IMG/VR virus record: IMGVR_UViG_2671180612_000001
Location: 1 to 64,000 of that record
From: a virus
Taxonomy: Duplodnaviria > Caudoviricetes
Reading direction: 5' to 3' (one strand)
DNA: 64,000 nt
Shown here: piece after piece, positions 1 to 64,000 of the stretch
How positions within the stretch are numbered: position 1 is the first letter of the stretch
Layout of the letters: each line of letters starts with the position of its first letter
The notes under the pieces: generated by a model
Databases searched by the model: none
What the model was told of the DNA's origin: nothing
What the model saw: the letters and a program-made list of their open reading frames with translations, nothing else
Made by a program: the position numbers and the translations under genes

Positions 1-143
1 CGGCACCACAGCGCGCCGACGCCCAGCACGCAACGTCTGAAAAATCGGATCAGCGATCGATGACGACCATGTCTCTCTTGCTATAAGTAAGCTGTGATCA
101 ATTGAGATCGAGGTAGCGTGTTTAGAAAAGGAATGAACGAAAA

Positions 144-584
144 ATGGCTCGGACCCCTAAAGTAGACAAGCCCAAGTCCCGTATCGCTTCTTACATCGAG
201 AAGAAGATCGACGCGATTGCGGCCTACAAGTCCCAGAAGGACATCGCCGAGCAGGCCGGCTACGAGAACCCCTCCATCATCTCCATGTTCAAGCGTGGCG
301 ATGCGAAGGTGCCCCTCGATCGCGTCTACGACCTCGCCAAGGTGATCGAAGCCGATCCTCGGTATATGTTCCGCCTCGCGCTGGAGCAGTATTGGAGCGG
401 CAAGAACATCGATGAGGCGTTCGCCAATATCTTCGGGACCATCGTGTCCGCGAACGAGGTCGCCCTACTCGAGACGGTGCGCAAGGCTGCAAACGACGCT
501 GACCCCGTATTCACGTCGGCCCAGCTCGAGCAGATCGCCGCTGTCGTCTCTGGTGGTGCGACCAAAGCCGCCCGCACGGCCTGA
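144..584 (+). CDS. XRE/Cro-CI-like HTH transcriptional regulator (candidate master repressor)
   Basis: HTH-like segment SQKDIAEQAGYENPSIISMFKRGDAKVPLDRV; AAGGA RBS; terminator follows. Confidence 0.8.
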   Translation: MARTPKVDKPKSRIASYIEKKIDAIAAYKSQKDIAEQAGYENPSIISMFKRGDAKVPLDRVYDLAKVIEADPRYMFRLALEQYWSGKNIDEAFANIFGTIVSANEVALLETVRKAANDADPVFTSAQLEQIAAVVSGGATKAARTA

Positions 585-611
585 TCCGGCCTACCACGCT
601 ACCTCGTAAGG

Positions 612-635
612 GAGCCGCTACGCGCGGCTCTTTTT
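612..635 (+). terminator. Intrinsic terminator
   Basis: GAGCCGC-tac-GCGCGGCTC hairpin followed by TTTTT. Confidence 0.6.
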
Positions 636-647
636 CACAATGCCGTG

Positions 648-667
648 ATAAGTAAACGCTTGCTTAT
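648..667. promoter_or_regulatory. Palindromic operator copy (ATAAGTAAACGCTTGCTTAT)
   Basis: Matches the recurrent AAGTAAnnnnTTACTT motif. Confidence 0.7.
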
Positions 668-713
668 TCCCGATAGGCAGGCTCCAGAAATCAAGACCAT
701 AGGTGACTTTCGC

Positions 714-959
714 ATGAGCAATGGCATCCAATCTTCCGCGAACCCCGACGACTTCTTCGCGGAAGTCTCCTTCGAGCAGGCATATGCGCTCGCAGAAGAA
801 ATCCCCGACGCCGTCATCAAGGAAACAGCCGAAACGAAAGTCGTGTCGGGGACTCACCCGACCCGTGGAGCCATCTACATTGTCATCCCCTCGTTCGGGA
901 ACTCGATGGTGCTCAAATCCTACGTGAAACCAGTAGTATTCCGCGATCTCGAAGCGTAA
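714..959 (+). CDS. Hypothetical protein (81 aa)
   Basis: ATG at 714 after AGGTG; lies between two operator-like sites. Confidence 0.6.
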   Translation: MSNGIQSSANPDDFFAEVSFEQAYALAEEIPDAVIKETAETKVVSGTHPTRGAIYIVIPSFGNSMVLKSYVKPVVFRDLEA

Positions 960-1006
960 GTTACAGCTTACTTACTTTAGAGAACAAAGAAGAAACGGAG
1001 ATCGGA

Positions 1007-3496
1007 ATGAACCGCAGGATCGTAGAGCTTCGCGAGGCCATCACCAAGCTCGTCCAGCTTCTCGCTGGCAAGGGCCTGCGCGTCACGCAGATCGGCTCGC
1101 AAGCCTACGTGAAGACCGATCCCCGGACGCTGAAGCCCATCAGCGTCAACATCCCGAACATTCCGGACAACGCATCCGACGAGCTGATCGCGGCCATCCA
1201 GGGGTTCGTGGATCACGAGTGCGCCCACGTCCTCTTCACCGACTGGTCGATCGTGCTGCGCGCCTACGACTTCGATCGCCGCAAGGAGGGCGCGCGCAAG
1301 GGCGGGCGCATGGCCTCGCTCCACAACATCATGGAGGACTCCTTCATCGAGCGCCGCATGGGAGAGACCTTCCCAGGCGCCAAGTTCAACATCGCCCGCA
1401 CCGGCCGGTTCTTCCTCGAGAAGGTCTCGACCCCTAACACGGCCGCGGCGATCGCTAAGGGCGATCAGAATACCGCGTTCGGCTACATCATGGTTCCGAT
1501 GATGCGCGCGATCGCCGGCCAGGACGTCTTCCAGGAGTGGATGGACGACAATGGCTACTGGCAGCACCCGCACGCGATCAAGCTCCTCGCCGGCATGTCC
1601 GACGAGCTCAAGCGGAAGATCCCCCTCACCCGCACGTCGTCCGAGGTCTACGCGCTCGCCGAGGAGGTCTACGCGATCCTCTACCCTGAAAAGCCGCCCG
1701 AGCCGCAGGGCAAGGGCAAGGGCGAGAAGGAGCACCAGGAGGATAGCGATCAGGCGTCCGGCGACGAGCCCAGCGACGACCAGGCCGACAACGACGAGAC
1801 GTCGGAAGCCGAGGGCGAGACCGGCGAGGGTGAAGAGCCCCAGGACGAGGGCCAGTCGGGCGATGCGACCGACGAGGATCAGGACGCCGACGAGGCGGAA
1901 GAAGCGGAAGGCTCGAGCGAGGATGCAGCGGAAGAAGACGAAGGCGACGGCGGCTCGGCGGACGAAGAGGACGACGACGAGGACGGCGCCGACGATGAGG
2001 ACGAGGGAGCTTCGGGCAATGGCGACGAGTCCGACCCCGACGCTCCGGAGACCGACGAAGGGTCCGCTGGCGATGACGATGGCAAGGATGAGGGCGATCC
2101 CGACGAAGGCGAAGCTCCTTCGGCTGGCGATGGCGAGGATGAGGATGACGCCGACGACGCATCAGATCAGGATGCGGGCGCCGGCGATGATGACGAGGCT
2201 GACGACGAAGCTTCGGCCGGCGCGTCCGATGACGACGGCGACGACGAAGAGGTAGACGAGCCGGACGCCAGCGAGAACGAGGCCGCGGCCGGCAACGAGA
2301 CCGACGAGGACGACGGCTCCAAGGCGAGCTCGGGCTCCGACAGCTCGGATGATGAGGCCGGCGACGAAGAGGATGGCGGGGCCGACGAGGAAGAGGGTGA
2401 CGACGAGGCCGAGGGCGGCGGCAACAATGTCGAGCAGAACCGCGCCGACATGGACGAGGAGCCCGACCAGCCCGAAGAGGACAGCGGCTACGGCGAGAGC
2501 TTCTCGCCCGAGGAGGCGCCCGAGCTCGCCGGCATGGATCTCGCCAACCAGGTCGCCGAGCACATCCAGGAAGCGGCTATGCGCTCGATCGACGAGGCGA
2601 CCTACTCCGTCTTCACGACCGACTTCGACATCATGGAGACGCTCGAGGTCGAGGCGCTCGCCTACCAGGACGAATGGCTCGTCTCGATGGACGAGCAGAC
2701 GCGCACGATGATCGGGCAGATGCAGAAGGACGTCGAGCGCATGATGGCCTCGCGGTCGCGCTCGGTGAACGTGCCAGGCTTCCGGTCGGGTCGTATCCAT
2801 TCGGCGAACCTGCACCGCCTGATGGCCGGCGATGATCGCGTCTTCCGCAAGCGCGAGGAGCACCGCTCGAAGGCGACGGCCGTCTCGCTCGTGTGCGATC
2901 TCTCCGGCTCGATGGGCGGGCCGAAGTATCAGACCGCGATGATCGCGGCCTACGCACTGGCGCAGACCCTCGAGCGCGTGAACGTCGCGAACGAGGTCAT
3001 GGGCTTCACGACGGCCGGCTACCAGCAGATCCCGCAGAGCCTCATCGACGCCATCAACTACGAGGCCGGGCGCGGCATTCACTACTCGCGCCAGGTGCCG
3101 ATGTGGTTGCCCCTCTTCAAGACGTTCGAGGAGCGCCTGACGCCGGTCGTGAAGAAGCGCTTCGCCTACGCTGCGAACCAGCAGCCGGGCATGGGCGGCA
3201 ACGTCGATGGCGAGTCCATCGAGCGCGCGGCCGTGCGTCTCCTGCGTCGCCAGGAGGAGCGCAAGGTGCTGATCGTGTTCTCCGACGGTCATCCGGCCGG
3301 CGGCGAGCAGAAGGCGTGCGAGTGGCACCTCAAGCAGACCGTCCAACAGCTCGAAAAGTCGGGCGTGGACGTGATCGGCATCGGGATCATGGATGCGTCC
3401 GTGCGCTCGTTCTACACCAAGAGCGTCGTGCTCCCGCAGATCAACCTTCTGCCGAAGGTCGTCATGAACGAACTGAAGGCGATCCTCCTGAAATAG
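1007..3496 (+). CDS. CobT-like protein: N-terminal HExxH domain, long acidic linker, C-terminal vWA domain
   Basis: VDHECAHVLFTD; MIDAS DLSGSM; IVFSDGHP; extremely D/E-rich middle region. Confidence 0.85.
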   Translation: MNRRIVELREAITKLVQLLAGKGLRVTQIGSQAYVKTDPRTLKPISVNIPNIPDNASDELIAAIQGFVDHECAHVLFTDWSIVLRAYDFDRRKEGARKGGRMASLHNIMEDSFIERRMGETFPGAKFNIARTGRFFLEKVSTPNTAAAIAKGDQNTAFGYIMVPMMRAIAGQDVFQEWMDDNGYWQHPHAIKLLAGMSDELKRKIPLTRTSSEVYALAEEVYAILYPEKPPEPQGKGKGEKEHQEDSDQASGDEPSDDQADNDETSEAEGETGEGEEPQDEGQSGDATDEDQDADEAEEAEGSSEDAAEEDEGDGGSADEEDDDEDGADDEDEGASGNGDESDPDAPETDEGSAGDDDGKDEGDPDEGEAPSAGDGEDEDDADDASDQDAGAGDDDEADDEASAGASDDDGDDEEVDEPDASENEAAAGNETDEDDGSKASSGSDSSDDEAGDEEDGGADEEEGDDEAEGGGNNVEQNRADMDEEPDQPEEDSGYGESFSPEEAPELAGMDLANQVAEHIQEAAMRSIDEATYSVFTTDFDIMETLEVEALAYQDEWLVSMDEQTRTMIGQMQKDVERMMASRSRSVNVPGFRSGRIHSANLHRLMAGDDRVFRKREEHRSKATAVSLVCDLSGSMGGPKYQTAMIAAYALAQTLERVNVANEVMGFTTAGYQQIPQSLIDAINYEAGRGIHYSRQVPMWLPLFKTFEERLTPVVKKRFAYAANQQPGMGGNVDGESIERAAVRLLRRQEERKVLIVFSDGHPAGGEQKACEWHLKQTVQQLEKSGVDVIGIGIMDASVRSFYTKSVVLPQINLLPKVVMNELKAILLK

Positions 3497-3575
3497 GGCT
3501 CGAGCGGTCGGCGCGTCCCGATCGAACACCCCGCTCGATCCCGTCACTTGCTCGCTTGCGTCCCATCGCGTCAGC

Positions 3576-3591
3576 AAGTAAACACTTACTT
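3576..3591. promoter_or_regulatory. Palindromic operator copy (AAGTAAACACTTACTT)
   Basis: Upstream of the AAA gene. Confidence 0.7.
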
Positions 3592-3629
3592 ATCAGCAAC
3601 AGCGCAGCGCACGAAGAAGGAGAAATTCG

Positions 3630-4811
3630 ATGACGCAGGAAGCCAAGCAGGGCGACAAGATCACCTGCCATGTGGACGGTATGCTCGTCCACGTCATCAA
3701 GCGCCACCTCGAGAAGCACCATCCCGAGTGGACGATCGAGCGCTACCAGCAGACCTATCCGGGCGAGCCGATCCTGTCGGCCTACGCCGAGCAGGTGATC
3801 GCCCAGGAGCGCGCCAAGTCGCAGACCGCAGCCGCGACGCATTCCGTCACCGATGCGAACGCGGGCTCGATGCAGTCGGTCATGTCGACCTTCCGCGAAA
3901 TTTTCGGCCTGCCCGACGTGCCTGCCGCCAAGAACGTGCGTGGCGAGGACATCAAGCTGGAGCGCTTCGAGAACCACAACGAGGAAGACGCGGCCATGGT
4001 GCCGGACGTCGATCCTCGCTACGTCTTCAACATCGATCTCACCAAGAAGATCATGGCCGGCATCCGCCTGCGCAAGAACGTCTACCTCTGGGGCCTGCAC
4101 GGCTCCGGCAAGACGACGGCGCTGGAGCAGTATTGCGCTCGCACCGGCCGGCCGTTCTCGCGCGTCCAGCACACGGCCAACACCGAAGAGAGCCACATCC
4201 TCGGCCAGTATGTCGTGCGCGACGGCCAGACCGAGTTCCAGCTCGGCCCGCTGCCGATGGCGATGATGAACGGCTGGGTCTACTGCGCCGACGAATACGA
4301 CTTCGCCATGCCCTTCGTGATCGCGGTCTACCAGTCGGTGATGGAGGGCAAGCCGCTCGTCATCAAGGACGCACCGCCCGAGTTCCGCATCATCCGCCCG
4401 CATCCCGAGTTCCGCCTCGTCGCGACCGGCAACACGAACGGCTGCGGTGACGAGACTGGCCTCTACCAGGGCACGCAGATCCAGAACGCCGCGAACTACT
4501 CGCGCTTCGGCGTCACCGAGGAGGTGAAATACCCCGAGAAGGACGTCGAGGCGTCGATCGTCTCGAGCCAAGCGCGCGTGAAGAAGCCCGAGGCCGTCAA
4601 GATCGTGGAGTTCGCCAACAAGGTTCGCGACGAGTTCCGCGAGGGCCGCTGCTCGATGACCGTCTCGCCGCGCGAGCTGATCACGGCCGCGGAGCTGGCT
4701 GTCGCGTTCGGCAACGACTGGAAGCTCGGCCTGCGCCTGGCCTTCACCAACCGCCTGTCGCGCATCGACCAGCAGGTCATGGGCGATTTCATGCAGCGGA
4801 TCTGGGCGTAA
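3630..4811 (+). CDS. CobS/MoxR-family AAA+ ATPase
   Basis: Walker A GLHGSGKT; Walker B YCADEYD; VATGNTNG; SPRELI; N-terminal Cys/His cluster; adjacent to the vWA partner. Confidence 0.88.
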   Translation: MTQEAKQGDKITCHVDGMLVHVIKRHLEKHHPEWTIERYQQTYPGEPILSAYAEQVIAQERAKSQTAAATHSVTDANAGSMQSVMSTFREIFGLPDVPAAKNVRGEDIKLERFENHNEEDAAMVPDVDPRYVFNIDLTKKIMAGIRLRKNVYLWGLHGSGKTTALEQYCARTGRPFSRVQHTANTEESHILGQYVVRDGQTEFQLGPLPMAMMNGWVYCADEYDFAMPFVIAVYQSVMEGKPLVIKDAPPEFRIIRPHPEFRLVATGNTNGCGDETGLYQGTQIQNAANYSRFGVTEEVKYPEKDVEASIVSSQARVKKPEAVKIVEFANKVRDEFREGRCSMTVSPRELITAAELAVAFGNDWKLGLRLAFTNRLSRIDQQVMGDFMQRIWA

Positions 4812-4821
4812 GGGGCTCGCG

Positions 4822-5442
4822 ATGCAGCGCTACGAGGACTCCAAGAAGGACATCACCTCCTTCGCCTGGAAGGTGCTGCGTCGCGCCCATGCGGCCGGCG
4901 CGCGCACCATCACGCTCGAGGACATCGTCTCCGAGCTCGGCATCGCCTGGTGCGAGGCCGCAAAGCGGTTCGATCCGACGGCCGGCGCCAGCTTCCGCAC
5001 CTTCCTCTGGAACGGGATGCGAATGCACATCAACCGCTGGTTCGAGACCGAGGTCACGCGCCGGCACGGTGAAGCGGTCGCCGCGTCCATCGACGCATCC
5101 CAATCCGACGCCGATGATGGCCCGACGCTCGCCGACATTCTGGCGTCCGACGATCTCGATCCCGAACAGATCGCGGCGCGCGAGACCTTCTATGCCGCTG
5201 TCCTGCGCCAGCTCTCCGAGCGTGCGCGCCTCTTCGTCGTGATCCTGCGCGAGGAGCCCGAAGAGGTCATGGCCGAGGTCGATCGCCTGCGCGAGCGAGC
5301 GGACTTTGCCAAGTCCCGCGGGATCACGCAGCCCTTCTACAATCGCCTGACGGCCGCGCTCGTCTTCGACCTGATGGATGCGTCCGCGCCCGAGCGCAAC
5401 GCGATCCAGGCCGAGATCCGCGCCGCGTGCGCAAGGCTTTAA
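4822..5442 (+). CDS. Sigma-70 region-2-like phage transcription factor
   Basis: EDIVSELGIAWCEAAKRFDPTAGASFRTFLW resembles sigma region 2; SID and TLADIL resemble region 3. Confidence 0.6.
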   Translation: MQRYEDSKKDITSFAWKVLRRAHAAGARTITLEDIVSELGIAWCEAAKRFDPTAGASFRTFLWNGMRMHINRWFETEVTRRHGEAVAASIDASQSDADDGPTLADILASDDLDPEQIAARETFYAAVLRQLSERARLFVVILREEPEEVMAEVDRLRERADFAKSRGITQPFYNRLTAALVFDLMDASAPERNAIQAEIRAACARL

Positions 5443-5458
5443 GCAAGGAAGTAAGTAA

Positions 5459-5995
5459 ATGCTTACGCAACAGCAACCGTCCGTCGATCTCGCGCCTGGC
5501 TGCTACGGCTCGGCGCTCGCCTTCAAGAGCGAAGCCGCGGCTTGCGCCTCCTGCATCTTCAAGGAGCGCTGCGAGCCGCAGTCCGTCGCCAATCTGACGG
5601 CCCTACGCGCGCGTTTGGGCGTGACGGGTGCTCCGCGTCGCAAATCGCCCGAGAAGAAGCCCACTGCCAACCTCGCCGGCCAGATGACCATTTCCGGCGC
5701 GGTGCGGGAGATGGCCGAGAAGATCGACGGGATGAACCTGTCGATCGTCCGCAACATGCAGGAGGGCATCAACCCCTTCCTCAAGACCAAGCTCGGTTCG
5801 ATGCGCGTCGCGGCCGACGTGATCATGGGTCAGCGCGGCCCGCTCGCCGAGACCATGCTCATGGCCGCGTTCAAGACCTCGCTCGGCATGGACGAAGAGG
5901 GCGCAGCCAAGCGCGCCCGCACCGCAATCCAGATCCTCCAGCACGTCGGCGCCGTCGATGTCCGCGAGGGCTTCATTTCCATCAGGAGAGCCTGA
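5459..5995 (+). CDS. Hypothetical protein with N-terminal Cys cluster and C-terminal wHTH-like segment
   Basis: PGCYG...CASC...C; long ORF with typical codon usage. Confidence 0.65.
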   Translation: MLTQQQPSVDLAPGCYGSALAFKSEAAACASCIFKERCEPQSVANLTALRARLGVTGAPRRKSPEKKPTANLAGQMTISGAVREMAEKIDGMNLSIVRNMQEGINPFLKTKLGSMRVAADVIMGQRGPLAETMLMAAFKTSLGMDEEGAAKRARTAIQILQHVGAVDVREGFISIRRA

Positions 5996-5996
5996 T

Positions 5997-8900
5997 TTGC
6001 ATACCGCGCTCGCAGTCCGCACCGATTTCTCGATCGGCGAGTCGATCCTCAACCCCAAGGCCGCGGTGAAAGCCGCCAAGACGGCCGGGCAGAGCGTCAT
6101 CGCCATCACCGACACCATGAGCGTCACCTCGATGATCGCGGTGACGAACGCAGCCAAGGACGCCGGCATGAAGCCCGTGATCGGGTGCCGCGTCATGCTG
6201 GTCGACGACCACACCTGGAAGAAGTCGAAGGAGCAGAAGAACCGGCCGGAGTTCTACGCGACCGTCTACGTGAAGACGAGCGCCGGCCTCCTCATGCTCT
6301 ACCGGCTCCTGTCGCTCGCCAACTCCGACGAGCGCTTCTACTACAAGCCGCTCCTGTCCTTTGGCGACCTGATGGACGCGCTCGGCACCGTCACCGGCGA
6401 TGACGTCGCGGTCACGACGTCCGACACCCATTCGTTCCTGCGCCACCCCGAGGCCGACCAGATCGTCGGCGAGCTCGTGCGCCTCATCGGCAAGGAGAAC
6501 GTCTACGCCTCGATCATCGGCGCCCGCTCGGCCTATTTCGACGCGGTGAACACGATCGCCGGCGAGATGGTCGAGAAGCACGGCATCCAGCCCCTTGCGG
6601 TGCGTCCCGCGATGTATGGCAACGGCTCCATGCAGGCATCGGCCCGCGAGGTCATGGGCGCGATCACGAACAACAACAAGCTGTCGGACCCCTGGCACAA
6701 GAGCCCGTTCAACCGGGACTTCTTCATCATGGAGCAGCCGCTCTTCACGCAGGAGATCGTCGCAGCCGCCAAGCGCATGAAGCTGCGCGGCCGGGGCGAT
6801 GCGGGCACGCTCGCCAAGGCAGCGATCGCCAACACGCAAGTCCTGGTCGACTCCGTCTCCTTCGAGTGGTCGAAGTCCCCCGTCTCGCTGCCGCAGATGG
6901 CGCCCGACGAGTTCGAGGCGGTGAAGGCCGAGTGCAAGAAGGGCTGGGCTACGCGCTTCACCCGCGAGACCTTCGGCCACTGCCCGACGCGCGACGAGCT
7001 CCTCGAGGTCTACAAGCCCCGCCTCGCCTACGAGCTCGAGGTGCTGAAAGCCCTGAACTTCTCCGGCTACTTTCTCCTGGTGCAGGACATCGTCGTCTGG
7101 GCGAAGTCGCAAGGGATCATGGTCGGCCCCGGCCGCGGCTCCGTCGGCGGCTCGCTCGTCGCCTATCTCATGGGCATCACCGAATGCGATCCGATCCGCT
7201 TCGACCTCATGTTCGAGCGCTTCATCAACCCGGATCGTATCGACCTTCCCGACGCCGACCTCGACTTCATGCGCGATCGGCGCCACGAGGTCTTCGACTA
7301 CATCATCCAGAAATACGGGCAGGAGCGCGTGGCCGGCGTGTCGAACTTCGGCAAGCTGGGCGCTGCGTCCTCGATCCGCGACGTCATGCGCTCGTTCAAT
7401 CGGCCGGAAGCGGAATACCGCTGCTCGAAGTATGTGCCCGACAACCATGGGCAGAGCGTGACGCTGGCTGAAGCCCTCGCGGCCGTCCCCGAGATCCAGG
7501 AGATGAAGGGCAAGAACGAGAGCGCCTGGACGATCATGGAAGCGCTCGAAGGTTCGATCCGCAACATGAGCCAGCACGCGGCCGGCGTCGTCGTCGGTGG
7601 CTGCGATCTCACCGAGCGCGCGGTCATCGAGCGGCGCAAGGGCGCGTCCGTCGTGAATTGGGACAAGCGCATCGTCGAGGAGCAGGGGCTCGTCAAGATC
7701 GACGTTCTCGGCCTCGCCACGCTCGACCAGATCATGCTGACGCTCGACTATATCCGCGAGCGCCACCCCAAGGTGCCCGACATCACCGCGATCCCGCTCG
7801 ATGACGAGAAGGTGCTGGCGAACTTCGCGGCTGCGCGCACGATCGGCATCTTCCAGTTCCCGAAAAGCGGCGCGCGCAAGCTCCTGCGCGAGCTCGGCAA
7901 GGACGGCTGGATCACCTTCAACGACGTGACGGCCGCGTCCGGTCTCAACCGTCCAGGCCCGATCGAGGCCGGCCTCACCGAGAGCTACTATCGCCGCAAG
8001 CAGGGCGTCGAGGACGTCGAATACGATCACCAGCTCATGGAGCCGATCCTGAACACGACGTTCGGGGTCATGGTCTACCAGGAGCAGATCATGAAGATCT
8101 CCGTGGTGATCGCCGGCTACACGCCGGCCGAGTCCGACAAGCTGCGCAAGATCATGGGCAAGAAAGAGCCCGCGGAGATGGCGAAGCAGCGCGACAAGTT
8201 CGTCGCGGGCTGCGTGAAGACCGTCGGCTCGACGGAAGCCTGGGGCGCCGCGCTCTTCGACAAGATCGAGGGCTTCGCCGGCTACGGCTTCAACCTCTCG
8301 CACTCGGTCGAATACACGCTGATCTCCTACCAGGCGATGTTCCTCAAGACCTACTACCCGGTCGAGTTCTTCTCGGCCGCGCTGACGATCCTCGACGAGG
8401 CGGATCTTCCCGCGATCATCGACGAGGCCGAGCGCATGGGGATCGAGGTCGACGTGCCGGACGTCAACAACTCGACCGCGCGCTTCGAGATCGTCACCGA
8501 CACCCGGCTCGTGATGCCCTTCCAGCGCGTGAAGGGTCTGACGACGCGCTCGGCCGACGCCATCGTGACGGCCCGCGAGTCCCTGCCCGGTCGCCGGTTC
8601 GAGGACATCGCGCAGTTCGAGAACGCGGTGAACAAGCGGCTCGTCAACAAGGCGAAGATCGAGACCCTCAACCAGATCGGCGCGTTCGCGCGCATCGAGC
8701 CGGGCCAGGTGCCGTCGAACGACCCCTCGCGCATCAAGGCGCAGATCGAGAACCTGCCCGGCCTCATCACGGCCGCGATGCCGATCGACCGCGATCTCCA
8801 GAACGACAAGGACACGCGGCTCGCGATCCTCGGCGTCGTCGCGGACTACCAGGGCCAGTTCGGCTTTGCCAACGAGGACGGATCGGACGGCGTGCCGGTG

Positions 8901-9374
8901 AAGCCCTTCTTCGGCAAGAAGGCCGGCGCCATGGTCATCACGGACGCACCGAATTGGGAGGAGGAGCAGCAGGGGCAAATGTCGCAGTCGAAGTCCTCCC
9001 GCGCGATCCTGACCGCGCTCGAGAACAACGAGCTCGACCGCGCCGACGTCTACTGGACCGGCCTCATCAAGCGGCCGAAGGAAGGCAAGCAGGTGAGCCC
9101 CGAGGAGATCGCCCGCTACATGCCGTTCCTGCGCCAGGAGATCGAGCTCCTCAAGCCGCCCGTGATCGCGCTCGTCGGCTCCCAGGCCGTCCGCACGTTC
9201 ATGCCCGACTTCAAGGGCAAGGCGTCCGACGTCGCCGGCAAGGTCGTCTACTCCAAGGAGTTCGACTGCAATTTCGTGATCGGGTTCAACCCCGGCGAAA
9301 TCTTCTTCGCGCCCGAGAAGGCCGACGAGATGGACAAGGTTTTCGCGTCCGTCCGGAAGCTGATCGGGCGCTGA
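5997..9374 (+). CDS. dnaE: DNA polymerase III alpha subunit with C-terminal uracil-DNA-glycosylase-like domain
   Basis: PHP region (TDFSIGES, AITD); GPGRGSVGGSL; FERFINPDRIDLPDADLDF; FAGYGFNLSHS; C-terminal DVYWTGLIKRP...EIELLKPPVIALVG; likely TTG start at 5997 after AGGAG. Confidence 0.93.
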   Translation: MHTALAVRTDFSIGESILNPKAAVKAAKTAGQSVIAITDTMSVTSMIAVTNAAKDAGMKPVIGCRVMLVDDHTWKKSKEQKNRPEFYATVYVKTSAGLLMLYRLLSLANSDERFYYKPLLSFGDLMDALGTVTGDDVAVTTSDTHSFLRHPEADQIVGELVRLIGKENVYASIIGARSAYFDAVNTIAGEMVEKHGIQPLAVRPAMYGNGSMQASAREVMGAITNNNKLSDPWHKSPFNRDFFIMEQPLFTQEIVAAAKRMKLRGRGDAGTLAKAAIANTQVLVDSVSFEWSKSPVSLPQMAPDEFEAVKAECKKGWATRFTRETFGHCPTRDELLEVYKPRLAYELEVLKALNFSGYFLLVQDIVVWAKSQGIMVGPGRGSVGGSLVAYLMGITECDPIRFDLMFERFINPDRIDLPDADLDFMRDRRHEVFDYIIQKYGQERVAGVSNFGKLGAASSIRDVMRSFNRPEAEYRCSKYVPDNHGQSVTLAEALAAVPEIQEMKGKNESAWTIMEALEGSIRNMSQHAAGVVVGGCDLTERAVIERRKGASVVNWDKRIVEEQGLVKIDVLGLATLDQIMLTLDYIRERHPKVPDITAIPLDDEKVLANFAAARTIGIFQFPKSGARKLLRELGKDGWITFNDVTAASGLNRPGPIEAGLTESYYRRKQGVEDVEYDHQLMEPILNTTFGVMVYQEQIMKISVVIAGYTPAESDKLRKIMGKKEPAEMAKQRDKFVAGCVKTVGSTEAWGAALFDKIEGFAGYGFNLSHSVEYTLISYQAMFLKTYYPVEFFSAALTILDEADLPAIIDEAERMGIEVDVPDVNNSTARFEIVTDTRLVMPFQRVKGLTTRSADAIVTARESLPGRRFEDIAQFENAVNKRLVNKAKIETLNQIGAFARIEPGQVPSNDPSRIKAQIENLPGLITAAMPIDRDLQNDKDTRLAILGVVADYQGQFGFANEDGSDGVPVKPFFGKKAGAMVITDAPNWEEEQQGQMSQSKSSRAILTALENNELDRADVYWTGLIKRPKEGKQVSPEEIARYMPFLRQEIELLKPPVIALVGSQAVRTFMPDFKGKASDVAGKVVYSKEFDCNFVIGFNPGEIFFAPEKADEMDKVFASVRKLIGR

Positions 9375-9447
9375 AAAATAAGCGCAAATCCGTTTGCGAT
9401 TGCGCTATAAAGTAAGTAAGCACTTACGCAACAAGCGAAGAGAGCCA

Positions 9448-10005
9448 ATGAGCGACACAGCCGAACCCAACGAAACGCAAGACACGGGCGTCCCTGCAAT
9501 CCAGGTGCGTCCCCTGATCGACGCCGCCCAGCTCAAGAAGGACATCGCCTACTCGACGACCGATCTGTCGACCGCGATGTCGAACCAGGCGTCCCTGTTC
9601 TCCGACTACGGCGTGATCGCGGCCAAGGCGTCGTTCCAGGTCAACCGCATCGAGACCACGCTCAAGCAGGTCGAGAGCGTCGTCTACCGCAAGCTGCGCG
9701 ACGAGGCGTCCCAGGCGGGCACCAAGATCACCGAGGCGCAGCTCACGGCCAACGTCGCGATCCATCGCCAGGTGCGGGCCGTGAAGGGCGCGCTGAACGA
9801 GGCCAAGCAGATCGAGACGATCGCCAAGCACGCCGTCGAAGCCTTCCGGCACCGGCGCGACATGCTGATCCAGGAGGGCCTGATCTCCCGCGAGGAGATG
9901 AAGGGCGAACTCACCATCCGGCGCAAGAACATCGCCGAGGAAGAATCCAAGACCCAGCGCGACCAGGTGCTCGAGCGCCTGCGTCAGGCCGGCCAGGTCG
10001 ACTGA
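9448..10005 (+). CDS. Coiled-coil protein, possibly UvsY-like recombination mediator
   Basis: Helical ORF in the replication module; operator at 9414-9429; function inferred. Confidence 0.55.
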   Translation: MSDTAEPNETQDTGVPAIQVRPLIDAAQLKKDIAYSTTDLSTAMSNQASLFSDYGVIAAKASFQVNRIETTLKQVESVVYRKLRDEASQAGTKITEAQLTANVAIHRQVRAVKGALNEAKQIETIAKHAVEAFRHRRDMLIQEGLISREEMKGELTIRRKNIAEEESKTQRDQVLERLRQAGQVD

Positions 10006-10067
10006 TCCGCGGCGTCCGGCGGCTCCGGACGCACCCAACATCCCAACCCTGTCTTAGGAGACTACCC

Positions 10068-10316
10068 ATGGGCTCTGCCCTTCGTTCCCTCGCCTCCCTG
10101 TTCCGCCGTCTGACCGCTCGCCAGAGCGTCGAGACCATCACGGCGCCGTTCGCCAAGATGGCTCGTGACCTCGAGATCCACGCGGCGTCGCAGACCGAGC
10201 AGGCCAACCGCGACGAGGCGTTCGCCCTCGACCTGCGCATGTCGGCCGCTGACCGCAAGAAGGAGGCTGAGCGCGCCTTGAACCTTGCCGGCGCGATCGG
10301 AGGGCTGGCGCGTTGA
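10068..10316 (+). CDS. Hypothetical protein
   Basis: AGGAG RBS; overlaps the next start. Confidence 0.65.
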   Translation: MGSALRSLASLFRRLTARQSVETITAPFAKMARDLEIHAASQTEQANRDEAFALDLRMSAADRKKEAERALNLAGAIGGLAR

Positions 10317-10537
10317 CTGGCAACGCCTTCTTCGCCCCGACCAAGAGCCGGGTGAAGGTCGGCATCGTCGCGCTGATCCTCCTGTGGGTCGGCCTCGCTC
10401 TCGGCGCCCTCGCCGCGACCGTCACGCACATCGTCGTGTGCATCCAGACCTCGAGCTGGATCCTCCTCATCATCGGGCTCTTCGCGTTCCCGGTCGGCTG
10501 GATCCACGGCGTCGGCACCTGGCTCGGGTTGTTCTGA
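10313..10537 (+). CDS. Small membrane protein
   Basis: Two hydrophobic helices. Confidence 0.6.
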   Translation: MTGNAFFAPTKSRVKVGIVALILLWVGLALGALAATVTHIVVCIQTSSWILLIIGLFAFPVGWIHGVGTWLGLF

Positions 10538-10583
10538 TCCCGAGCGACTATTCGACGAAAACCTCTGCTCGTCTTGCTATATA

Positions 10584-10613
10584 GAAATCGCGAAATCGAG
10601 AAATCTAGATTTC
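10584..10613. repeat. 8-bp phased GAAATCNN array in the SSB upstream region
   Basis: GAAATCGC GAAATCGA GAAATCTA GATTTC. Confidence 0.7.
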
Positions 10614-10683
10614 TAAGCTCGACGAGCAGCACCAAGTCAAAAGCACCAAGCGCTAAGCGCATGTTTGAAAAGGAACTACCCGA

Positions 10684-11667
10684 ATGTCCGCATTGCCCGC
10701 AGAACTCCAGAGCCTCGTCGCCAAGGGCCGCGCCAAGTATGGTCAGAGCGGCTCGCGCGTGAAGCCGAAGGACGGCCGCAACCGCTACCGTCTCCTGCTC
10801 AACCCCACGAAGCCGTGGGTCGATCTCGGCGTTCACTGGATCAAGCCGGAGAAGGACGCCAAGCCGATCGCCGTTGTCGGCTGCGAGAGCGTCGTCCACG
10901 ACAAGCCCTGCCCGATCTGCACGGCCGTCGACCGCGCCATCGGTGCGGCGATCGATGACGAGTCCAAGAAGTTCTACGAGGAGTGGAAGGTCAAGAAGTC
11001 GGTCATCATCAACGCCCTCGTCCGCACCAAGGGCGAGGAGTCGGATGACCCGCAGATCCTCGAGCTCACCCCGACGACCTTCGACCAGGTGCTCGCGATC
11101 GTCCAGTCGCACGCCGAGGAGGGTATCAACCTCTTCGACCCGAACGAGGGTATCGACATCGTGATCGAGAAGTCCGGTCGCGCCATGAACACCAAGTATC
11201 TGGTGCAGCCTGGCGCCGGCACGTCGAAGCCGGTTCCGACCGAGGCGATGAAGAAGCTCCACGACCTCGAGGCTCATATCGAGAAGGAGTTCTTCCGCGG
11301 CGACGAGACCAAGGCGCTGAACGCCATCGCGGCCACCGCGGGCGTCTCCGTTGCCGGCCTGCTCGCTTCGTCTCCGAAGCCGAAGGCGATCGCAGCTCCG
11401 TCGGCCACCAACGCGGCCGGCTCGAGCGTCGCCGAGGACGACGAGACCGAGACCACCGCACCTGCCACGCCGTCGGCGCTCACGGGCGCCACGCGCACCA
11501 AGCCCAAGCCTGCTCCCGAGCCGGAGCCGGAAGTTGTTGAAGAGGAAGACGAGACGGTCGAGGCCGAACCGGAAGCTCCGGTGAAGCCCGCCGCTGCGAA
11601 GCCGGCCGTTGCGCCGGCCGAGGACGACGGCATGGCCGACATCCTCTCGCAGCTCGACGACCTCTAA
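10684..11667 (+). CDS. T4 gp32-like single-stranded DNA-binding protein
   Basis: HW...C...PCPIC; DIVIEKSG...TKY; P/A/E-rich linker; acidic tail DDGMADILSQLDDL. Confidence 0.75.
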   Translation: MSALPAELQSLVAKGRAKYGQSGSRVKPKDGRNRYRLLLNPTKPWVDLGVHWIKPEKDAKPIAVVGCESVVHDKPCPICTAVDRAIGAAIDDESKKFYEEWKVKKSVIINALVRTKGEESDDPQILELTPTTFDQVLAIVQSHAEEGINLFDPNEGIDIVIEKSGRAMNTKYLVQPGAGTSKPVPTEAMKKLHDLEAHIEKEFFRGDETKALNAIAATAGVSVAGLLASSPKPKAIAAPSATNAAGSSVAEDDETETTAPATPSALTGATRTKPKPAPEPEPEVVEEEDETVEAEPEAPVKPAAAKPAVAPAEDDGMADILSQLDDL

Positions 11668-11708
11668 GCGTCGGTCGGCCCGGTTTCTCCGACGGGCCGA
11701 TACCACAA

Positions 11709-11745
11709 AGAGCGACGGGGTTTCTCCTTCCCCCGTCGCTCTTTT
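11709..11745 (+). terminator. Intrinsic terminator
   Basis: AGAGCGACGGGG...CCCCGTCGCTCT followed by T run. Confidence 0.7.
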
Positions 11746-11776
11746 CGTCTCCAGCACCGGCTTGAAAGGCATTCCC

Positions 11777-12037
11777 ATGACGATGTTTCTCGTCGAAGCC
11801 GAGCACCCGACCGTTCCGGGCATCGTTCGCTCGCTTCATCACTCCCACACCGGCGCGCAGACGGCCGCTGGCGAGCTTTGCGACCAGATCGCAGCCGACA
11901 TCGGCATCAAGGGCTGCACGGCCGTCAACGGTCTCGAGACCATGCAGCGCTGGATCGATGAATGGTGCGAGCGCGACGACGCCGACGCCGAGGACAGCGC
12001 CTACGTCTACATTCTCCCTCTCGTCCCGGCCGACTGA
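11777..12037 (+). CDS. Hypothetical protein
   Basis: GAAAGG RBS; TGATG coupling to the next gene. Confidence 0.6.
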   Translation: MTMFLVEAEHPTVPGIVRSLHHSHTGAQTAAGELCDQIAADIGIKGCTAVNGLETMQRWIDEWCERDDADAEDSAYVYILPLVPAD

Positions 12038-12972
12038 TGCAGAAGACCTACATCGTCATCGACGGCAACTCGATCGGCCACGCCGCGCAGGCGTCCACCA
12101 AGCTCAAGGTCGGCGCCCAGGAGGTCCAGGCGATCTTCGGCTTCCTCCGTTCGGTTCGCCCGCTCTTCGTTCGCTACCCGTCGGCGCATCCCATTGTGCT
12201 CTGGGACGGCCGCTCGTGGCGCAAGGACGCCTTCACCGAATACAAGGCCAACCGCGATCGCGAGGAGACCAAGTCCGAGAAGATCGCAGCCGCAGAGAAG
12301 GCAGCGTTCCAGGTCCAGCGCCCCTACATCGAGAAGGCGATGACGCTGCTCGGCGTCCCGCAGCTCAAGGCGATCAACATGGAAGCCGACGACCTCGCCG
12401 GCATCCTGGTCGAGAAGTTCGAGCGTGAGGGCCACAAGGCGCTCCTCGTGTCGGGCGACAAGGACTGGATCCAGCTCATCGGGCCGTCCGTGACCTGGTT
12501 CGATCCGATCCGTGACAAGCGAATCTCGCCGGCCAACCTCCTCGAGAAGCACGGCGTCGCCACGCCCCGCCAGTTCCTCGAGATGAAGGCGCTGATGGGC
12601 GACACCGGCGACAACATTCCGGGCGTCGGCGGCATCGGCGAGAAGACGGCCGTGAAGCTCCTTTCTGAGTTCGAGAGCGTCAAGAACCTGTCGAACCTCA
12701 TGCTCGAGGGCTCGCTCCCCAAGCAGGGGAAGATCGTGGAGCGGTTCCTGCGCGAGGGCCTAGAGCTTTTCGCGCGCAACGTCTCGCTGATGGACCTGCG
12801 CTCCGGCCCGCATCGGCCGGCGCCGATCAACATGCGCTTGAAGAAGGAAGCTCCGAACCTCGAGAACTTCCGCATCTTCTGCGAGCGGCTCGTGTTCCGC
12901 TCGATCCTGCGCGACTTCGACAACTGGTGCGCGCCGTTCTGCGGCACGCTTTTGGCACGCGAGGCAGCATAA
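12037..12972 (+). CDS. 5'-3' exonuclease / flap endonuclease (PolA N-terminal-like)
   Basis: IDGNS; YKANR; EADDLAG; SGDKDWIQL; GDTGDNIPGVGGIGEKTA. Confidence 0.92.
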   Translation: MQKTYIVIDGNSIGHAAQASTKLKVGAQEVQAIFGFLRSVRPLFVRYPSAHPIVLWDGRSWRKDAFTEYKANRDREETKSEKIAAAEKAAFQVQRPYIEKAMTLLGVPQLKAINMEADDLAGILVEKFEREGHKALLVSGDKDWIQLIGPSVTWFDPIRDKRISPANLLEKHGVATPRQFLEMKALMGDTGDNIPGVGGIGEKTAVKLLSEFESVKNLSNLMLEGSLPKQGKIVERFLREGLELFARNVSLMDLRSGPHRPAPINMRLKKEAPNLENFRIFCERLVFRSILRDFDNWCAPFCGTLLAREAA

Positions 12973-12975
12973 GTA

Positions 12976-13383
12976 ATGACTTACGTATCCGAGGACAAAG
13001 GGCGCAAGTCGGCGATCGAAACGGCCGTGCAGCGGGTCGCGACCGGGATCGCGGGCTTCTCCAAGACCGTCACCAAGCTCGGCATGAGCGTCGAGGACGT
13101 GGACAAGGTGTTCGCGCACTTCCAGCGCACGCTCTCGATCGCCCACGCCAGCGCCCGCGCGCTCGCCGGCGCATCCGAGGCCGCGAGCTTCTCGCTCGAC
13201 GCGCTGATCCCGCCGCCCGTCGCCGGCCCGAGCGTCCTGCCCCCTCCCCTTTCGCCCGCGCCACCGGCCGGGCGCCCGCCAAACCTGACCGGCGTCCAGC
13301 GCTACGGCGGTCAGGAACGCCTCGTCGGCCAGCCGAAGACCGGCACGCCCGACGACATCGACTTCATCGAAGACGACGAATAG
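12976..13383 (+). CDS. Hypothetical protein with Pro-rich segment and acidic tail
   Basis: ORF between exonuclease and recA; start overlaps an operator-like site at 12971-12986. Confidence 0.6.
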   Translation: MTYVSEDKGRKSAIETAVQRVATGIAGFSKTVTKLGMSVEDVDKVFAHFQRTLSIAHASARALAGASEAASFSLDALIPPPVAGPSVLPPPLSPAPPAGRPPNLTGVQRYGGQERLVGQPKTGTPDDIDFIEDDE

Positions 13384-13394
13384 GAGAACCTCAC

Positions 13395-14471
13395 ATGGCA
13401 TCTGCCAAGAACATCGCCGGCCTGCTCGCGGGTATCACGGGCGGCAACGACGAGCCGTCCACCGTCACGCAGTTCCTCTCGGTCGGCTTCCCGCCGCTCA
13501 ACCACGCCCTGACGCACTCCTACGACGGCGGCTTGCCGGTCGGGCGCTGCGTCGAAATCTACGGCCCCGAGTCGTCGGGCAAGACCGCGCTCGCCACGAT
13601 GGCGATGAAGGCCGCGCAGGACATGGGCGGCTTTGCGGGCTTCTCGGACCACGAGCGGTCCTTCGAGTTCGACCAGGCGGAAAGCATCGGCCTCGATACG
13701 ACCGGCGCCTTCGTCTACAAGAAGCCCAAGACCTTCGAGGAGTCGATCGCGCTCTGCGTCTCGGTCTGCTCGCAGGTCCGCAAGGCGAAGGTCATTCCGG
13801 ACGACGCCCCGATCTGCTGGGTGTTCGACTCCCTCGCCACGATGGTCCCGGACTCGGCCTACTACGACCAGAAGACCGGCAAGGAGAAGACCCCGGATCA
13901 GCGCTCGATGCACGACAACACGGCGCTTGCCCGCGCAACGTCGGCGCACTTCCCGGCCTTCGTGCAGCACTGCGAGGAGCTCGGCATCTGCGCGATCTTC
14001 CTCAACCAGATCCGCATGAACATCGGCGTCGTCTACGGCAACCCGGAGACCACGCCGGGCGGCAAGAGCCCGAAATTCTTCTTCACGCAGCGGATCTCGC
14101 TGTCCTCGCAGAAGATCACCAAGGGCTCGGGCGCGGACGCCGAGGTGCTCGGCTCCGTCATCAAGGCCAAGGTCATCAAGAACAAGGTCTCCCGGCCGTT
14201 CGAGACCGCGGAATATCGCTTCGAGTTCCAGGACGACGGTTCGGGCAAGTTCGCGGTCGCCCGGTCCCTGATCGAGTTCCTGATCGGCGAGAAGATCCTC
14301 AAGCTGTCGGGCGCCTACGTCGAGTGGATCGACGGCAAGAAGTATTATCGCGGGCCGCTCGCCGACAAGGTCGAGGCCGAAGGGCTCCTGCCCGAGCTGA
14401 TCAAGCTCCTGCCGGCCGAATACGAGGCGCCGGTCGCCGTCGAGGAAGACGGCCAGGAAGAAGCGGCCTGA
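13395..14471 (+). CDS. recA: RecA recombinase
   Basis: GRCVEIYGPESSGKT; FDSLA; IFLNQIRMNIGVVYGNPETTPGG; KNKVSRPF. Confidence 0.93.
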   Translation: MASAKNIAGLLAGITGGNDEPSTVTQFLSVGFPPLNHALTHSYDGGLPVGRCVEIYGPESSGKTALATMAMKAAQDMGGFAGFSDHERSFEFDQAESIGLDTTGAFVYKKPKTFEESIALCVSVCSQVRKAKVIPDDAPICWVFDSLATMVPDSAYYDQKTGKEKTPDQRSMHDNTALARATSAHFPAFVQHCEELGICAIFLNQIRMNIGVVYGNPETTPGGKSPKFFFTQRISLSSQKITKGSGADAEVLGSVIKAKVIKNKVSRPFETAEYRFEFQDDGSGKFAVARSLIEFLIGEKILKLSGAYVEWIDGKKYYRGPLADKVEAEGLLPELIKLLPAEYEAPVAVEEDGQEEAA

Positions 14472-14625
14472 CGCTTCGCGCTCACGACGCCGGGGCCTCG
14501 AGCTCCGGCGTTTTCCGTTCCGCACCAGCTCCGAAAGCTCGTCATGCCGTCCGAAAACGTCGCATCAGGATTCACTCCCTGCGCACCCGTGACTATACAG
14601 ATCGTCACGAGAAAGGTTCGTGCGT

Positions 14626-15111
14626 ATGAAGGTCATTTCCATCTGGCAACCGTTTGCGTCGCTCGCGGTCCACGGGTTCAAGTTCTACGAGACCCGCGGC
14701 TGGCCGGCGCCCGCCTCCCTGATCGGGCAGCGGATCGGGATCGCGTCCACCAAGAACCTCAAGCCCGAGCAGCGCGCGGCCGTCGAGGACGAGGAGTTCG
14801 CGGACTTCTACGCCGACACCAAGCTTCCGCCGCTGGACGAGCTTCCGCTCGGCTGTCTCCTTGGGACGGTCGTCGTGGACGGCTGCGAGCAGATCACCGA
14901 GGAGCTCGTCGACCAGGTGACGCGCGAGGAGCAGCTCTTCGGCTGGTGGGAGCTCGGACGCTACGCCTGGCGCCTGCGGGACCGGGAGCTCTACGCCGAG
15001 CCCATTCCGGTGCGCGGCAAGCAGGGTATCTGGACCTTCGAGGAGCAGCCGACCAACGTGATCTCCTTCGCTTCGCGGATGCCCGCGCATGGTGAAGGCT
15101 TCTTCGCATAA
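14626..15111 (+). CDS. ASCH domain protein
   Basis: ISIWQPFASL...KFYETRGW; PIPVRGKQGIW. Confidence 0.85.
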   Translation: MKVISIWQPFASLAVHGFKFYETRGWPAPASLIGQRIGIASTKNLKPEQRAAVEDEEFADFYADTKLPPLDELPLGCLLGTVVVDGCEQITEELVDQVTREEQLFGWWELGRYAWRLRDRELYAEPIPVRGKQGIWTFEEQPTNVISFASRMPAHGEGFFA

Positions 15112-15493
15112 GGTCGAGCTGGTCAAGCGCGGCAGGCGCACCTACGGCGGCATCTACACGCTGCCGACCGGCGATCGGGTCTATCTCGCCCATCGCCGGC
15201 TGAAGGAGATCTTCCGCTCCGGCGAGAAGACGATCTCGGACGCGATCCGCAAGGGCGTCGCGTGCTGGGCGATGGACGACGAGACCCTCCTCGTCATGCG
15301 GTCCAAGGGCATCGAGTTCGTCGGCGTGAAGCTGCGCGAGACGGACGATGTCTGGATCACCCGGCTCGACTATTTCCGGGACTCCAAGTTCGCCAAGATC
15401 ATGAACTACGAGAGCCGCGGCGGCGCGCTCCAGCGATACCTGCCGCTCACGTTCTTTCGCCACAAGCCTGGCAATCGCAAGCAGAAGCTCTGA
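15089..15493 (+). CDS. Hypothetical protein
   Basis: ORF with typical codon usage. Confidence 0.65.
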   Translation: MVKASSHKVELVKRGRRTYGGIYTLPTGDRVYLAHRRLKEIFRSGEKTISDAIRKGVACWAMDDETLLVMRSKGIEFVGVKLRETDDVWITRLDYFRDSKFAKIMNYESRGGALQRYLPLTFFRHKPGNRKQKL

Positions 15494-15562
15494 TCCCTCG
15501 CGCATTCCGATGACGCGAACGCTATAAGATACGTAAGAGCTTACGTTTCATAAGGAGAGACG

Positions 15563-16663
15563 ATGACCTACGGGATCATCAGCGACATCCATTCGCACGA
15601 CTGGTCGACCATGTCGTCGATCAACGAGGATGGCGTGAACACGCGCCTTGCCGCGACGCTGAAGGAGATCGACCGCGCGGCCGACACCATCGTCAAGGCG
15701 AAGGGCCGCGTCCTCGTCGTCGACGGCGACCTCTTCCACTCGCGCGGCAAGCTCGACCCCGAGGTCTTCAACCTCACGCACGACACGTTCGTCGGCATCC
15801 TCAAGCGGCACCCCGAGCTCGAGATCGTCGGCATCCCCGGCAACCACGACCTCAAGTCCGACGACACCAAGGAGCTGTCGAACGCCTTCCGCTCGTTCGC
15901 CGCGATCGACCCGAACCGGATCACGATCTTCTACCAGGCGGACTCGATCGTCTTCGACCGCGGGCCGCGCCTCGCGTTCGTGCCCTGGCGCAAGCGCCAC
16001 GAGGATCTGATCGCCGACGTCGAGCGCCTGGCCGACCGGCTCGGCGCCCATATCGACGAGTTCGACCTTCACATGCACGTCGGCTTCGACGGCACGCTCT
16101 CGACCATGCCTGATCACGGCATGACGTCCGACTTCTTCGTGGCCTACGGCTTCCGGAACGTGTTCTCGGGCCACTATCACCACTTCAAGGACTTCGGAAA
16201 CCGGGGCTACTCGGTCGGCGCGCTCACGCATCAGACCTGGGGCGACGTCGGAACGCGCGCAGGCTTCGTCCTCGTGAAGGGCGACGGCTCGGTCGAACAC
16301 CGCGCGTCCCACGCGCCCAACTTCGTCGATGTGACCGACCTCGATCCGGCCGACATGGCGCTCGAATGCGACGGCAACTTCGTGCGCTTCCGCGGCGAGA
16401 ACCTGAAGGAGTCGGAGATCAACCAGCTCCGCGACTTCTTCAAGAAGTCCGGCGCCGTCGGCGTCCATATGGCCGTCACCAAGGAGAAGCCGTCCGCGCG
16501 CGGCACCAAGGTCCAGACGTCCACGACGACGCTCAACCAGTCCGTCGCCTCCTATGTCGATCACGCCTTCAAGGAGCGGCCGGCCGACCGTGTTGCGGCG
16601 ATCCAGGCGCGCGCCGGCGCGATCCTCAAGGACGTGCAATCCCTGTCCGGAGCAGCCGCATGA
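15563..16663 (+). CDS. sbcD: SbcD/Mre11-like metallophosphoesterase nuclease
   Basis: SDIH; GDLFH; GNHD; SGHYH. Confidence 0.88.
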   Translation: MTYGIISDIHSHDWSTMSSINEDGVNTRLAATLKEIDRAADTIVKAKGRVLVVDGDLFHSRGKLDPEVFNLTHDTFVGILKRHPELEIVGIPGNHDLKSDDTKELSNAFRSFAAIDPNRITIFYQADSIVFDRGPRLAFVPWRKRHEDLIADVERLADRLGAHIDEFDLHMHVGFDGTLSTMPDHGMTSDFFVAYGFRNVFSGHYHHFKDFGNRGYSVGALTHQTWGDVGTRAGFVLVKGDGSVEHRASHAPNFVDVTDLDPADMALECDGNFVRFRGENLKESEINQLRDFFKKSGAVGVHMAVTKEKPSARGTKVQTSTTTLNQSVASYVDHAFKERPADRVAAIQARAGAILKDVQSLSGAAA

Positions 16664-17103
16664 CGACCAAGGGCCTCATTTTCAGCGACGAGCGCACCGA
16701 ATACTACAGGAAGGGCCGCGAGGTTCTCGAGGTGAAGACTTGCGCGTGCTGCTGCTGCGAAGGCAACTACGACGCCTGGGTCTACAAAAAGGGTGAGCCG
16801 GCGCAGAGCTGTGGCGTCTCCCTCTCCTACCTCAAGGACTGGACGCTGATGACCCGCCGCGACGCCGAGAAGCGCGTCGCGAAGATGGGCCACGCACTCT
16901 TCCTGGGCGTCATCAACGAGGAATACCGGACACCGGAGCAGAAGCTCTGGGAGCATGTCGCCGGCTTCATCGTGAAGCAGGACATTCACCACTCCGAGAC
17001 CGTCTACCAGTCCGACCGCGTGATCCAGAACGCCTACGAGTTCGTCGACGGCTGCTGCCAGATCGTCGGTTTCAAACCCATGGACAGGGAGGACGACGAC
17101 TGA
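16660..17103 (+). CDS. Hypothetical protein
   Basis: ATGA overlap with sbcD; Cys-rich CACCCC segment. Confidence 0.6.
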   Translation: MTTKGLIFSDERTEYYRKGREVLEVKTCACCCCEGNYDAWVYKKGEPAQSCGVSLSYLKDWTLMTRRDAEKRVAKMGHALFLGVINEEYRTPEQKLWEHVAGFIVKQDIHHSETVYQSDRVIQNAYEFVDGCCQIVGFKPMDREDDD

Positions 17104-17321
17104 TGGAGCTCACCCGACGCCAGCATGGCTCGCAGCGCGCAAAGCGCCCCATGAAGGTGACGCTCGAGCCGAACTTCACCGGCCAGGGCGGCACCAAGCG
17201 CCTGACCTTCAAGACCGAGTCCGGCGAATACCTGATGTTCGAGCCGGAGAGCGACGCGGAGATGCGCGAGCTCCTGTCCGAGGTCCACATCGTCCACCAC
17301 AACTTCAGGGAAACCCGATGA
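17103..17321 (+). CDS. Hypothetical protein
   Basis: Translationally coupled on both sides. Confidence 0.6.
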   Translation: MELTRRQHGSQRAKRPMKVTLEPNFTGQGGTKRLTFKTESGEYLMFEPESDAEMRELLSEVHIVHHNFRETR

Positions 17322-19255
17322 AATTTCCGGAAATCGAGATTTCCAACTTTCTAGCCATCACCGAGGCCAAGCTCGCGCTGTCCGATCGTGGCCTCGTGCT
17401 GATCCAGGGCGAGAACCGCGACGACACGTCCGCGCTGTCGAACGGCGCCGGCAAGTCGAGCCTCTTCGATGCCTTGTGCTGGGCGATCTACGGCGTCACG
17501 GCGCGCGAGGCGACCGGCGATGACGTCATCAACGACGCGGCCAGCAAGGGCACGCGGGTCGCGGTCACGCTGGACGATGACGGTCAGCTCTACACGATCG
17601 CGCGCCATCGCAAGCACAAGGCCAACAAGAACCGCGTCACGCTCCACCTGCACAACGCGGACGGCACGCTCAAGGATCTGACGCTCGGCAAGGACGCGCT
17701 CACGCAGGTCGCGATCGACAAGCTGATCGGGTGCCCGCTCGAGGTCTTCGCCGCATCGATCTACGCGGCGCAGGAGAAGATGCCGGACCTGCCGGCGATG
17801 ACGGACAAGACCTTGAAGCTGATCGTCGAGGAAGCGTCCGGCGTGACGATCCTCGAGGCGGCGCTCACCAAGGCGCGCGAGGAGCTGCGCGCGGCCAAGA
17901 TCGCCCACGAGGACGAATATCGCCGGCTCGGCTCGCTCCAGTCGCAGATCAACCAGGCCGAGGCCGACCAGAACGCTTCCGACGTCGATCGCGACGCCTG
18001 GAACCAGCGCCAGGCCGCGCAGGTCTCGCGCTACGGCGTCGAGGTGCGCGAGGCCGTCCAGGCGGCGCAGGACGCAGCCAAGGACCGCGACAAGATCGAC
18101 ATCGCCAACGTGCGCGCCGGGATCGGTGCGGTCGAAGCGCGAATCTCGTCGGTGAACGAAGAGCAGACGCGCCTTGCCGAGCTGACCCGCGACGCATCCC
18201 AAGCCGAGAACCAGGCCGAGCAGCACAAGCGCGACGCCCTCTCGCTGCGGGACACCTTCGAGAAGGGGCAGAAGAAGCTCAAGGACGTCGAGCACCAGGT
18301 CGGCTGTCCCTGCACGAGCTGCGGGCGCGACCTGACGGCCGAGGAGATCGCGCCGACCAAGACGCGCATCCAGACGGAGCAGAACGAGACCAAGGAGCTC
18401 TACGACAAGTCGCGGGCAGCGTATCAGGCCGCGCAGAAACGCACACAGGAGCTCCAGGAAGCGCGTGATGCGTTCAAAGCGACGATGACAGACCTGTCGG
18501 CGTCGATCGCGTCCCTGGCCGCTCTACGCGAGCAGGAGCGCCTTTGGGCCGCGCTCGACACCAAGGTCGAGAACGCCAAGCGCACGGCGCGCGAGGCGGC
18601 GCAGAAGGGCAAGGATCTCGCGGCCGAGACGAACCCGCACGACGCGGCCGTCGAGCGCATTACCAAGCGGATCGACACGCTCACTAAGGAGATCGCCGGC
18701 GCGAACGAGAAGCTGAAGGATCTCGAGGAAGCGTCCGAGATCGCGTCGGACGTCGTGGCCGTGTTCTCGCCGGCCGGCGTGCGCGCGCACATCCTCGACG
18801 AGGTGACGCCGTTCCTCAACCAGCAGACCTCGCTCTACCTGTCCTCGCTGTCGGATGGGAACATCGAGGCGACCTGGACGACGCTGACGAACGACTCCAA
18901 GGGCGAGGCCAAGGAGAAGTTCACGATCGAGGTCGTCAACGACAAGGGCGGGAAGCAGTTCAAGAACCAGTCGGGCGGCGAGAAGCGCAAGGTCCGGCTC
19001 GCGACGGCGCTGGCGCTCCAGGATCTCGTGGCGCGGCGCGCGTCCAAGCCGATCGAGTTGTTCATCGGCGACGAGATCGACGACGCCCTCGACGGCGCCG
19101 GCCTCGAGCGGCTGACGACGGTCCTCGAGGAGAAGGCACGCGAGCGCGGGTCGGTGTTCGTGATCAGCCACGAAGACCTCAAAAGCTGGATTCCCCAGCA
19201 GATCCGCGTCATCAAGGAGAACGGAAAGACGTCGATAGTCGAGGAGGTCGGGTAG
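17318..19255 (+). CDS. sbcC: SbcC/Rad50-like ATPase
   Basis: NGAGKSSL; coiled coil with CTSC zinc hook; SGGEK signature; FIGDEID; ISH. Confidence 0.9.
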   Translation: MKFPEIEISNFLAITEAKLALSDRGLVLIQGENRDDTSALSNGAGKSSLFDALCWAIYGVTAREATGDDVINDAASKGTRVAVTLDDDGQLYTIARHRKHKANKNRVTLHLHNADGTLKDLTLGKDALTQVAIDKLIGCPLEVFAASIYAAQEKMPDLPAMTDKTLKLIVEEASGVTILEAALTKAREELRAAKIAHEDEYRRLGSLQSQINQAEADQNASDVDRDAWNQRQAAQVSRYGVEVREAVQAAQDAAKDRDKIDIANVRAGIGAVEARISSVNEEQTRLAELTRDASQAENQAEQHKRDALSLRDTFEKGQKKLKDVEHQVGCPCTSCGRDLTAEEIAPTKTRIQTEQNETKELYDKSRAAYQAAQKRTQELQEARDAFKATMTDLSASIASLAALREQERLWAALDTKVENAKRTAREAAQKGKDLAAETNPHDAAVERITKRIDTLTKEIAGANEKLKDLEEASEIASDVVAVFSPAGVRAHILDEVTPFLNQQTSLYLSSLSDGNIEATWTTLTNDSKGEAKEKFTIEVVNDKGGKQFKNQSGGEKRKVRLATALALQDLVARRASKPIELFIGDEIDDALDGAGLERLTTVLEEKARERGSVFVISHEDLKSWIPQQIRVIKENGKTSIVEEVG

Positions 19256-19258
19256 CGA

Positions 19259-19909
19259 ATGGGCGATTTTGAGCGGACGTTCGGTGCTGGCGCGAACCCA
19301 GACATGTTTCTTGGCGACTCGCGAAAGAAACGCACACCGGACATCCGCGCTGTGCAGGTTCGCTTCGCACCAGAGGGGAAGCCCTGTCTGGTTAACTGCT
19401 CTCTATCGGTGGAGCTCGGCGACTTCGTCGTGGTAAGGGCCAAAGATCACTTCACGCAGTTTCTTCTTGCCCAAGTCTGCCAGATCGACCTTCGTTCTCG
19501 CGGGGAATGCAAGCATTCGGTGGTGTGTCGGCAGGCAGATCAGGAGAGCTACGGTTCCGGCCCAGACCATGTCCGAACTGCTGAACGTCTGGACGTTTTC
19601 CTGAAGGACGCGATGAAGTGGCGTTGTTATCCCGTGCGCGACCCGCAGGGGAAGTGGCTTACCGCCTACGTTAGGGGCTATCCCTCCTACAGTCCCGGCA
19701 ATGTGCAGGCGTTCTACATCATCGCTTTGGGTGCTGATAAAATTGGCAAAACCCGGCCGGGGATCCATCCGGAGGATGGTATGCTGCTTCATACCAAAGA
19801 CGGCGAGATTACCAATTTGCCGACGATCTTCGCACCTCACTACGAAGGCGCTGACAGATTTTCGCGAGCCGCTGCTTACGCGGAGAGCGTGCTGATCGAA
19901 GAGGCTTGA
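19259..19909 (+). CDS. Hypothetical protein with atypical, lower-GC codon usage
   Basis: Many T-ending codons; GGAGG RBS. Confidence 0.55.
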   Translation: MGDFERTFGAGANPDMFLGDSRKKRTPDIRAVQVRFAPEGKPCLVNCSLSVELGDFVVVRAKDHFTQFLLAQVCQIDLRSRGECKHSVVCRQADQESYGSGPDHVRTAERLDVFLKDAMKWRCYPVRDPQGKWLTAYVRGYPSYSPGNVQAFYIIALGADKIGKTRPGIHPEDGMLLHTKDGEITNLPTIFAPHYEGADRFSRAAAYAESVLIEEA

Positions 19910-19983
19910 AAACTCGAGACTTCCATTTGCGCTTCGCTATATGAGAAGATAAGCAAGCGCTTACTTTCCAACAGAGGGCCAAC

Positions 19984-20460
19984 ATGAGCCAGAAAGACGA
20001 TCAGAAGGCGGCGGACGTGACTGCCTTCCTCCTCGAGGCCGCTGAAAAGGCGGATCTCACCTTCAACGCGCCGGCCAACGTCAAGCTCGCCATCGAGCGC
20101 GAGGACGGATCGTTCCGCAAGAAGCCGACGCTCGGCGGCGAGGAGTTTCTGCTCCAGAAGGTCCGCATCGGCGCTCGCGGCAAGCCGATCTTCCGCTTCG
20201 AGCCGGCCGACAAGCAGGACTATGTCGCGGCCGAGGTCGAGCTGGGCAAGGTCGGCGATGAGATGCCCGGCTTTGCGGACTGGATCGTGCAACTCGCCGA
20301 GTCCCACGGCTCGCGCTCCACGACGCTCAAGAGCGCCTATGCGTTCCTCGAGCTCCAGGCCGCGAAGGTCGCCGAGCAGACGGCAGAGCGCGCCGAGCAG
20401 AAGCGCATCGAGAAGGCCGCAGAGGACTACGCCGACAACCCGAACTTCGGGATGTTCTGA
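19984..20460 (+). CDS. Hypothetical protein ending NPNFGMF
   Basis: Operator at 19951-19966 upstream; coupled to ruvC. Confidence 0.7.
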   Translation: MSQKDDQKAADVTAFLLEAAEKADLTFNAPANVKLAIEREDGSFRKKPTLGGEEFLLQKVRIGARGKPIFRFEPADKQDYVAAEVELGKVGDEMPGFADWIVQLAESHGSRSTTLKSAYAFLELQAAKVAEQTAERAEQKRIEKAAEDYADNPNFGMF

Positions 20461-21050
20461 TGCGCAGCCTCAAGATCGCCGGCCTCGACGTCGCGCTCTC
20501 CAACTACGGGATCGTCAAGCTGACGCTCGACCTCGAGCCTCTCAAGATCACGGTGGACGACATGCGCGTCATCCAGACCGAGCGCATGGTGTCGAAGGAG
20601 GTCCGCAAGAACTCCGACGACCTGCGCCGGGCGCTCGAGATCGTGGACGGCCAGCGCGACTTCATTTCCGACTGCGCCGTCGCGTTCGCCGAGGTGCCGT
20701 CCGGCTCGCAGTCCGCGACCGCGTCCTATGCGCTGGGCGTCGCGACCGGGGCGCTCGCGTCCTGTCCGGTCCCGATCATCCAGGTCCAGAATTTCGAGGT
20801 GAAGCTTGCGGCCGTCGGCACCAAGACCGCCTCGAAGGAGGAGATGATCGAATGGGCCGCCGAGAAGTATCCCGACGCCCCGTGGCCCAAGCGCGGCAAG
20901 AAGGTGATCAAGGGTCAGGCCGAGCACCTAGCCGACGCGATCGCCGCTGTCCACGCCGGGCTCAAGACCCAGCAGTTCAAGCAGCTCCTCGCCATCATGC
21001 GGCACCAGACGCGGATCGCCGCCGAAAGTTTTGTCAAGGCTGTTAAGTAA
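20460..21050 (+). CDS. ruvC: RuvC-like Holliday junction resolvase
   Basis: IAGLDVALSNYG; AFAEVP; ASKEEMIEWA; EHLADAIA. Confidence 0.8.
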   Translation: MRSLKIAGLDVALSNYGIVKLTLDLEPLKITVDDMRVIQTERMVSKEVRKNSDDLRRALEIVDGQRDFISDCAVAFAEVPSGSQSATASYALGVATGALASCPVPIIQVQNFEVKLAAVGTKTASKEEMIEWAAEKYPDAPWPKRGKKVIKGQAEHLADAIAAVHAGLKTQQFKQLLAIMRHQTRIAAESFVKAVK

Positions 21051-21060
21051 ACGCTTACTT
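21045..21060. promoter_or_regulatory. Palindromic operator copy (AAGTAAACGCTTACTT)
   Basis: Upstream of nrdB. Confidence 0.75.
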
Positions 21061-21104
21061 TGCTACCCTGACCGACCGCCTACCCTCCAACATCACAGGC
21101 TCCC

Positions 21105-22226
21105 ATGCTTTTCAAAGAACAGGTCGCGCGCAAGCCGAACCTCTACCCCTGGACGCAGACGGTCATCGACCGGATGTGGGCCGGCTTCTGGACTCCCAAC
21201 GAGTTCGATTTCCGTGCCGACTACAACGACTTCAAGGTCGTCCTGAACGATCAGGAGCGCCAGATCGTCACCCGCACGCTGTCGGCGATCGGTCAGATCG
21301 AGATCGCGGTGAAGACCTTCTGGGCGCGCGTCGGCGACCACTTCCCGCACCCGGCCATCAGCGACCTTGGCTATGTCATGTCGCAGTCCGAGGTGATCCA
21401 CAACATCGCCTATGAGAAGGCGCTCGACACCTTCAACCTCAACGACGTCTTCCAGGCCAACCTCAAGGAGCCGGTCGTCAAGGGGCGTGTCGCCTACCTG
21501 CGCAAGCACCTCAAGACGGTCTACGCGCGCAAGTCCCGCCGCGGCGTCCTGCGCCTCTACGACAAGCTGCGCGAGCGGTTCTCGCAGACCTACCGCGACC
21601 AGGTCGCGGCCGAGGACGAGCAGATGGCGCGCAAGCAATACGTCTACTCGATCATCCTCTTCACCCTCTTCGTCGAGAACGTGAGCCTCTTCTCGCAGTT
21701 CTACGTCATCCTCTGGTTCAACCGCTTCTACGACCTGCCGGGCGACCGGAAAGACCCGGTCCTGAAGGACACCGCGCAGCAGGTCCAATACACGCGCAAC
21801 GAGGAGATGCTCCACGCGCAGGTGGGCATCATGCTCATCAACACGCTCCGCAAGGAATATCCGGAGCTCTTCGACGAGGAGCTCGAGGAGATCGTCGTCC
21901 ACGAGTGCCGCGAGGCGTTCAAGGCCGAGAGCCGGATCATCGACTGGATGCTCGGCGACTTCGACCGGCCGGGCCTCAACGCGCCGCTCCTCAAGACCTT
22001 CATCCAGAACCGCCTCGAGGAGAGCCTGCGCTCGATCGGCTTCACGCCGGACTTCGACCTGCCGGTCAGCGAGGAGCATCTCGCCGCGACGCTCTGGATG
22101 GACGAGGAGACGCTCGGCAACAACGTCGTGGACTTCTTCCATAAGAAGCCCGTCGATTACGCAAAGAAAACAAAGGTTTACACGCGCCAAGCGCTGTTCG
22201 GGGATCGCAATGCTGCAACGGCTTAA
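21105..22226 (+). CDS. nrdB: Class I ribonucleotide reductase beta subunit
   Basis: FWTPNEF; EVIHNIAY; VENVSLFSQF; EEMLH; DFFHKKPVDY. Confidence 0.92.
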   Translation: MLFKEQVARKPNLYPWTQTVIDRMWAGFWTPNEFDFRADYNDFKVVLNDQERQIVTRTLSAIGQIEIAVKTFWARVGDHFPHPAISDLGYVMSQSEVIHNIAYEKALDTFNLNDVFQANLKEPVVKGRVAYLRKHLKTVYARKSRRGVLRLYDKLRERFSQTYRDQVAAEDEQMARKQYVYSIILFTLFVENVSLFSQFYVILWFNRFYDLPGDRKDPVLKDTAQQVQYTRNEEMLHAQVGIMLINTLRKEYPELFDEELEEIVVHECREAFKAESRIIDWMLGDFDRPGLNAPLLKTFIQNRLEESLRSIGFTPDFDLPVSEEHLAATLWMDEETLGNNVVDFFHKKPVDYAKKTKVYTRQALFGDRNAATA

Positions 22227-23874
22227 CACCAACTCGGCCTATTGGCTGAACGACGACGCGCGCACCTTCCTGGAGCGCGGCTACCTGGCGCCGGGCCAGA
22301 CGGCCGAGGATCGCATTCGCGTCATCGCGGACGCTGCCGAGCGCATCCTCAAGATCGACGGCTTCGCTGACAAGCTGGAGCGCTACATCCTGAACGGCTG
22401 GATTTCGCTCGCCTCGCCCATCTGGTCGAACTTCGGCCTGGCGCGCGGCCTGCCGATCTCCTGCAACAACTCGCACGTCCCGGACGACACGTCGGAGATC
22501 CTTCGCAAGGTCGCCGAGGTCGGCATGATGACCAAGCACGGCGCCGGCACGTCCGCGTTTCTCGGCGAGCTGCGTCACCGTGGCGCGACCATCAACGGCG
22601 GTGGCGAGAGCCAAGGCCCGGTTCACTTCATGGAGCTGTTCCAGGCCGACATCAACGTGATCTCGCAGTCCAAGGTCCGGCGCGGCAACTGCGCCTGCTA
22701 CCTGCCTGTCGAGCACCCGGACATCATGGAGTTCCTCGACTGCCGCGAGGAGCATTCCCCGATCAAGCACCTGTCCATCGGCGTCTGCATCACCGACCAG
22801 TGGATGCTGGACATGCTGAACGGCGACGAGGCCAAGCAGGACATCTGGGTCCGCATCCTCGAGCACCGGAACGACGACGGCTACCCGTATATCTTCTGGA
22901 CCGACACGGTGAACAACGCCGCGCCCGACGTCTACAAGGCGAAGGGCCTGCGCATCAACGGCTCGAACCTGTGCTCGGAGATCGCGCTCGCCTCGACGGC
23001 GGACGAGAGCTTCGTGTGCGACCTCTCCTCGCTGAACCTCCTGCACTACGACGACTGGAAGGACACCGATCTCCCCGAGACGCTGACCTACCTGCTCGAC
23101 GCGGTGATGACCGAATACATCGAGAAGACGGCCGGCATTCCGTTCCTCGAGGACGCGCGCCGGTTCGCGATCAACCAGCGGGCGCTCGGCATCGGCACGC
23201 TCGGCTGGCACTCCTATCTCCAGAGCCGGATGATCCCGTTCGAGGATCTCGAAGCGCGCAAGCTCAACATCGAGATCCACAAGCTGATCCAGGAGAAGAC
23301 GCTCGCCGCGTCCCGCGAGCTGGCCCGTCTCTTCGGTGAGCCGCCGCTGCTCAAGGGCTACGGCCGGCGCAACGTCACGCTCATGGCGATCGCCCCGACC
23401 AAGTCCTCGAGCTTCATCCTGGGCCAGGTCTCGGCGTCGATCGAGCCGATCGACTCCAACTACTTCACCGCGGACCTCGCCAAGGGCAAGTTCGGCTACC
23501 GCAACCCGTATCTCCAGGCGCTCCTGGCGACCTACGGCCGCGACAACGCCTCGACCTGGCGCTCGATCCTGCTCGCCGGCGGGTCGGTGCAGGGCCTCGA
23601 CTTCCTGACCGATCGCGAGCGGGCCGTCTTCAAGACGTTCGACGAGATCCGTCCGGACGAGATCATCACGCAGGCCGCGCACCGTCAGCGCTACATCGAC
23701 CAGGCGCAGAGCTTGAACCTCAAGATCCGCGCCGACATGCCGGTGAGCGAGGTCCACGACCTGATGATCAAGGCATGGCGCATGAAGGTGAAGACGCTCT
23801 ACTACCAGAAGGGCACGAACCCCGCGCAGGATCTCGTTCGCGACCTCATGTCGTGCGCGGCCTGCGAGGCATAA
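22210..23874 (+). CDS. nrdA: Class I ribonucleotide reductase alpha subunit (short form, no ATP cone evident)
   Basis: GLPISC; SNLCSEI; AIAPT; IDQAQSLN; KTLYY; C-terminal CAAC. Confidence 0.92.
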   Translation: MLQRLNTNSAYWLNDDARTFLERGYLAPGQTAEDRIRVIADAAERILKIDGFADKLERYILNGWISLASPIWSNFGLARGLPISCNNSHVPDDTSEILRKVAEVGMMTKHGAGTSAFLGELRHRGATINGGGESQGPVHFMELFQADINVISQSKVRRGNCACYLPVEHPDIMEFLDCREEHSPIKHLSIGVCITDQWMLDMLNGDEAKQDIWVRILEHRNDDGYPYIFWTDTVNNAAPDVYKAKGLRINGSNLCSEIALASTADESFVCDLSSLNLLHYDDWKDTDLPETLTYLLDAVMTEYIEKTAGIPFLEDARRFAINQRALGIGTLGWHSYLQSRMIPFEDLEARKLNIEIHKLIQEKTLAASRELARLFGEPPLLKGYGRRNVTLMAIAPTKSSSFILGQVSASIEPIDSNYFTADLAKGKFGYRNPYLQALLATYGRDNASTWRSILLAGGSVQGLDFLTDRERAVFKTFDEIRPDEIITQAAHRQRYIDQAQSLNLKIRADMPVSEVHDLMIKAWRMKVKTLYYQKGTNPAQDLVRDLMSCAACEA

Positions 23875-23906
23875 CGAAAATGGCACTTGCGCTCGGCCTC
23901 GGGAAT

Positions 23907-23996
23907 AAGTAAGCGCTTACTCACAGAGACGCCGAGCGCATTCCCAGACGAAAACCTCTGCGAATGACGCTATACAAGACAAGTAAGCGCTTACTG
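23907..23996. promoter_or_regulatory. Two operator copies (23907-23922 and 23981-23996)
   Basis: AAGTAAGCGCTTACT twice. Confidence 0.75.
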
Positions 23997-24158
23997 ACAG
24001 ACGCACTGTCGAGCGCGAGAGCGAATGTCGCCCGATCACTTCGGAACCAAGGAGGTCTGCATGGTGCGCTGAAACGCTTCGACCCTCGCATCAACCCTCA
24101 TCGTCAATCGGGAAGAGCCCAGGAATGGGCCTTCCCTCTTCTCCCTCTGGAGGACGAC

Positions 24159-24380
24159 ATGAACAGCCGTCGCATCGAGCAGAACGCCCCGAAGGAACGC
24201 CGCGAGGACAACCTCAAGCACCTGGCCGGCGTCATCGGGCGCCTTTCCTTCCGCGAAATGCGCAAGGTCGCCGAGACGCTCTCGGCCCAGCTCGCCGGCA
24301 AGGATAGCGTCGATCCCGACGACATCGCGGTCTCGCTCCTCGAGACCTCCGACAAGCTCAACGCCGAGCCCGCGGCGTGA
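24159..24380 (+). CDS. Hypothetical protein
   Basis: GGAGG RBS before ATG 24159. Confidence 0.65.
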   Translation: MNSRRIEQNAPKERREDNLKHLAGVIGRLSFREMRKVAETLSAQLAGKDSVDPDDIAVSLLETSDKLNAEPAA

Positions 24381-24709
24381 GCACCTCCCCGGTTCGCTGC
24401 CCGCAGCTCATCCGGGATGAAATGGTCGAACGGCCCGGCGTGCCGGAAGCCGTTCAGACCGTCCCCAACGAGATTGCGATCGCGCTCCTCGTTGCCAAGA
24501 TCCACTCCGAAACGGAGGAGATCGCCCGCGATCTCACCAATCCCGAGGAATATGGCGACGTCCTCGACGCGCTGTTCGCCCTCGCCCGCCGAAACGGCGT
24601 CTCGATCATCGACATCCAAGACGCCCGCGCCCGCAAGCTCGCCGACAAGGGCGGCTTCGAGCAGCGTCTCTTCTGGTCGCCAACCTCTGTCATGGAGCCC
24701 GCAGCTTGA
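24377..24709 (+). CDS. MazG-like / PRA-PH-like NTP pyrophosphohydrolase
   Basis: LIRD; EEYGDVLDAL; KLADKGGFEQRLF. Confidence 0.7.
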   Translation: MSTSPVRCPQLIRDEMVERPGVPEAVQTVPNEIAIALLVAKIHSETEEIARDLTNPEEYGDVLDALFALARRNGVSIIDIQDARARKLADKGGFEQRLFWSPTSVMEPAA

Positions 24710-24993
24710 ACGCGCACGCACCCAACATCGCCGGCCAGCCCTGCTCGCTGCGCGACCTCGCCAAACCGATCTCCGAAGCCATCCGCGACGGGCGCAAGCT
24801 CCTCGCCTGGGAGCTCGACAGCCCGGACGTTCCGAGCGTCATCCATTGGGAGACCTACGACGAGCTGGCCCAGATCGCCACCGGCGACAGCGGCTATTGG
24901 GCCTACTCGGAAGAGATCATCGCCGACATCGGCGGCGTGCCCGAGCCGGTCTGCTTCGTGGAGCTCGGCACGGTCGATCCCTCGCAGTTCTGA
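24706..24993 (+). CDS. Hypothetical protein
   Basis: TTGA and TGATG coupling. Confidence 0.55.
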   Translation: MNAHAPNIAGQPCSLRDLAKPISEAIRDGRKLLAWELDSPDVPSVIHWETYDELAQIATGDSGYWAYSEEIIADIGGVPEPVCFVELGTVDPSQF

Positions 24994-25268
24994 TGACCGA
25001 GCCCCTCGTCGCCCAACACGGCGATCTGGTCCGTCTGAAATCGGGCGGGCCGGCCATGACCGTCGAGTTCGTCTCCCACGACCAGCTCGGCACCGTCTGG
25101 TTCGACGGCGCGACGCTCTGCCGAGGCGACTTCAAGGTCTCCAGCCTCGAGGCCATGCCCGAGCCCGTCGTCATCCACTGGTATCCCGATCCGCATCACG
25201 CGCGAACGCTCGCAGCCTTCGACAGGCTCAAACGCAAAGGACCACTCGTTGCAGACTTTCACCGTTAA
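24993..25268 (+). CDS. YodC/DUF2158-like protein
   Basis: GDLVRLKSGGPAMTV...VWFDG. Confidence 0.75.
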   Translation: MTEPLVAQHGDLVRLKSGGPAMTVEFVSHDQLGTVWFDGATLCRGDFKVSSLEAMPEPVVIHWYPDPHHARTLAAFDRLKRKGPLVADFHR

Positions 25269-26256
25269 TGGCGCGACGGCCGGCGTCGTCGCTCACTCGA
25301 TCTCGCCCGAAGGCATCGAGTTCAAGACCGTCCAGGCACGCTACCCGCGCATGGTTCACGCCGACGCCAAGACGCATCGTGTGATCCGCGGCTGGCACGA
25401 CGAGATGCTGGAGATCCACCACGACCTCTCGCTCCTCGCCGACGAGAATCTCTCGCGCAACGGTCGCTCCTCGCGCGCGGTGCCGTTCGACAAGCTCCTG
25501 TCGGAGACCTTCTCGGACCCCTACGTCCCGCACTTCCTCAAGAACAAGCCGGGGATGGTCGCCAGCGAGGAGTTCGACGAGCAGCAGCTCGCCTATCTCC
25601 AGGCTCGCTGGAAGCGCCTGGCCGAGGTCGTGTGCCGCGAAATGGCCGTCTTCGCCGAGGCCGGCGTCCATAAGCAGTGGGTGAACCGCCCGCTCGAGGC
25701 GTTCGGCTACATCGACGTCCTGATCTCCGGCACGGATTGGGAGAACTTCTTCCACCTGCGCGACGAGGCCGGCGCCCAGCCTGAGGTGCAGGATCTCGCC
25801 AAGGCGATCCGCATGGCGTTCGACGCCTCGACCCCGAAGCTCTTGCAGCCCGGTGACTGGCACCTGCCCTACGCCGATCGCGACGAGGACTTCGAGGCCG
25901 CGTGCGACTTCGTGCGCGAGGGCTCGCGTCGTATTGTCCTGCGCCACGAGGCACTGCCGATCCTGCGCAAGCTCTCGGTCGCCCGCTGCGCGCGCCTCAC
26001 CTACGCCCCGTTCAACGGCGAAGGTTCGATCGAGGCCGAGATCAAGCGGCACGACACGCTCGTCGTCTCGCAGCCCGTCCACGCTTCGCCGGCCGAGCAC
26101 CAGGCCACGCCCGACAAGCGCAACCGCTACGACTTCTCGGGCCACCTGATCGAGAACGAGGAGGAGCGCGAGTGGGGAGAGCCGGAGCTGCACGGCAATC
26201 TCCGCGGCTGGATCCAATACCGCAAGCTCCTGCCGAACGAAGCCATCGCCGGCTGA
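25249..26256 (+). CDS. thyX: Flavin-dependent thymidylate synthase (phage ThyX-like)
   Basis: THRV...SRNGRSSRAVP; HKQWVNR; WENFFHLR; AQPEVQ; HASPAEHQA. Confidence 0.8.
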   Translation: MQTFTVNGATAGVVAHSISPEGIEFKTVQARYPRMVHADAKTHRVIRGWHDEMLEIHHDLSLLADENLSRNGRSSRAVPFDKLLSETFSDPYVPHFLKNKPGMVASEEFDEQQLAYLQARWKRLAEVVCREMAVFAEAGVHKQWVNRPLEAFGYIDVLISGTDWENFFHLRDEAGAQPEVQDLAKAIRMAFDASTPKLLQPGDWHLPYADRDEDFEAACDFVREGSRRIVLRHEALPILRKLSVARCARLTYAPFNGEGSIEAEIKRHDTLVVSQPVHASPAEHQATPDKRNRYDFSGHLIENEEEREWGEPELHGNLRGWIQYRKLLPNEAIAG

Positions 26257-26353
26257 CGCCAGAAACACCCAACCGACAACCGCACAAAATTCGCGCATAT
26301 TGCTACAGAAGTAAGCATTTACTTCCTGTTGCGTTTCGAGGAGAACACCACGC

Positions 26354-27184
26354 ATGTTTCATGAGCACAACACGGCCGACGCGGTTCCTGCCGACGGCCT
26401 GATCCTGTCCTTCTTCGAGGCCGATGCCGGCGACGAGAATCTCGATCCGGGCTTCTACTTCTACGAGGCACTGATCGGCGACGACGACCGCGTCATGGAG
26501 ATCGACGGCGAGGACGTCGAGGCCTACGGCCCGTTCGGCACGATGGAGCTGGCGCAGCACTTCGCGCAGCAGGCGATCGACTACGGCCTCCTGCCGGCCG
26601 GCCCGATGGAATACGAGCTCCTGTGCATCGTCCAGGCGATGATCGAGGATGCGATCGACGACCGCCTCGAGGACGACGGCGAGTTCGACGCTTCCGATCC
26701 CAACCAGTCGGTGCGCTTCAAGAAGCTCCATCCGGACGCCGTGATCCCGACCTATGCGACGCCGGGCGCCGCAGGCTTCGACCTCTATGCGGTCGAGGAT
26801 ACGATCATCGAGCCGGGCCAGCGCAAGCTGATCCGCACCGGGCTCGCCGCTGCCATCCCGGAAGGCTTCGAGATGCAGATCCGTCCGCGCTCGGGCCTGG
26901 CGCTCAAGAACGGCATCACCGTCGTCAACTCGCCCGGCACGATCGATAGCGACTATCGCGGCGACATCGGCGTGATCCTCCTCAACACGGATCTCGACTA
27001 CACGCCCGGCGCCTTCTCGAACGGCGGCTCGATCCATCCGGGCCGGGAGTTCCGCGTGAACAAGGGCGATCGCATCGCGCAGGGCGTCATCGCCTTCGTG
27101 CCGCAGCTTCCGCTGGTCGAGGTTGAGGAACTCGAGGAAACCGAGCGCGGCGAAGGCGGCTTCGGTTCGACCGGCACTTCCTGA
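26354..27184 (+). CDS. dut: Trimeric dUTPase with ~115-aa acidic N-terminal extension
   Basis: AGFDL; RSGLA; GTIDSDYRG; GDRIAQ; RGEGGFGSTG. Confidence 0.92.
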   Translation: MFHEHNTADAVPADGLILSFFEADAGDENLDPGFYFYEALIGDDDRVMEIDGEDVEAYGPFGTMELAQHFAQQAIDYGLLPAGPMEYELLCIVQAMIEDAIDDRLEDDGEFDASDPNQSVRFKKLHPDAVIPTYATPGAAGFDLYAVEDTIIEPGQRKLIRTGLAAAIPEGFEMQIRPRSGLALKNGITVVNSPGTIDSDYRGDIGVILLNTDLDYTPGAFSNGGSIHPGREFRVNKGDRIAQGVIAFVPQLPLVEVEELEETERGEGGFGSTGTS

Positions 27185-27810
27185 TGCTGATTGGCCTCTC
27201 CGGGGCGCACCGCTCCGGCAAGACGACGGTCATGGAGTCATTGCGCTCCATGACCGGAATGCCGACGCTCAAGACGTCCACGGCCAAGCTCGTGGAACGT
27301 CTGGGCATCGATCTCGCGAAGCCGATGACCCTCGTCTCGCGCATCGAGTTCCAGACGGCCGTCTTCGAGAACTACGTCGAGGAGATCGGGAAGGCTCGAT
27401 CGGGCGGCGCGTCCCTCATTGTCGACCGCACGCCCGTCGATATGGCCGCATACCTCCTCGCCGAGGTCGGCATGTCGTCGCATAAGGCGCTAGGCGATCG
27501 GGGCATCCAGGCGGTGAACGCCTATGCCGAGCTCTGCCGCGACTACCTGCGGGAGAACTTCGCCTTCGTGTTCGTGCTGCGCCCGCTGCCGGTCTACGAG
27601 GTCGAGCCCAACAAGCCGGCGCCCAACTTCGCCTACCAGCAGCACTACCAGATGGTGATCGAGGGCTTCCTCGCCGCGCTGCAAGGCCAGCTCGACTACG
27701 CCATCGTGCCGTTCACGGACCACGACTCGAGGGTCGCCGCGATCAAGCAGATCATGACCAAGGTCGCCGACCAGGTCGCCAAAAAGGGGAAGCGCGCGAC
27801 GCTGCACTAG
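27184..27810 (+). CDS. P-loop nucleotide kinase (AAA_28/dNMP-kinase-like)
   Basis: GLSGAHRSGKTT; VDRTPVD. Confidence 0.75.
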   Translation: MLIGLSGAHRSGKTTVMESLRSMTGMPTLKTSTAKLVERLGIDLAKPMTLVSRIEFQTAVFENYVEEIGKARSGGASLIVDRTPVDMAAYLLAEVGMSSHKALGDRGIQAVNAYAELCRDYLRENFAFVFVLRPLPVYEVEPNKPAPNFAYQQHYQMVIEGFLAALQGQLDYAIVPFTDHDSRVAAIKQIMTKVADQVAKKGKRATLH

Positions 27811-27901
27811 CCGCGCGTTCCCTCCCGAAAACCACGACGCGAGCAGCTATATTGAAAGCGTGATCGAAACGAGATCGCGAATAAGTAAGAGGTTGCTTAT
27901 C

Positions 27902-27994
27902 ATGTCGATTCTGGATTATGTGGGTCTCTTCCTGGTCGCCTTCGCCGCAGTCTCCGTGTTCACGGGCGGCGTCCTCTATCTGAAGGGTGAATGA
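27902..27994 (+). CDS. 30-aa single-TM peptide (not in the ORF track)
   Basis: MSILDYVGLFLVAFAAVSVFTGGVLYLKGE; AGAGG RBS inside an operator copy; stop overlaps ATG 27991. Confidence 0.5.
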   Translation: MSILDYVGLFLVAFAAVSVFTGGVLYLKGE

Positions 27995-28221
27995 CCATGA
28001 CCTACCGCCCCACCGCTCGCGCCGCCCTTGATCGCGGCTACCGTGCCCTTCGCGGCTACAACGAAACGCCCGAAGCCCGCCGGATCGCCTTCGACAGCAT
28101 CCTCGATGCGATGATCGCCATGGGTGGCGACGAGAACGGCGCCGCAGCGCGCGAGATCCGCGCACAGATTGCCCGGCTCGACGAAGAGATCGCCGCGCAG
28201 GAGTTACTGATCGCCGCTTGA
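27991..28221 (+). CDS. Hypothetical protein
   Basis: Short ORF with ATGA coupling. Confidence 0.6.
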   Translation: MTMTYRPTARAALDRGYRALRGYNETPEARRIAFDSILDAMIAMGGDENGAAAREIRAQIARLDEEIAAQELLIAA

Positions 28222-28279
28222 GCTCCAAACGCTCGCAAGCGAATGTAAGTAAACACTTATTAACGAAGGAGAAACGTCG

Positions 28280-30697
28280 ATGGAAGTCAGCCAGATCAAG
28301 GAGCTCGATACGCACGCCATCGTCGGCGGCGGCAAGGCCCAGGCGTTCGGCATGTCGGACTCGGCCGAGTTCTACACCGTGCTCTCGGACACGCTCTACC
28401 GCGACAAGAAGCTCGCCGTGGTGCGCGAGGTCATCTGCAACGCCTGGGACGCACACATCATGGTCGAGAAGACCGATGTCCCGGTGAAGATCACGCTGAC
28501 CGACGAGGCGCTCGTCATCGAGGACTTCGGCCCCGGCATCCCGCCCGAGCTGATCGGCCCGGTCTACTGCGTCTACGGCGGCACGACGAAGGTGAAGGAC
28601 GAGCGCCAGACCGGCGGGTTCGGGCTCGGCTGCAAGGCGCCCTTCGCCTATTCCGACCATTTCACCGTCATGAGCTGCCACGCCGGCATCAAGACCCTGT
28701 GGGCGATCAGCCGCGGCGGGTCCGAGACCGACGGCAAGCCGGACTTCCGGCCGATGGTGCAGGTGCCGACGAAGGCGACCGGCATCACCGTGTCGATCCC
28801 GATCCGCGATCCGGCCGATGTCGAGGAGTTCACCAAGCTCATCCGGCGCGTCGTGCGCAACGGCGGGATGCTCGCCACGCTGAACGACAAGCCGCTCGAC
28901 CGCTTCGACTACGAGGGCGCGCGCAAGGCGGGCTTCTGCCTGGTGCAGAACGGCCATACGGTCGGGCTCGGCGAGTCCAAGGTCTACGTCCTCTACGGCA
29001 CGGTCCTCTATCCGGTCATGACGAGCGACCAGACGGTCATGCACCTCGTCAAGGAGCTCTCCAACCACGTCGAGTCGTGGGCCGTGACGGTCCTCATGGC
29101 CCCGCCCAACACGGTCGGCGTCGTGCCCTCGCGCGAAGGTCTGTCGTTCTCCGAGCTGACGACGAAGACCGTCACCCGGCTCCTCAACGAGACGATCGTC
29201 AAGCTCAAGCGCCACGCGGCGCCCGTCGCCAAGCGGACGATCATCGAGCGGGCCGAGAAGCAGAAGCGCCGCTACGCGCTCAAGCTCGATGTCGGCGGCT
29301 CCATGCTCTCTCACGGGCATGGTCTCCTCGACGATCCGAAGGTGATCGCCGAGCGCGCGGTCCAGGGCAATCTCCAGGTCTACCTGGCCGGCCGCAACCA
29401 CACGCGCTGGATCTTCAACACGTTCGCCAAGACCTTCCGCGACGATCGCCGCACGTTCCGGCGCGCGCGCACGAACCGCTACGGCACTGGCTTCGACTTC
29501 AACCATGAAGCCTACCGGCACTCCTCGCGCCTCTTCCGGCGCATGGCCGCAAAGCTCGGGATGCTGGATCGCCTGTTCGCGTGCCACACGGACGCCTACG
29601 CCAACCCGCGCTACCTCCTGACGCCGTTCTCGAACTTCAAGGGCTCGGGCGAGGTCGAGCCGCTTCTCGTGATCTCGCCCAACCAGCGCGACGCCTCGAA
29701 GTGGATCAAGGATCTGAAGGGTCCGAACAGCTTCAGCAACGACAAGCGGCCGGTCATGGTGATGGTGGTTCACAGGGCCACCGACGAGCTCCTGACCAAC
29801 ATCCTCGAGGTCGCCGAGAGCTACAAGATCGACACCGAGCTCCTCGATTTCCCGAAGCGCCAGAAGGGTCGAAAGGTCCGGCCGGCCGACAAGTTCACCG
29901 ACCTCTACTCGCTCAAGTTCCGTCACTCCGACTCCACCTGGGGCGAGCCCTCGCTCGAGGATCCCGCCTTCTTCGTGCGCTTCCGCGGCCGTGACGGGTC
30001 GCGCGTCCCTTACTCGGTCCATGAGCACCTCGAGACCCTCAAGGAGCTCTTCCCGAAGGTCGCGGTGATCATGACGGCCGGTCAGCAGGCTAAGGTCGAG
30101 AAGCTCGGCGCAAAGCCGCTCCTCCTCGGGATCATCCAGGCGTTCGAGAAGAGCTCCAAGTCGCGCGACGCCCAATACGCCGCGATGATCGCCTCGGGCG
30201 ATTTCGTGAGCGGCTCGGCGCGCTGGGACGCCGCTGCGACCCGGATGCGCGACCTCTGCAAAGGCTCGGCCGAGATCGCCAAGATCCTGTTCCCCGATCG
30301 CGCGACCGCAAGCGAGAAGGCGCAGCTTTCGGCGACGCTCAACACGATGCTGACGGAGATCAAGTTCGACCACGTCGACCAGGCGCTCCTCGACAAGATG
30401 ACGCTGGCGCTCCGGAAGCTCCGCGCGGACGCCAACGCGACCTTCAAGCACCTCGTCCTGAAGGCTCACGACGTCAACGAGCGCTACGGCTACCTGCGCA
30501 TGGCCGGCGACTTCAATCCGACCAACCCGGCCGACGAGCAGCTCGTGGTCGAGTTCGTCCGGCACTTCGAGCGCCGGCGCATCAAGGCCGAGAAGGAAGC
30601 CGCGGCGCTCGCCGCGGCCGAGGCTGCAAAACCCGCCGTCCAGGACGGCTCCAACGACAACACCCCGAACTCTGACGCCCTCAAGGAGGCCGCATGA
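28280..30697 (+). CDS. rIIA: rIIA-like protein (N-terminal GHKL/HATPase domain)
   Basis: LSDTLYRDK; REVICNAWDAH; DFGPGI; GGFGLGCKAPFAYSDHF; paired with rIIB. Confidence 0.85.
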   Translation: MEVSQIKELDTHAIVGGGKAQAFGMSDSAEFYTVLSDTLYRDKKLAVVREVICNAWDAHIMVEKTDVPVKITLTDEALVIEDFGPGIPPELIGPVYCVYGGTTKVKDERQTGGFGLGCKAPFAYSDHFTVMSCHAGIKTLWAISRGGSETDGKPDFRPMVQVPTKATGITVSIPIRDPADVEEFTKLIRRVVRNGGMLATLNDKPLDRFDYEGARKAGFCLVQNGHTVGLGESKVYVLYGTVLYPVMTSDQTVMHLVKELSNHVESWAVTVLMAPPNTVGVVPSREGLSFSELTTKTVTRLLNETIVKLKRHAAPVAKRTIIERAEKQKRRYALKLDVGGSMLSHGHGLLDDPKVIAERAVQGNLQVYLAGRNHTRWIFNTFAKTFRDDRRTFRRARTNRYGTGFDFNHEAYRHSSRLFRRMAAKLGMLDRLFACHTDAYANPRYLLTPFSNFKGSGEVEPLLVISPNQRDASKWIKDLKGPNSFSNDKRPVMVMVVHRATDELLTNILEVAESYKIDTELLDFPKRQKGRKVRPADKFTDLYSLKFRHSDSTWGEPSLEDPAFFVRFRGRDGSRVPYSVHEHLETLKELFPKVAVIMTAGQQAKVEKLGAKPLLLGIIQAFEKSSKSRDAQYAAMIASGDFVSGSARWDAAATRMRDLCKGSAEIAKILFPDRATASEKAQLSATLNTMLTEIKFDHVDQALLDKMTLALRKLRADANATFKHLVLKAHDVNERYGYLRMAGDFNPTNPADEQLVVEFVRHFERRRIKAEKEAAALAAAEAAKPAVQDGSNDNTPNSDALKEAA

Positions 30698-32457
30698 ACA
30701 AGGTCCGCATCTCCGCTGCGATCGCATCGAAGACTGGCATCACCCTCTACCTCGAGAACGGGGAGGAGATGAACCTGCCCAAGGACTCGTGGCGCACGAA
30801 GGCCATCATGGACGAGGCGCTCGAGCCCCTCGCCCGTCACGAGATCGTGGAAATCGACCTCGACACGTTCTCGGTCCACACCCGGATCGAGAAGAAGACC
30901 AACGGCCTGGTGCGCTTCATGCGCGGCGCCGTGTCCAAGATCGCCTCTGCGCTCGGCATCACCAAGGACGAGCCGCCCGCACAGAAGCCCGTGGAGAGCG
31001 ATCCCGTCGATCCGGAGCGTCCGTGCGCTCATACCGGCGCAAGCGCGCCTGTGACGACTCCTGCGCCCGTGGAGCCCGATCCTGTGCCCGCTCCGACGCC
31101 GGTTCCGGCTCCTGCGCCTGTTGTGCAGACGGCCGATCCCAAGGCGCCGCCCGAGAAGCCCGAGGAGGAAGAGCTCGTCGCCATCGTCGAGACGCCGGCC
31201 GGGCCGAAGATCATTCCGGGCGTCGAGGCGCTGGAGAAGCAGATCGAGCGCGCGGCCTACAGCGGCAACGCCGTCGGCTTCGAGCGCTTCATGCAGCGGA
31301 TCGCGTCCGTGATCGACACGCGCGGCCACTCGGTCAAGGAGCTCCTCAACTTCATGAAGAAGGGCGACCTGCCGATCGCCGATGACGGCTCGATCGTCGG
31401 CTACAAGGTGCTCAAGACGCTGAACGGGCGCATCGTCGACTGCCATTCCGGCAAGGTGCCGCAGCGCGTCGGCTCGCGTGTCTCGATGGCCGAGAAGCTG
31501 GTCGATCCGAGCCGGCGCACCCAATGCTCGACCGGCCTGCACATCGCGCGCCGCGGCTATCTCCACGGCTTCTCCGGCGACGTCATCATGTTCGTGAAGG
31601 TCGCGCCGGAAGACGTCATCGCGGTGCCGCACGGCGAGCCCGACAAGATGCGCGCTGCCGCCTACCACATCGTCGCGCAGATCCCCGGCGAGTTCCACGG
31701 CACGCTGCGCGCGAACCGTCCGATCACCGGCGACTCCACCGCTGCCAAGATGCTCGCCGACGTCATCGCCGGCCACCATGCGCCGATCATCGAGAACGTC
31801 GTCATCGGTGCGGCCTACGGTGGTGACGTGCGGGTCACGCCGGTCGCTTTCGAGAAGGACGAGCCTGCCGAAGCCAAGCCCGACAACGGATTTGCCAAGG
31901 CGCTGGACGACGAGCAGGAGGGCCTGTCGGTCAAGGAGCTGAACGAGCGGATCAACGCGGCGATCGACACGACGCAGGCTGCGGCCGAGGTCGTGGAAGA
32001 AGCCGCCGAGGAGCTCGAGGACGAGATCGCCGAGGAAGAGGCTGACGTCGAGAACGGCGAAGACACGATGAACGAGGCGCTCGTTCCCGAGGTCGAGGAA
32101 GCGCCGGCCGCTCCGGAGCCTGTGGTCGAGACGCCTGCCGAGCCGGTCGAGACGAAGGCCGAGCGCGACGCACGCCGCAAGCGTGAGAAGCGGGCCGCGG
32201 TTGCGAAGACCAAGGTCGATCGCATCGCGGAGAAGACCGACAAGGACGTGAAGGCCCGGCCGGCGCGTCAGAAGGCTCCCGCCAAGGCTGCGACGGCGGC
32301 TCCCGCTACTGCTCTCGATCCGGCGTCCAAGGAAGGCCAGCGCGCCATGAAAGACGAGGCTGCGCGCAAGCTCTTCGCCGAGGGCAAGTCCCTTCGCGAG
32401 ATCGAGAAGGAGCTGAAAATGTGCCGCAAGCGTCTCGGCAAGCTCCTCAAGCCCTGA
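30694..32457 (+). CDS. rIIB: rIIB-like protein
   Basis: LPIADDGSIVGYK; CSTGLHIA; KVAPEDVIAVP; C-terminal HTH-like segment. Confidence 0.85.
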   Translation: MNKVRISAAIASKTGITLYLENGEEMNLPKDSWRTKAIMDEALEPLARHEIVEIDLDTFSVHTRIEKKTNGLVRFMRGAVSKIASALGITKDEPPAQKPVESDPVDPERPCAHTGASAPVTTPAPVEPDPVPAPTPVPAPAPVVQTADPKAPPEKPEEEELVAIVETPAGPKIIPGVEALEKQIERAAYSGNAVGFERFMQRIASVIDTRGHSVKELLNFMKKGDLPIADDGSIVGYKVLKTLNGRIVDCHSGKVPQRVGSRVSMAEKLVDPSRRTQCSTGLHIARRGYLHGFSGDVIMFVKVAPEDVIAVPHGEPDKMRAAAYHIVAQIPGEFHGTLRANRPITGDSTAAKMLADVIAGHHAPIIENVVIGAAYGGDVRVTPVAFEKDEPAEAKPDNGFAKALDDEQEGLSVKELNERINAAIDTTQAAAEVVEEAAEELEDEIAEEEADVENGEDTMNEALVPEVEEAPAAPEPVVETPAEPVETKAERDARRKREKRAAVAKTKVDRIAEKTDKDVKARPARQKAPAKAATAAPATALDPASKEGQRAMKDEAARKLFAEGKSLREIEKELKMCRKRLGKLLKP

Positions 32458-32574
32458 TCGACGCCACGAATGGGTAAGTCGTTACGCGGCAACGTAAGTA
32501 ACGACTTACTTCCCACACGAAAACCACCTGCATCGCGTCTATAGTATTCTTAGAAACAAACGAAAGAAACGCAG

Positions 32575-33249
32575 ATGAACGCGCATCACATGCAAAGCAA
32601 CGACGTGCGGGAGGTCGACATCGACACCACCCGTCTGCTTCTTGATCGCCACGGTCGCGAGCGTGTCGGCCGCTACATGCACACCGCAGCCGGAACCAAG
32701 TGGTTCCCGTTCGACGTCCGCGCCGACGAGGTTTCGATCGAGACCATCGCGCACCAGCTCGCCGGCCAGAACCGCTGGCAGGGCGCGGTCCAGCACCGCA
32801 AGTTCAAGACGCGGATCTTCTACTCGGTCGCCGAGCACTCGGTCTATTGCTCGCATGAGGTGCCCGACGAGTTCGCCCTCGAGGCGCTCATGCACGACGC
32901 CTCGGAAGCCTACATCGGCGACCTCATCCGGCCGCTGAAATACGATCCGTCCTTCCGCGCGCCCTTCAAGGTCGTCGAGGACGCGCACGAGAAGGCGATC
33001 GCCGAGCGCTTCGGTCTCGCCTGGCCCTGGCCGAAGTGGGTGAAGCGCGCCGACAACCTGCTCTGCGCGGCCGAGAGCCGTCAGATCGTCGTCCGCTCGC
33101 CGGACGAGGAATGGGAGAGCGGCAAGCTCCAGGACGAGAGCGAGTGGGCCGACGTGGAGATCGAGATGCTCCACCCCTACCAGGCGAAGGAGGCGTTCCT
33201 CATGCGCTTCCACGAACTCTATGACATCCACCGGAACGTCCGGCGATGA
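32575..33249 (+). CDS. HD-domain phosphohydrolase (YfdR/5'-deoxynucleotidase-like)
   Basis: IAHQLA; YSVAEHSV; LMHDASEAYIGDLIRPLK. Confidence 0.85.
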   Translation: MNAHHMQSNDVREVDIDTTRLLLDRHGRERVGRYMHTAAGTKWFPFDVRADEVSIETIAHQLAGQNRWQGAVQHRKFKTRIFYSVAEHSVYCSHEVPDEFALEALMHDASEAYIGDLIRPLKYDPSFRAPFKVVEDAHEKAIAERFGLAWPWPKWVKRADNLLCAAESRQIVVRSPDEEWESGKLQDESEWADVEIEMLHPYQAKEAFLMRFHELYDIHRNVRR

Positions 33250-33428
33250 TCGGGCTCTTCGGAGCCGCCGCGATGCTCGCATCGATGTCCGTCGCCGCAT
33301 CCCACGGCGATGGACACCACCGGCGCGCAGCCGCGCGCATCGTGAAGACCAATCCCAAGAAGCAGGCTCGCCGGGCGAAAGCCCAGGCCGGCCGTCGCGC
33401 AGCCCAGAAGACCAGGAGGACCAAATGA
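33246..33428 (+). CDS. Small basic hypothetical protein
   Basis: ATGA overlaps at both ends. Confidence 0.5.
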   Translation: MIGLFGAAAMLASMSVAASHGDGHHRRAAARIVKTNPKKQARRAKAQAGRRAAQKTRRTK

Positions 33429-33718
33429 GCCAGGCCGCTCCCGCCACGCAGACCCTCACCGTCGTCGCCGACACGAAGCCCGTGCAGCGTCTTCTCCAGG
33501 AAGCCAATCGCCGGATCGACGATCTCCTCGAGGCGAACAACCGCTACCTCGAGGAGGCGCGCGCCGCGCGGCGCGAGCGTGACGCCACGCGCGTCTCGAT
33601 GGACGCCATGATCCGCGGCGCGTCGGACGAGCGCGGGCTCGACCTCACGACGCTCTCCGTCTCGATCCTCTGCTCGGCCGCGCTCGGCGCTGCCGCGATG
33701 TTCTGGGTGATGGCATGA
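33425..33718 (+). CDS. Hypothetical protein with C-terminal TM segment
   Basis: GGAGG RBS; ATGA overlap. Confidence 0.6.
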   Translation: MSQAAPATQTLTVVADTKPVQRLLQEANRRIDDLLEANNRYLEEARAARRERDATRVSMDAMIRGASDERGLDLTTLSVSILCSAALGAAAMFWVMA

Positions 33719-34314
33719 GCGAGTTCTTCATGTCCGGCCCGGAAGAGGGCGACGTCATCGACCAGCAGGTGTTCGTCTGCGCGCCGGACGGCACCGAGAT
33801 CCTTCAGGTGCTCGATGTCGGCACGCTCGAGGAGGACAAGGAGTTCGGGCGCCTGGTCGCACGGCTCCTCAACGACGACGCCCAGAACAAGCGCGAGCGG
33901 CTGCGCAACGCTTTCCGGGACAGCTTCATCACTGCAACGAGCGGCGACGGCTTCGTCATCAAGGCAAGCTTCCCCGATCTCGTCACCATGCAGGTCGCGC
34001 ACAACGCCTTGTCCGAGGCCCTCGCGCCGACCAACCAGGCTGAGACCATCGTGCGTGCGGCCAACATGCACCACGGCGTCATCTACGACGTGCCCCAGCC
34101 CGGCCGGCACGGCAACGTCATCCGCATGATCTCCGATCTCGGCCTGTGCAGCCCGTCCGATCCGGTCGTCGATGAAGGCGGGTTCCTGACCTCGACCGGG
34201 CGCTACGTCGATCGGCGGGAAGCCTGGCAGATCGCAGAGAAGGTCGGCCAGCTCCTCGAGCGCGCTCCGACCGACAAGCGCGGCGGCTTCCTCTATTCGG
34301 AGGACGTCTGGTGA
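33715..34314 (+). CDS. Hypothetical phage protein
   Basis: C-terminal GFLTSTGRYVDRREAW...LYSEDVW, a motif seen in small phage proteins. Confidence 0.7.
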   Translation: MSEFFMSGPEEGDVIDQQVFVCAPDGTEILQVLDVGTLEEDKEFGRLVARLLNDDAQNKRERLRNAFRDSFITATSGDGFVIKASFPDLVTMQVAHNALSEALAPTNQAETIVRAANMHHGVIYDVPQPGRHGNVIRMISDLGLCSPSDPVVDEGGFLTSTGRYVDRREAWQIAEKVGQLLERAPTDKRGGFLYSEDVW

Positions 34315-34625
34315 GCGTCACGCAGCGCGTCATGTTCCTCCTCGACCTTCGCGACGGCACCTATGGCCCCCTCCCCCAGGAGGCCAAGGACGCGATCAGC
34401 CGCTACCTCGACACCGACGAGGGCGAGACCGACCCGAGCGGCTACCAGCGTCGCTATCGCCGGGCGCACCCGCAGTCCGCGATGGGCAAGTCGTTCACCA
34501 AGGCGCACGCCGAAGGCTGGAAGCTCGTTGCCTTTAACCGCGACGGCTACCCGATCTTCCGCGAAAGCACCCTCTCCTGGCTCAAGCGCCTCATCCGGCG
34601 CCAGCCGAAATTCTCCTCGGAGTAG
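34311..34625 (+). CDS. Hypothetical protein
   Basis: GTGA overlap. Confidence 0.55.
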   Translation: MSVTQRVMFLLDLRDGTYGPLPQEAKDAISRYLDTDEGETDPSGYQRRYRRAHPQSAMGKSFTKAHAEGWKLVAFNRDGYPIFRESTLSWLKRLIRRQPKFSSE

Positions 34626-34628
34626 ACC

Positions 34629-35045
34629 ATGACCATCGACGAGATCCGCGAGATCGTGTCGGCCATCACCTACAAGCCCGGCTGGACCCTGTCCGTCGGG
34701 CTTGATGGCAACAGGCCCTTCATCCAGGCGTCCGTTTCGATCGAAAGTGATCTGACGGCTGATCCCACGCGCAAGACCACCGAGCGCACGCCCTGGAAGT
34801 CGGGCAAGCGCTACCTGTCCACCTTCATGTGCCGGCAGGAGATCGTCGGCGCCGTGTTCGGCATGATCAAGGACGCCGAGGAGCATGAGGTGCGCGAGTG
34901 GTTCCGCTACCGGAACGCCTCGATCTTCAATCCGCACCTCGATCCGGACGTGCTGGTCACGATCGCGCGCAAGGCGGCGAGCTTCAACGTCCGCGACAAC
35001 GCCATGAGCATGAGCGAGACCCCGCAAGACATCCAAGCTGCGTGA
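34629..35045 (+). CDS. Hypothetical phage protein
   Basis: EEHEVREWFRY...IFNPH. Confidence 0.65.
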   Translation: MTIDEIREIVSAITYKPGWTLSVGLDGNRPFIQASVSIESDLTADPTRKTTERTPWKSGKRYLSTFMCRQEIVGAVFGMIKDAEEHEVREWFRYRNASIFNPHLDPDVLVTIARKAASFNVRDNAMSMSETPQDIQAA

Positions 35046-35088
35046 TGCGATAAGTAAGCTGTTACTGACACAGCAGAAGGAGACGCAA

Positions 35089-35472
35089 ATGACATTCGTG
35101 AAGAGCAACGAGACCCTGGTCGAGACCTACTACGACGAGGATTTCAAGCGGGAGGTTCGCCGCGTCTGGCCGACCGGCGTCGAGCGCTCGGTCTCCGAGA
35201 TCCTCAAGGGTCGGCACGAGAACTCGGTGCGCTTCTTCATCGCCGAGGACGGCTTCCAGCGCGACGTGACCGACCGCCTGGCGCTCGCCTGGTGCGACAT
35301 CAACCTCTCGCACGAGAACGTCCACGTTCCCGGCCCCGAGTTCGTGGCGATGTCCCCTGCCCTCGACCACGCCCTCTTCGAGCTGTTCACCGACCGGCGT
35401 CTGCGCGGCGAGAACCAAGCCGAGATGGTTCGCGACCTGGCGCGCGACGAGTGCGCCTTCCTGGCCGCATGA
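35089..35472 (+). CDS. Hypothetical protein
   Basis: AAGGAG RBS; operator at 35052-35067. Confidence 0.65.
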   Translation: MTFVKSNETLVETYYDEDFKREVRRVWPTGVERSVSEILKGRHENSVRFFIAEDGFQRDVTDRLALAWCDINLSHENVHVPGPEFVAMSPALDHALFELFTDRRLRGENQAEMVRDLARDECAFLAA

Positions 35473-35720
35473 GCCATCAGATCGTCGAGGACGACAGCCT
35501 GCAATGGCCGAGTTTCGCAGAGGAGCTCGGCCGCAAGGCGCTCGACGCCATCCAGAACCTCATGCGCAGGCACAAGGATGGCGAGATCACCCGCGACGAG
35601 CTGAAGGTCGCAGCCGGCGCCATCTACGACACGATGTCGGGCCTTGCCCGGCGCGAGGACACGGAGATCCTCTCCGCCGTCTACAACAAGCTCGCCGGCA
35701 CCGACAAAAAGCGTTCGTGA
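35469..35720 (+). CDS. Hypothetical protein
   Basis: ATGA overlap. Confidence 0.6.
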   Translation: MSHQIVEDDSLQWPSFAEELGRKALDAIQNLMRRHKDGEITRDELKVAAGAIYDTMSGLARREDTEILSAVYNKLAGTDKKRS

Positions 35721-35775
35721 CAGCTTGCGCATAAGTAAGCGTTCACTTATTAGGACGCATCCGCAGGAGAATCCA

Positions 35776-35991
35776 ATGAGCTACACCGAGCATTTCGGCG
35801 AAGGCCGGCCTGTGCCCATCGACGCCTTCGTGAAGACGCTGCGCATGGACCGCTCCGAGACCGGCTGGGAAGGCGCCTTCATGGTCGACTGGTCCTGGAT
35901 AGGTCACGACACCGACGTCATCGGCTACAAGGTGGCCGGGCCGCTCCGGACGATCTGGCTCTCCCTGCGCCTCAAGTTCGGCGATCGATGA
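35776..35991 (+). CDS. Hypothetical protein
   Basis: AGGAG RBS; operator at 35733-35748. Confidence 0.55.
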   Translation: MSYTEHFGEGRPVPIDAFVKTLRMDRSETGWEGAFMVDWSWIGHDTDVIGYKVAGPLRTIWLSLRLKFGDR

Positions 35992-36569
35992 ACGCGCCCT
36001 TCAACAAGGACGCCTGGATCCTCGACGCCATCGCGTGCGGCTACATCAGCCCGAAGCGCGACGGCACGATCATGCGCCGCAAGTCTGCCTCGCGCGACGG
36101 CTCCAACTTGAGCGCCGAGTGGGCGCTGGTGAAGCAGCAGACACACAAGGCGACGGGCCGCGTCTATTTCAACATGACCTGGAAGGGCCTCACCAAGTCC
36201 GTCCTCGTCAACCGTGTGATCGCGCTCCGCTTCCTCCCGAACCCCGACAACCTGCCCCAGGTCAACCACGTCGATGGCGTGAAGGCCCACAACTACCTCT
36301 ACCAGCCGACGCCCGAGCTCGTCGCCAAGTGGGGCAAGTTCCAGCTCGAATGGTCCTCCGGTCAGGACAACGAGAAGCACGCGCACCGCACGGGACTCAA
36401 GACCGGCCGCGGCACCTCAAACGCCAACAACAAACTCTCGGTCGAGCAGGTGCTCAAGATCCGCGAGCTCGGCCCAACGACGCCGATGGATGACCTGATC
36501 GCCTTCTTCGGCGTCGGGCGCACCACGATCGCCAACATCCTTCGCAGACGCACCTGGACGCACGTCTAA
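35988..36569 (+). CDS. HNH endonuclease-like protein with C-terminal HTH
   Basis: FLPNPDNLPQVNHVDGVKAHN...LEW...N..HA. Confidence 0.8.
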   Translation: MNAPFNKDAWILDAIACGYISPKRDGTIMRRKSASRDGSNLSAEWALVKQQTHKATGRVYFNMTWKGLTKSVLVNRVIALRFLPNPDNLPQVNHVDGVKAHNYLYQPTPELVAKWGKFQLEWSSGQDNEKHAHRTGLKTGRGTSNANNKLSVEQVLKIRELGPTTPMDDLIAFFGVGRTTIANILRRRTWTHV

Positions 36570-37030
36570 TGACCGGACTTCGCACACATGGAATGACCGG
36601 GACTCGGACCCACTCGATTTGGATCCAGATGCGTCGCCGCTGCCGCGAGCCGAACTCGGCGAACTACGCTCGCTATGGCGGGCGCGGGATTTCGGTCTGC
36701 AAGCGCTGGGATGAGTCCTTCGAGGCGTTCCTTCAGGACATGGGCGAAGCGCCGGCCGGCATGTCGATCGAGCGCGAGGACAATGACGGCAACTACGAGC
36801 CGGCCAACTGCTCGTGGGCGACGCTGGAAACGCAGAACAACAACCGCCGATCCAACGTGATCGTCGAGTTCAACGGCCGATCCCAAACGCTCAAGCAGTG
36901 GGCGCGCGAACTCGGCATCAACTACCGGACCCTCCACACGCGCTACCGCAACGGTCGCCGCGGCGCGGAGCTCCTGTCGACCACTCAACTCCCCTACCCC
37001 GATCAACGCAAAGCACGGAGCTCGTCATGA
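36569..37030 (+). CDS. HNH-type homing endonuclease-like protein
   Basis: MRRRC; YGGRGISVCKRW; SIEREDNDGNYEPANCSWAT. Confidence 0.8.
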   Translation: MTGLRTHGMTGTRTHSIWIQMRRRCREPNSANYARYGGRGISVCKRWDESFEAFLQDMGEAPAGMSIEREDNDGNYEPANCSWATLETQNNNRRSNVIVEFNGRSQTLKQWARELGINYRTLHTRYRNGRRGAELLSTTQLPYPDQRKARSSS

Positions 37031-37353
37031 TCCCCTGGCGCTACCTCGTTCCGCGGAAATCCATGTTTCGCGAAATCCGGATTTCCAGATTGTTCCCGGA
37101 GCTGAAGCCGCACATCGACGCCATCGCCCTCTACAAGCTCGGCGAATACGGCGTGATCGCGTTCGCTGCCCAGGTCGGCTTCCCGATCGCCGCGATCTGC
37201 GTGCCGGCGATGTGGGTCTACCAGAAGATCACCGGCCGGGATCGCTTCTACGCGCCCGACTACGGCTCCCTCGCGCAGGAGGAGATCCGCGAGATCCACA
37301 AGCTCGTGCCGTGGAAGACCCTCCAGAAGGCCATGCGCGAGGGCACCCGATGA
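37027..37353 (+). CDS. Hypothetical protein
   Basis: ATGA overlaps. Confidence 0.55.
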   Translation: MIPWRYLVPRKSMFREIRISRLFPELKPHIDAIALYKLGEYGVIAFAAQVGFPIAAICVPAMWVYQKITGRDRFYAPDYGSLAQEEIREIHKLVPWKTLQKAMREGTR

Positions 37354-37571
37354 AGGTGGAGCGCAACGGCTACCTCAAGCTGCGTGGCGAGGACGGCGAG
37401 GAGCTGACCGTCCGCTACGACAATCGCGGCGACCCGTATCGCGAGGGCACGACGATCTCGCTCGACCTGCCGGAGCGCTGGGAGAACATATCGTCGGTGT
37501 TCCTCGAGACCCGCGAGGCGATCGAGCTCCGCGACCTCCTGAACAAGCTCTACCCGCCGAAGGTGCCCTGA
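37350..37571 (+). CDS. Hypothetical protein
   Basis: Coupled overlaps. Confidence 0.55.
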   Translation: MKVERNGYLKLRGEDGEELTVRYDNRGDPYREGTTISLDLPERWENISSVFLETREAIELRDLLNKLYPPKVP

Positions 37572-37876
37572 TGCCCTTCGCTGCCCGAAAGCACGACGAC
37601 GGCACCTGGCGCCTGTGCAAGCGCATGGGCGACACGCTTCTGACGGCGACCTTCGACGACGGCACGGTGCTCGCCATCGGCCCCTTCCCTTCGCAGGCGA
37701 AGACCAAGGCGTGCGCCGACGTCCTGAACGAGCGCTGGAAGGACTACGAGCGCGCGGTGAAGAAGGGTGAGTTCTCGGACGAGCTGGCGACCTGGCTTAT
37801 CCAGACCGTCCGGGACCACGACGGTCTCGAAAGCGCGAAATCCAGAAATCCAGAAAGCGAGAAATCCGGAAAATGA
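37571..37876 (+). CDS. Hypothetical protein
   Basis: Coupled; 3' end formed by a GAAATCNN array. Confidence 0.55.
   Translation: MPFAARKHDDGTWRLCKRMGDTLLTATFDDGTVLAIGPFPSQAKTKACADVLNERWKDYERAVKKGEFSDELATWLIQTVRDHDGLESAKSRNPESEKSGK
37829..37872. repeat. 8-bp phased GAAAKCNN array (about 6 units)
   Basis: GAAAGCGC GAAATCCA GAAATCCA GAAAGCGA GAAATCCG GAAA. Confidence 0.8.
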
Positions 37877-38451
37877 GCAACCGCGTCCTTCTCTGCGGCT
37901 ACGACACCGAGACGACCGGCCTAGAGCCCGGCGATCACCGCTTCGTCGAGGTCTATGCCGGCCTGTGGGATCTCCACACGCGCAAGCTGGTCTTCGAATT
38001 CAACCAGCGCATCGACCCGCAGCGCGCGATCTCGGCCGACGCCCAGCGCATCCACAAGATCAGCGCGTCCGATCTCGTCGGATGCCCGACCTGGGACACG
38101 GTCGGTCCCGCCCTGGCGAAGGTGCTCATCAAGGCCGACGCCATGGTGATCCACAACGCCGAGTTCGACATGAAATTCACCCGGCACGAGTTGAGCCGGA
38201 TCGGCCTGACGACGCCCGAGCGCCCGATCACGGACACGATGATGTCCACCTGGGCGACGCCCGACGGCAAGAAGCCGACGCTCGGCGAGCTCGCCTTCGC
38301 CATGGGCGTTCCCTACGACCCGGAGAAGGCCCACGCCGCCGACTACGACGTCAAGGTGATGATGGCCTGCCTCTTCGCAGCGATCGACGAGGGCTACATC
38401 GACATCGCCAAGATCGAGGGAAGCATCGCGCCGCTTGCACAAGCCGCGTGA
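37873..38451 (+). CDS. DEDDh 3'-5' exonuclease (DnaQ/epsilon-like)
   Basis: YDTETTGL; HNAEFD; DTM; AHAADYDV. Confidence 0.9.
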   Translation: MSNRVLLCGYDTETTGLEPGDHRFVEVYAGLWDLHTRKLVFEFNQRIDPQRAISADAQRIHKISASDLVGCPTWDTVGPALAKVLIKADAMVIHNAEFDMKFTRHELSRIGLTTPERPITDTMMSTWATPDGKKPTLGELAFAMGVPYDPEKAHAADYDVKVMMACLFAAIDEGYIDIAKIEGSIAPLAQAA

Positions 38452-38534
38452 TCCCTGCCGCAATCCAACATCGCAGAGCGTATAAAATAAGTGTCGATAA
38501 CGACTTAGCGAAATTGTTGAAGGAGAAAGCAACA

Positions 38535-39422
38535 ATGTCCAACGTGCAGAACAACGTCTCCGGCGTTCCGTCGGCCACTCTCGCCAACATCGATGCGCTG
38601 CTCGATGACCTCGACCTCGACGCCGCGAGCGACGAGACGATCGAGGCGGTGGAGATGACCTCCCAGCTCGCGGACATTGTCGAGGAAGCCAACGAGGAGC
38701 CGGAGATCCTCGAGGGCGAGATCACGGAGCCGGAGACCGTCGAGGCGTCCGAGCAGGAAGCGATCGAGGCGAGCAGCGACGTCCTCGACGAGCTGGAGCT
38801 CACCGCGTCGCCGGCCGACGAGGACATTTCCGACGACCTCCTCGATGCGGTCGAGGCGCAGGAGACGCGCGACGAAGCCTATGCGGCCCAGACGGGCGGC
38901 GAGGTCGGCGACGTCGGCGAGGCTCCGGCCGCGGAAGCCAAGAAGACCTCGAAGATCCGCTCGGGCGAGAAGAACGCTTCGACGCCGCGCACGAACAAGG
39001 ACATGGGCGCCCTGCCCCTCGAAATGTTCCTGCTCACCAACGGCCAGCCGGCCGGCGACCTCGAGGCGACCAAGGCGGCGTTCATGAGCGCGATGCCGGC
39101 GACCAAGAAGGTGATCGAGAAGATCGAGAACGTCATGTGCGCCATCGGCGCCGAGAAGCTCCCGAGCATCTACGTCCAGAAGGCGTTCGCGGCGCTCGAC
39201 GCCAAGGAGACCGTCACGTCGTCCGATCTCGTCGGCGTCTTCAAGGCGGACTACTCGGAAGGCACGAGCCGCAGTCAGGCCGGGCAGATGATGGCCCTGT
39301 TCTCGTTCCTCAAGATCGCTGACCGCGACGGCAAGAACCTGAAGATCCGCAAGGACTCGACGCTCGCCGACCGGCTGCGCTCGATCATCGCCAACACCCA
39401 GGCGGCACCGGCGGGCGCGTAA
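38535..39422 (+). CDS. Hypothetical protein: acidic N-terminal half plus wHTH-like C-terminal domain
   Basis: AAGGAG RBS; YSEGTSRSQAGQMMALF motif resembles those in 60241 and 63096. Confidence 0.75.
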   Translation: MSNVQNNVSGVPSATLANIDALLDDLDLDAASDETIEAVEMTSQLADIVEEANEEPEILEGEITEPETVEASEQEAIEASSDVLDELELTASPADEDISDDLLDAVEAQETRDEAYAAQTGGEVGDVGEAPAAEAKKTSKIRSGEKNASTPRTNKDMGALPLEMFLLTNGQPAGDLEATKAAFMSAMPATKKVIEKIENVMCAIGAEKLPSIYVQKAFAALDAKETVTSSDLVGVFKADYSEGTSRSQAGQMMALFSFLKIADRDGKNLKIRKDSTLADRLRSIIANTQAAPAGA

Positions 39423-39461
39423 GCGCCCTCCTCCCCAACACGGCGCGTCCCCTCGCGCCTG

Positions 39462-39500
39462 GAAATCGAGAAATCTGGAAATCGCGAAATGTCGAAATCC
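39462..39500. repeat. 8-bp phased GAAATCNN array (5 units)
   Basis: GAAATCGA GAAATCTG GAAATCGC GAAATGTC GAAATCC. Confidence 0.8.
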
Positions 39501-39722
39501 GAACCCGAGGTCTCACTCTCGGTCCACCGGCACATGCGGAACCTCGAGACGGCCGGCCGGTCGTTCAAGGTCCGCATCGTGGCCCACGGTCTAGATCAGG
39601 TCTTCGAGCCGCTCGCCCACAGCGAGACGATCTTCCTCGGCAAGCGTCGTGGCAGCGGCTCGAACCGGGCCGTGTTCGTGAACCTCGCCAACGTCACCCT
39701 CATCGAAGTTCTGGAGGACTGA
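39489..39722 (+). CDS. Hypothetical protein
   Basis: Coupled to the next gene. Confidence 0.5.
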   Translation: MSKSEPEVSLSVHRHMRNLETAGRSFKVRIVAHGLDQVFEPLAHSETIFLGKRRGSGSNRAVFVNLANVTLIEVLED

Positions 39723-39991
39723 TGACCCACGCACCGTTCCAGGTCGAGCGCGCGCCGACCTACTCCGTCCCGTTCTTCGCGACGGGATTCAACACCTGGA
39801 AGATCCGCGTCGTCGGTGCGCCCGCAGACGAGCGTCCGTTCTGCGAGGTCTCGTTCCAGGACGCCGACACCAAGCACCCGGAATACGCCGCCTACATGCA
39901 GGGCGTGCAGGAGCGCGTCGAGCACGTCGCGGCCGTCATCAACGCCGGGCTCGAGGCGCAGGCCAAGCAGCGCGCCGCGCTCGACATTTGA
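39722..39991 (+). CDS. Hypothetical protein
   Basis: GGAGG RBS; TGATG overlap. Confidence 0.6.
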   Translation: MTHAPFQVERAPTYSVPFFATGFNTWKIRVVGAPADERPFCEVSFQDADTKHPEYAAYMQGVQERVEHVAAVINAGLEAQAKQRAALDI

Positions 39992-40003
39992 TCGGGACGG
40001 CCG

Positions 40004-40414
40004 ATGAAGACGATCCTCGACAACGAGGGCAATCGGCGCCTCTTCCAAGGCTGCGCCGCCCAGCCTGACACCCGGCACGGCTTCACGGTCCACGTCTGGC
40101 GCAAGAGCGGATACAGCGCCGGCTTCCAGCAAGGCGGCGACAATGTCCGCTCGCCGGCCGCGTTCAGCGCGCCGCACTTCCGAGCCGGCGTCGGCTACCG
40201 CGTCCGCGTGATCCCGAAAGCCCCACTCGACCCCGACCTTCTCGAAATCTGGAAAGCGAGATTTCCATGCAAGACACCGAACGTCCCCTCAAGGAAGGGC
40301 AACGCATCCGCATGGTCCGGATGGAAGACGATCCGCATCCGATCGAAGCGGGCACGGAAGGCACGGTCACGAGCTACGCCCACTTCTACGCGGGTCGCTG
40401 GACGATCGGCGTGA
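40004..40414 (+). CDS. Hypothetical protein (3' part overlaps the next gene; end uncertain)
   Basis: Fills the gap after 39991; reads through a GAAATC array into the DUF4314 gene region. Confidence 0.4.
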   Translation: MKTILDNEGNRRLFQGCAAQPDTRHGFTVHVWRKSGYSAGFQQGGDNVRSPAAFSAPHFRAGVGYRVRVIPKAPLDPDLLEIWKARFPCKTPNVPSRKGNASAWSGWKTIRIRSKRARKARSRATPTSTRVAGRSA

Positions 40415-40494
40415 AGTGGGACGACGGCCGGTCCCTGTCGATCGTCCACGGCTTCGACCAGGTGGTGCTCCTTTCCGGAAATCCGGAAAGCTAG
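40267..40494 (+). CDS. DUF4314-like protein
   Basis: GQRIRMVRMEDDPHPIEAGTEGTV...VKWDDGRSLSIV. Confidence 0.75.
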   Translation: MQDTERPLKEGQRIRMVRMEDDPHPIEAGTEGTVTSYAHFYAGRWTIGVKWDDGRSLSIVHGFDQVVLLSGNPES

Positions 40495-40508
40495 AAAGCG
40501 AGGTTCCC

Positions 40509-40727
40509 ATGGGCGAGATCACCGGCAAGCGCCGCTACCGCACCCAACGTCGCTGGTTCCGATCGGACATGCTCGTCCTTCAGGTCGAGTTCCACGACGT
40601 CTCCTACATCGGCCGGTCGATTGAGCCGTGCCTGTCGTGGCGCGACGCACGCGTCGAAGACCTGATGACGATCGAGGCGAGCCACCGGCCGTTCCCGATC
40701 GCGAAATCTCGAAATCCGGAAAGCTAG
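40509..40727 (+). CDS. Hypothetical protein
   Basis: GAGG RBS; LVLQVE...WRDARVEDL motif. Confidence 0.6.
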   Translation: MGEITGKRRYRTQRRWFRSDMLVLQVEFHDVSYIGRSIEPCLSWRDARVEDLMTIEASHRPFPIAKSRNPES

Positions 40728-40731
40728 ATCC

Positions 40732-40905
40732 ATGGCAGAGCTAAGCGCAGGCAAGCTCGGCGTCGCCGTCGTCCACCTCAAGATGGCGCGCGACTTCCTC
40801 GAAGAAGGCGGCGCCGGCCAGAAGACGCGCGACCAGGTGCGAAAGGCGCTCAAGAGCGTCGAGAAGCTTCACGGTCAGGCGAAGAAGGAAGAGGCGCGCG
40901 GATGA
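40732..40905 (+). CDS. Hypothetical protein (57 aa, not in the ORF track)
   Basis: MAELSAGKLG...KKEEARG; stop overlaps the RNase H start. Confidence 0.5.
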   Translation: MAELSAGKLGVAVVHLKMARDFLEEGGAGQKTRDQVRKALKSVEKLHGQAKKEEARG

Positions 40906-41339
40906 CGATCGAGGTCTACACCGACGGCGGCTGCTCGCCCAATCCCGGCCCCGGCGGCTGGGGAGCGGTGATGCGCTGGAAGGGCCACGAGAAGGAGCTC
41001 TCGGGCGGCGAGCACGACACCACGAACAACCGCATGGAGCTGACGGCCGTCATCAAGGCGCTGGAAGCCGTCACACGGCCCGGCGTGCCGATCGAGGTCT
41101 ACACGGACAGCCAGTATGTGCGGAACGGCATCCAGAGCTGGACGAAGGCGTGGATCAAGAACGGCTGGCGCAAGAAGGACAAGAGCCCGGTCCAGAACGC
41201 GGATCTGTGGAAGCGCCTGGTCGAGCTGACCAAGGTCCATCAGGTCCATTTCAATTGGGTGCGCGGTCACGCCGGCAACCCGATGAACGAGCGGGCCGAC
41301 CGGCTGTCGCATCGCGACCGCCCTCGCCTCACCGCCTAG
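40902..41339 (+). CDS. rnhA: Ribonuclease HI
   Basis: YTDGGCSPNPGPGGWG; TNNRMEL; TDSQYV; WVRGHAGNPMNERADRL. Confidence 0.95.
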   Translation: MTIEVYTDGGCSPNPGPGGWGAVMRWKGHEKELSGGEHDTTNNRMELTAVIKALEAVTRPGVPIEVYTDSQYVRNGIQSWTKAWIKNGWRKKDKSPVQNADLWKRLVELTKVHQVHFNWVRGHAGNPMNERADRLSHRDRPRLTA

Positions 41340-41455
41340 ATTTCCGGAAATCCAACATTCGCGATTGCTCGCTTTCCTGATCGTCCCTCCCGCATTCCAG
41401 CGCGAGCGATGCGATAAGTAAGCAGTTGCTTTAGAGCGTCAGGAGACAAAATCAG

Positions 41456-42004
41456 ATGACGAACGACACGAACGCGAACGCCGCCGAGACCGAGTTCGAG
41501 GTCACGGTCGCGGCCGACTACCGGCTCTTCGCGACGACGAAGGTCAAGGCGCCGAGCAAGGAAGCAGCCCTTGAGATTCTCAAGCGCCAGGCCGCGGCGA
41601 AGGTGAATTTCATCGCGGCCGACATGCCCGACTGGCGCTTCGGCGACGGCGAGCTGATCGGCGGGATCACGCTCGTCGCGATGGATCACCAGGAGGAGAC
41701 CGTCCTCGAAGACGTGGAGCTCCTGGACGAGGACGCCGGCCGGGCGAGCTTCGAGCAGCTTCAGAGCATGGTGGACACGATCGCCGGCCTGAAGTCCTCG
41801 CACGACCTCATCCGCTACCCGCTGACCGATGACGAGCCGGCCGAGCTCGCCATCATCGCCGAGCAGCACGAGCACGACACCGGCGACGGCCTCGATCTCC
41901 TCGACACGCTGATCGTCGAGGCGCGCAAGTTCTCGATCGTCCGGCCGGATGGCTACGGCGGTCCTGCGGACTTCGAGGAGCCCGAGGCCGAAACCACGAG
42001 CTGA
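41456..42004 (+). CDS. Acidic hypothetical protein
   Basis: AGGAG RBS; operator at 41416-41431. Confidence 0.65.
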   Translation: MTNDTNANAAETEFEVTVAADYRLFATTKVKAPSKEAALEILKRQAAAKVNFIAADMPDWRFGDGELIGGITLVAMDHQEETVLEDVELLDEDAGRASFEQLQSMVDTIAGLKSSHDLIRYPLTDDEPAELAIIAEQHEHDTGDGLDLLDTLIVEARKFSIVRPDGYGGPADFEEPEAETTS

Positions 42005-42053
42005 CAGTTCGAAATCCATCAATCCGGAAATCTCGAAATCTGGAAATCGCGAA

Positions 42054-43610
42054 ATGAACGCCATTGTCCCGCGCGCGACGATCGAGGAGATCGTCGGCCA
42101 CCGTAACCGAGCGGTCGCGCTCTACACCGACGCCTACGAGCAGGCGGTGCTCGCCGACGATCTCGTCAAGAAGGCGCGCGAGGCGTGGTCCGCGGCGGCT
42201 CCCTCGCGCACTGCCTATCACGGCCAGCACGAAGAGGTTGCCGCCTTCAACGCGCTCGTCTCCATCCCGGACATGAGCCAATACGTCCGCACGGCGACCA
42301 GGCTGATCGACGCCGGCATCTGGGCGTCCATCATCGAGCGCACGGACCTCGAGCGCCTCATGGACAAGGAGGCCAAGGACAAGTTGCGCGAGCAGATGCG
42401 CTACGTCCCGGAGCGGGTCAGCCATCGCACCGGCGAGATCATCAACCAGGACGAGATCGACAAGGGCCTGCCGCCCGTCACCGTCGAGAACGTCGCGGCG
42501 ACCCTCGAGCACTTCATGCTGGACGCCGAGACGATCTGGCGCCGGGGCATCGCCAACGCCTTCGCCAAGCTCGACCGGCGCTTCCGCTCGCACGACGGCT
42601 GGAAGATCGGCTCGCGCGTGATCCTGACCCGCTGCTTCAACGATTGGGGCTCCTGGAGCTCCTATTCCAACGAGCGCGAGACCCTGATCGACATCGAGCG
42701 GATCTTCACGATCATGGACGAGGGCGTCACCAAGGCGACCTATGCGACGTCCATCGGGCAGATCGACCAGGAGCGCAAAGGCGTCCACGCGCCGGCGCAG
42801 ACCGAGGTCGACACGACCTACTTCAAGATCCGCATCTTCAAGAACGGGAACGCGCACCTCTGGATGAAGCGCGACGACCTAGTCGAGAAGGTGAACAAGC
42901 TGCTCGGCGAGTATTATGGCGACGCGATCGGCGACCACGAGAACGTGCCGACGGACGAGGACGTCCTCAACAACCCGAAGACCTCGCTCGCCAAGAATAT
43001 GGGCTTCTTCCCGACGCCCGTCGCGGTCGGCGAGCGCGCGATCGGCAACGCCAAGCTCTACGCCAACAAGGACGGCCCGCCGCTGCGCATCCTCGAGCCG
43101 TCGGCAGGCGAGGGGAACATCGCCAAGCTCCTGGCCCGGCCGCTGACGCTGGAGTCCAAGTGGGAGTGGGACGAGAAGGCGCGCGAGCGTGTCGAGATCG
43201 TGCTGGCGTCGCAAAAGCCCATCGTCCATGTCGTCGAGCTCCATCCCGGCCGGGCGAACGAGCTGAAAGGGCAGGGGCTCTACGAGAAGGTCGTCCAGAA
43301 CGACTTCCTCCTGGTGCAGCCGCACCCGTCCGCGCTCTACGACCGGATCGTCATGAACCCGCCGTTCGACCGGGATCGCGACATCGATCACGTCTACCAC
43401 GCGCTCAAGTTCCTCAAGGAGGACGGGATCCTCGTCTCGGTCATGTCGGCCGGCGTCGAGTTCCGGACCACGAAGAAGGCGATCGCGTTCCGGGAGCTCG
43501 TCGAGAAGCGGGGAGGGTGGTTCGAGGATCTGCCCGACCGCTCATTCGCCGAGAGCGGGACCAACATCAACACGGTGCTTTGCATCATCGGTCGCAAGAC
43601 CCGTTGGTAG
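42054..43610 (+). CDS. DUF4942-like domain fused to an N6-adenine DNA methyltransferase
   Basis: YFKIRIFKNGNAHL; FFPTP; motif I ILEPSAGEG; motif IV MNPPF. Confidence 0.85.
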   Translation: MNAIVPRATIEEIVGHRNRAVALYTDAYEQAVLADDLVKKAREAWSAAAPSRTAYHGQHEEVAAFNALVSIPDMSQYVRTATRLIDAGIWASIIERTDLERLMDKEAKDKLREQMRYVPERVSHRTGEIINQDEIDKGLPPVTVENVAATLEHFMLDAETIWRRGIANAFAKLDRRFRSHDGWKIGSRVILTRCFNDWGSWSSYSNERETLIDIERIFTIMDEGVTKATYATSIGQIDQERKGVHAPAQTEVDTTYFKIRIFKNGNAHLWMKRDDLVEKVNKLLGEYYGDAIGDHENVPTDEDVLNNPKTSLAKNMGFFPTPVAVGERAIGNAKLYANKDGPPLRILEPSAGEGNIAKLLARPLTLESKWEWDEKARERVEIVLASQKPIVHVVELHPGRANELKGQGLYEKVVQNDFLLVQPHPSALYDRIVMNPPFDRDRDIDHVYHALKFLKEDGILVSVMSAGVEFRTTKKAIAFRELVEKRGGWFEDLPDRSFAESGTNINTVLCIIGRKTRW

Positions 43611-43731
43611 ACGGCGCATCCCGATTTCGCGATTTCCAATTTTCCGGATTTCGCGAAATCGTGACCGAAAGTAAGCGCTTGCTTTACGCAGGCGAATCCA
43701 TCATCCACCCCGATCGTAAGGAGACCCGCCC

Positions 43732-44226
43732 ATGCACTTTCTCGCCCGCCTCTGGGATCAGATGACCGATACAGCGACGCGCCGCGTTCTGCTCGTCTTC
43801 TGCACCTTCCTCGGACCCGTGTTCTGGTTCCTCGAGGACGGCACGGTGCGGCCCTACTGGTCGTATAGCCATCGCACCTCGAACTCGATCGCGGAGATCC
43901 TGACGCCCGGCGCGATGATGCTGGCTGTTCTCGCCGTCTTCGCGCTCCTCGAACTCCTCAATCTCACGCAGAGCCGCTGGAAGGACCGATCGTTCGTGCT
44001 GGGCTTTGCGGCGTCAGCGATCTTCGTCCTCTACATGACCTTCTCCTATCGCTTCGCCCAACCGTGGGCCTACAGCCGCCTCGACTTCGACGACTGGCTG
44101 GAAATGCTCCGTCAGTCGCACCTGATCGTGACGGTCGGCGTCCTCGGCCTGTGGGGCACCTGGCTCGTCGCGGTCGTGTGTTGGCGCTTTATGTTCGGCA
44201 AGCGCTCCGTCGAGCAGCGCTCCTGA
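43732..44226 (+). CDS. Multi-pass membrane protein (paralog 1)
   Basis: About 4 hydrophobic helices; LWDQMTDTATRR; operator at 43669-43684. Confidence 0.7.
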   Translation: MHFLARLWDQMTDTATRRVLLVFCTFLGPVFWFLEDGTVRPYWSYSHRTSNSIAEILTPGAMMLAVLAVFALLELLNLTQSRWKDRSFVLGFAASAIFVLYMTFSYRFAQPWAYSRLDFDDWLEMLRQSHLIVTVGVLGLWGTWLVAVVCWRFMFGKRSVEQRS

Positions 44227-44711
44227 TGGGCGCTTCCCCGACGCTCTGGGCGCAGATGACCGACACGGTCCTGCGGCGCCTTCTTCTCCTCGCGGCCGTC
44301 CTCATCGGGCCGGCCGTCTTTATCCAGGGCGAGATCATGATCGCCAACAACCCGGACCCGGTTGGCTTCACCACGCACAACCTTCCGCTCATTCGCGTGC
44401 TTGCGCCGATCCCGGCGATGCTTGTCATCCTCGCCACCTGGGCGACGCTCGAGCGCCGAGGCTTCATTCGCGGGCGCTGGAAGGACTGGTTCTTCACGGC
44501 GGCTCTCGTCTCGACGGCCTACCTTCGCGTGAGGGAACACGTCTTCCCGTATGACGCCTGGGACGAGGCCCTGTTTCAGGTGCTCCGCACCTTCGAGAAG
44601 GTGATGAGCAGCCATATGGGTCTCTGGCTCTTCCTGCTCGTCGTCCTCGCCACCTGGCGCTGGGTGTTCGGAAAGCGCGAAACCGCGAAAGCTGGAAATC
44701 CGGAAATCTAG
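44226..44711 (+). CDS. Multi-pass membrane protein (paralog 2)
   Basis: LWAQMTDTVLRR; RWKD; WRWVFGKR shared with paralog 1. Confidence 0.7.
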   Translation: MGASPTLWAQMTDTVLRRLLLLAAVLIGPAVFIQGEIMIANNPDPVGFTTHNLPLIRVLAPIPAMLVILATWATLERRGFIRGRWKDWFFTAALVSTAYLRVREHVFPYDAWDEALFQVLRTFEKVMSSHMGLWLFLLVVLATWRWVFGKRETAKAGNPEI

Positions 44712-44718
44712 AAATCCA
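44671..44718. repeat. 8-bp phased GAAANCNN array (6 units)
   Basis: GAAAGCGC GAAACCGC GAAAGCTG GAAATCCG GAAATCTA GAAATCCA. Confidence 0.8.
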
Positions 44719-44888
44719 CACAGAAGCTCGCTGACGCGCGTTCTGGCCGGGAGCGCAGGGTTTCACCTGCGACCCTCACGGATCGCGTCAGCGGCCAAGC
44801 CTGACGGTCAGAGAGCGCGCCAGAGCGCGCCTCCCGCAATCCAACGCTCGAACTGCGAGAGTGAAATCTCAAAACGCAGCAAGAGAGC

Positions 44889-45173
44889 GTGCAGATGGGA
44901 ATTTGCTACAGCGAGGATCGTGTCGCAGGCGGGACCGCAACGCCCGTGGGCACCTGGGACGGCACGAAGCACTACCTCAAGCACTACGCGAACTCGCTCT
45001 ACCTCGCCTTCATCGCGAAGAGCACCAAGGACGGCGCCGAGCGGCGCCAGGCAGAGTCCGAACTCGCGATCGCCGAGCGCAAGATGGCGTATTGGCGCCG
45101 ACATCCGAACTACGTCCAGGCTGACGCCCTCAAGGGGATCGCCGACCTCAAGAAGCAATGGAACCTCGCATGA
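44889..45173 (+). CDS. Hypothetical protein
   Basis: ORF coupled to the next gene. Confidence 0.6.
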   Translation: MQMGICYSEDRVAGGTATPVGTWDGTKHYLKHYANSLYLAFIAKSTKDGAERRQAESELAIAERKMAYWRRHPNYVQADALKGIADLKKQWNLA

Positions 45174-45511
45174 GCGGCATCGCGCGCAAACACCGGACGG
45201 TCTCGCTCAAGAAGCGGGGCCAGGCGCTCGTTCGCCAGCTCGAGGAGCAGGATCGCCGGGCCGCAGAAGAGCGCACGCGCCAGATGGACGAACTCTATGG
45301 GCCGAAGGGCGAGAAGGGAGGGCGCTGCAACCGCACCGCCTGCCAGCGTCCGCTCAAGGGGTCGTCCAACTGGTCGATGCGCAACTTCATGGTCGAGGGC
45401 GGTCGGCTCTACTACTGCGACCCGTGCGCCGAAGATTTCACCGCCTGGGACAAACGCTCGGGCGATCCCATTCGGTGCGAAATTATCGAAGCCGATCGGG
45501 TGGACCCGTAA
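45170..45511 (+). CDS. Hypothetical protein with Cys motifs
   Basis: KGEKGGRCNRTACQ...YYCDPCA. Confidence 0.65.
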   Translation: MSGIARKHRTVSLKKRGQALVRQLEEQDRRAAEERTRQMDELYGPKGEKGGRCNRTACQRPLKGSSNWSMRNFMVEGGRLYYCDPCAEDFTAWDKRSGDPIRCEIIEADRVDP

Positions 45512-45577
45512 GTAAGGGTTCGCTTATAAGTTGCTCGATCACGGCGGAAATCAGACTGAAATACGAGGAGACGCCCC

Positions 45578-45841
45578 ATGAACGCCCTAATGATGACCGT
45601 GCAGCTTCTCGCGGCTGACCCGTGGGTGGATGTCGGCCGGCCGATGGTCGTTCCGGTCCCGATCTGCCGGGAGAGCGCGGCGCGCGCGGCGCGCAACATC
45701 GAGCCGGGGAAATCGACGCGCGCAGGCGTGGCGATCATCCGCGAGCAGGTGGTCTGCACCCTCATCAACGAACGCGACATCGAGGACTACACCAAGAGCT
45801 ACGAGCGGGCCGAGGAGATCAACAAGGAGCGCGGCTGGTAA
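45578..45841 (+). CDS. Hypothetical protein
   Basis: GAGGAG RBS. Confidence 0.55.
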   Translation: MNALMMTVQLLAADPWVDVGRPMVVPVPICRESAARAARNIEPGKSTRAGVAIIREQVVCTLINERDIEDYTKSYERAEEINKERGW

Positions 45842-46176
45842 TGCAGGAAGCCACGATCGCGCGCCTCACCGCCATCAACAACGTGCTCGTGGAATATGGA
45901 CTGGAGATGCCGTCCCCTCCGCTCAAGGTCTTCCTCGAGGTCGCCGAGAAGCCGGGGATCACGCATCGCGACATCGTGGAGCGCACGGGCATTCCCGGCG
46001 CGTCGGTCAGCCGATACGTGTCCATCTTGAGCAATGGAATGACCTGGGGCGGCGCCGGCGCGCTGGATCTGGTCGAAGCTGCGCCCGATCCGAACAATCG
46101 TCGCTCGCAGCTTGTGAAGCCGACCGAGAAGGGTCAGGCGCTCATGAAGCGGCTCGGCGAGATTCTGGAGGCGTGA
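45841..46176 (+). CDS. MarR-like winged-helix protein
   Basis: PGITHRDIVERTGIPGASVSRYV; DPNNRRSQLVKPTEKG. Confidence 0.8.
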   Translation: MQEATIARLTAINNVLVEYGLEMPSPPLKVFLEVAEKPGITHRDIVERTGIPGASVSRYVSILSNGMTWGGAGALDLVEAAPDPNNRRSQLVKPTEKGQALMKRLGEILEA

Positions 46177-46382
46177 TGGATCAGACAACGGTGAATGCCG
46201 CGGCCGATCTCTTCGACATTCTGGAGAGGGAAGGGGTCTCGGAAGAGGCCCAGGGCGCGATCAAGCGCTTGCGCGAGGCTCTGCTCGCCGATGGCATCGA
46301 TTTCGTTGACGAGGAGGATAGAGACCACGGGTCGACGCTCGACCTGACCCGGCTCCACCCTCCAAGCCGGTCGAGTCAGTAG
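46176..46382 (+). CDS. Hypothetical protein
   Basis: GGAGG RBS; TGATG overlap. Confidence 0.5.
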   Translation: MDQTTVNAAADLFDILEREGVSEEAQGAIKRLREALLADGIDFVDEEDRDHGSTLDLTRLHPPSRSSQ

Positions 46383-46612
46383 ATCGGCAGGTAGCGGGCG
46401 CCGTAGATCAGGACGTCGTTGCACACGTCCATAAGCTCGAAGGATCCAAGTTCCTCCGCGCGGTCCAGGTTGATCGCGATGTCGGCTTTGGTTGCGTATT
46501 CGAGGATAGCGTTCTCGATGACGTCCTTGAGTTCACCACGGACCTGGAAAAAATCGCGTGCCATTTTGCTGCCATGCCCTCTTGCTGCGGCGCTTGATAC
46601 GCTTGCCGCCAA
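46376..46612 (-). CDS. Hypothetical protein on the opposite strand (start may be downstream at MARDFF)
   Basis: Convergent with the upstream operon; preceded by an AT-rich divergent intergenic region. Confidence 0.45.
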   Translation of the reverse strand: MAASVSSAAARGHGSKMARDFFQVRGELKDVIENAILEYATKADIAINLDRAEELGSFELMDVCNDVLIYGARYLPIY

Positions 46613-46710
46613 CCAAATTCGATGCCTCGGTATGAGGGCTTCATAAAAGGTGAATTGACGCTCCGGTCAAGCAAAACTTTCCGTTTCGTCAATAGCTTGT
46701 GAACCGGCCC

Positions 46711-46725
46711 GTTCATCTACCGTTC
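46711..46725. promoter_or_regulatory. Putative alphaproteobacterial LexA box
   Basis: GTTC-ATCTACC-GTTC in a divergent intergenic region. Confidence 0.45.
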
Positions 46726-46921
46726 AGGTCCATCGCAATGGTCGGACCAATCGGTTTCTAGACTGGTGTGCGCCGTGCATGTCTTCTTCGCACTGCGCCC
46801 AAGTGACTGCGCCGTATCGAAAGAGATGCTCTGCCGCGGCTCACATAAATTCCAATCGTCGCTCTGCTATACTCTATGCAGCGCGATCACAACGACGCAG
46901 CACACACAATGGAGACACGAC

Positions 46922-47224
46922 TTGAACGACCAGAATGCCATTCTTTCGCCTGAAAATCTGCCGCACGACGCGGATCTGCTGGTGAAGGGCGACGCCGGGA
47001 TCATCATCAAGGAGGACGGCTCGTTCCGCGCGTTCTCAATCTCCGGTGGTGAGCCGGTTGATCCTGCGACCATGAGCGAAGGCAAGAAGCGCCAGGGCGC
47101 CATCATGCTCGCTCTCTCGCTCGCCGTGCAGACACCCGAGATCCTCAACATGCTCCTGGATCTGCTTTCCGATCCCGAAGTCGCGAACCAGGCGAAGGTG
47201 GTCGATTATGGGACTGCGCACTGA
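46922..47224 (+). CDS. Hypothetical protein
   Basis: TTG start after GGAG. Confidence 0.55.
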   Translation: MNDQNAILSPENLPHDADLLVKGDAGIIIKEDGSFRAFSISGGEPVDPATMSEGKKRQGAIMLALSLAVQTPEILNMLLDLLSDPEVANQAKVVDYGTAH

Positions 47225-47630
47225 ACTCCAGGCCGTCCTCGCTGCGCGCGACACGGTCGATCCCGACGAACTGATGGATCTGATCCGCGAGACGATCATC
47301 CAGGACGAGACCGCGATCGGCGAGCTCTTCCCAGATGACGTCTACTCGGTGACGATCCGCTGCAAGCGCACCGGGATCGGCATCCATCACCAGCTCGCCA
47401 AAGCGAACCGCGCCTCGACCGAGGCCAAGCGGAAGGCGCGCAACGACAAGTGGGCCGAGGTCGTCACCTACCTGACGTCGCACGGTCTTCTCGATTTGCC
47501 GCGTCGCGAGCAGGCGATCCGCCTGAACGCATCGAACATCAAGCCGCCAAAGGGCGACGCCTGGAACCGGGACAAGGTGCAGCGCTTGCTAGGCGCGTCC
47601 GAGGACGAATCTGGCTTGCCTGATAAGTAA
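47208..47630 (+). CDS. Hypothetical protein with recombinase-type C-terminal HTH-like motif
   Basis: AIRLNASNIKPPKGDAWNRDKVQRLL. Confidence 0.55.
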   Translation: MGLRTELQAVLAARDTVDPDELMDLIRETIIQDETAIGELFPDDVYSVTIRCKRTGIGIHHQLAKANRASTEAKRKARNDKWAEVVTYLTSHGLLDLPRREQAIRLNASNIKPPKGDAWNRDKVQRLLGASEDESGLPDK

Positions 47631-47650
47631 GCGTTCGTTTAAGGAAGACC

Positions 47651-47902
47651 ATGAACCGATACACCAGATCCAGGGCGCAGTTCGGCGCAGCCGTCTTTCT
47701 GTCTGCCATGCGTCGCGAGTGGGTGAAGCTTCATCCGGATCGCGAATGTCCGGTGAAGGCGCTCGACGCCTACGACGAGGACAGCCGGAATGCCCTGGTC
47801 TCGGCGTGCCTGTCGGTGATGAAGGCGTCAAAGCCCGAAAGCGATGTCGCCTACCTGGGCTTCATGTCCGAGCGCGAGGAGATGGCCGATGGAGCCGCAT
47901 AA
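47651..47902 (+). CDS. Hypothetical protein
   Basis: AAGGA RBS; operator-like site at 47625-47640. Confidence 0.6.
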   Translation: MNRYTRSRAQFGAAVFLSAMRREWVKLHPDRECPVKALDAYDEDSRNALVSACLSVMKASKPESDVAYLGFMSEREEMADGAA

Positions 47903-48275
47903 GTTCGCCAAGTTCGATCCGGACAACCCGCTCTTCCAGGAGAAGGCGTCCGAGATCATGGCGCAGGCCGTGGCCTCGATGGAATGGGACATGCACGCGG
48001 CTCTCATGGGTGTGCGGGCGGACACGATGGTCCGCGACTTCCTCGCGACCTCACGCCAGGGGGCCGAGGAGGAGGGCATGACGGAAGCCGAGACCGTCGA
48101 GCACCTCAAGGCCCACGTCCACGAATGGACGGACGACGACATGATCGCCGCGAAGGAGACCTTCTACGGCGACAGCGAGATCGAAACGGAGATCCGTGAG
48201 CGAATTCGCGCGGAGCGGCGCCGGCGCGAGATCGTTCGCGAATGCTCCGAGAACGAGAATTTCGGCATGTTCTGA
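47889..48275 (+). CDS. Hypothetical protein ending NENFGMF
   Basis: GAGGAG RBS. Confidence 0.6.
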   Translation: MEPHKFAKFDPDNPLFQEKASEIMAQAVASMEWDMHAALMGVRADTMVRDFLATSRQGAEEEGMTEAETVEHLKAHVHEWTDDDMIAAKETFYGDSEIETEIRERIRAERRRREIVRECSENENFGMF

Positions 48276-48333
48276 CCGATTTCGCTTGCCTCACATAGTA
48301 AGTAAACGCTTACTCACATCGAAAGGAACCGCC

Positions 48334-48582
48334 ATGACGCCCGCCGACCTCATCCGTAACGTCCAGATTCTCGGCCTCATCGCCATGGATCAGGGCTTTC
48401 TCGAAATCCGGGAAGACCGCACGCACTGCCGCCTCATCGTGAAGGTGCTCGGCGCGCGCATCCCGATCGCCACCTACCAGAAGCAGAAGGATCTGAATGC
48501 CGTCAGCAACGACCAGCCCGCAGCCGAACCCGCGACCGCGACCGCCCCGAAGCACGAGCCCCCTCGTCTTAGAATCGTATGA
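48334..48582 (+). CDS. Hypothetical protein
   Basis: AAAGGA RBS; operator at 48300-48315. Confidence 0.5.
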   Translation: MTPADLIRNVQILGLIAMDQGFLEIREDRTHCRLIVKVLGARIPIATYQKQKDLNAVSNDQPAAEPATATAPKHEPPRLRIV

Positions 48583-48853
48583 CGCCGACACGACCTTCGC
48601 CCGCGTCTTCATCGACGAAACGGCGTTGGTGAAGGGCCTGTCCGGCTACCTCGACGAGGCGATCGAGGTCTTCAAGAAGAACGTCCGGCCCGGCGACCTG
48701 CCACCTGGCTTCGGCCTGACGATCAAGACGCAGGACAAGGCCCTCTACGAGCGCGTCTCGATGGGCGTCTACGCCGAGATCTCCGAGCGGTTCATGCCGG
48801 TCGATCCGGACGAGCCCTGCGAGCTCCTCGAGGCGTTCTGCGCCACCCGCTAA
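48497..48853 (+). CDS. Hypothetical protein (start uncertain)
   Basis: Typical codon usage; overlaps the previous ORF. Confidence 0.5.
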   Translation: MPSATTSPQPNPRPRPPRSTSPLVLESYDADTTFARVFIDETALVKGLSGYLDEAIEVFKKNVRPGDLPPGFGLTIKTQDKALYERVSMGVYAEISERFMPVDPDEPCELLEAFCATR

Positions 48854-48903
48854 AACGAGACGCCTACGGGCGTCTCCCTTCCTCACGACGAAGGAGAGCG
48901 TCC

Positions 48904-49230
48904 GTGAAGCCCTTCCAGCAGGAGATCAATCTCCAGCAGCCGACCCTGGCGCTGGTGCGCGATCTCGTCCACGCCTTTCGCCTGTCGGACACGCCCGATG
49001 TCTCGAGCCGCCTCGAGCGCCTCGATGCCGACCAGACCGAGGCCATCCTCTATTCCAACGTCGTCCTGACGATCGCACGGGCGAACCTGCCCGACACGCT
49101 GGTCGTCCACGCGCTGCGCACCATCGCCGGCTCGTGCAAGGAGCGCCTCGACGCGCTAACGGCTGAATACGAGGAGAAGGTCGCCGGCGAGGTCTACTAC
49201 GCGACCCTCCCGACCTACGCGATGTTCTAG
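48904..49230 (+). CDS. Hypothetical protein ending LPTYAMF
   Basis: AAGGAG RBS. Confidence 0.6.
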   Translation: MKPFQQEINLQQPTLALVRDLVHAFRLSDTPDVSSRLERLDADQTEAILYSNVVLTIARANLPDTLVVHALRTIAGSCKERLDALTAEYEEKVAGEVYYATLPTYAMF

Positions 49231-49252
49231 AAATCCGGATTTCGCGATTTCC

Positions 49253-49621
49253 ATGGCCCTTTCCCTTCGCATGTCCGGCGTCGTCGACGTCCTGATCGAC
49301 CACGTCCTCGCCAACAACACGCAGCGCTTGGAGCTCGACGTGCGCCAGCTCGCGCCGCGCCAGCTCGCCAGCCTCAACGTCGAGGAGGAGGTCCGCGCCT
49401 ACGTCGTGTCTGTGAACCGCTCGGAGCACCCGAACTCGGTGGCGTCATCCATTCTCCAGGTAGCGGCCAAGGAGCGGGATCGACGGGAGGCCAGCGAAGA
49501 ACGCCGGCGCCGCAACCGCGAAGCCTTCGAGCGGGACAAGGCGATGCGCGCGGCCGAGGCCGCGATCGCAGCCAACGAGGTCACGACGGCGCAGTCGAAC
49601 GAGACGTTCGGCATCTTCTAA
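49253..49621 (+). CDS. Hypothetical protein ending NETFGIF
   Basis: Follows a GAAATC/GATTTC array. Confidence 0.6.
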   Translation: MALSLRMSGVVDVLIDHVLANNTQRLELDVRQLAPRQLASLNVEEEVRAYVVSVNRSEHPNSVASSILQVAAKERDRREASEERRRRNREAFERDKAMRAAEAAIAANEVTTAQSNETFGIF

Positions 49622-49699
49622 ACGCCGCGCTCTCCCGCGTGTAATCCACTGATATTACTGAGATATTTGATTATCGAAGCGACACAGAGAGACGACGAC

Positions 49700-50110
49700 A
49701 TGAACGTCACCCGACAGCAGCACACGATGATTTCCTCGCGCATCGAGAGCGCCCTTGCGGATCTCGGCAAGGAGCTCGGCTTCCAGTTCACCGCGGCAGG
49801 TGGACAGTATGGTCTCGAAGCCTTCATCAAGATCGCCGCACGCCCGATCGACGCGAACGGCAAGGTCGCCGATCCGGAAGCCGACAACTTCGCGCTCTTC
49901 TGCGGCACCTACGGGCTCAAGCCGACCGATCGCGGGCGCACCTTCGCCTCGAACGGTATCCGCTACGAGGTCGTCGGCATCGCGCCGAGCCGCCCGAAGT
50001 TCCCGATCTCCTGCAAGCGCGTCCACGACGGCAAGGGGTTCAAGTTCCCCGCCGCGAACGTCCTGAACGGGCTCGCCCTCGAGCCGCCCGTCGTCGCGCG
50101 CGCCGCCTGA
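49700..50110 (+). CDS. Hypothetical phage protein
   Basis: AT-rich promoter-like region upstream; YEVVGIAPSRPKFPI. Confidence 0.65.
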   Translation: MNVTRQQHTMISSRIESALADLGKELGFQFTAAGGQYGLEAFIKIAARPIDANGKVADPEADNFALFCGTYGLKPTDRGRTFASNGIRYEVVGIAPSRPKFPISCKRVHDGKGFKFPAANVLNGLALEPPVVARAA

Positions 50111-50137
50111 TCCATTCCAGACACGAAGGAGCCGCCC

Positions 50138-50794
50138 ATGCGCGTCCACCTCGCTTCCATCACCCATCGTCACGGCACCAGCCAGTATGCCGGCAGCTCG
50201 CGCGAGGAGCTGATTGAGAAGCTCGGCGTCTACTGCCGGGAGAACGACGAGAACAAGCTCCTCGACCACGCGGTCAGCGACGAGGAGATCGTGTCCCGCT
50301 ACTTCTCGGAGGAGAACTACGGCTCCAACGAGTATGTGGACTTCGCCGACGACGAGGAGATCACCGTCGACGTCTCGACCATGGTCCGCATGTTCGCCGC
50401 TCTCGGCAACCCCGGCATGGCGGAAGGTTCGGTGGATCTCCACGACGCGATCGCCAAGGCGACGCTGCTTTCCGAGCCGATGATCGACTACGAGGGCGCA
50501 GCCCGCGCGCAGGGATGGCAGCTTCTCGACATCGCGGGCGGCGGGCAGACGTTCCTGCGCGAGAGTCAGGTCGGCGGCGACACGCAGATGGACCGCTGCG
50601 CTCCCGACTGGTCGAGCCTATGCGGAAACCACGACATCGGCACCGATGATTTCGAGCAGCAGCCGACGGGCTTCTTCGCGATCTCGCAAGGGCTCGCCGA
50701 CTGCCTGCCGCTGGAGGAGCGTGTCGTGCGCGACCTCGCCGGCATGATCATCTGGGCGCGCGCTGGGGAGACGGTTCGTGGTCTCGCGCGCTGA
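50138..50794 (+). CDS. Hypothetical protein
   Basis: AAGGAG RBS; ITHRHGT N-terminus. Confidence 0.65.
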   Translation: MRVHLASITHRHGTSQYAGSSREELIEKLGVYCRENDENKLLDHAVSDEEIVSRYFSEENYGSNEYVDFADDEEITVDVSTMVRMFAALGNPGMAEGSVDLHDAIAKATLLSEPMIDYEGAARAQGWQLLDIAGGGQTFLRESQVGGDTQMDRCAPDWSSLCGNHDIGTDDFEQQPTGFFAISQGLADCLPLEERVVRDLAGMIIWARAGETVRGLAR

Positions 50795-51086
50795 CCTGGC
50801 GCCCCACGAGATCCACGTCGTCCTGACCGGGCGTGTCTACCACGACGCCGAGGCGAAGACGCTGAAGGATGGTCCGGTGGACACCTTCCACAGCGTCTAC
50901 CTCGATCGGAAGATGGCGCTGAAAGCCTGCGTCATCCTCAAGCACGAGGACGAGATCAGCGGCGACAATTTCAGCCTCTACCGGGTCGCCGACGACGTGA
51001 CCCAGACCGAGCTGCCCGAGCAAGACCCCGGCATGTGCCCGATGTCCGACGCGGAGCTCGAAGAAGCGATCCAGGAGCTCCTCTGA
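50778..51086 (+). CDS. Hypothetical protein
   Basis: Coupled ORF. Confidence 0.55.
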   Translation: MVSRADLAPHEIHVVLTGRVYHDAEAKTLKDGPVDTFHSVYLDRKMALKACVILKHEDEISGDNFSLYRVADDVTQTELPEQDPGMCPMSDAELEEAIQELL

Positions 51087-51391
51087 TGGCCTTTCGTCTC
51101 AACCCACCCCGCATCCCGCTCGACAAGCTCGTCTGGGACGAGATCGGCGAAGACGACAACCCGCGCTCCCGGCTGCTTGCCCATATCGAGATTGGCCCGG
51201 TCAGCCTGCACCTCGAGGCGTGGGAGGTCACGGAGCGCGACGACGGCAACGGCAGCGAGCAGGTGGCCGTCGAAGGCTCCGCGCGCACCGACGACCTCGA
51301 CCGGCTCCAGACCATGATGGACTGCGCCTTCACCACCCTCGACATGAACGGGCGCTCCTACGTGCTCGTCGCCACACCCTACGGAAGCTGA
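51086..51391 (+). CDS. Hypothetical protein
   Basis: TGATG overlap; LHLEAWEV...YVLVATPY. Confidence 0.6.
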   Translation: MAFRLNPPRIPLDKLVWDEIGEDDNPRSRLLAHIEIGPVSLHLEAWEVTERDDGNGSEQVAVEGSARTDDLDRLQTMMDCAFTTLDMNGRSYVLVATPYGS

Positions 51392-51392
51392 C

Positions 51393-51782
51393 ATGCGCGT
51401 TATCGAACTCCAGGCGCTCCTGCATCACCACGTCCAGGTCGATGCGTATCCGCACCAGTCGCCGGCCTACAACTCGGCGATCGCCACGCTGATTAACAAG
51501 GGCTTCATCGAGCGCGGGCCGGAAGGCATCACGACGTCCAAGGCCGGCGCCGCGTTCGTCGAGCAGCTCAAGGCGGTCGGCGAGCCGCAGACGCCGGCGC
51601 AGGCCGCGCTGTTTCCCGCACCCGAGATCACCAAGGCGCAGCTCCGGAAGGCTGACCAGGACGCGCGGTCGATGACGGTCGGCGAGGCCGTGATCGGGCT
51701 GTTCCGCATCATGGGCGGCACGCTCCTCGTCATCTTCGTCATCGTGGCCTTCATCTCATTTCTGCAATGGCTGCACCCATGA
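51393..51782 (+). CDS. Hypothetical protein with C-terminal TM segment
   Basis: Hydrophobic C-terminus. Confidence 0.55.
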   Translation: MRVIELQALLHHHVQVDAYPHQSPAYNSAIATLINKGFIERGPEGITTSKAGAAFVEQLKAVGEPQTPAQAALFPAPEITKAQLRKADQDARSMTVGEAVIGLFRIMGGTLLVIFVIVAFISFLQWLHP

Positions 51783-52078
51783 GAGAGAAGCCCGAAATCA
51801 TCGTGGTCGGCGCCTGTTCGGTGCTGGGCCATCTGGAAGCCCTCCAAGCCCTCGTCGATCGAGGGACCGGCGTTGGCGTCATCGTCTGCGACCTGGAGAT
51901 GACGCCTGACGAGGTCGCCGCGCGCTTCGGCCAGGAACACGAGCGCGTCAGCCATCCGCCGCTGCCTCCCGAGCCGGTTGAGATCGAGCTGAAGCCGCTT
52001 TACGATCCCGTTTTGTTCGATCGGCCGGCGCCGACCCATCCGACTTCACCGCGCGCATCATGGAGGCGCAGACGATGA
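51767..52078 (+). CDS. Hypothetical protein
   Basis: Coupled ORF. Confidence 0.45.
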   Translation: MAAPMREKPEIIVVGACSVLGHLEALQALVDRGTGVGVIVCDLEMTPDEVAARFGQEHERVSHPPLPPEPVEIELKPLYDPVLFDRPAPTHPTSPRASWRRRR

Positions 52079-52383
52079 CCGACATCCTCATGTTCCGGCT
52101 TGGCGAACGCGACACGCAGCGCACGGCATCGGTCCACGACGAGATCCGCGAGAAGGGCACGTCCTGGGCCGCTGACGAGATCGCGCGCCTTCGCCTGCTC
52201 GAGGGTCCGCCGTCCTATCGGGACGTCGAGAGCGACCCGCAGACGCTCCGCTCCTACGTCTTCTACAAGCTGCGCACGTCCATGGCGATGCAGCGGCTTG
52301 TGGACCTGCTGCGGGAGAAGAACCTGTCGGCCGACGAGATCGTCGACCACGTCATCCACTCGGCGGGAGCGCGCGGGCTGTGA
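52060..52383 (+). CDS. Hypothetical protein
   Basis: Coupled ORF. Confidence 0.55.
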   Translation: MEAQTMTDILMFRLGERDTQRTASVHDEIREKGTSWAADEIARLRLLEGPPSYRDVESDPQTLRSYVFYKLRTSMAMQRLVDLLREKNLSADEIVDHVIHSAGARGL

Positions 52384-52577
52384 GCACGCCGCTCGCACGT
52401 CACCTCGACGCGATCCTCGAGATCGTCGCCAGCTCCGGCCAGGCCGAGCTATCGGACCAGCTCGCGGACTACCGGAGCCGCGGCGAACTCTACGACGACT
52501 TCCTGACCGACCTCGCCAACCTGATCAACGCCTCGAGCGCCGAGTGGGACGAGAGCATGAGAGGAGACCCGCATTGA
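52380..52577 (+). CDS. Hypothetical protein
   Basis: GTGA overlap. Confidence 0.5.
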   Translation: MSTPLARHLDAILEIVASSGQAELSDQLADYRSRGELYDDFLTDLANLINASSAEWDESMRGDPH

Positions 52578-52777
52578 GCCTGAAAGCTCGCCTGCGCTAC
52601 CGAGGGTCTGAAGAGTCGATCGAGGTCAATCTCCACCTTCTCCCGCGGAAGGGGGACATCGTGCGCTACGACGGCATGGATCCGAACTTCATCCACAGCG
52701 TCGCCTATTTTTGGCACACTTTCACGGCGTCCGGACAGGAGGTCGATATTTTCCTGCTTAAGACGCCGAGGACGTGA
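52574..52777 (+). CDS. Small hypothetical protein between direct repeats
   Basis: TTG start after GAGGAG; flanked by 25-bp imperfect repeats. Confidence 0.5.
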   Translation: MSLKARLRYRGSEESIEVNLHLLPRKGDIVRYDGMDPNFIHSVAYFWHTFTASGQEVDIFLLKTPRT

Positions 52778-52796
52778 GCATGAGGGGAGATCCGCG

Positions 52797-53147
52797 TTGA
52801 CCCAGACGACTTCGAACGAGCTCCGCTACGCCCGCAAGCACGCCGTCCTCAAGGCGCTGCGCGAGCATGGGTTAGACACCGACGACGGCTCCAAGAACGA
52901 CGACATCGCCAACGTCGTGGTCGATGCGCTCTTCCCGTCGGCCGGTCCCATCACGGGCGCCGAATACACGATCCAGGCCGGCGACACGCTGCGCGGGATC
53001 GCGGCACGCCTGCCGGCCGGCATCGACTGGACCTGGCTCTTCAAGCGCAACCGCGAGGTGCTCACGAAAGCCGCGAAGGAGCGCGGCTTCCGGGAGGCGG
53101 ACTGGAACAAGATCTGGCCCGGCACGACGATCCGCGTCACTGCCTGA
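52797..53147 (+). CDS. LysM-domain protein
   Basis: YTIQAGDTLRGIAAR...W...N...IWPGTTIRV. Confidence 0.75.
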   Translation: MTQTTSNELRYARKHAVLKALREHGLDTDDGSKNDDIANVVVDALFPSAGPITGAEYTIQAGDTLRGIAARLPAGIDWTWLFKRNREVLTKAAKERGFREADWNKIWPGTTIRVTA

Positions 53148-53319
53148 CCAGGCGGATCGAGGCGCGCCGCTCCTGGCGCACCAGATAGGCTTCGGTCATC
53201 TTCATGGCGTCCTCGTAGAACTCCAGCTTGTCGACCGCCTCGCGCATGAGTGCGGCCGTCTCGGGCGAGGCATTGTGGGTGGCATCCTTCAGACGGTCGA
53301 TCAGTTCCGGCCGGGCCAT
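53137..53319 (-). CDS. Small hypothetical protein
   Basis: AAGGAGAG RBS; MARPELIDRLK. Confidence 0.55.
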   Translation of the reverse strand: MARPELIDRLKDATHNASPETAALMREAVDKLEFYEDAMKMTEAYLVRQERRASIRLVRQ

Positions 53320-53330
53320 TCTTCTCTCCT

Positions 53331-53600
53331 TCAGTATCGCCGGACCATGCCTGGTCTGGGCTTCCATTGCGCCAGTGCCTCGCGCGGGAGGATGTCGAGG
53401 ATGGCGTAGCGAACGTATCGGGAGAGCTTGCCGCAGGTGGTGCAGCGCCACCGGAGATCCTCGATCTCGGCGCCGCCCTGGATGTAGCCCATGAAGTCGT
53501 AGCAGCGGTAGATCACCTCTTTTCCGCAGCCGCGACACACGATCCGGATGCCGAGGTTCTTCCGTAGCCCCTCGTCGAAGCTTCTGACCCTCTGCACCAC
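53331..53600 (-). CDS. Small Zn-ribbon protein, putatively SOS-regulated
   Basis: CRGC...CTTC; GTG start after GGAGAG; LexA-type box just upstream. Confidence 0.6.
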   Translation of the reverse strand: MVQRVRSFDEGLRKNLGIRIVCRGCGKEVIYRCYDFMGYIQGGAEIEDLRWRCTTCGKLSRYVRYAILDILPREALAQWKPRPGMVRRY

Positions 53601-53628
53601 TGCGAATCTCTCCGTTCCGTTCGTAGGA

Positions 53629-53643
53629 GAACATACCCAGAAC
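53629..53643. promoter_or_regulatory. Alphaproteobacterial LexA (SOS) box
   Basis: GAAC-ATACCCA-GAAC (GAAC-N7-GAAC) between divergent genes. Confidence 0.6.
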
Positions 53644-53743
53644 AAAACGGTTGCGGGAAGATCGCAGGAACAAATTCCTGTGGACGCACATCGACTCGCA
53701 TCCCGACCAGGGGTCGTCTATATTCAGCATCAGGAGAGCAATC

Positions 53744-54127
53744 ATGAGCGCAGAAGAGAAGCCAAACCTCGGGAACCGTCGTCGTGGCCGCATCGGCAAT
53801 GAGATCACGGGTCCGCGTGGCGCCGCCGCGGTGATCGGCACCAAGGACGGCCAGGTTTCGCCGCGCACCTACGTCGTTGAGACGCGCGACCTCAATGCCG
53901 GCCCGCGCATCGTGGTTGAAGGGACGTCCCGTCACCTAGCGATGGACCCGTATCCGCCCGAGAAGATGGACCCGCAGTCCTCCAAGCTGATGGCCGCTAT
54001 CTTCGGCGAGAAGGAAGCGCAGACCACGCAGCGCGTGGCGCGCGCCGATGACGACCAGGTGCGCTCGGCCGCGAAGCGCCTCCTCAAGAAGCGCATGGGC
54101 CTCATGACGGCGCTCGCCCACCGCTGA
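53744..54127 (+). CDS. Putative antitoxin for Doc
   Basis: Immediately upstream of doc with TGATG coupling; C-terminal amphipathic helix. Confidence 0.6.
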   Translation: MSAEEKPNLGNRRRGRIGNEITGPRGAAAVIGTKDGQVSPRTYVVETRDLNAGPRIVVEGTSRHLAMDPYPPEKMDPQSSKLMAAIFGEKEAQTTQRVARADDDQVRSAAKRLLKKRMGLMTALAHR

Positions 54128-54552
54128 TGATCTTCCTCACTGTCGAACAGGTCATCGGGGCTCACGACATGATCCTCGAGGCGACCGGCATAGGTGTGCC
54201 CGGCGTCAAGGATGCCAACACGCTCGCATCGGGCGTCGACCGGGCCGAGACCCGCGCCTATTACAACGAAAGCGCTGACGCGGCTTCCCTGGCCGCGGCA
54301 GTGTGCTTCGGCATTGCCAAGGCGCATGGATTCAACGACGCCAACAAGCGCACCGCGGCCTTCTGCTGCGAACTCTTCCTGAACCTCAATGGGCTGGATC
54401 TCGATCTCTCGGACAACCTGTTCGAGGACATGATCGTGAACCTCGCGGCCGGCGCGCTCAACGAGGAGGGCTTCGCCAACATGATCCGCCCGCTGCTACG
54501 GCCGGCGAGCGACGACCTGGAAGAGGTCGAGGATCACGCGCCCGGCCCGTGA
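54127..54552 (+). CDS. doc: Doc (Fic family) toxin
   Basis: HGFNDANKRTA Doc motif; MIFLTVEQV...H N-terminus. Confidence 0.9.
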   Translation: MIFLTVEQVIGAHDMILEATGIGVPGVKDANTLASGVDRAETRAYYNESADAASLAAAVCFGIAKAHGFNDANKRTAAFCCELFLNLNGLDLDLSDNLFEDMIVNLAAGALNEEGFANMIRPLLRPASDDLEEVEDHAPGP

Positions 54553-54873
54553 CCCCTCATAGGGTCCGTCGAAGAGATCGCCGATCGCCGCGCGCTTGAA
54601 CCAGTTGAACCAGCGCCGGCGAATGTGCTCGGGCGCGTCGTGCAGCATGTGGCAGCGCTGGCAGAACGCGCGCAGGTTCGCCGGATCGTTGTTCGTCGGG
54701 TCGTGGTCCACATGGGCGCAGGCCAAGCGCACCGTGTAGGTCTTGGAGATCTCGGTGCCGTGCGCGACACCACAACCCTCGCAGCAGCCGCCCGCGCGCT
54801 TGAACCGAATGGCCCAGGAGAGCTGCGGCCAGTCGACGGGGTAGAGGTCGCGGTCTTCAGGACGGATCGGCAT
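54496..54873 (-). CDS. HNH-like Zn-binding protein
   Basis: CEGC; LACAHVDHDPTNNDPANLRAFCQRCH. Confidence 0.7.
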   Translation of the reverse strand: MPIRPEDRDLYPVDWPQLSWAIRFKRAGGCCEGCGVAHGTEISKTYTVRLACAHVDHDPTNNDPANLRAFCQRCHMLHDAPEHIRRRWFNWFKRAAIGDLFDGPYEGSRAGRVILDLFQVVARRP

Positions 54874-55313
54874 GTAAGAATCGTAGCGAGCGCGGGACTC
54901 GCCGTCGAGACCGCACGGTCAGCCAAGGCCGCTATGCCGTAGGACGATCTCGTAGATCACATCCATTGCTGCGAGCACTTTCGAGACCTCGATCACGATT
55001 GTCGCGAACTGGCGCCAGCGGTTCTTCTTGGGGGAGGGGTTCTCGGGCATCGACGGACTCCTTCATTGATGAAAAGGAGATCCGGTCCGGTCTGATGATG
55101 TGGGCCTATCGCGGAGGGCTTGTAAAGACCCTAAACTGCGGCTGGCACAGCCTGTGCTCCACCCGCGTTAAAACGATGGGGAGTTCTCGGGATAACCTGT
55201 TGATCTTGCAGGCACGTTAAGCGACCCGCGCTTCCAAAGTTTCACCCGCGAGTTGGGAAAGCAGGTGTCGTCAAGGGCTCTTTTGACCCCGACTCGCTCA
55301 ATGGTGTCGAGCT

Positions 55314-55340
55314 GAAAGCCCGGCACGAGGCCGGGCTTTC
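55314..55340. terminator. Hairpin terminator after the minus-strand SGNH operon
   Basis: GAAAGCCCGGC-acgag-GCCGGGCTTTC. Confidence 0.65.
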
Positions 55341-55346
55341 CAAGTT

Positions 55347-56732
55347 TCAGGCGGCAATCAGCGCCATGTTGAGGACGTCGATCGTGCCGCCGATCGTCCT
55401 GCCGTTCAGCGCCCGCGCGCCGAGAATGATGCGGGGCGTTGCCGCCGTCAGCACGAAGGCCGGGGTCAGCATCAGGCCCGGCCCCACGCTCGCCGGCAGG
55501 TTGCCGGACGGGTTGTCGTTCGCCGAGCGGTCCGCCGCGTGGGCGTCGATGTAGCTCATATCCGCGACGCCGCCCGAATAGACGGACGTATTCGGGTTGA
55601 TGCTCGGGCTGATCGCCTCGACGTTCTGGACGCCCGACCAGCCGTCGAACTCCACTGCGAGGCGCACCCGGTCGCCCACCGAGCGGCCGGAGAGGTTCAT
55701 CAGGAGGAGTGCGAACTCGGCGTTCGACATCATCGTCCCGCCAAGCACGATGCGCTGGACCGGACGCCCGGTGTTCGGTCCCGTCACCTTCGAATAGGCG
55801 CGCGTGTGGCCTGTGTCCGCACCGTGGCCGCCGATCCATCCGGACGCGACCGTGCCGCTGCCTCCCGTGCCTGGCGTCCCGCCGCTCGAATCCAGCGCAG
55901 GGTTCGAACTTCGACTGCCGCTCGGATTGTAGACTGCATCGAAGCTGTCGGTGTTCGTCATAGCGGTGAGGCCAGCCGAGATTGGGAAGCGAGCCTGGAA
56001 CACCGGGAGAAGACGAAGAGCGCGCTGATACGCGCCAAGGCCCGTTGTGTGCAGAGGCGCGGCCGCGACACCGCCCGCCCGGCTTGTCACCATACCATCG
56101 AGAGCGCGCCCATCGCCGGAAGCAGGGTTCGCATAGCCCGGCTCCATATCGACCACGCAGACGCCGGGCTTGCCTCGGTAGATCTCGCGCATAGCTCGAC
56201 GGACGTGAAGACGGGCACGGTTCATGTTGGCGTTCGGAAAGACGCTGCCGCTGCTGTCACCGCCAGCCGAGGGGGTCTCCAGGATCAGAAACCGTCCTGC
56301 GGCGCGGCAGAGCTGATAGGCAGTTTCGATCGCCCCAAGTTCCTCGGATACGACGTTCGGATTGTTAGCGAGGAAGCCATTGATCGAGGACGGCATAACG
56401 ATCGTATCGGCGTCGTCTTTTGCCAGAATGCCACGAAGGCGTGCAACGATCTCGGGCGTCTTCTGTCCGACGATGCCATAGTTGCCGGTGCCGTCGAAAT
56501 CGAAGGACTGGTGCGTGAGGTAGCGCAACCAGTTGAGCTCCCCGACTACAAGATAGCGATTGCCGCTCCCTCCCGCCGCACGGTTCCAAACGCCGCTCCC
56601 GGACGAGAACGTGTGCCGGAACATGAAGCTGTCTCCGACAACAATCACTCGTCGGTTGCGGGCGGCGTCCAGCGCGAGTGAAGAGACGCCGCTACCGGAA
56701 TTGCCGCCGATGAAAAGACCAGTGCCGATCAT
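55347..56732 (-). CDS. SGNH/GDSL esterase-like protein
   Basis: VVGDSF block I; NYGIVGQ; PLH; lower-GC codon usage. Confidence 0.7.
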   Translation of the reverse strand: MIGTGLFIGGNSGSGVSSLALDAARNRRVIVVGDSFMFRHTFSSGSGVWNRAAGGSGNRYLVVGELNWLRYLTHQSFDFDGTGNYGIVGQKTPEIVARLRGILAKDDADTIVMPSSINGFLANNPNVVSEELGAIETAYQLCRAAGRFLILETPSAGGDSSGSVFPNANMNRARLHVRRAMREIYRGKPGVCVVDMEPGYANPASGDGRALDGMVTSRAGGVAAAPLHTTGLGAYQRALRLLPVFQARFPISAGLTAMTNTDSFDAVYNPSGSRSSNPALDSSGGTPGTGGSGTVASGWIGGHGADTGHTRAYSKVTGPNTGRPVQRIVLGGTMMSNAEFALLLMNLSGRSVGDRVRLAVEFDGWSGVQNVEAISPSINPNTSVYSGGVADMSYIDAHAADRSANDNPSGNLPASVGPGLMLTPAFVLTAATPRIILGARALNGRTIGGTIDVLNMALIAA

Positions 56733-56733
56733 G

Positions 56734-58371
56734 TCAGCGGTTCCACGCCGGCCGCGGGCTCGCCACCTTGCGGAAGACGAGCGGCGAGACCTTGATCTGG
56801 AACGCCTTGGACGCCTCGCGGCGCCAGGACATCGCGAGGTTGAAGAGGTCCATGTAGGAGCTCACGCCCGTCGCAGCGTCGAGACCCTCCATCTTGTGCG
56901 GCAGGGTGCGCAGCAGGAGCTTCTCACCGTTGCGGAACGGGATCGGCACGCTGTTCTCCGCGCCCCGACGGTTGACGCCGCCCGTGACCGGCATCGTCAG
57001 CCCGCCGCGGTAGCGGAGCTGCAAGGACGCGCCGACGAAAATCGTCTCCTCGGACAGAAGCTCGACCTCGCAGAGCGCTTCCATCCAGTCGCCGGCGACG
57101 ATCCCGAGGGCCGAGTAGCTCGGCATGACCGGCGTGAGCGACAGCGAGTTGACGCCAGCAGCCGGAGCGGCCGGGGTGATGGTGAAGACCTGCTTCTCGG
57201 CAACGCCGGCCTCGATCACCTCCTTCGAGGCGACGATCGCTTCGGTCTGGCCGGCACCGCGGTTCACCGTGACGCTCGTTGCGACGCTGCCGGTGATCCC
57301 GCCGTTCTTGGTGCCGTTGGTGCCGAGGAACCCGCCCGTCGCGAGCAGATTGCCGGCGCGCGAACGATCCACGAAATCGCCTGCCGTCACCATGGAGCGC
57401 AGCACGTCGAGGAGCATCCCCGGTTCGGAGTTGCGGATCCAGTGACCGACCGACGTCATGTGGATGCCGTCCTCGAGGATCGGCTGGCCGGACGCGATCG
57501 CGTCCCGGATGAGCTTGCGATCATCGACGACCTTCACGCCCTCGCGAGAGCCGAGCGTCGCGCACCAGGCGCCGAAGTTTTCGAGCGTCACATGGCGCGG
57601 ATCGCCGACCTTCCAGTCGGTGCGCGGGGTCGGCATGAGGACCACGGCCCAGATGCCGGCATAGCGGAGCATGGTGAGGATGCGATCGAGCCGGAGCTTC
57701 AAGGTCTCGAGCGTGATCGGGGTCTTGCCGTCGGCCTGGCGCCGGCTGTTCACGTCGTTGGTGCCGATGTCCACGACCACGATGTCGGGCCGCATGTCGA
57801 TCGTGCGCTTCAGGCGCTCGTAGCCGCCGTTGAGGTCGTCACCGCCCAGACCTGCCTGCGATCCGGCGAAGCCCTTGGCGTCGCCCGCGCGGTTCTGCGC
57901 ATAGTCCTTATCGAACCAGGAGTTGACGTTGAAGCGCCCGTCCATGGACTGAAGAAGGCCCATGTCGCCGAACGCCGCGCCGGTGTTGATGTCGATGCGG
58001 TTGTGGAGCGCCGGCGGGACCGCGTTGCCGAAAGCGTAGCCCGAGCGCGCGATGAAGCTGTGGCCGAGACCCATGACCTTGGCGCCGGTCTTCAGTGGAA
58101 GAGCGGGAAGAGTGCGCGGGGTCGCGAAAGGAGCGCTGGTCGGCAGAACCTCTGCGGTGAGAGACGCGCCGTCGGGATCGGCGGGAAGGGTAAGCTTCCA
58201 GAAGCCGAACTCGTCGGCATGAATCGTTCCGGCGAGCGAGGCGCCGGCCTTGACCGTCACCGGCACGCCAGCACGCGCCCGGCCCGAGACGACGAACGTC
58301 TTGACGTCATAGGCGTCGATCGTGGGAACCGTATCAGCGGGGATCTTCGAGTAGGGACCGTATCCGGACAT
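56734..58371 (-). CDS. SGNH/GDSL esterase with N-terminal Ig-like domain
   Basis: GLGHSF; IGTND; DGIH; N-terminal VSGRA...ADEFGFW. Confidence 0.75.
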   Translation of the reverse strand: MSGYGPYSKIPADTVPTIDAYDVKTFVVSGRARAGVPVTVKAGASLAGTIHADEFGFWKLTLPADPDGASLTAEVLPTSAPFATPRTLPALPLKTGAKVMGLGHSFIARSGYAFGNAVPPALHNRIDINTGAAFGDMGLLQSMDGRFNVNSWFDKDYAQNRAGDAKGFAGSQAGLGGDDLNGGYERLKRTIDMRPDIVVVDIGTNDVNSRRQADGKTPITLETLKLRLDRILTMLRYAGIWAVVLMPTPRTDWKVGDPRHVTLENFGAWCATLGSREGVKVVDDRKLIRDAIASGQPILEDGIHMTSVGHWIRNSEPGMLLDVLRSMVTAGDFVDRSRAGNLLATGGFLGTNGTKNGGITGSVATSVTVNRGAGQTEAIVASKEVIEAGVAEKQVFTITPAAPAAGVNSLSLTPVMPSYSALGIVAGDWMEALCEVELLSEETIFVGASLQLRYRGGLTMPVTGGVNRRGAENSVPIPFRNGEKLLLRTLPHKMEGLDAATGVSSYMDLFNLAMSWRREASKAFQIKVSPLVFRKVASPRPAWNR

Positions 58372-58374
58372 CGA

Positions 58375-58653
58375 TCAGCCCTTCGTCACGATTGCGGAGC
58401 CCGGCAGACGCTTGGCGCGGGCATAGACGGTCTCGGTGGTGAGAGAGCCGAACGAGAAGGAGCGATGCGCGCCGGCGCCGACCGTATGGGCCTCGTCGTT
58501 CTGCGGATCGGGAAGCTCGCTATCGAGGCGAACGAGGATGTCGGTGCCCTCGCTCTCGACCAGGAGCTCCGAGACGCCAGAGGCAATCTCGGTCCACTCG
58601 TCGCGGGTGAGGTTGAAACGCTTGGTCGGCTGGAAAGCCATGATGAACTCCAT
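58375..58653 (-). CDS. Small beta-rich hypothetical protein
   Basis: First gene of the minus-strand operon. Confidence 0.6.
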   Translation of the reverse strand: MEFIMAFQPTKRFNLTRDEWTEIASGVSELLVESEGTDILVRLDSELPDPQNDEAHTVGAGAHRSFSFGSLTTETVYARAKRLPGSAIVTKG

Positions 58654-58678
58654 TGGGAACAGGAGCCACCATCATAGC

Positions 58679-58694
58679 AAGTAAGCGCTTACTT
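58679..58694. promoter_or_regulatory. Perfect palindromic operator AAGTAAGCGCTTACTT
   Basis: Perfect 16-bp palindrome between divergent genes. Confidence 0.8.
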
Positions 58695-58764
58695 AACCAA
58701 GGGGAACCATATGGAAAGAGGGAAGAAGGCAGGCTGCGCGGGCACCAGAATCAGGAGAGACCCG

Positions 58765-58962
58765 GTGAGCAAAGACCTGGACGAGTTCGATCGCCTTCTC
58801 GCGGCCTACACGGAAGCGGCCTACAAATACGGAGCTGCCGAGGAGAGCAAGAAGATCAAGCGCCTGGCGGACGCATCACAGGACAGGGGCCTGACACACA
58901 ACGAGCTCCGGACATTCGTCGCCGATCGCCTCAAGAGGCTCGAGGAAGCAGAGCGCTACTAG
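58765..58962 (+). CDS. Small hypothetical protein
   Basis: GTG start after AGGAGAG. Confidence 0.5.
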   Translation: MSKDLDEFDRLLAAYTEAAYKYGAAEESKKIKRLADASQDRGLTHNELRTFVADRLKRLEEAERY

Positions 58963-59346
58963 CGCTTCGATTAAGGGCGATGGACCTTTACACAGAGGTC
59001 CAGTCCGACCCAGGCCAGGCTGACAAGCGTAAACCAGGCGGTTGACGCAAACCCTTGTGAGACTGGAAACGACCTTTACGCGAGCTTTACGCCCGGAGAA
59101 CCTGAAACCTCGATTTCGGGAAAGACGTAAACGTCGACCCGATCGCGCGCACAGACCAAGAGAACAGACCAGCGCAGCGCAAAGAGCACCAGAAACGCAC
59201 AGAGCAGCTCACCAGCGCGATCCAAGCGTCTGACGCGCACAGAGAGAGCGAAACACTCGGGAAGCTATTCAGCGACGAACCCTGACGATTTCGAGAAAAC
59301 AGACCAAACGCATACCCCGCAGCATCGAAAACATATCCGAGATCAT

Positions 59347-59475
59347 CACCCATAGAGAGCGACAGAGCACGCAGACCCATAAGAGACGCATGAGCACCGG
59401 AAAGCAGCACAGCACCCATAGAGAGGGACAAGCGCACGCTTCCGGCATGTGAGAGCAGAGAGCACGCATAGAGGG
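59347..59475. repeat. CACCCATAGAGAG-type direct repeats in a T-poor non-coding tract
   Basis: Exact copies at 59347 and 59413; variants near 59375 and 59463. Confidence 0.55.
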
Positions 59476-59731
59476 GCATAGGGGGAGATAGTGAGCTGGT
59501 CTGGTGGGGTTGGCGCCTCGCCACAAACAGCCTCGAACTTCCAGACCGACCACCTCAACCCGAACGCACGCGCCGTAAGCATCCGCTTTCAATCCACACG
59601 CGCTCATGAGACAAACGATCAACGACGCTTGCAGAGCTGGGCGAGCGTTCGTGTGTTGCTGACGGCAACGTCGAGGTCCACCAGCTACCAGCCGGTCTCC
59701 GGCTACCTGATCCGACAACGCCACAATTTCA

Positions 59732-59771
59732 GGGCTCGCTTGATCCTACGGGGTCGGCGAGCCTCTTTTTT
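59732..59771 (+). terminator. Intrinsic terminator with no adjacent CDS
   Basis: GGCTCGCTTGATCC-tacg-GGGTCGGCGAGCC followed by a T run. Confidence 0.65.
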
Positions 59772-60240
59772 GGCTGACGGAAAAATTAGGAACGGAGGCA
59801 CTCCCCTGTAGGAGCATAGCCGTCACGGGGAACCCATGCCCCGCGTCCTTGGAACGCCGATCCCCACACGAGCCGGAGATCCATGGGTTTCCACGGCGCC
59901 CCGTGGTTTTCCGAGGAGGCCCGCGGGGTTTCCCGTGCCGGAGACGTCCGCCCCTAATCGCCTCTCGTCTACATTAGAAACCTGTCTAGTAGATAACTTA
60001 CCTTTGTAGGTGAGTGGCATTTAGCTCCGGCGCGATCCTTTGCACGGAAACGCGCTCACGCACGACGGCTCCCGGCCCGCTCCTAAGTAATTCCTTCCGT
60101 ATATCCGCCCGAAACGCGCCGACAAGACCCCGCGACTACACGCTTCAAGCCCATATCGTGATGCTTCATATTCACAATGCAAGCAACGAAGAAAACAAGA
60201 GCTTGCAAGCGATAGCAACGCACACACAAGGGTTTATCAA

Positions 60241-61110
60241 ATGTCGAAGCGCACCGCGAAGAACACCGCCGCCCAGATCGAGAACGTCGTCCTCGAGGGC
60301 GAGATCATCGCTCCGGTCGTCGAGCAGATCACCGAGACCAACGAGCCCACGGAAGCCGAGCTCGACGCCATCGAGACCGCCGAGGTCCAGTCCGAAGCCT
60401 ACCAGGCCCAGGCGTCCGAGATCGACGAGGTCAACCCGGACCAGGCACCGGCAGGCGACGAGCCCGAGCTCCTCACCGACGAGCCGGAGCAGAAGACGCT
60501 CGCCCAGATGATCGAGGGCATCGAGCGCGACCACGCCGTCGCCATGCAGCACCACATCGCCGCGGAGATCGACGACCGCATGGACTACGAGAGCGACAAG
60601 GGGAACGAGACGATCCAGCGCTCCTTGAAGAGCTCCCGCGCGAAGATGACCACCGACCTCCTCGCCGCCTACGCCTTTGCCGCGACGAGCGTCGACCCGT
60701 CGGTCTTCAACGTCGGACGCGCCTCGACGAACCGCTACAACGTCTACGCCATCGACAAGGTCGCGGACCTGGCGCGCTCGCTCGCCTCGGGGCACTTCAT
60801 GAAGAACGCCATCAACCGCGCTGTGTGCCGCTCGCTCTTCACGTTCCGCCACTCCGGCGAGCGCTTCACGATGGAGATCGCCAAGGCAGCGTGCTCCGAC
60901 AAGATCCGCGTGTCGCCGGCGATCTCGCGCCATCTGATCCGTCACACGGTCTCGGCGTCGACCGCGCCCACCCAGGCGTCGTCCACCATGCAGGCCCTCG
61001 AGACGCTCGGCATCGTCAAGAACGTCGGCACCGCCCGCGGCGCCGTCTACGAGCTGACCGACACGGCGCAGGCGCGCGCCCTCGAGGAGCTCTGCACGAA
61101 GGCAGCGTAA
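60241..61110 (+). CDS. Hypothetical protein: acidic N-terminus plus conserved domain paralogous to 63096-63692
   Basis: Typical codon usage; NVYAIDK, AKAAC, STAPTQASSTMQAL; hairpin terminator at about 61122-61144. Confidence 0.8.
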   Translation: MSKRTAKNTAAQIENVVLEGEIIAPVVEQITETNEPTEAELDAIETAEVQSEAYQAQASEIDEVNPDQAPAGDEPELLTDEPEQKTLAQMIEGIERDHAVAMQHHIAAEIDDRMDYESDKGNETIQRSLKSSRAKMTTDLLAAYAFAATSVDPSVFNVGRASTNRYNVYAIDKVADLARSLASGHFMKNAINRAVCRSLFTFRHSGERFTMEIAKAACSDKIRVSPAISRHLIRHTVSASTAPTQASSTMQALETLGIVKNVGTARGAVYELTDTAQARALEELCTKAA

Positions 61111-61322
61111 GGGAGAGGAGGGAAAGGTGCTTCGGCGCCTTTTCTTTGCGCCTGGCTCGCGGGGCGGTTTGGTATGGCTGGGACTAAATGGGAGCCGCCC
61201 TGTGTCGCGGGGTTTTTAGGAACGGGGCGCTCCCCTGTGTAGGCGAGGACACCGTCGGGCCGGCGCGGTAGACAGAGGAAAGCCGTGGGTGCCCACGGGA
61301 GCCGCCGAGCCGGAGGAATGCC

Positions 61323-61541
61323 ATGGAACTGATCCTCGACATGCAGGCAGAGGAAGGGGAATCGCAGCAGGAGTTGGACGCTCTCATCACCCTGGCCTTC
61401 ATTTACAAGCTGAAGGTCAAGACGGAAGGAGGCGGGAAAGCAGAGCGCCCCTTCGCACGGGTTCATGGGGTAATCGACCCTGCCGTCTTGCATCGGATCC
61501 TGTCGGAGATGCAGCCGGACCCGAAGCCTGAAAGCCCCTGA
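61323..61541 (+). CDS. Hypothetical protein
   Basis: GGAGG RBS. Confidence 0.45.
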   Translation: MELILDMQAEEGESQQELDALITLAFIYKLKVKTEGGGKAERPFARVHGVIDPAVLHRILSEMQPDPKPESP

Positions 61542-61613
61542 ACAAGCGTCTGTGACCCCATAGCGAGCAATGCGACTCTCATCGTGTCAGCAACACGAGA
61601 GCGAGACATCGCC

Positions 61614-61862
61614 ATGCAGATCGCACAAGCTCCCCAGACGCCCGCCGAGATCGCTGCCCTCCGGATCTCCCTCGACTTCCTGTCGTTCCAGCAGGGCCAC
61701 TTCGAGCCCTACAACCCCAAGCGCGTCGCGCGCACCATCGGCGAGATCCGGCGCCGGCGCGCCCTCGAGCTCCAGACCCAGCGTGCCGCGCACCTCATCA
61801 AGCGAATGTGCATGGGACTGGTCCTAGTCCTGGCAGGCGCAGGCGTGGTCTCTCTCCTCTAG
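61614..61862 (+). CDS. Hypothetical protein with C-terminal TM segment
   Basis: Preceded by the TCAGCAACAC leader motif. Confidence 0.55.
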   Translation: MQIAQAPQTPAEIAALRISLDFLSFQQGHFEPYNPKRVARTIGEIRRRRALELQTQRAAHLIKRMCMGLVLVLAGAGVVSLL

Positions 61863-62144
61863 GCGCCTGTCACAACCTGCAGGCGCTCAACGCGGGCCAG
61901 GCGAGTCACCCAACAGCTCGACCTGGTCCGCACCCGTCCAGGCCCGTCCAGGTCCAGTAAGGCCAGGCACGGGTCTTTTCGCGTCAGGCTGCGCCCCGCG
62001 GGCCTCCTCGGCGGCTCCCGGCCGAGCTCTTCCCCACCAGACACCTCTCGACCGCGCTCAACGTGCCGTCGCTGCACGCTTATAGCCCGTAAGTCGCTGA
62101 TTTATATTCATAATTGTCAGCAACACGAAACGAGAGAGTTTCAC

Positions 62145-62483
62145 ATGACCCGCACTGCTTCGCTCAACGCTTCCGCCTCGATCGTCGCTCGCTTCGCCGA
62201 TGCCATCGAGCTTGCCGATGCGTTCAAGGTCGATCATGTGCCCGCCAACATCGACGCCGACCTGTTCAAGCGCTCGTCCGAGGGAACGCTGCGCTCCGCT
62301 GGCGACCGCTTCCGGCTCGCGATCCAGCATTCCGGACTGTCGCCCGACGACATGCCTGCTATTCGTGACCAGGGGATGCAGCTCGTCGAGGAGCGCAAGC
62401 GCATTCGCCGGGAAGAAGCCGCTCACCGTGCCGCCAAGCGTGAAGCCGCGCTCGCGAGCCGGGAAGAGCGCGAATACGCTTAG
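62145..62483 (+). CDS. Hypothetical protein
   Basis: AT-rich upstream region and TCAGCAACAC leader motif. Confidence 0.65.
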   Translation: MTRTASLNASASIVARFADAIELADAFKVDHVPANIDADLFKRSSEGTLRSAGDRFRLAIQHSGLSPDDMPAIRDQGMQLVEERKRIRREEAAHRAAKREAALASREEREYA

Positions 62484-62823
62484 ATCCAGCCTAGCGGAGA
62501 GCGTCGCGTCACAGCGGCGCTTTCTTGTGGGCTGGGCGAGCGGGACGGGTCGGGGCGGAGACGGATCAAGGGGGCGGGGAGGGGACGCGCCTGCCTCGAG
62601 GAATTTTGGAACGGCTGGGCTAAATGGGACTCGGGGAAACGACTGCGGGGCGTCGTTTCCCCTTGTTGCCGCCGGCCCACCTCCGACTGCCCCGTGGGTG
62701 CCCGCGGCGAATACCGTGCCAACGGAAATTAGGAACGGGGAGGAAAGGACGTGGGCGCCCAAGATCCGGACGGGGATGGGCCTATGCGGCGCCCCGAGGG
62801 CGCCCGCGGGGCGGGGGCGCGCG

Positions 62824-62942
62824 TAGGACGCCCCGCGACGGGGAGCAAATCACAAAACCGGGGCAACGCGTAGCTGACTACGGGTCAGTCGGGGCGCGCG
62901 ACTAGGACGACGCGCGTCGGGGAGCAAGTCACGAAAGCGGGG
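62824..62942. repeat. Two imperfect 40-bp direct repeats
   Basis: TAGGACG...CGGGGAGCAARTCACRAAA.CGGGG at 62824-62863 and 62903-62942. Confidence 0.65.
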
Positions 62943-63005
62943 CTCACAGGGGCGTGACGCAATTCATTTTCGTTCGTCGCGACTCATTCCTTTTCGTTTT
63001 TGCGT

Positions 63006-63021
63006 AAGTAAGCGCTTGCTT
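63006..63021. promoter_or_regulatory. Palindromic operator copy (AAGTAAGCGCTTGCTT)
   Basis: Upstream of the GG/CC-free gene, near a TATAAA -10-like element. Confidence 0.7.
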
Positions 63022-63095
63022 ATTCATGTGCGTCGTATAAATTCATTTGTGTCGCACACAGACGACATCAGCAACACACAAAGAAAGACACTCAC

Positions 63096-63692
63096 ATGAC
63101 GCAGATCGCTTCTAACGACTTCGCTGCTAAGCTCGCTGCATACGCTGACGCTGCTAAGCTCAACATCGTGACGCGCAAAGACAAAGTGTCTGACGCGAAC
63201 GCTAAGCACTTCGATCGCTCGATCGCGATGCTTGCGAATGAGACGATCGCACAAGCTCTTATCGCTGCTGACGTCGATGCGTCGCGCTACACGTCGCAAG
63301 TCTATGCGTTCAAGAAAGAGAACGCTATTCTTGACTATCTCTTCAATAATAAGACGATGCAGAACTATATCGCAGAGATTTTTGTCAGCGCGTTTCGTAA
63401 GCATCACGTCAAGAACGCAGCGTTGACGAAGAGCGAAGCGAAGCTTGCGCTTAACAAGTCTGCGAAGCTTAGCGAAAGCGAAGCAACGTATATCGTGCAA
63501 CAGTCGAAAATCATCGATGAAAGCACTGTGAACGCGCAGCATAAGACGACGCTAGACGCTTTCGTCAATCTGCGTATGTTCTCGCAAGTCTCGACGTTCG
63601 AAACGCGCGACGCTTACGCAATCAATCTCGAAAGCGACATGACGCAGCGCATGATTGCGCGTCTTAACATCGCTGATATGTTCGCTGCGTAA
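63096..63692 (+). CDS. 198-aa Gly/Pro/Trp-free protein encoded without GG/CC; paralog of 60241-61110
   Basis: Intact ORF with operator, leader motif and terminator hairpin; collinear similarity to the 60241 C-terminal domain. Confidence 0.85.
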   Translation: MTQIASNDFAAKLAAYADAAKLNIVTRKDKVSDANAKHFDRSIAMLANETIAQALIAADVDASRYTSQVYAFKKENAILDYLFNNKTMQNYIAEIFVSAFRKHHVKNAALTKSEAKLALNKSAKLSESEATYIVQQSKIIDESTVNAQHKTTLDAFVNLRMFSQVSTFETRDAYAINLESDMTQRMIARLNIADMFAA

Positions 63693-63708
63693 ATCGACAC
63701 AGACGCTC

Positions 63709-63735
63709 GCTGACGCGCTTCGATAGCGCGTCAGC
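63709..63735 (+). terminator. Hairpin after the GG/CC-free gene
   Basis: GCTGACGCGCT-tcgat-AGCGCGTCAGC perfect 11-bp stem, itself GG/CC-free; no clear U tract. Confidence 0.55.
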
Positions 63736-64000
63736 TACTCGCGAAGCTCTCACGCTCAAACGCTCGCTCTTGAGCTTCTATGACGATCCCAGAGCGTGAG
63801 ACACCCCAGCCACAGCGCGCGACACTCGCCCAATCCCTCCTCGCGCATCGCGTGACATCGGGGACACAGCCCCAGGGGACGACGTGTGCTGGGTGGACAC
63901 ACTCTGTTGCACGGGGACCATGTGGCGGGAAGGACACGAGGTCCTAGAAGCCCCGCCACAGGTCGAAGGGGATGCCTTTTGAGGGCGAGACACTCCCCGG

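What the first reader, a model, noticed from the sequence alone, without database searches (positions are those of the whole stretch)
60241..63692. The GG/CC-free gene has a normally encoded paralog about 2 kb upstream
Seen by eye alignment, in collinear order (60241 vs 63096): AYAFAATSVDPSVF vs AQALIAADVDASRY; NVYAIDKVADL vs QVYAFKKENAI; FTMEIAKAACSDKIRVS vs LTKSEAKLALNKSAKLS; VSASTAPTQASSTMQALETLGIVKNV vs IDESTVNAQHKTTLDAFVNLRMFSQV. Gly/Pro positions of 60241 (VDP, APT, LGI) are replaced in 63096 (VDA, VNA, LRM). Inference: one copy of a duplicated domain was purged of GG/CC at the cost of amino-acid changes, giving an internal control that argues for selection at the DNA level. It could be a stealth early copy plus a normal copy carrying an acidic N-terminal extension.
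Basis: partly seen in the sequence, partly recalled or inferred. Interest (0 to 1): 0.8.

Follow-up and report, generated by a model that had tools for sequence, protein, structure and literature searches.

The report
Stealth-coded gene with a normal twin
A phage-plasmid of soil bacteria carries two related DNA-binding-type genes: one is written normally, and the other sits in a cassette that contains not a single GG or CC, a rule kept across the whole phage lineage that points to an unknown pressure acting on the DNA or RNA itself.

Summary
ORF A (60241-61110, 289 aa) and ORF B (63096-63692, 198 aa) are true but distant paralogs. Pairwise BLASTP is weak (E 0.089). Both AlphaFold models have the same helix order ending in a winged helix.

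B lies in a 799-nt GG/CC-free stretch; the next longest in the 111.6-kb genome is 82 nt. The ban acts on nucleotides. Codon junctions have 0 GG/CC against about 20 expected, both untranslated flanks are clean, and 58 are expected from genome codon usage.

The rule is ancient and conserved. In 19 non-redundant related loci, the second paralog has 0-6 GG/CC in 17. The same holds in the cultured Rhizobium phage B1VFA. Thirty B-family proteins (5978 residues) contain only 3 Gly, 1 Pro and 0 Trp. A copies are normal everywhere.

Two natural exceptions show the constraint can lapse. The direction of change (purged or refilled) and "early" expression are not shown.

The agent is unknown. I favour evasion of a factor that reads the CC:GG step in DNA. 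RNA-level, modification and mutational readings stay open.

The parts
60151..60230 (+). GG/CC-free promoter/leader just upstream of gene A, ending at its GG-containing ribosome-binding site
   Evidence: At 79 nt it is the third-longest GG/CC-free stretch in the genome. A GG/CC-free stretch of 37-79 nt lies within about 400 nt of the annotated A start in the window and 19 related loci; in most it abuts the start codon.
60241..60525 (+). Gene A, acidic and poorly ordered N-terminal extension (aa 1-95), absent from B
   Evidence: 24 D+E against 4 K+R. pLDDT 48-72. Length and sequence vary across the family.
60526..61110 (+). Gene A, conserved domain (aa 96-289): helical part plus C-terminal winged helix, normally encoded
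   Evidence: pLDDT 83-98. 278 relatives at E<=1e-3. 129 GG/CC in the gene against 135 +/- 7 simulated. Aligned to B by hhalign at E 8.6e-19.
62990..63788 (.). GG/CC-free island: a whole cassette of promoter region, leader, gene B, hairpin and trailer
   Evidence: 799 nt without GG or CC; the next longest in the genome is 82 nt. About 100 expected from its own base composition.
63006..63021 (.). 16-bp near-palindrome AAGTAAGCGCTTGCTT, 75 nt upstream of B; one copy of a dispersed intergenic motif
   Evidence: 12 matches (<=2 mismatches) in the window against 0.00 in shuffles. 24 in the whole genome.
63068..63095 (+). Leader of B with a purine-rich, GG-less ribosome-binding region (AAAGAAAGA)
   Evidence: 73% identical over 45 nt to the leader of ORF 62145 (repeat D4). 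GAGAGA-type motifs precede B genes in relatives.
63096..63692 (+). Gene B: 198 aa, no Gly/Pro/Trp, 0 GG/CC; paralog of the A domain
   Evidence: AlphaFold model pLDDT 91.3, pTM 0.87.
63709..63735 (+). Perfect 11-bp-stem hairpin (terminator-like or RNA-stabilising) built without GG/CC
   Evidence: All 20 B genes examined have a perfect 7-14-bp hairpin starting 4-31 nt after the stop codon.

Best explanation
A and B are ancient paralogs of one family of about 190-residue proteins (a helical part plus a C-terminal winged helix, so probably DNA-binding). They are carried by a lineage of about 105-125-kb siphophage phage-plasmids of Hyphomicrobiales, with Rhizobium phage B1VFA as a cultured member.

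A is a normally encoded core gene with an added acidic tail. B sits in a self-contained cassette: its own promoter and leader, sometimes one or two extra small unrelated genes, and a hairpin. Purifying selection on the nucleic acid keeps the whole cassette free of the CC:GG dinucleotide step. The loss of Gly, Pro and Trp from the protein is a by-product.

Most likely reason (inferred, not shown): some activity reads CC/GG in DNA. It could be a very short-specificity nuclease or nickase, or PAM-dependent interference or spacer capture. Such a target is too frequent (17,218 sites) to be purged genome-wide, unlike the 4-6-bp sites that this lineage does purge. So only the one cassette that must stay intact and expressible is made target-free: a 'stealth' regulator or counter-defence module.
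For: Shown:
- Homology: hhalign 99.1%, E 8.6e-19. Models have the same order of secondary-structure elements. A and B hit the same three ESM-Atlas clusters (TM by query 0.65-0.74 for B; 0.71-0.83 for A on two of them by structure, the third by features only).
- Nucleotide-level ban: 0 GG/CC against 57.8 +/- 5.3 expected. Codon junctions 0 against 238. Pooled 17,371 nt of islands from 18 loci hold only 7 CC and 3 GG, while other dinucleotides are ordinary.
- Conservation: all 19 non-redundant viral loci with downstream DNA have a second paralog. In its homologous domain GG/CC is 0 in 11, 1-6 in 6 and 61-66 in 2; A copies have 63-121. The count is also 0 in B1VFA and in a Methylocystis MAG.
- Protein family: 18 + 12 B-family proteins, 5978 residues in all, have 3 G, 1 P and 0 W.
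- Uniqueness: one island per genome in G000 and in B1VFA.
- Ongoing constraint: in L012 the B gene has refilled to 66 GG/CC and 61.6% GC while its protein still has only 3 G/P/W. Its DNA is 67% identical to L015, against 84-86% for the flanks.
- Cassette character: all 20 B genes are followed by a perfect GG/CC-free hairpin. Orientation relative to A flips among close relatives. Extra small unrelated ORFs inside larger islands are also GG/CC-free.
- The lineage demonstrably uses site purging: GTAC 0 against 129 expected, and eight 6-bp palindromes at 0 in G000.
Against: - No CC/GG-specific agent was identified in the phage or in its hosts.
- Type I-F CRISPR (CC PAM, recalled) is rare in the host order: Csy3 in 4 of 401 genomes. 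Cas9 is commoner (45 of 401 over cut-off), but its PAMs there are unknown to me.
- It is unclear why protecting one gene would help when the rest of the genome stays targetable.
- In the window the island holds only B, with no extra small genes.
- The island roughly matches a transcription unit. That fits an RNA-level or transcription-coupled cause equally well.
- B has no match to known anti-defence or regulator families.
- Timing of expression is unknown.
- GTAC purging and the GG/CC ban do not co-vary across loci.
Confidence: 0.5

Rival explanations
1. The constraint is on the RNA. The B transcript must lack GG and CC to escape an endoribonuclease or RNA-binding repressor, or to be translated independently of Shine-Dalgarno pairing. 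The DNA pattern is only its shadow.
For: The free zone starts near a plausible promoter and usually ends within tens of nt after a terminator-like hairpin; in 9 of 18 loci with a measurable end it ends no more than 52 nt past the hairpin. B genes use GG-less GAGAGA-type ribosome-binding regions, whereas A leaders end in GGAG-type sites. The relative B1VFA encodes an RtcB-type RNA ligase and tRNAs, which hints at RNA-level conflict.
Against: One RNA-level factor would have to ban both GG and CC on the sense strand; the strand symmetry is more simply a double-stranded-DNA property. In several loci the free zone runs more than 200-400 nt beyond B on either side. I recall no factor with this specificity.
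Confidence: 0.17
2. The cassette avoids a DNA modification. Phage or host enzymes modify C or G in CC/GG context, and B must stay unmodified, for example to be read by unmodified-DNA-dependent host machinery or to escape a modification-dependent (type IV) nuclease.
For: A dinucleotide-scale target suits a modification enzyme. The genome encodes a DUF4942 protein with a faint adenine-methyltransferase similarity.
Against: No cytosine or guanine modification gene was found in the proteins scanned (30 proteins in Pfam) or in the B1VFA annotation. The only methyltransferase hint is adenine-type and far below cut-off. B1VFA was sequenced by standard Illumina without any remark (paper PMC12509600, whole text read).
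Confidence: 0.1
3. A mutational footprint. The cassette is repeatedly exposed as single-stranded DNA to a CC-specific cytosine deaminase (an APOBEC3G-like signature). CC and GG are therefore edited away, and lineages keep only editing-proof alleles.
For: Island GC drops to about 50% against 64% in the genome. The transcription-unit-sized footprint fits transcription-coupled exposure. At conserved Gly columns of A, B mostly has N, S, R, D, K or E (137 of 194), all reachable by G-to-A changes.
Against: At conserved Pro columns of A, B mostly has Ala (47 of 141). Leu, Ser and Phe, the C-to-T products, total 17 of 141. CG and GC are enriched about 1.8-fold rather than eroded. Both strands are equally clean. 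The proteins are well conserved and fold confidently. I recall no such bacterial deaminase defence.
Confidence: 0.1
4. There is no real relationship. The eye alignment is chance similarity between two helical proteins, and the GG/CC-free stretch is a compositional accident or an assembly artefact.
For: Pairwise BLASTP E 0.089. hhalign with only two B sequences gave just 52.8% probability.
Against: hhalign with 18 B sequences: 99.1%, E 8.6e-19. An intermediate B clade hits the A profile at 1e-26 to 1e-34. The island recurs in more than 20 independent contigs and in a cultured phage. 0 against about 100 expected.
Confidence: 0.01

Closest known systems
Restriction-site avoidance in phage genomes, including region-limited avoidance in first-expressed anti-restriction DNA (T7 gene 0.3 region; T5 first-step-transfer DNA lacking EcoRI sites; both recalled, not checked here)
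   Same: A short sequence motif is eliminated by selection on the DNA, at some cost to coding. This same lineage purges GTAC and several 6-bp palindromes genome-wide.
   Different: Here the motif is a dinucleotide, the purge is absolute, and it is confined to one cassette of 0.5-1.7 kb in mid-genome. It removes three amino acids from a whole protein family. No matching enzyme is known. GGCC and CCGG are not avoided elsewhere in these genomes.
PAM depletion in phages (Kupczok and Bollback 2014, PMC4246573, search listing only; P. aeruginosa phages and type I-F, PMC12174588, passages read)
   Same: CC/GG is the dinucleotide PAM of type I-F and of some Cas9 enzymes (recalled). The 2025 paper reports reduced PAM frequency together with reduced G+C, as in this island.
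   Different: Published depletion is a modest genome-wide trend, not a total local ban. Csy3 was found in only 4 of 401 genomes of the host order, and Cas9 in 45 of 401. No spacer evidence was gathered.
Dinucleotide suppression in eukaryotic RNA viruses (CpG/UpA, ZAP; PMC3829696 and PMC7232450, search listings only)
   Same: A dinucleotide-level constraint, independent of codons, imposed by a host sensor.
   Different: Those are partial, genome-wide, RNA-level and eukaryotic. Here CpG is enriched 1.8-fold and GG/CC is absent.
Anti-CRISPR/Aca-type anti-defence operons (recalled)
   Same: A conserved helix-turn-helix-type gene with palindromes in its promoter region, next to small, fast-changing genes of unknown function.
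   Different: B is a winged-helix protein unrelated to known Aca families by sequence. The small genes lie downstream and are absent from the window. No function was tested.
Winged-helix DNA-binding proteins (MarR/ArsR-type regulators, linker-histone globular domain, kleisin and ORC winged helices)

Membership tests
One protein superfamily containing A and B | Significant profile-profile similarity over the whole domain | tested here: met
   hhalign probability 99.1%, E 8.6e-19, 177 columns. Reciprocal HMM hits.
One protein superfamily containing A and B | Same fold | tested here: met
   The models show the same order of nine helices, a beta-hairpin and a final helix. A and B hit the same ESM-Atlas clusters, two of them by structure for both proteins (TM 0.74 and 0.65; TM 0.83 and 0.71). 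A direct superposition of my two models could not be run.
Winged-helix DNA-binding domain | Three-helix core followed by a beta-hairpin wing, matching solved winged helices | tested here: inconclusive
Any curated protein family (Pfam, NCBIfam, PHROGs, PDB sequences) | Score over the family threshold | tested here: not met
   No Pfam hit over cut-off. PHROGs E >= 0.016. NCBIfam none. PDB profile searches gave nothing for B and only spurious cytochrome b562 fusion hits for A.
Restriction-site avoidance | Motif strongly under-represented against expectation | tested here: met
   0 against 58 (codon model) or about 100 (composition) in B and the island. 10 occurrences in 17,371 pooled nt.
Restriction-site avoidance | Motif is the target of a nuclease present in the hosts | not tested
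   No host or phage enzyme with CC/GG specificity was sought systematically; none is annotated in B1VFA.
CRISPR PAM avoidance | Hosts carry a CRISPR type whose PAM is the avoided motif | tested here: inconclusive
   Csy3 (type I-F) in 4 of 401 and Cas9 over cut-off in 45 of 401 genomes of the order of the Faunimonas host. None in the three host genomes holding relatives for Csy3. PAMs of these Cas9 enzymes were not determined.
CRISPR PAM avoidance | Host spacers target this phage lineage | not tested
   No spacer search was run.
Anti-defence operon with HTH regulator (acr-aca type) | Small variable genes beside a conserved HTH gene; regulator binds inverted repeats in its own promoter | tested here: inconclusive
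   Eight small co-oriented GG/CC-free ORFs in six of the larger islands; two have one relative each and six have none. No PHROG hits. Palindromes lie upstream of B. The window's island has none of the small genes. Binding was not tested.

The most novel reading that the evidence does not exclude
Hyphomicrobiales, or these phage-plasmids themselves, possess an undescribed nucleic-acid-targeting activity with only dinucleotide (CC:GG) specificity. The B cassette is the phage's target-free counter-measure or master regulator. A whole protein family has been forced into a 17-letter amino-acid alphabet for as long as this phage lineage has existed, and it drifts back within a short evolutionary distance when the pressure lapses (L012).
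Probability: 0.3. Interest if true: 0.9.

Novelty: new variant of a known kind. Interest (0 to 1): 0.8.

Why it matters
Motif avoidance by phages is known for 4-6-bp restriction sites and, weakly, for PAMs. An absolute, cassette-limited ban on a dinucleotide was not found in print in my searches: and the B1VFA genome paper read in full. This ban is conserved over a deep phage radiation and strong enough to delete Gly, Pro and Trp from a protein family.

The normally encoded paralog in the same genome, and two natural relapses, give built-in controls. They make selection on the nucleic acid hard to escape. The pattern points to a defence or counter-defence principle with two-base specificity, or to an equally unknown RNA-level rule.

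It is directly testable. A cultured phage (B1VFA) and its Rhizobium host carry the same cassette. The family is also a natural example of a folded protein of about 200 residues built without Gly, Pro or Trp.

Tried and rejected
- Two literature searches failed on a too-short term. The T5 comparison therefore rests on recall.

Searches that gave nothing useful:
- The look-up of sequencing runs: no RNA holder listed, only small-share DNA holders.
- Rfam: no match in 58000-64000. No tRNA in the window.
- The sigma-70 consensus scan found no promoter in 59000-64000. My promoter readings are by eye only.
- PDB sequence and fold searches gave no specific relative.
- PHROGs gave nothing for eight small island ORFs, ORF 62145 or the downstream membrane protein.

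Ideas considered and set aside:
- tRNA-level or amino-acid-level cause. Rejected because codon junctions and untranslated flanks are also clean.
- General palindrome or restriction-site avoidance inside the island. Rejected because GCGC, CGCG, TGCA, GATC and the like are present and CG/GC are enriched.
- First-injected DNA, as in T5 or T7. No support. The island is mid-genome relative to the B1VFA record start, the two genomes are circularly permuted, and the contig has no terminal repeat. The physical ends are not known to me.
- Co-variation of the GG/CC ban with GTAC purging. None seen.
- Invertible segment. No convincing flanking inverted repeats.
Full report
WHAT IS THERE. The window is the first 64 kb of a single 111,560-bp contig of 64.3% G+C. 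ORF A is 60241..61110 (+, 289 aa) and ORF B is 63096..63692 (+, 198 aa). B lies in a stretch of 799 nt, about 62990-63788, that contains neither GG nor CC. The next longest such stretch in the whole genome is 82 nt, and the genome has 17,218 GG/CC in all. The stretch is 50% G+C, so its own base composition predicts about 100 GG/CC. It covers 107 nt upstream and 96 nt downstream of B. B contains no Gly, Pro or Trp. Among 55 predicted proteins of the genome, the next lowest G+P+W content is 5.4% and the median is 12.9%.

ARE A AND B RELATED? Pairwise BLASTP is suggestive only: E 0.089, 22% identity over 104 residues.
- A has a large family: 278 proteins at E<=1e-3, many on contigs of 104-120 kb from Mesorhizobium, Methylobacterium and Faunimonas.
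- A full HMMER scan of 1.84 billion representatives found 18 B-family proteins, the query included.
- hhalign of 40 A sequences against two B sequences gave 52.8% probability.
- Against all 18 B sequences it gave 99.1%, E 8.6e-19, 177 columns, A 104-289 against B 14-194.
- A B-family HMM finds the window's A protein at E 3.3e-17 among 5183 six-frame ORFs. In this genome and in B1VFA it finds only the A and B genes.
- A clade of B proteins in relatives (L008, L010, L015 and others) is intermediate, for example RFNVYSAQKVANIAR and ASTADTQSSSSINALQ. It hits the A profile at 1e-26 to 1e-34.

STRUCTURE.
- AlphaFold models are confident: B has pLDDT 91.3 and pTM 0.87; the A domain has pLDDT 83-98.
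- Both show the same order of helices ending in helix, beta-hairpin, helix.
- Both proteins retrieve the same ESM-Atlas clusters. By structure, the 264-aa and 207-aa clusters match both (B: TM by query 0.74 and 0.65; A: 0.83 and 0.71). The 241-aa cluster matches B by structure (0.72) and A by features only (0.88).
- I could not superpose the two models directly.
- No Pfam, NCBIfam, PHROG or PDB sequence family fits.
- A residues 1-95 are acidic (24 D+E, 4 K+R), poorly ordered and variable in the family.

THE BAN ACTS ON NUCLEOTIDES.
- Keeping B's protein and drawing synonymous codons from the genome's usage gives 57.8 +/- 5.3 GG/CC (minimum 40 of 3000 draws). Uniform usage gives 33.7 +/- 5.1. 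The observed count is 0.
- The same test on A gives 135 +/- 7 against 129 observed.
- Shuffling each B gene's own codons among synonymous positions gives 13-25 junction GG/CC per gene. Pooled over 12 B genes that is 238 (minimum 206 of 2000), against 0 observed.
- Ala GCC, Thr ACC, Ser TCC and Arg CGG/AGG are among the commonest codons of this genome and are never used in B.
- So tRNA supply or amino-acid composition cannot be the cause.

IT IS CONSERVED.
- The A alignment retrieved 21 IMG/VR loci.
- A GG/CC-free stretch of 458-1531 nt lies 1-6 kb downstream of A in 17 of the 21. One locus (L021) ends at the A gene.
- I dropped L021 for that reason and L014 because its sequence is identical to L013. 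All 19 remaining loci hold a second paralog. In its homologous domain GG/CC is 0 in 11, 1-6 in 6, and 61-66 in 2 (L012, L019). A copies have 63-121.
- The cultured Rhizobium phage B1VFA (MT770738.1) has the same arrangement. B1VFA_058 is A. B1VFA_061 is B: 199 aa, no G/P/W, in an 851-nt island that is the only one in that genome.
- A Methylocystis MAG has a 1257-nt island.
- The 18 representatives have 2 Gly, 1 Pro and 0 Trp in 3590 residues. Twelve further B proteins have 1 Gly in 2388 residues.
- Pooled islands of 18 loci (17,371 nt) contain 7 CC and 3 GG. Other dinucleotides are ordinary, and CG and GC are enriched about 1.8-fold.

EVOLUTION.
- In a quick maximum-likelihood tree of 59 domains (SH-aLRT support only, some long branches), all A copies plus the second copy of L019 form one clade (support 99). 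B copies are far more divergent and surround it. The root is unknown, so 'purged' cannot be told from 'refilled'.
- A and B subclades are broadly congruent. Both copies therefore seem to have been inherited together since before the radiation of this lineage.
- First exception: L012's B is nested among clean B genes. It has 66 GG/CC and 61.6% G+C, yet only 3 G/P/W. Its DNA is 67% identical to L015 where the flanks are 84-86% identical. This is a recent relapse toward genomic composition.
- Second exception: L019, which is the same record as L028 from Roseospira marina (a Rhodospirillales host), has a fully normal second copy.
- At the ten columns where A conserves Gly or Pro, B has mainly Asn, Ser, Arg, Ala or Asp in place of Gly, and Ala, Asp, Ser or Asn in place of Pro.

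ANATOMY OF THE CASSETTE.
- All 20 B genes examined are followed 4-31 nt after the stop by a perfect 7-14-bp hairpin built without GG/CC. GG/CC returns from 28 nt before the hairpin's end (L008) to 358 nt after it.
- Upstream, the clean zone reaches 25 to more than 400 nt.
- B genes use purine-rich GG-less ribosome-binding regions.
- In the window and 19 related loci a GG/CC-free stretch of 37-79 nt lies within about 400 nt of the annotated A start. In most it abuts the start and ends at a GGAG-type site. The A and B leaders share a TATTCT-like element and a small hairpin.
- B's orientation relative to A differs among close relatives.
- Larger islands hold one or two extra small, co-oriented, GG/CC-free ORFs that are mostly unrelated between loci. 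The window's island has only B.

SURROUNDINGS.
- The element is collinear with B1VFA but circularly permuted.
- B1VFA is described as a siphophage with phage-plasmid features: parA, parB, repC and a 3.6-kb terminal repeat (PMC12509600, whole text read). That paper does not mention the island.
- Near the locus are a Fic/Doc protein and two GDSL hydrolases.
- Also nearby are a membrane protein with a sub-threshold SieB match, ParA, a UvsW-like helicase, ParB-N and the terminase.
- No cytosine or guanine modifying enzyme was seen in the 30 proteins scanned in Pfam or in the B1VFA annotation. A DUF4942 protein has a faint adenine-methyltransferase similarity.

WHAT COULD IMPOSE IT.
- The lineage is a heavy user of site purging. 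GTAC occurs 0 times against 129 expected. ACCGGT, CACGTG, CAGCTG, CCCGGG, GCATGC, GGGCCC, GTGCAC and TGGCCA all occur 0 times in this genome. B1VFA has GTAC 0 against 161.
- GTAC is absent from most related loci but not all, and this does not track the GG/CC ban.
- A two-base target cannot be purged genome-wide. My preferred reading is therefore that only the one cassette that must survive and be expressed is made target-free. This is inference.
- Type I-F CRISPR, whose PAM is CC (recalled), is rare in the host order: Csy3 in 4 of 401 genomes. Cas9 is present over cut-off in 45 of 401. Some type II-C Cas9 enzymes use CC-type PAMs (recalled).
- The rough match of the island to a transcription unit keeps an RNA-level or transcription-coupled cause open.
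- A pure deaminase footprint fits poorly with Pro-to-Ala being the commonest replacement (47 of 141, against 17 of 141 for Leu, Ser and Phe) and with CG/GC enrichment.

VERDICT.
- Direction of change, timing and agent remain open.
- I found no prior description. Supplements were not consulted.

Noticed in passing
whole genome G000 (window 1-64000 and beyond); B1VFA loci L022-L025; loci L001-L029: Extreme genome-wide site avoidance. GTAC occurs 0 times against 129 expected. ACCGGT, CACGTG, CAGCTG, CCCGGG, GCATGC, GGGCCC, GTGCAC and TGGCCA all occur 0 times (expected 13-29). CTGCAG occurs once, AGGCCT and ACGCGT twice, and CTCAG 8 times against 100. B1VFA has GTAC 0 against 161 and AGGCCT 0. GTAC is absent from most related loci but normal in L001, L007, L013 and L019.
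   Followed up: partly
window 650, 3576, 19951, 21045, 23907, 23981, 26309, 35733, 43669, 48300, 58679, 63006 (16 nt each), and 12 more beyond 64 kb: A 16-bp palindrome AAGTAAGCGCTTACTT is dispersed over the genome: 12 matches in the window against 0.00 in shuffles, and 24 genome-wide at <=2 mismatches. Most copies lie 8-90 nt upstream of start codons, and one lies upstream of B. B1VFA has at least 18 AAGTAA-N4-TTACTT copies; other relatives have AAGTCA-N4-TGACTT. It could be an operator of a global regulator (possibly A or B) or an RNA element.
   Followed up: partly
window 58963-60240: A 1.3-kb stretch upstream of A has no convincing ORF and is T-poor in part (about 59130-59480), with repeated CACAGAGAG/CATAGAGAG-like words. 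B1VFA has a similar unannotated 1.5-kb gap upstream of its A gene (record 38843-40333). Rfam found nothing from 58000 onward.
   Followed up: no
window 61586-61613, 62117-62161, 63068-63112: A shared leader, TCAGCAACAC...GAGAG/GAAAG...ATG, precedes ORFs 61584, 62145 and B (45 nt, 73% identical between the last two). This suggests a set of small genes with a common promoter and translation-start design.
   Followed up: no
window 41949-43610: A 553-aa protein with DUF4942 (E 1.5e-43) and a far sub-threshold match to an adenine DNA methyltransferase family. It is a possible orphan methyltransferase.
   Followed up: no
window 54127-54552 and 53651-54127: A Fic/Doc-family protein (E 2.2e-11) preceded by a 158-aa ORF, possibly an addiction module, in keeping with a plasmid lifestyle.
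   Followed up: no
L012:1967-2641 against L015:11707-12672; L019/L028:15260-15976: Natural relapses of the ban. L012's B has 66 GG/CC but only 3 G/P/W. The Roseospira marina element has a fully normal second paralog.
   Followed up: yes
L030:50-691 (genome 64050-64691): A 213-aa membrane protein directly downstream of the island has a sub-threshold match to superinfection-exclusion protein SieB (E 7.8e-4, 19.5 bits against a cut-off of 26).
   Followed up: no

What the first reader, a model, noticed from the sequence alone, without database searches (positions are those of the whole stretch)
62990..63788. A whole transcription unit with no GG or CC dinucleotide, encoding a Gly/Pro/Trp-free protein
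Seen: for about 800 bp there is no GG and no CC, in a GC-rich genome where both are common everywhere else. The gap covers the operator, the leader (AAGAAAGA instead of a GGAG Shine-Dalgarno), all codons and codon junctions of the 198-aa ORF, the terminator hairpin and about 50 bp beyond. As a rough estimate, if G and C are each about 25% locally, roughly 100 would be expected. The protein has no Gly (GGN), Pro (CCN) or Trp (TGG), and the usual GCC/ACC/TCC codons are absent. Because both GG and CC are missing on one strand and non-coding DNA is included, the constraint acts on double-stranded DNA rather than tRNA supply. Inference: the gene must stay invisible to something that recognises GG/CC. 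Candidates are CRISPR PAMs (Cas9 NGG, type I-F CC), GG/CC-containing restriction or phosphorothioate sites, a GG/CC-specific DNA-modifying or damaging enzyme, or a GG/CC-binding protein that could be its own product. This would fit a first-expressed anti-defence or antidote gene that is immune to the threat it counters.
Basis: partly seen in the sequence, partly recalled or inferred. Interest (0 to 1): 0.95.

Follow-up and report, generated by a model that had tools for sequence, protein, structure and literature searches.

The report
GG/CC-free regulator cassette in phage-plasmid
A phage-plasmid of soil alphaproteobacteria and its relatives keep one small gene unit written without the DNA step GG/CC, so its protein has no glycine, proline or tryptophan, which points to a still unidentified factor that reads this two-letter step in a strand-dependent way.

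Summary
Window 62990-63788 (799 nt) has no GG or CC. About 99 are expected from local composition, and the next-longest gap in the 111,560-bp genome is 82 bp.

The unit holds one ORF (63096-63692, 198 aa, no Gly/Pro/Trp). Codon junctions also avoid GG/CC (0 seen, about 32 expected), so the constraint acts on nucleic acid.

The genome is an SSU5/RHEph10-like phage-plasmid. I examined 20 related loci from Rhizobium phages, ~117-kb plasmids of Sinorhizobium, Shinella, Methylobacterium and Ancylobacter, and uncultured contigs:
- 13 have no site in the ORF.
- 3 have one site.
- 3 have regained only sense-strand CC.
- 1 has lost the ban altogether.

The ban on sense-strand GG (template-strand CC) is therefore the core constraint, which symmetric readers such as CRISPR PAMs or palindromic restriction sites do not predict.

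The protein is a predicted winged-helix protein. It is a purged paralog of the normally encoded gene 2 kb upstream (hhalign 98.5%).

No phage gene tracks the trait.

This scan has reported the same phenomenon before on other genomes. My paper searches found no description of it.

The parts
62990..63788 (.). GG/CC-free island: the whole cassette, from upstream region to 3' stem-loops
   Evidence: 0 GG and 0 CC in 799 nt; about 99 expected; next-longest gap in the genome is 82 bp
63096..63692 (+). ORF of 198 aa (P0001) with no Gly, Pro or Trp. Predicted N-terminal helical part plus C-terminal winged helix
   Evidence: codon and junction avoidance. (AlphaFold pLDDT 91.3). (winged-helix matches, best Z 9.1 over residues 85-198). 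(18 family representatives)
63081..63089 (+). Purine-rich GG-less leader motif AAAGAAAGA, 6 nt before the ATG. It stands where a Shine-Dalgarno sequence would
   Evidence: similar GG-less motifs (AAAGAGA / AGAAAGA) sit before the ATG in all 11 loci printed; 86 of 107 other genes have a GG in positions -20 to -1
63017..63042 (+). Possible promoter (TTGCTT ... TATAAA) with non-canonical 14-nt spacing. Inferred only
   Evidence: Read. The consensus scan found no sigma-70-type site. Relatives have clearer sites, such as TTGACA-17-TAGATT in L001 and TTGACT-16-TAAATT in pAMS5a
63709..63735 (+). 11-bp GG/CC-free stem-loop just after the stop codon, part of a larger fold. No U tract
   Evidence: 63690-63792 folds at -39.9 kcal/mol, z -4.19, and 0 of 200 shuffles fold as well. 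Not called a terminator
61110..62989 (.). Upstream flank: mostly non-coding and rich in G and C runs, with a 25-nt direct repeat at 62840 and 62919
   Evidence: 34 runs of four or more G or C (18 per kb, against 3.6 per kb genome-wide); 200-bp bins of 39, 55 and 40 GG/CC next to the island (genome mean 30.7, sd 5.9, max 57)
63789..64000 (.). Downstream flank (runs on to about 64050), again rich in G and C runs
   Evidence: 9 G4+/C4+ runs in 63788-64050; first full bin after the island has 42 sites
60241..61110 (+). Normally encoded paralog (289 aa). Its residues 105-285 align with the whole island protein. Conserved in all relatives examined
   Evidence: hhalign probability 98.5%, E 4e-15, 172 columns. 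BLASTP alone gave E 0.1; homologs in G001-G005, RHEph10 and the M. oryzae plasmid

Best explanation
The stretch is a self-contained gene cassette of an SSU5/RHEph10-like phage-plasmid. It runs from the upstream region through one ORF to the 3' stem-loops. Selection keeps it free of the GG/CC step at the level of the nucleic acid.

It encodes a predicted winged-helix, presumably DNA-binding, regulator. This protein is a duplicate of the normally encoded gene 2 kb upstream, and it has lost all Gly, Pro and Trp as a by-product.

The ban has two separable halves. GG on the sense strand (which is CC on the template strand) is avoided in 19 of the 20 loci examined. CC on the sense strand is avoided in most loci but has lapsed three times.

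I infer that the unknown reader recognises the CC step on one strand, and that its effect is worst when that strand is the template of this gene. The effect could be a chemical mark, a nick, a deamination or a bound roadblock at CC that stops or corrupts transcription. On this view the cassette is a 'safe' gene that stays transcribable when GG/CC-containing DNA is not.

Shown: the ban, its conservation, its action on nucleic acid, its strand asymmetry and the paralogy. Inferred: that transcription is the process being protected, and what kind of reader is involved.
For: (1) The observation and its chance level.

(2) Action on nucleic acid:
- Junction avoidance is 0 of 67 and 0 of 34.
- Lys/Glu/Gln use the rare A-ending codon in 8 of 8 cases before a G-starting codon, against 6 of 26 elsewhere.
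- Asp/Asn/His/Tyr/Phe/Ile use the T-ending codon in 7 of 7 cases before a C-starting codon, against 13 of 55 elsewhere.

(3) Conservation across 20 distinct loci:
- 13 have 0 sites in the ORF, 3 have 1 site, 3 have regained CC only, and 1 is fully relaxed.
- The 8 complete full-ban genomes have exactly one island each.
- The 18 family representatives (3,590 residues) hold 2 Gly, 1 Pro and 0 Trp.

(4) Strand asymmetry in L014, L012 and L017:
- Sense CC in the ORF is 28, 10 and 5, against free-recoding expectations of 49, 37 and 36.
- Sense GG is 2, 0 and 1, against expectations of 24, 21 and 21.
- C-junction avoidance is gone (p = 0.69, 0.08, 0.61).
- G-junction avoidance persists (p = 0.008, 1e-4, 0.0055).
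- Each of the three has a fully constrained close relative.

(5) The protein does not need the ban. The paralog has normal Gly and Pro. The relaxed genes are intact and have regained 3 Pro (L014) or 2 Gly and 1 Pro (L057).

(6) The ban reaches DNA upstream of the likely promoters. It covers about 50 nt before the -10-like box here, and about 190 bp with a single CC in pAMS5a. This favours DNA over RNA as the molecule being read.

(7) Only GG/CC is banned. No other 3- or 4-letter word is missing from 12 pooled islands totalling 11,112 bp.
Against: - No reader was found.
- The genome has no TGT/DpdA-type gene.
- Pfam, PHROG, NCBIfam and PADLOC scans of the conserved ParB-ParB-ABC operon and of the neighbours gave no known DNA-modifying enzyme.
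- No phage gene's presence tracks the ban among 11 complete genomes.
- The HNH endonuclease and the Dmp-like phosphatase are missing from the fully relaxed plasmid, but they are also missing from the fully constrained pAMS5a.
- All three CC-relaxed lineages have the same cassette orientation. 'Sense strand' therefore cannot be separated from 'one fixed strand of the genome', such as replication or entry polarity.
- The promoter and transcript ends are predicted, not mapped.
- There is no expression data (one search listed no RNA holder).
- Ordinary methylation of C would not be expected to block RNA polymerase (recalled knowledge), so a mark would have to be bulky or be converted to a break.
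Confidence: 0.4

Rival explanations
1. The reader acts on the RNA. The mRNA must lack GG, and less strictly CC, to escape a GG-directed RNase or RNA-binding repressor. T4 RegB, which cuts GGAG, is an example of the kind (recalled). Alternatively the mRNA must avoid pairing with the anti-Shine-Dalgarno sequence.
For: - The island roughly matches one transcription unit.
- Sense-strand GG is the core ban.
- The Shine-Dalgarno sequence is replaced by a GG-less purine motif in all loci printed, while 86 of 107 other genes have a GG in positions -20 to -1.
Against: - The ban extends upstream of the likely promoters.
- Sense-strand CC is also banned in 16 of the 20 loci, which an RNA GG reader does not explain.
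- The other phage genes carry normal GG-containing leaders and would be hit too.
- No RNase was identified.
- In the fully relaxed plasmid the leader has not reverted to GGAG.
Confidence: 0.2
2. Self-avoidance. The cassette's own product, or its paralog, binds GG/CC-rich DNA such as the G-run-rich flanks and silences or blocks whatever it coats. Its own gene is kept free of binding sites so that it stays expressed.
For: - The fold is a winged helix, with matches that include linker-histone and MarR-type domains.
- The flanks are 5 to 10 times enriched in G4+/C4+ runs and reach the genome's top GG/CC densities.
- Island edges are sharp.
- A single-copy conserved motif lies just upstream of the cassette in four relatives.
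Against: - There is no evidence of DNA binding or of binding specificity.
- Host DNA is equally GG/CC-rich and would be coated too.
- The strand asymmetry needs an orientation-dependent roadblock.
- The fully relaxed plasmid keeps both paralogs intact.
Confidence: 0.15
3. Escape from a symmetric double-strand reader in the host: a CRISPR PAM (type I-F CC, Cas9 NGG) or restriction or phosphorothioate sites that contain GG/CC.
For: - Both GG and CC are absent in most loci.
- Genome-wide PAM depletion is described for Pseudomonas phages (PMC12174588) and for phages of hosts with CRISPR systems (PMC4246573). I saw only the search listings and the starts of the abstracts.
Against: - The strand asymmetry is not predicted.
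- Only about 0.8 kb of 111.6 kb is protected, while the rest carries 154 sites per kb, so the genome stays fully targetable.
- The island still holds CGATCG three times, TCGCGA twice, AAGCTT twice and other palindromes.
- Whether the hosts have matching CRISPR types was not tested.
Confidence: 0.08
4. Mutational footprint. A CC-specific cytosine deaminase or similar mutator repeatedly hits this stretch, and the sequence has drifted to a state with no targets.
For: - The pattern G-to-A before G and C-to-T before C is what CC-context deamination on the two strands would give.
- Strand-specific loss is typical of single-strand deaminases (recalled: APOBEC3G footprints).
- GC content is lowered to 46-54%.
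Against: - Edges are sharp, going from 0 to more than 40 sites per 200 bp.
- G and C are kept, with CG and GC twice enriched.
- ORFs remain intact over divergence down to about 25% identity.
- The non-template strand is the one exposed during transcription, so sense CC rather than sense GG should be the core ban.
Confidence: 0.07
5. An assembly, synthetic or annotation artefact.
For: None found.
Against: The same feature is seen in 19 further loci. These come from three cultured Rhizobium phages plus RHEph10, five finished plasmids or contigs of isolates, and independent uncultured contigs.
Confidence: 0.01

Closest known systems
Avoidance of restriction sites and CRISPR PAMs in phage genomes (PMC12174588 and PMC4246573; search listing and start of abstracts seen only)
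   Same: A short DNA word is depleted, presumably to escape something that reads it.
   Different: - Here the word is a bare dinucleotide step and the depletion is absolute.
- It is confined to one cassette of 0.7-1.5 kb, while the rest of the genome has normal or raised density.
- It purges three amino acids from a protein family.
- It is strand-asymmetric where it has relaxed.
First-step-transfer (pre-early) DNA of phage T5, and the leading end of T7 with gene 0.3 (recalled, not read here)
   Same: - The relatives B1VFA and V1VFA-S have fixed ends with 3.6-3.9 kb direct terminal repeats (PMC12509600, whole text read).
- A T5 Dmp-like phosphatase gene is present.
- The cassette sits in a repeat-rich stretch of low coding density.
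   Different: - The cassette's position relative to the DNA ends was not determined here.
- The Dmp-like gene lies 30 kb away and is absent from constrained pAMS5a.
- To my knowledge, no dinucleotide purge is described for T5 or T7.
Leading regions of conjugative plasmids (PMC13478746, abstract read)
   Same: That work asks whether the first DNA to enter a cell is shaped by defence systems.
   Different: That study found no consistent depletion of short palindromes and found higher codon adaptation. Here codon adaptation is sacrificed (GCC, ACC and TCC codons are absent) in favour of motif removal.
mRNAs that lack a toxin's cleavage word (ACA-less mRNAs with MazF; T4 RegB cutting GGAG) (recalled)
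   Same: A whole message can be written without a short word and so survive a sequence-specific RNase. The Shine-Dalgarno GG is removed here.
   Different: CC is banned too, the ban reaches beyond the likely transcript, and no RNase was found.
Frequent-cutting nickase and methylase pairs of chloroviruses (Nt.CviPII/M.CviPII at CCD) and T4 Alc (recalled)
   Same: These are enzymes or factors that read two or three letters, or the state of C, on one strand, and that discriminate host DNA from viral DNA.
   Different: No such genes were found here. They protect the whole viral genome by modification, not one site-free gene.
Winged-helix transcription regulators (MarR/PadR/ArsR type) and linker-histone globular domains
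   Same: Residues 85-198 of the model have this fold (best Z 9.1, rmsd 4.1, 85 residues aligned, with many rows at Z 7.3-8.8).
   Different: There is no sequence membership. The N-terminal helical part is unmatched. Z values in this range may mean only a common arrangement.

Membership tests
CRISPR PAM / restriction-site avoidance | The motif is depleted equally on both strands | tested here: not met
   The feature holds in the window itself. In L014, L012 and L017, however, sense CC has returned (28, 10, 5) while sense GG has not (2, 0, 1).
CRISPR PAM / restriction-site avoidance | Depletion covers the whole targetable genome | tested here: not met
   There is one island per genome. The rest carries 128-159 GG/CC per kb.
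CRISPR PAM / restriction-site avoidance | The hosts carry a system that reads GG/CC | not tested
   Host genomes were not searched.
T5-type first-step-transfer region | Lies in the terminal repeat at the end that enters first | not testable with these tools
   Only Logan contigs with small shares were on offer. The end overlaps of related contigs are k-mer sized at 95-127 bp. The B1VFA paper gives repeat lengths but no coordinates.
T5-type first-step-transfer region | Carries the pre-early genes (dmp, A1, A2) | tested here: not met
   The cassette holds only the winged-helix gene. The Dmp-like gene is at 32575-33249.
Motif-specific 7-deazaguanine DNA modification (DpdA) | A TGT-family transglycosylase gene is in the genome | tested here: not met
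   PF01702 gave 0 matches in the genome, while the control matched in 14 of 14 genomes. The record is rated 95% complete.
Toxin-resistant mRNA (word-free message) | The word is absent from the transcript only | tested here: inconclusive
   The ban extends upstream of the predicted promoters, but the transcript ends are not mapped.
Winged-helix DNA-binding regulators | Winged-helix fold | tested here: met
   Model pLDDT is 91.3. VIA-align gives best Z 9.1 over residues 85-198, with MarR, PadR, H1/H5 and ORC winged-helix rows. No Foldseek PDB row reached E <= 0.001.
Winged-helix DNA-binding regulators | Sequence membership in a curated family | tested here: not met
   No Pfam, PHROG or NCBIfam match passed its cut-off, for P0001 or for the 18 members.
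SSU5/RHEph10-like phage-plasmids (the host element) | Shared core genes (TerL, Pol III alpha-like polymerase, CobT/CobS-like, RIIA/B, ParA, RepC) and a size of about 110-120 kb | tested here: met
   TerL is 65% identical to Rhizobium phages and 56% to SSU5. Core families. Relatives occur as ~117-kb plasmids.

The most novel reading that the evidence does not exclude
Infections by these phage-plasmids involve an unknown activity that reads the bare CC step on one DNA strand. It might mark, nick, deaminate or block the DNA, and so make ordinary DNA unreadable for transcription. The cassette is a 'safe-mode' regulator gene, written without that step, that remains expressible when nothing else is. 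This would be the shortest sequence word known to shape a whole gene and to strip a protein family of three amino acids.
Probability: 0.3. Interest if true: 0.95.

Novelty: new variant of a known kind. Interest (0 to 1): 0.85.

Why it matters
If something in these infections reads a two-letter DNA step strand-specifically, it is either an undescribed kind of defence or takeover activity, or an undescribed DNA mark. The cassette gives a direct handle on it through natural 'site-free', 'half-relaxed' and 'fully relaxed' alleles, together with cultured phages (B1VFA, V1VFA-S, RHph_X66, RHEph10) on laboratory Rhizobium strains.

It is also a rare case in which a DNA-level constraint has removed Gly, Pro and Trp from a whole protein family while a normally encoded paralog sits next to it. 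That pairing is of interest for protein evolution and design.

Tried and rejected
Reader candidates tested and rejected:
- **HNH endonuclease (35988-36569) and Dmp-like dNMP phosphatase (32575-33249).** Both are absent from the fully relaxed M. oryzae plasmid. They are also absent from fully constrained pAMS5a, so they are rejected.
- **RIIA.** Among the records checked for it it is missing only from the relaxed plasmid. That is a single case, and the AMS5-based differential listed no gene absent from the M. oryzae plasmid but present in at least 6 of 7 full-ban genomes.
- **DUF4942/methyltransferase-like protein (41949-43610).** It is unique to this genome, so it is not the common factor.
- **DpdA/TGT.** None is present.
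- **The ParB-ParB-ABC operon as a 'writer'.** No known modifying domain was found, and the operon is also present in the relaxed plasmid (the ABC ATPase is 75% identical).

Gene-content comparisons:
- G002 against G001, G000 against all relatives, the Shinella plasmid against G005, and pAMS5a against the M. oryzae plasmid.
- Nothing tracks the ban.
- ORFs were called by my own crude caller, so short or atypical genes may be missed.

Other sequence tests:
- General palindrome avoidance: the island holds 12 GG/CC-less 6-bp palindromes against a Markov-1 expectation of 28. This is weak and model-dependent, and I do not rely on it.
- Other banned words: none found.
- Rfam on 58000-64000: no match.
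- tRNA genes: none near the cassette here. They are present but variable in relatives.

DNA ends:
- Contig end overlaps are k-mer sized.
- The starts of G002 and G003 are not homologous.
- There is no evidence either way.

Sequencing runs:
- One search listed 7 runs, 5 of them with small shares of 0.06-0.10.
- All are kept as contigs, and no RNA holder is listed. I did not lay them.

Further loci: scans with P0014, P0004 and P0009 found none. The first viral scan with A1 also found none.

Paper searches found no description of a GG/CC-free gene.
Full report
**Observation.** Window 62990-63788 (799 nt) contains no GG and no CC.
- The window as a whole has 9,800 such positions. Its next-longest gap is 82 bp, and the same is true of the whole 111,560-bp genome.
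- The local base composition (GC 49.8% against 64.1%) predicts 99.4 sites. CG and GC are each about twice enriched, so G and C are kept but never doubled.
- The stretch holds one ORF, 63096-63692, of 198 aa with no Gly, Pro or Trp.

**The constraint is on the nucleic acid.**
- G-ending codons are used 0 of 67 times before a G-starting codon and 64 of 131 times elsewhere. C-ending codons are used 0 of 34 times before a C-starting codon and 63 of 164 times elsewhere.
- Lys/Glu/Gln switch to their rare A-ending codons before G (8 of 8, against 6 of 26 elsewhere). Asp/Asn/His/Tyr/Phe/Ile switch to T-ending codons before C (7 of 7, against 13 of 55 elsewhere).
- Shuffling codon order gives 32.4 junction sites, with a minimum of 17 in 2,000 shuffles. 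Recoding with genome codon usage gives 58.6 sites.
- The leader has AAAGAAAGA where other genes have a GG-containing Shine-Dalgarno sequence.
- A strong GG/CC-free stem-loop follows the stop codon. It has no U tract and was not scored as a terminator. No canonical sigma-70 promoter was scored either.

**What the element is.**
- TerL is 65% identical to that of Rhizobium phages RHph_N1_15 and RHEph10, and 56% identical to SSU5.
- The genome carries CobT/CobS-like genes, a Pol III alpha-like polymerase, UvsX-like, SbcC, RNR and RIIA/RIIB genes, a sigma factor, ParA, two ParB-like proteins and an ABC-type ATPase operon next to the terminase.
- Relatives occur as ~117-kb plasmids in Sinorhizobium, Shinella, Methylobacterium and Rhizobium, and on an Ancylobacter contig. 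They also occur as cultured phages with fixed ends and 3.6-3.9 kb terminal repeats (PMC12509600, whole text read).
- That paper does not mention the island.

**Conservation.**
- A search of 1.84 billion representatives gave 18 proteins at E <= 0.001, counting the query. Together they hold 2 Gly, 1 Pro and 0 Trp in 3,590 residues.
- I obtained DNA for 20 distinct loci.
- 13 have no site in the ORF: the window, L001, L005, L007-L011, L015, L016, L055, L056 and L058.
- 3 have one site: L006, L013 and RHEph10.
- 3 have regained some sites: L017 with 6, L012 with 10 and L014 with 30.
- 1 is fully relaxed: L057, the M. oryzae plasmid, with 71 sites, 2 Gly and 1 Pro.
- Islands are 0.69-1.53 kb long and may hold a second small ORF, as in L001, V1VFA-S and pAMS5a.
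- Each of the 8 complete full-ban genomes has exactly one island, with a next-longest gap of 104 bp or less.
- In RHEph10 the family gene is on the minus strand (99195-99809; hmmsearch E 1e-20). The record's gp097 is a wrong-strand call.
- The cassette always lies between a conserved ~290-330-aa gene and parA, 11-12 kb from terL. Its orientation differs between lineages: this genome and the Methylobacterium plasmids have one orientation, while the B1VFA type and RHEph10 have the other.
- The flanks are the opposite of the island. The 200-bp bins on either side hold 39, 55 and 40 sites before it and 42 and 32 after it, against a genome mean of 30.7 and a maximum of 57. Runs of G4+ or C4+ are 5 to 10 times enriched.

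**The two halves of the ban are separable.**
- In L014, L012 and L017, sense-strand CC has come back: 28, 10 and 5 in the ORF, against 49, 37 and 36 expected on free recoding.
- Sense-strand GG has not come back: 2, 0 and 1, against 24, 21 and 21 expected.
- The matched-codon tests agree. C-before-C avoidance is gone (7 C to 3 T against 30 to 9; 4 to 4 against 37 to 9; 4 to 2 against 36 to 10). Preferred G-ending Lys/Glu/Gln codons are still shunned before G (1 of 11, 0 of 11 and 0 of 6, against 11 of 18, 16 of 23 and 17 of 26 elsewhere).
- The three cases lie in different sub-groups, each with a fully constrained close relative. L017 against the Shinella plasmid is one example.
- Only the M. 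oryzae plasmid has lost both halves.
- A symmetric reader of the double helix does not predict this pattern. A reader of CC on one strand, with the strongest effect on the template strand, does. So does a reader of GG in RNA.
- Caveat: all three cases share one cassette orientation, so gene direction and genome polarity are confounded.
I tested it here independently.

**The protein.**
- The AlphaFold model (18-sequence alignment) has pLDDT 91.3.
- Residues 85-198 match winged-helix domains, with a best Z of 9.1 and many rows at 7.3-8.8.
- Foldseek found nothing at E <= 0.001 in the PDB. It found two uncharacterised viral proteins.
- Profile-profile comparison shows that the family is homologous to residues 105-285 of the normally encoded neighbour 60241-61110 (probability 98.5%, E 4e-15). 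BLASTP alone gave E 0.1.
- The neighbour has ordinary Gly and Pro, so the purge is not a requirement of the fold.

- There is no TGT/DpdA gene.
- No known modifying domain was found in the conserved ParB-ParB-ABC operon.
- The DUF4942/methyltransferase-like gene is unique to this genome.
- Genes missing from the relaxed M. oryzae plasmid but present in at least 4 of 6 relatives include RIIA, RIIB, a Dmp-like phosphatase and an HNH endonuclease. Constrained pAMS5a also lacks the last two.
- Pairwise differentials for both kinds of relaxation came out empty.
- Only GG/CC is banned. GANTC is about 2.5 times depleted but not absent.

**Rivals.** PAM or restriction avoidance, an RNA-level reader, self-avoidance of the product's own binding sites, and a mutational footprint are weighed in their own sections. 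An artefact is excluded by the conservation.

**Literature.** Four searches found no description of such a cassette.

**Verdict.** This is a real, conserved and still unexplained feature. The scan has found it before on other genomes.

Noticed in passing
window 54127-54552 (and 53651-54127): A Doc/Fic-family toxin-like gene (phrog_577 E 1e-26; Pfam Fic E 2e-11). It is preceded by an unassigned 158-aa ORF that could be its partner.
   Followed up: no
window 55347-58371, minus strand: Two adjacent GDSL-lipase/esterase-like genes (461 and 545 aa). tblastn found no counterpart in the relatives compared.
   Followed up: partly
RHEph10 record NC_034248, 99105-99785 (+) against 99195-99809 (-): The annotated gp097 is a wrong-strand ORF. 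The real gene, a member of the GG/CC-free family (hmmsearch E 1e-20), is on the opposite strand.
   Followed up: yes
12 constrained islands pooled (11,112 bp), including window 62990-63787: GANTC, the CcrM-type methylation word, occurs 17 times against about 42 expected from composition. It is absent from 6 of the 12 islands, including this one. It is depleted but not banned.
   Followed up: partly
G001:94147, G002:10899, G003:10956, G004:23717 (minus strand): GGCATCCCCATC occurs once per genome, immediately upstream of the cassette promoter in four relatives. It is not present in this genome. It may be a boundary or operator element.
   Followed up: partly
window 62840-62864 and 62919-62943: A 25-nt direct repeat (GGGGAGCAA.TCAC.AAA.CGGGGC) occurs twice in the upstream flank and nowhere else in the genome or in the relatives.
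   Followed up: partly
window 41949-43610: A 553-aa protein with DUF4942 (E 1.5e-43) and a C-terminal part that matches methyltransferase-type models. It is unique to this genome among the relatives compared.
   Followed up: partly
L002:8004-8651 (genome 72004-72651): A permease-less ABC-type ATPase in the ParB-ParB operon beside the terminase. It is the most conserved protein of the region, at 72-75% identity across relatives against about 60% for TerL. Its function is unknown.
   Followed up: partly
TerL matches in G004, G005 and G002: The N-terminal part of the TerL alignment crosses 1-4 TGA codons in three relatives. Most likely my TerL ORF call starts too far upstream. I did not look further.
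   Followed up: no
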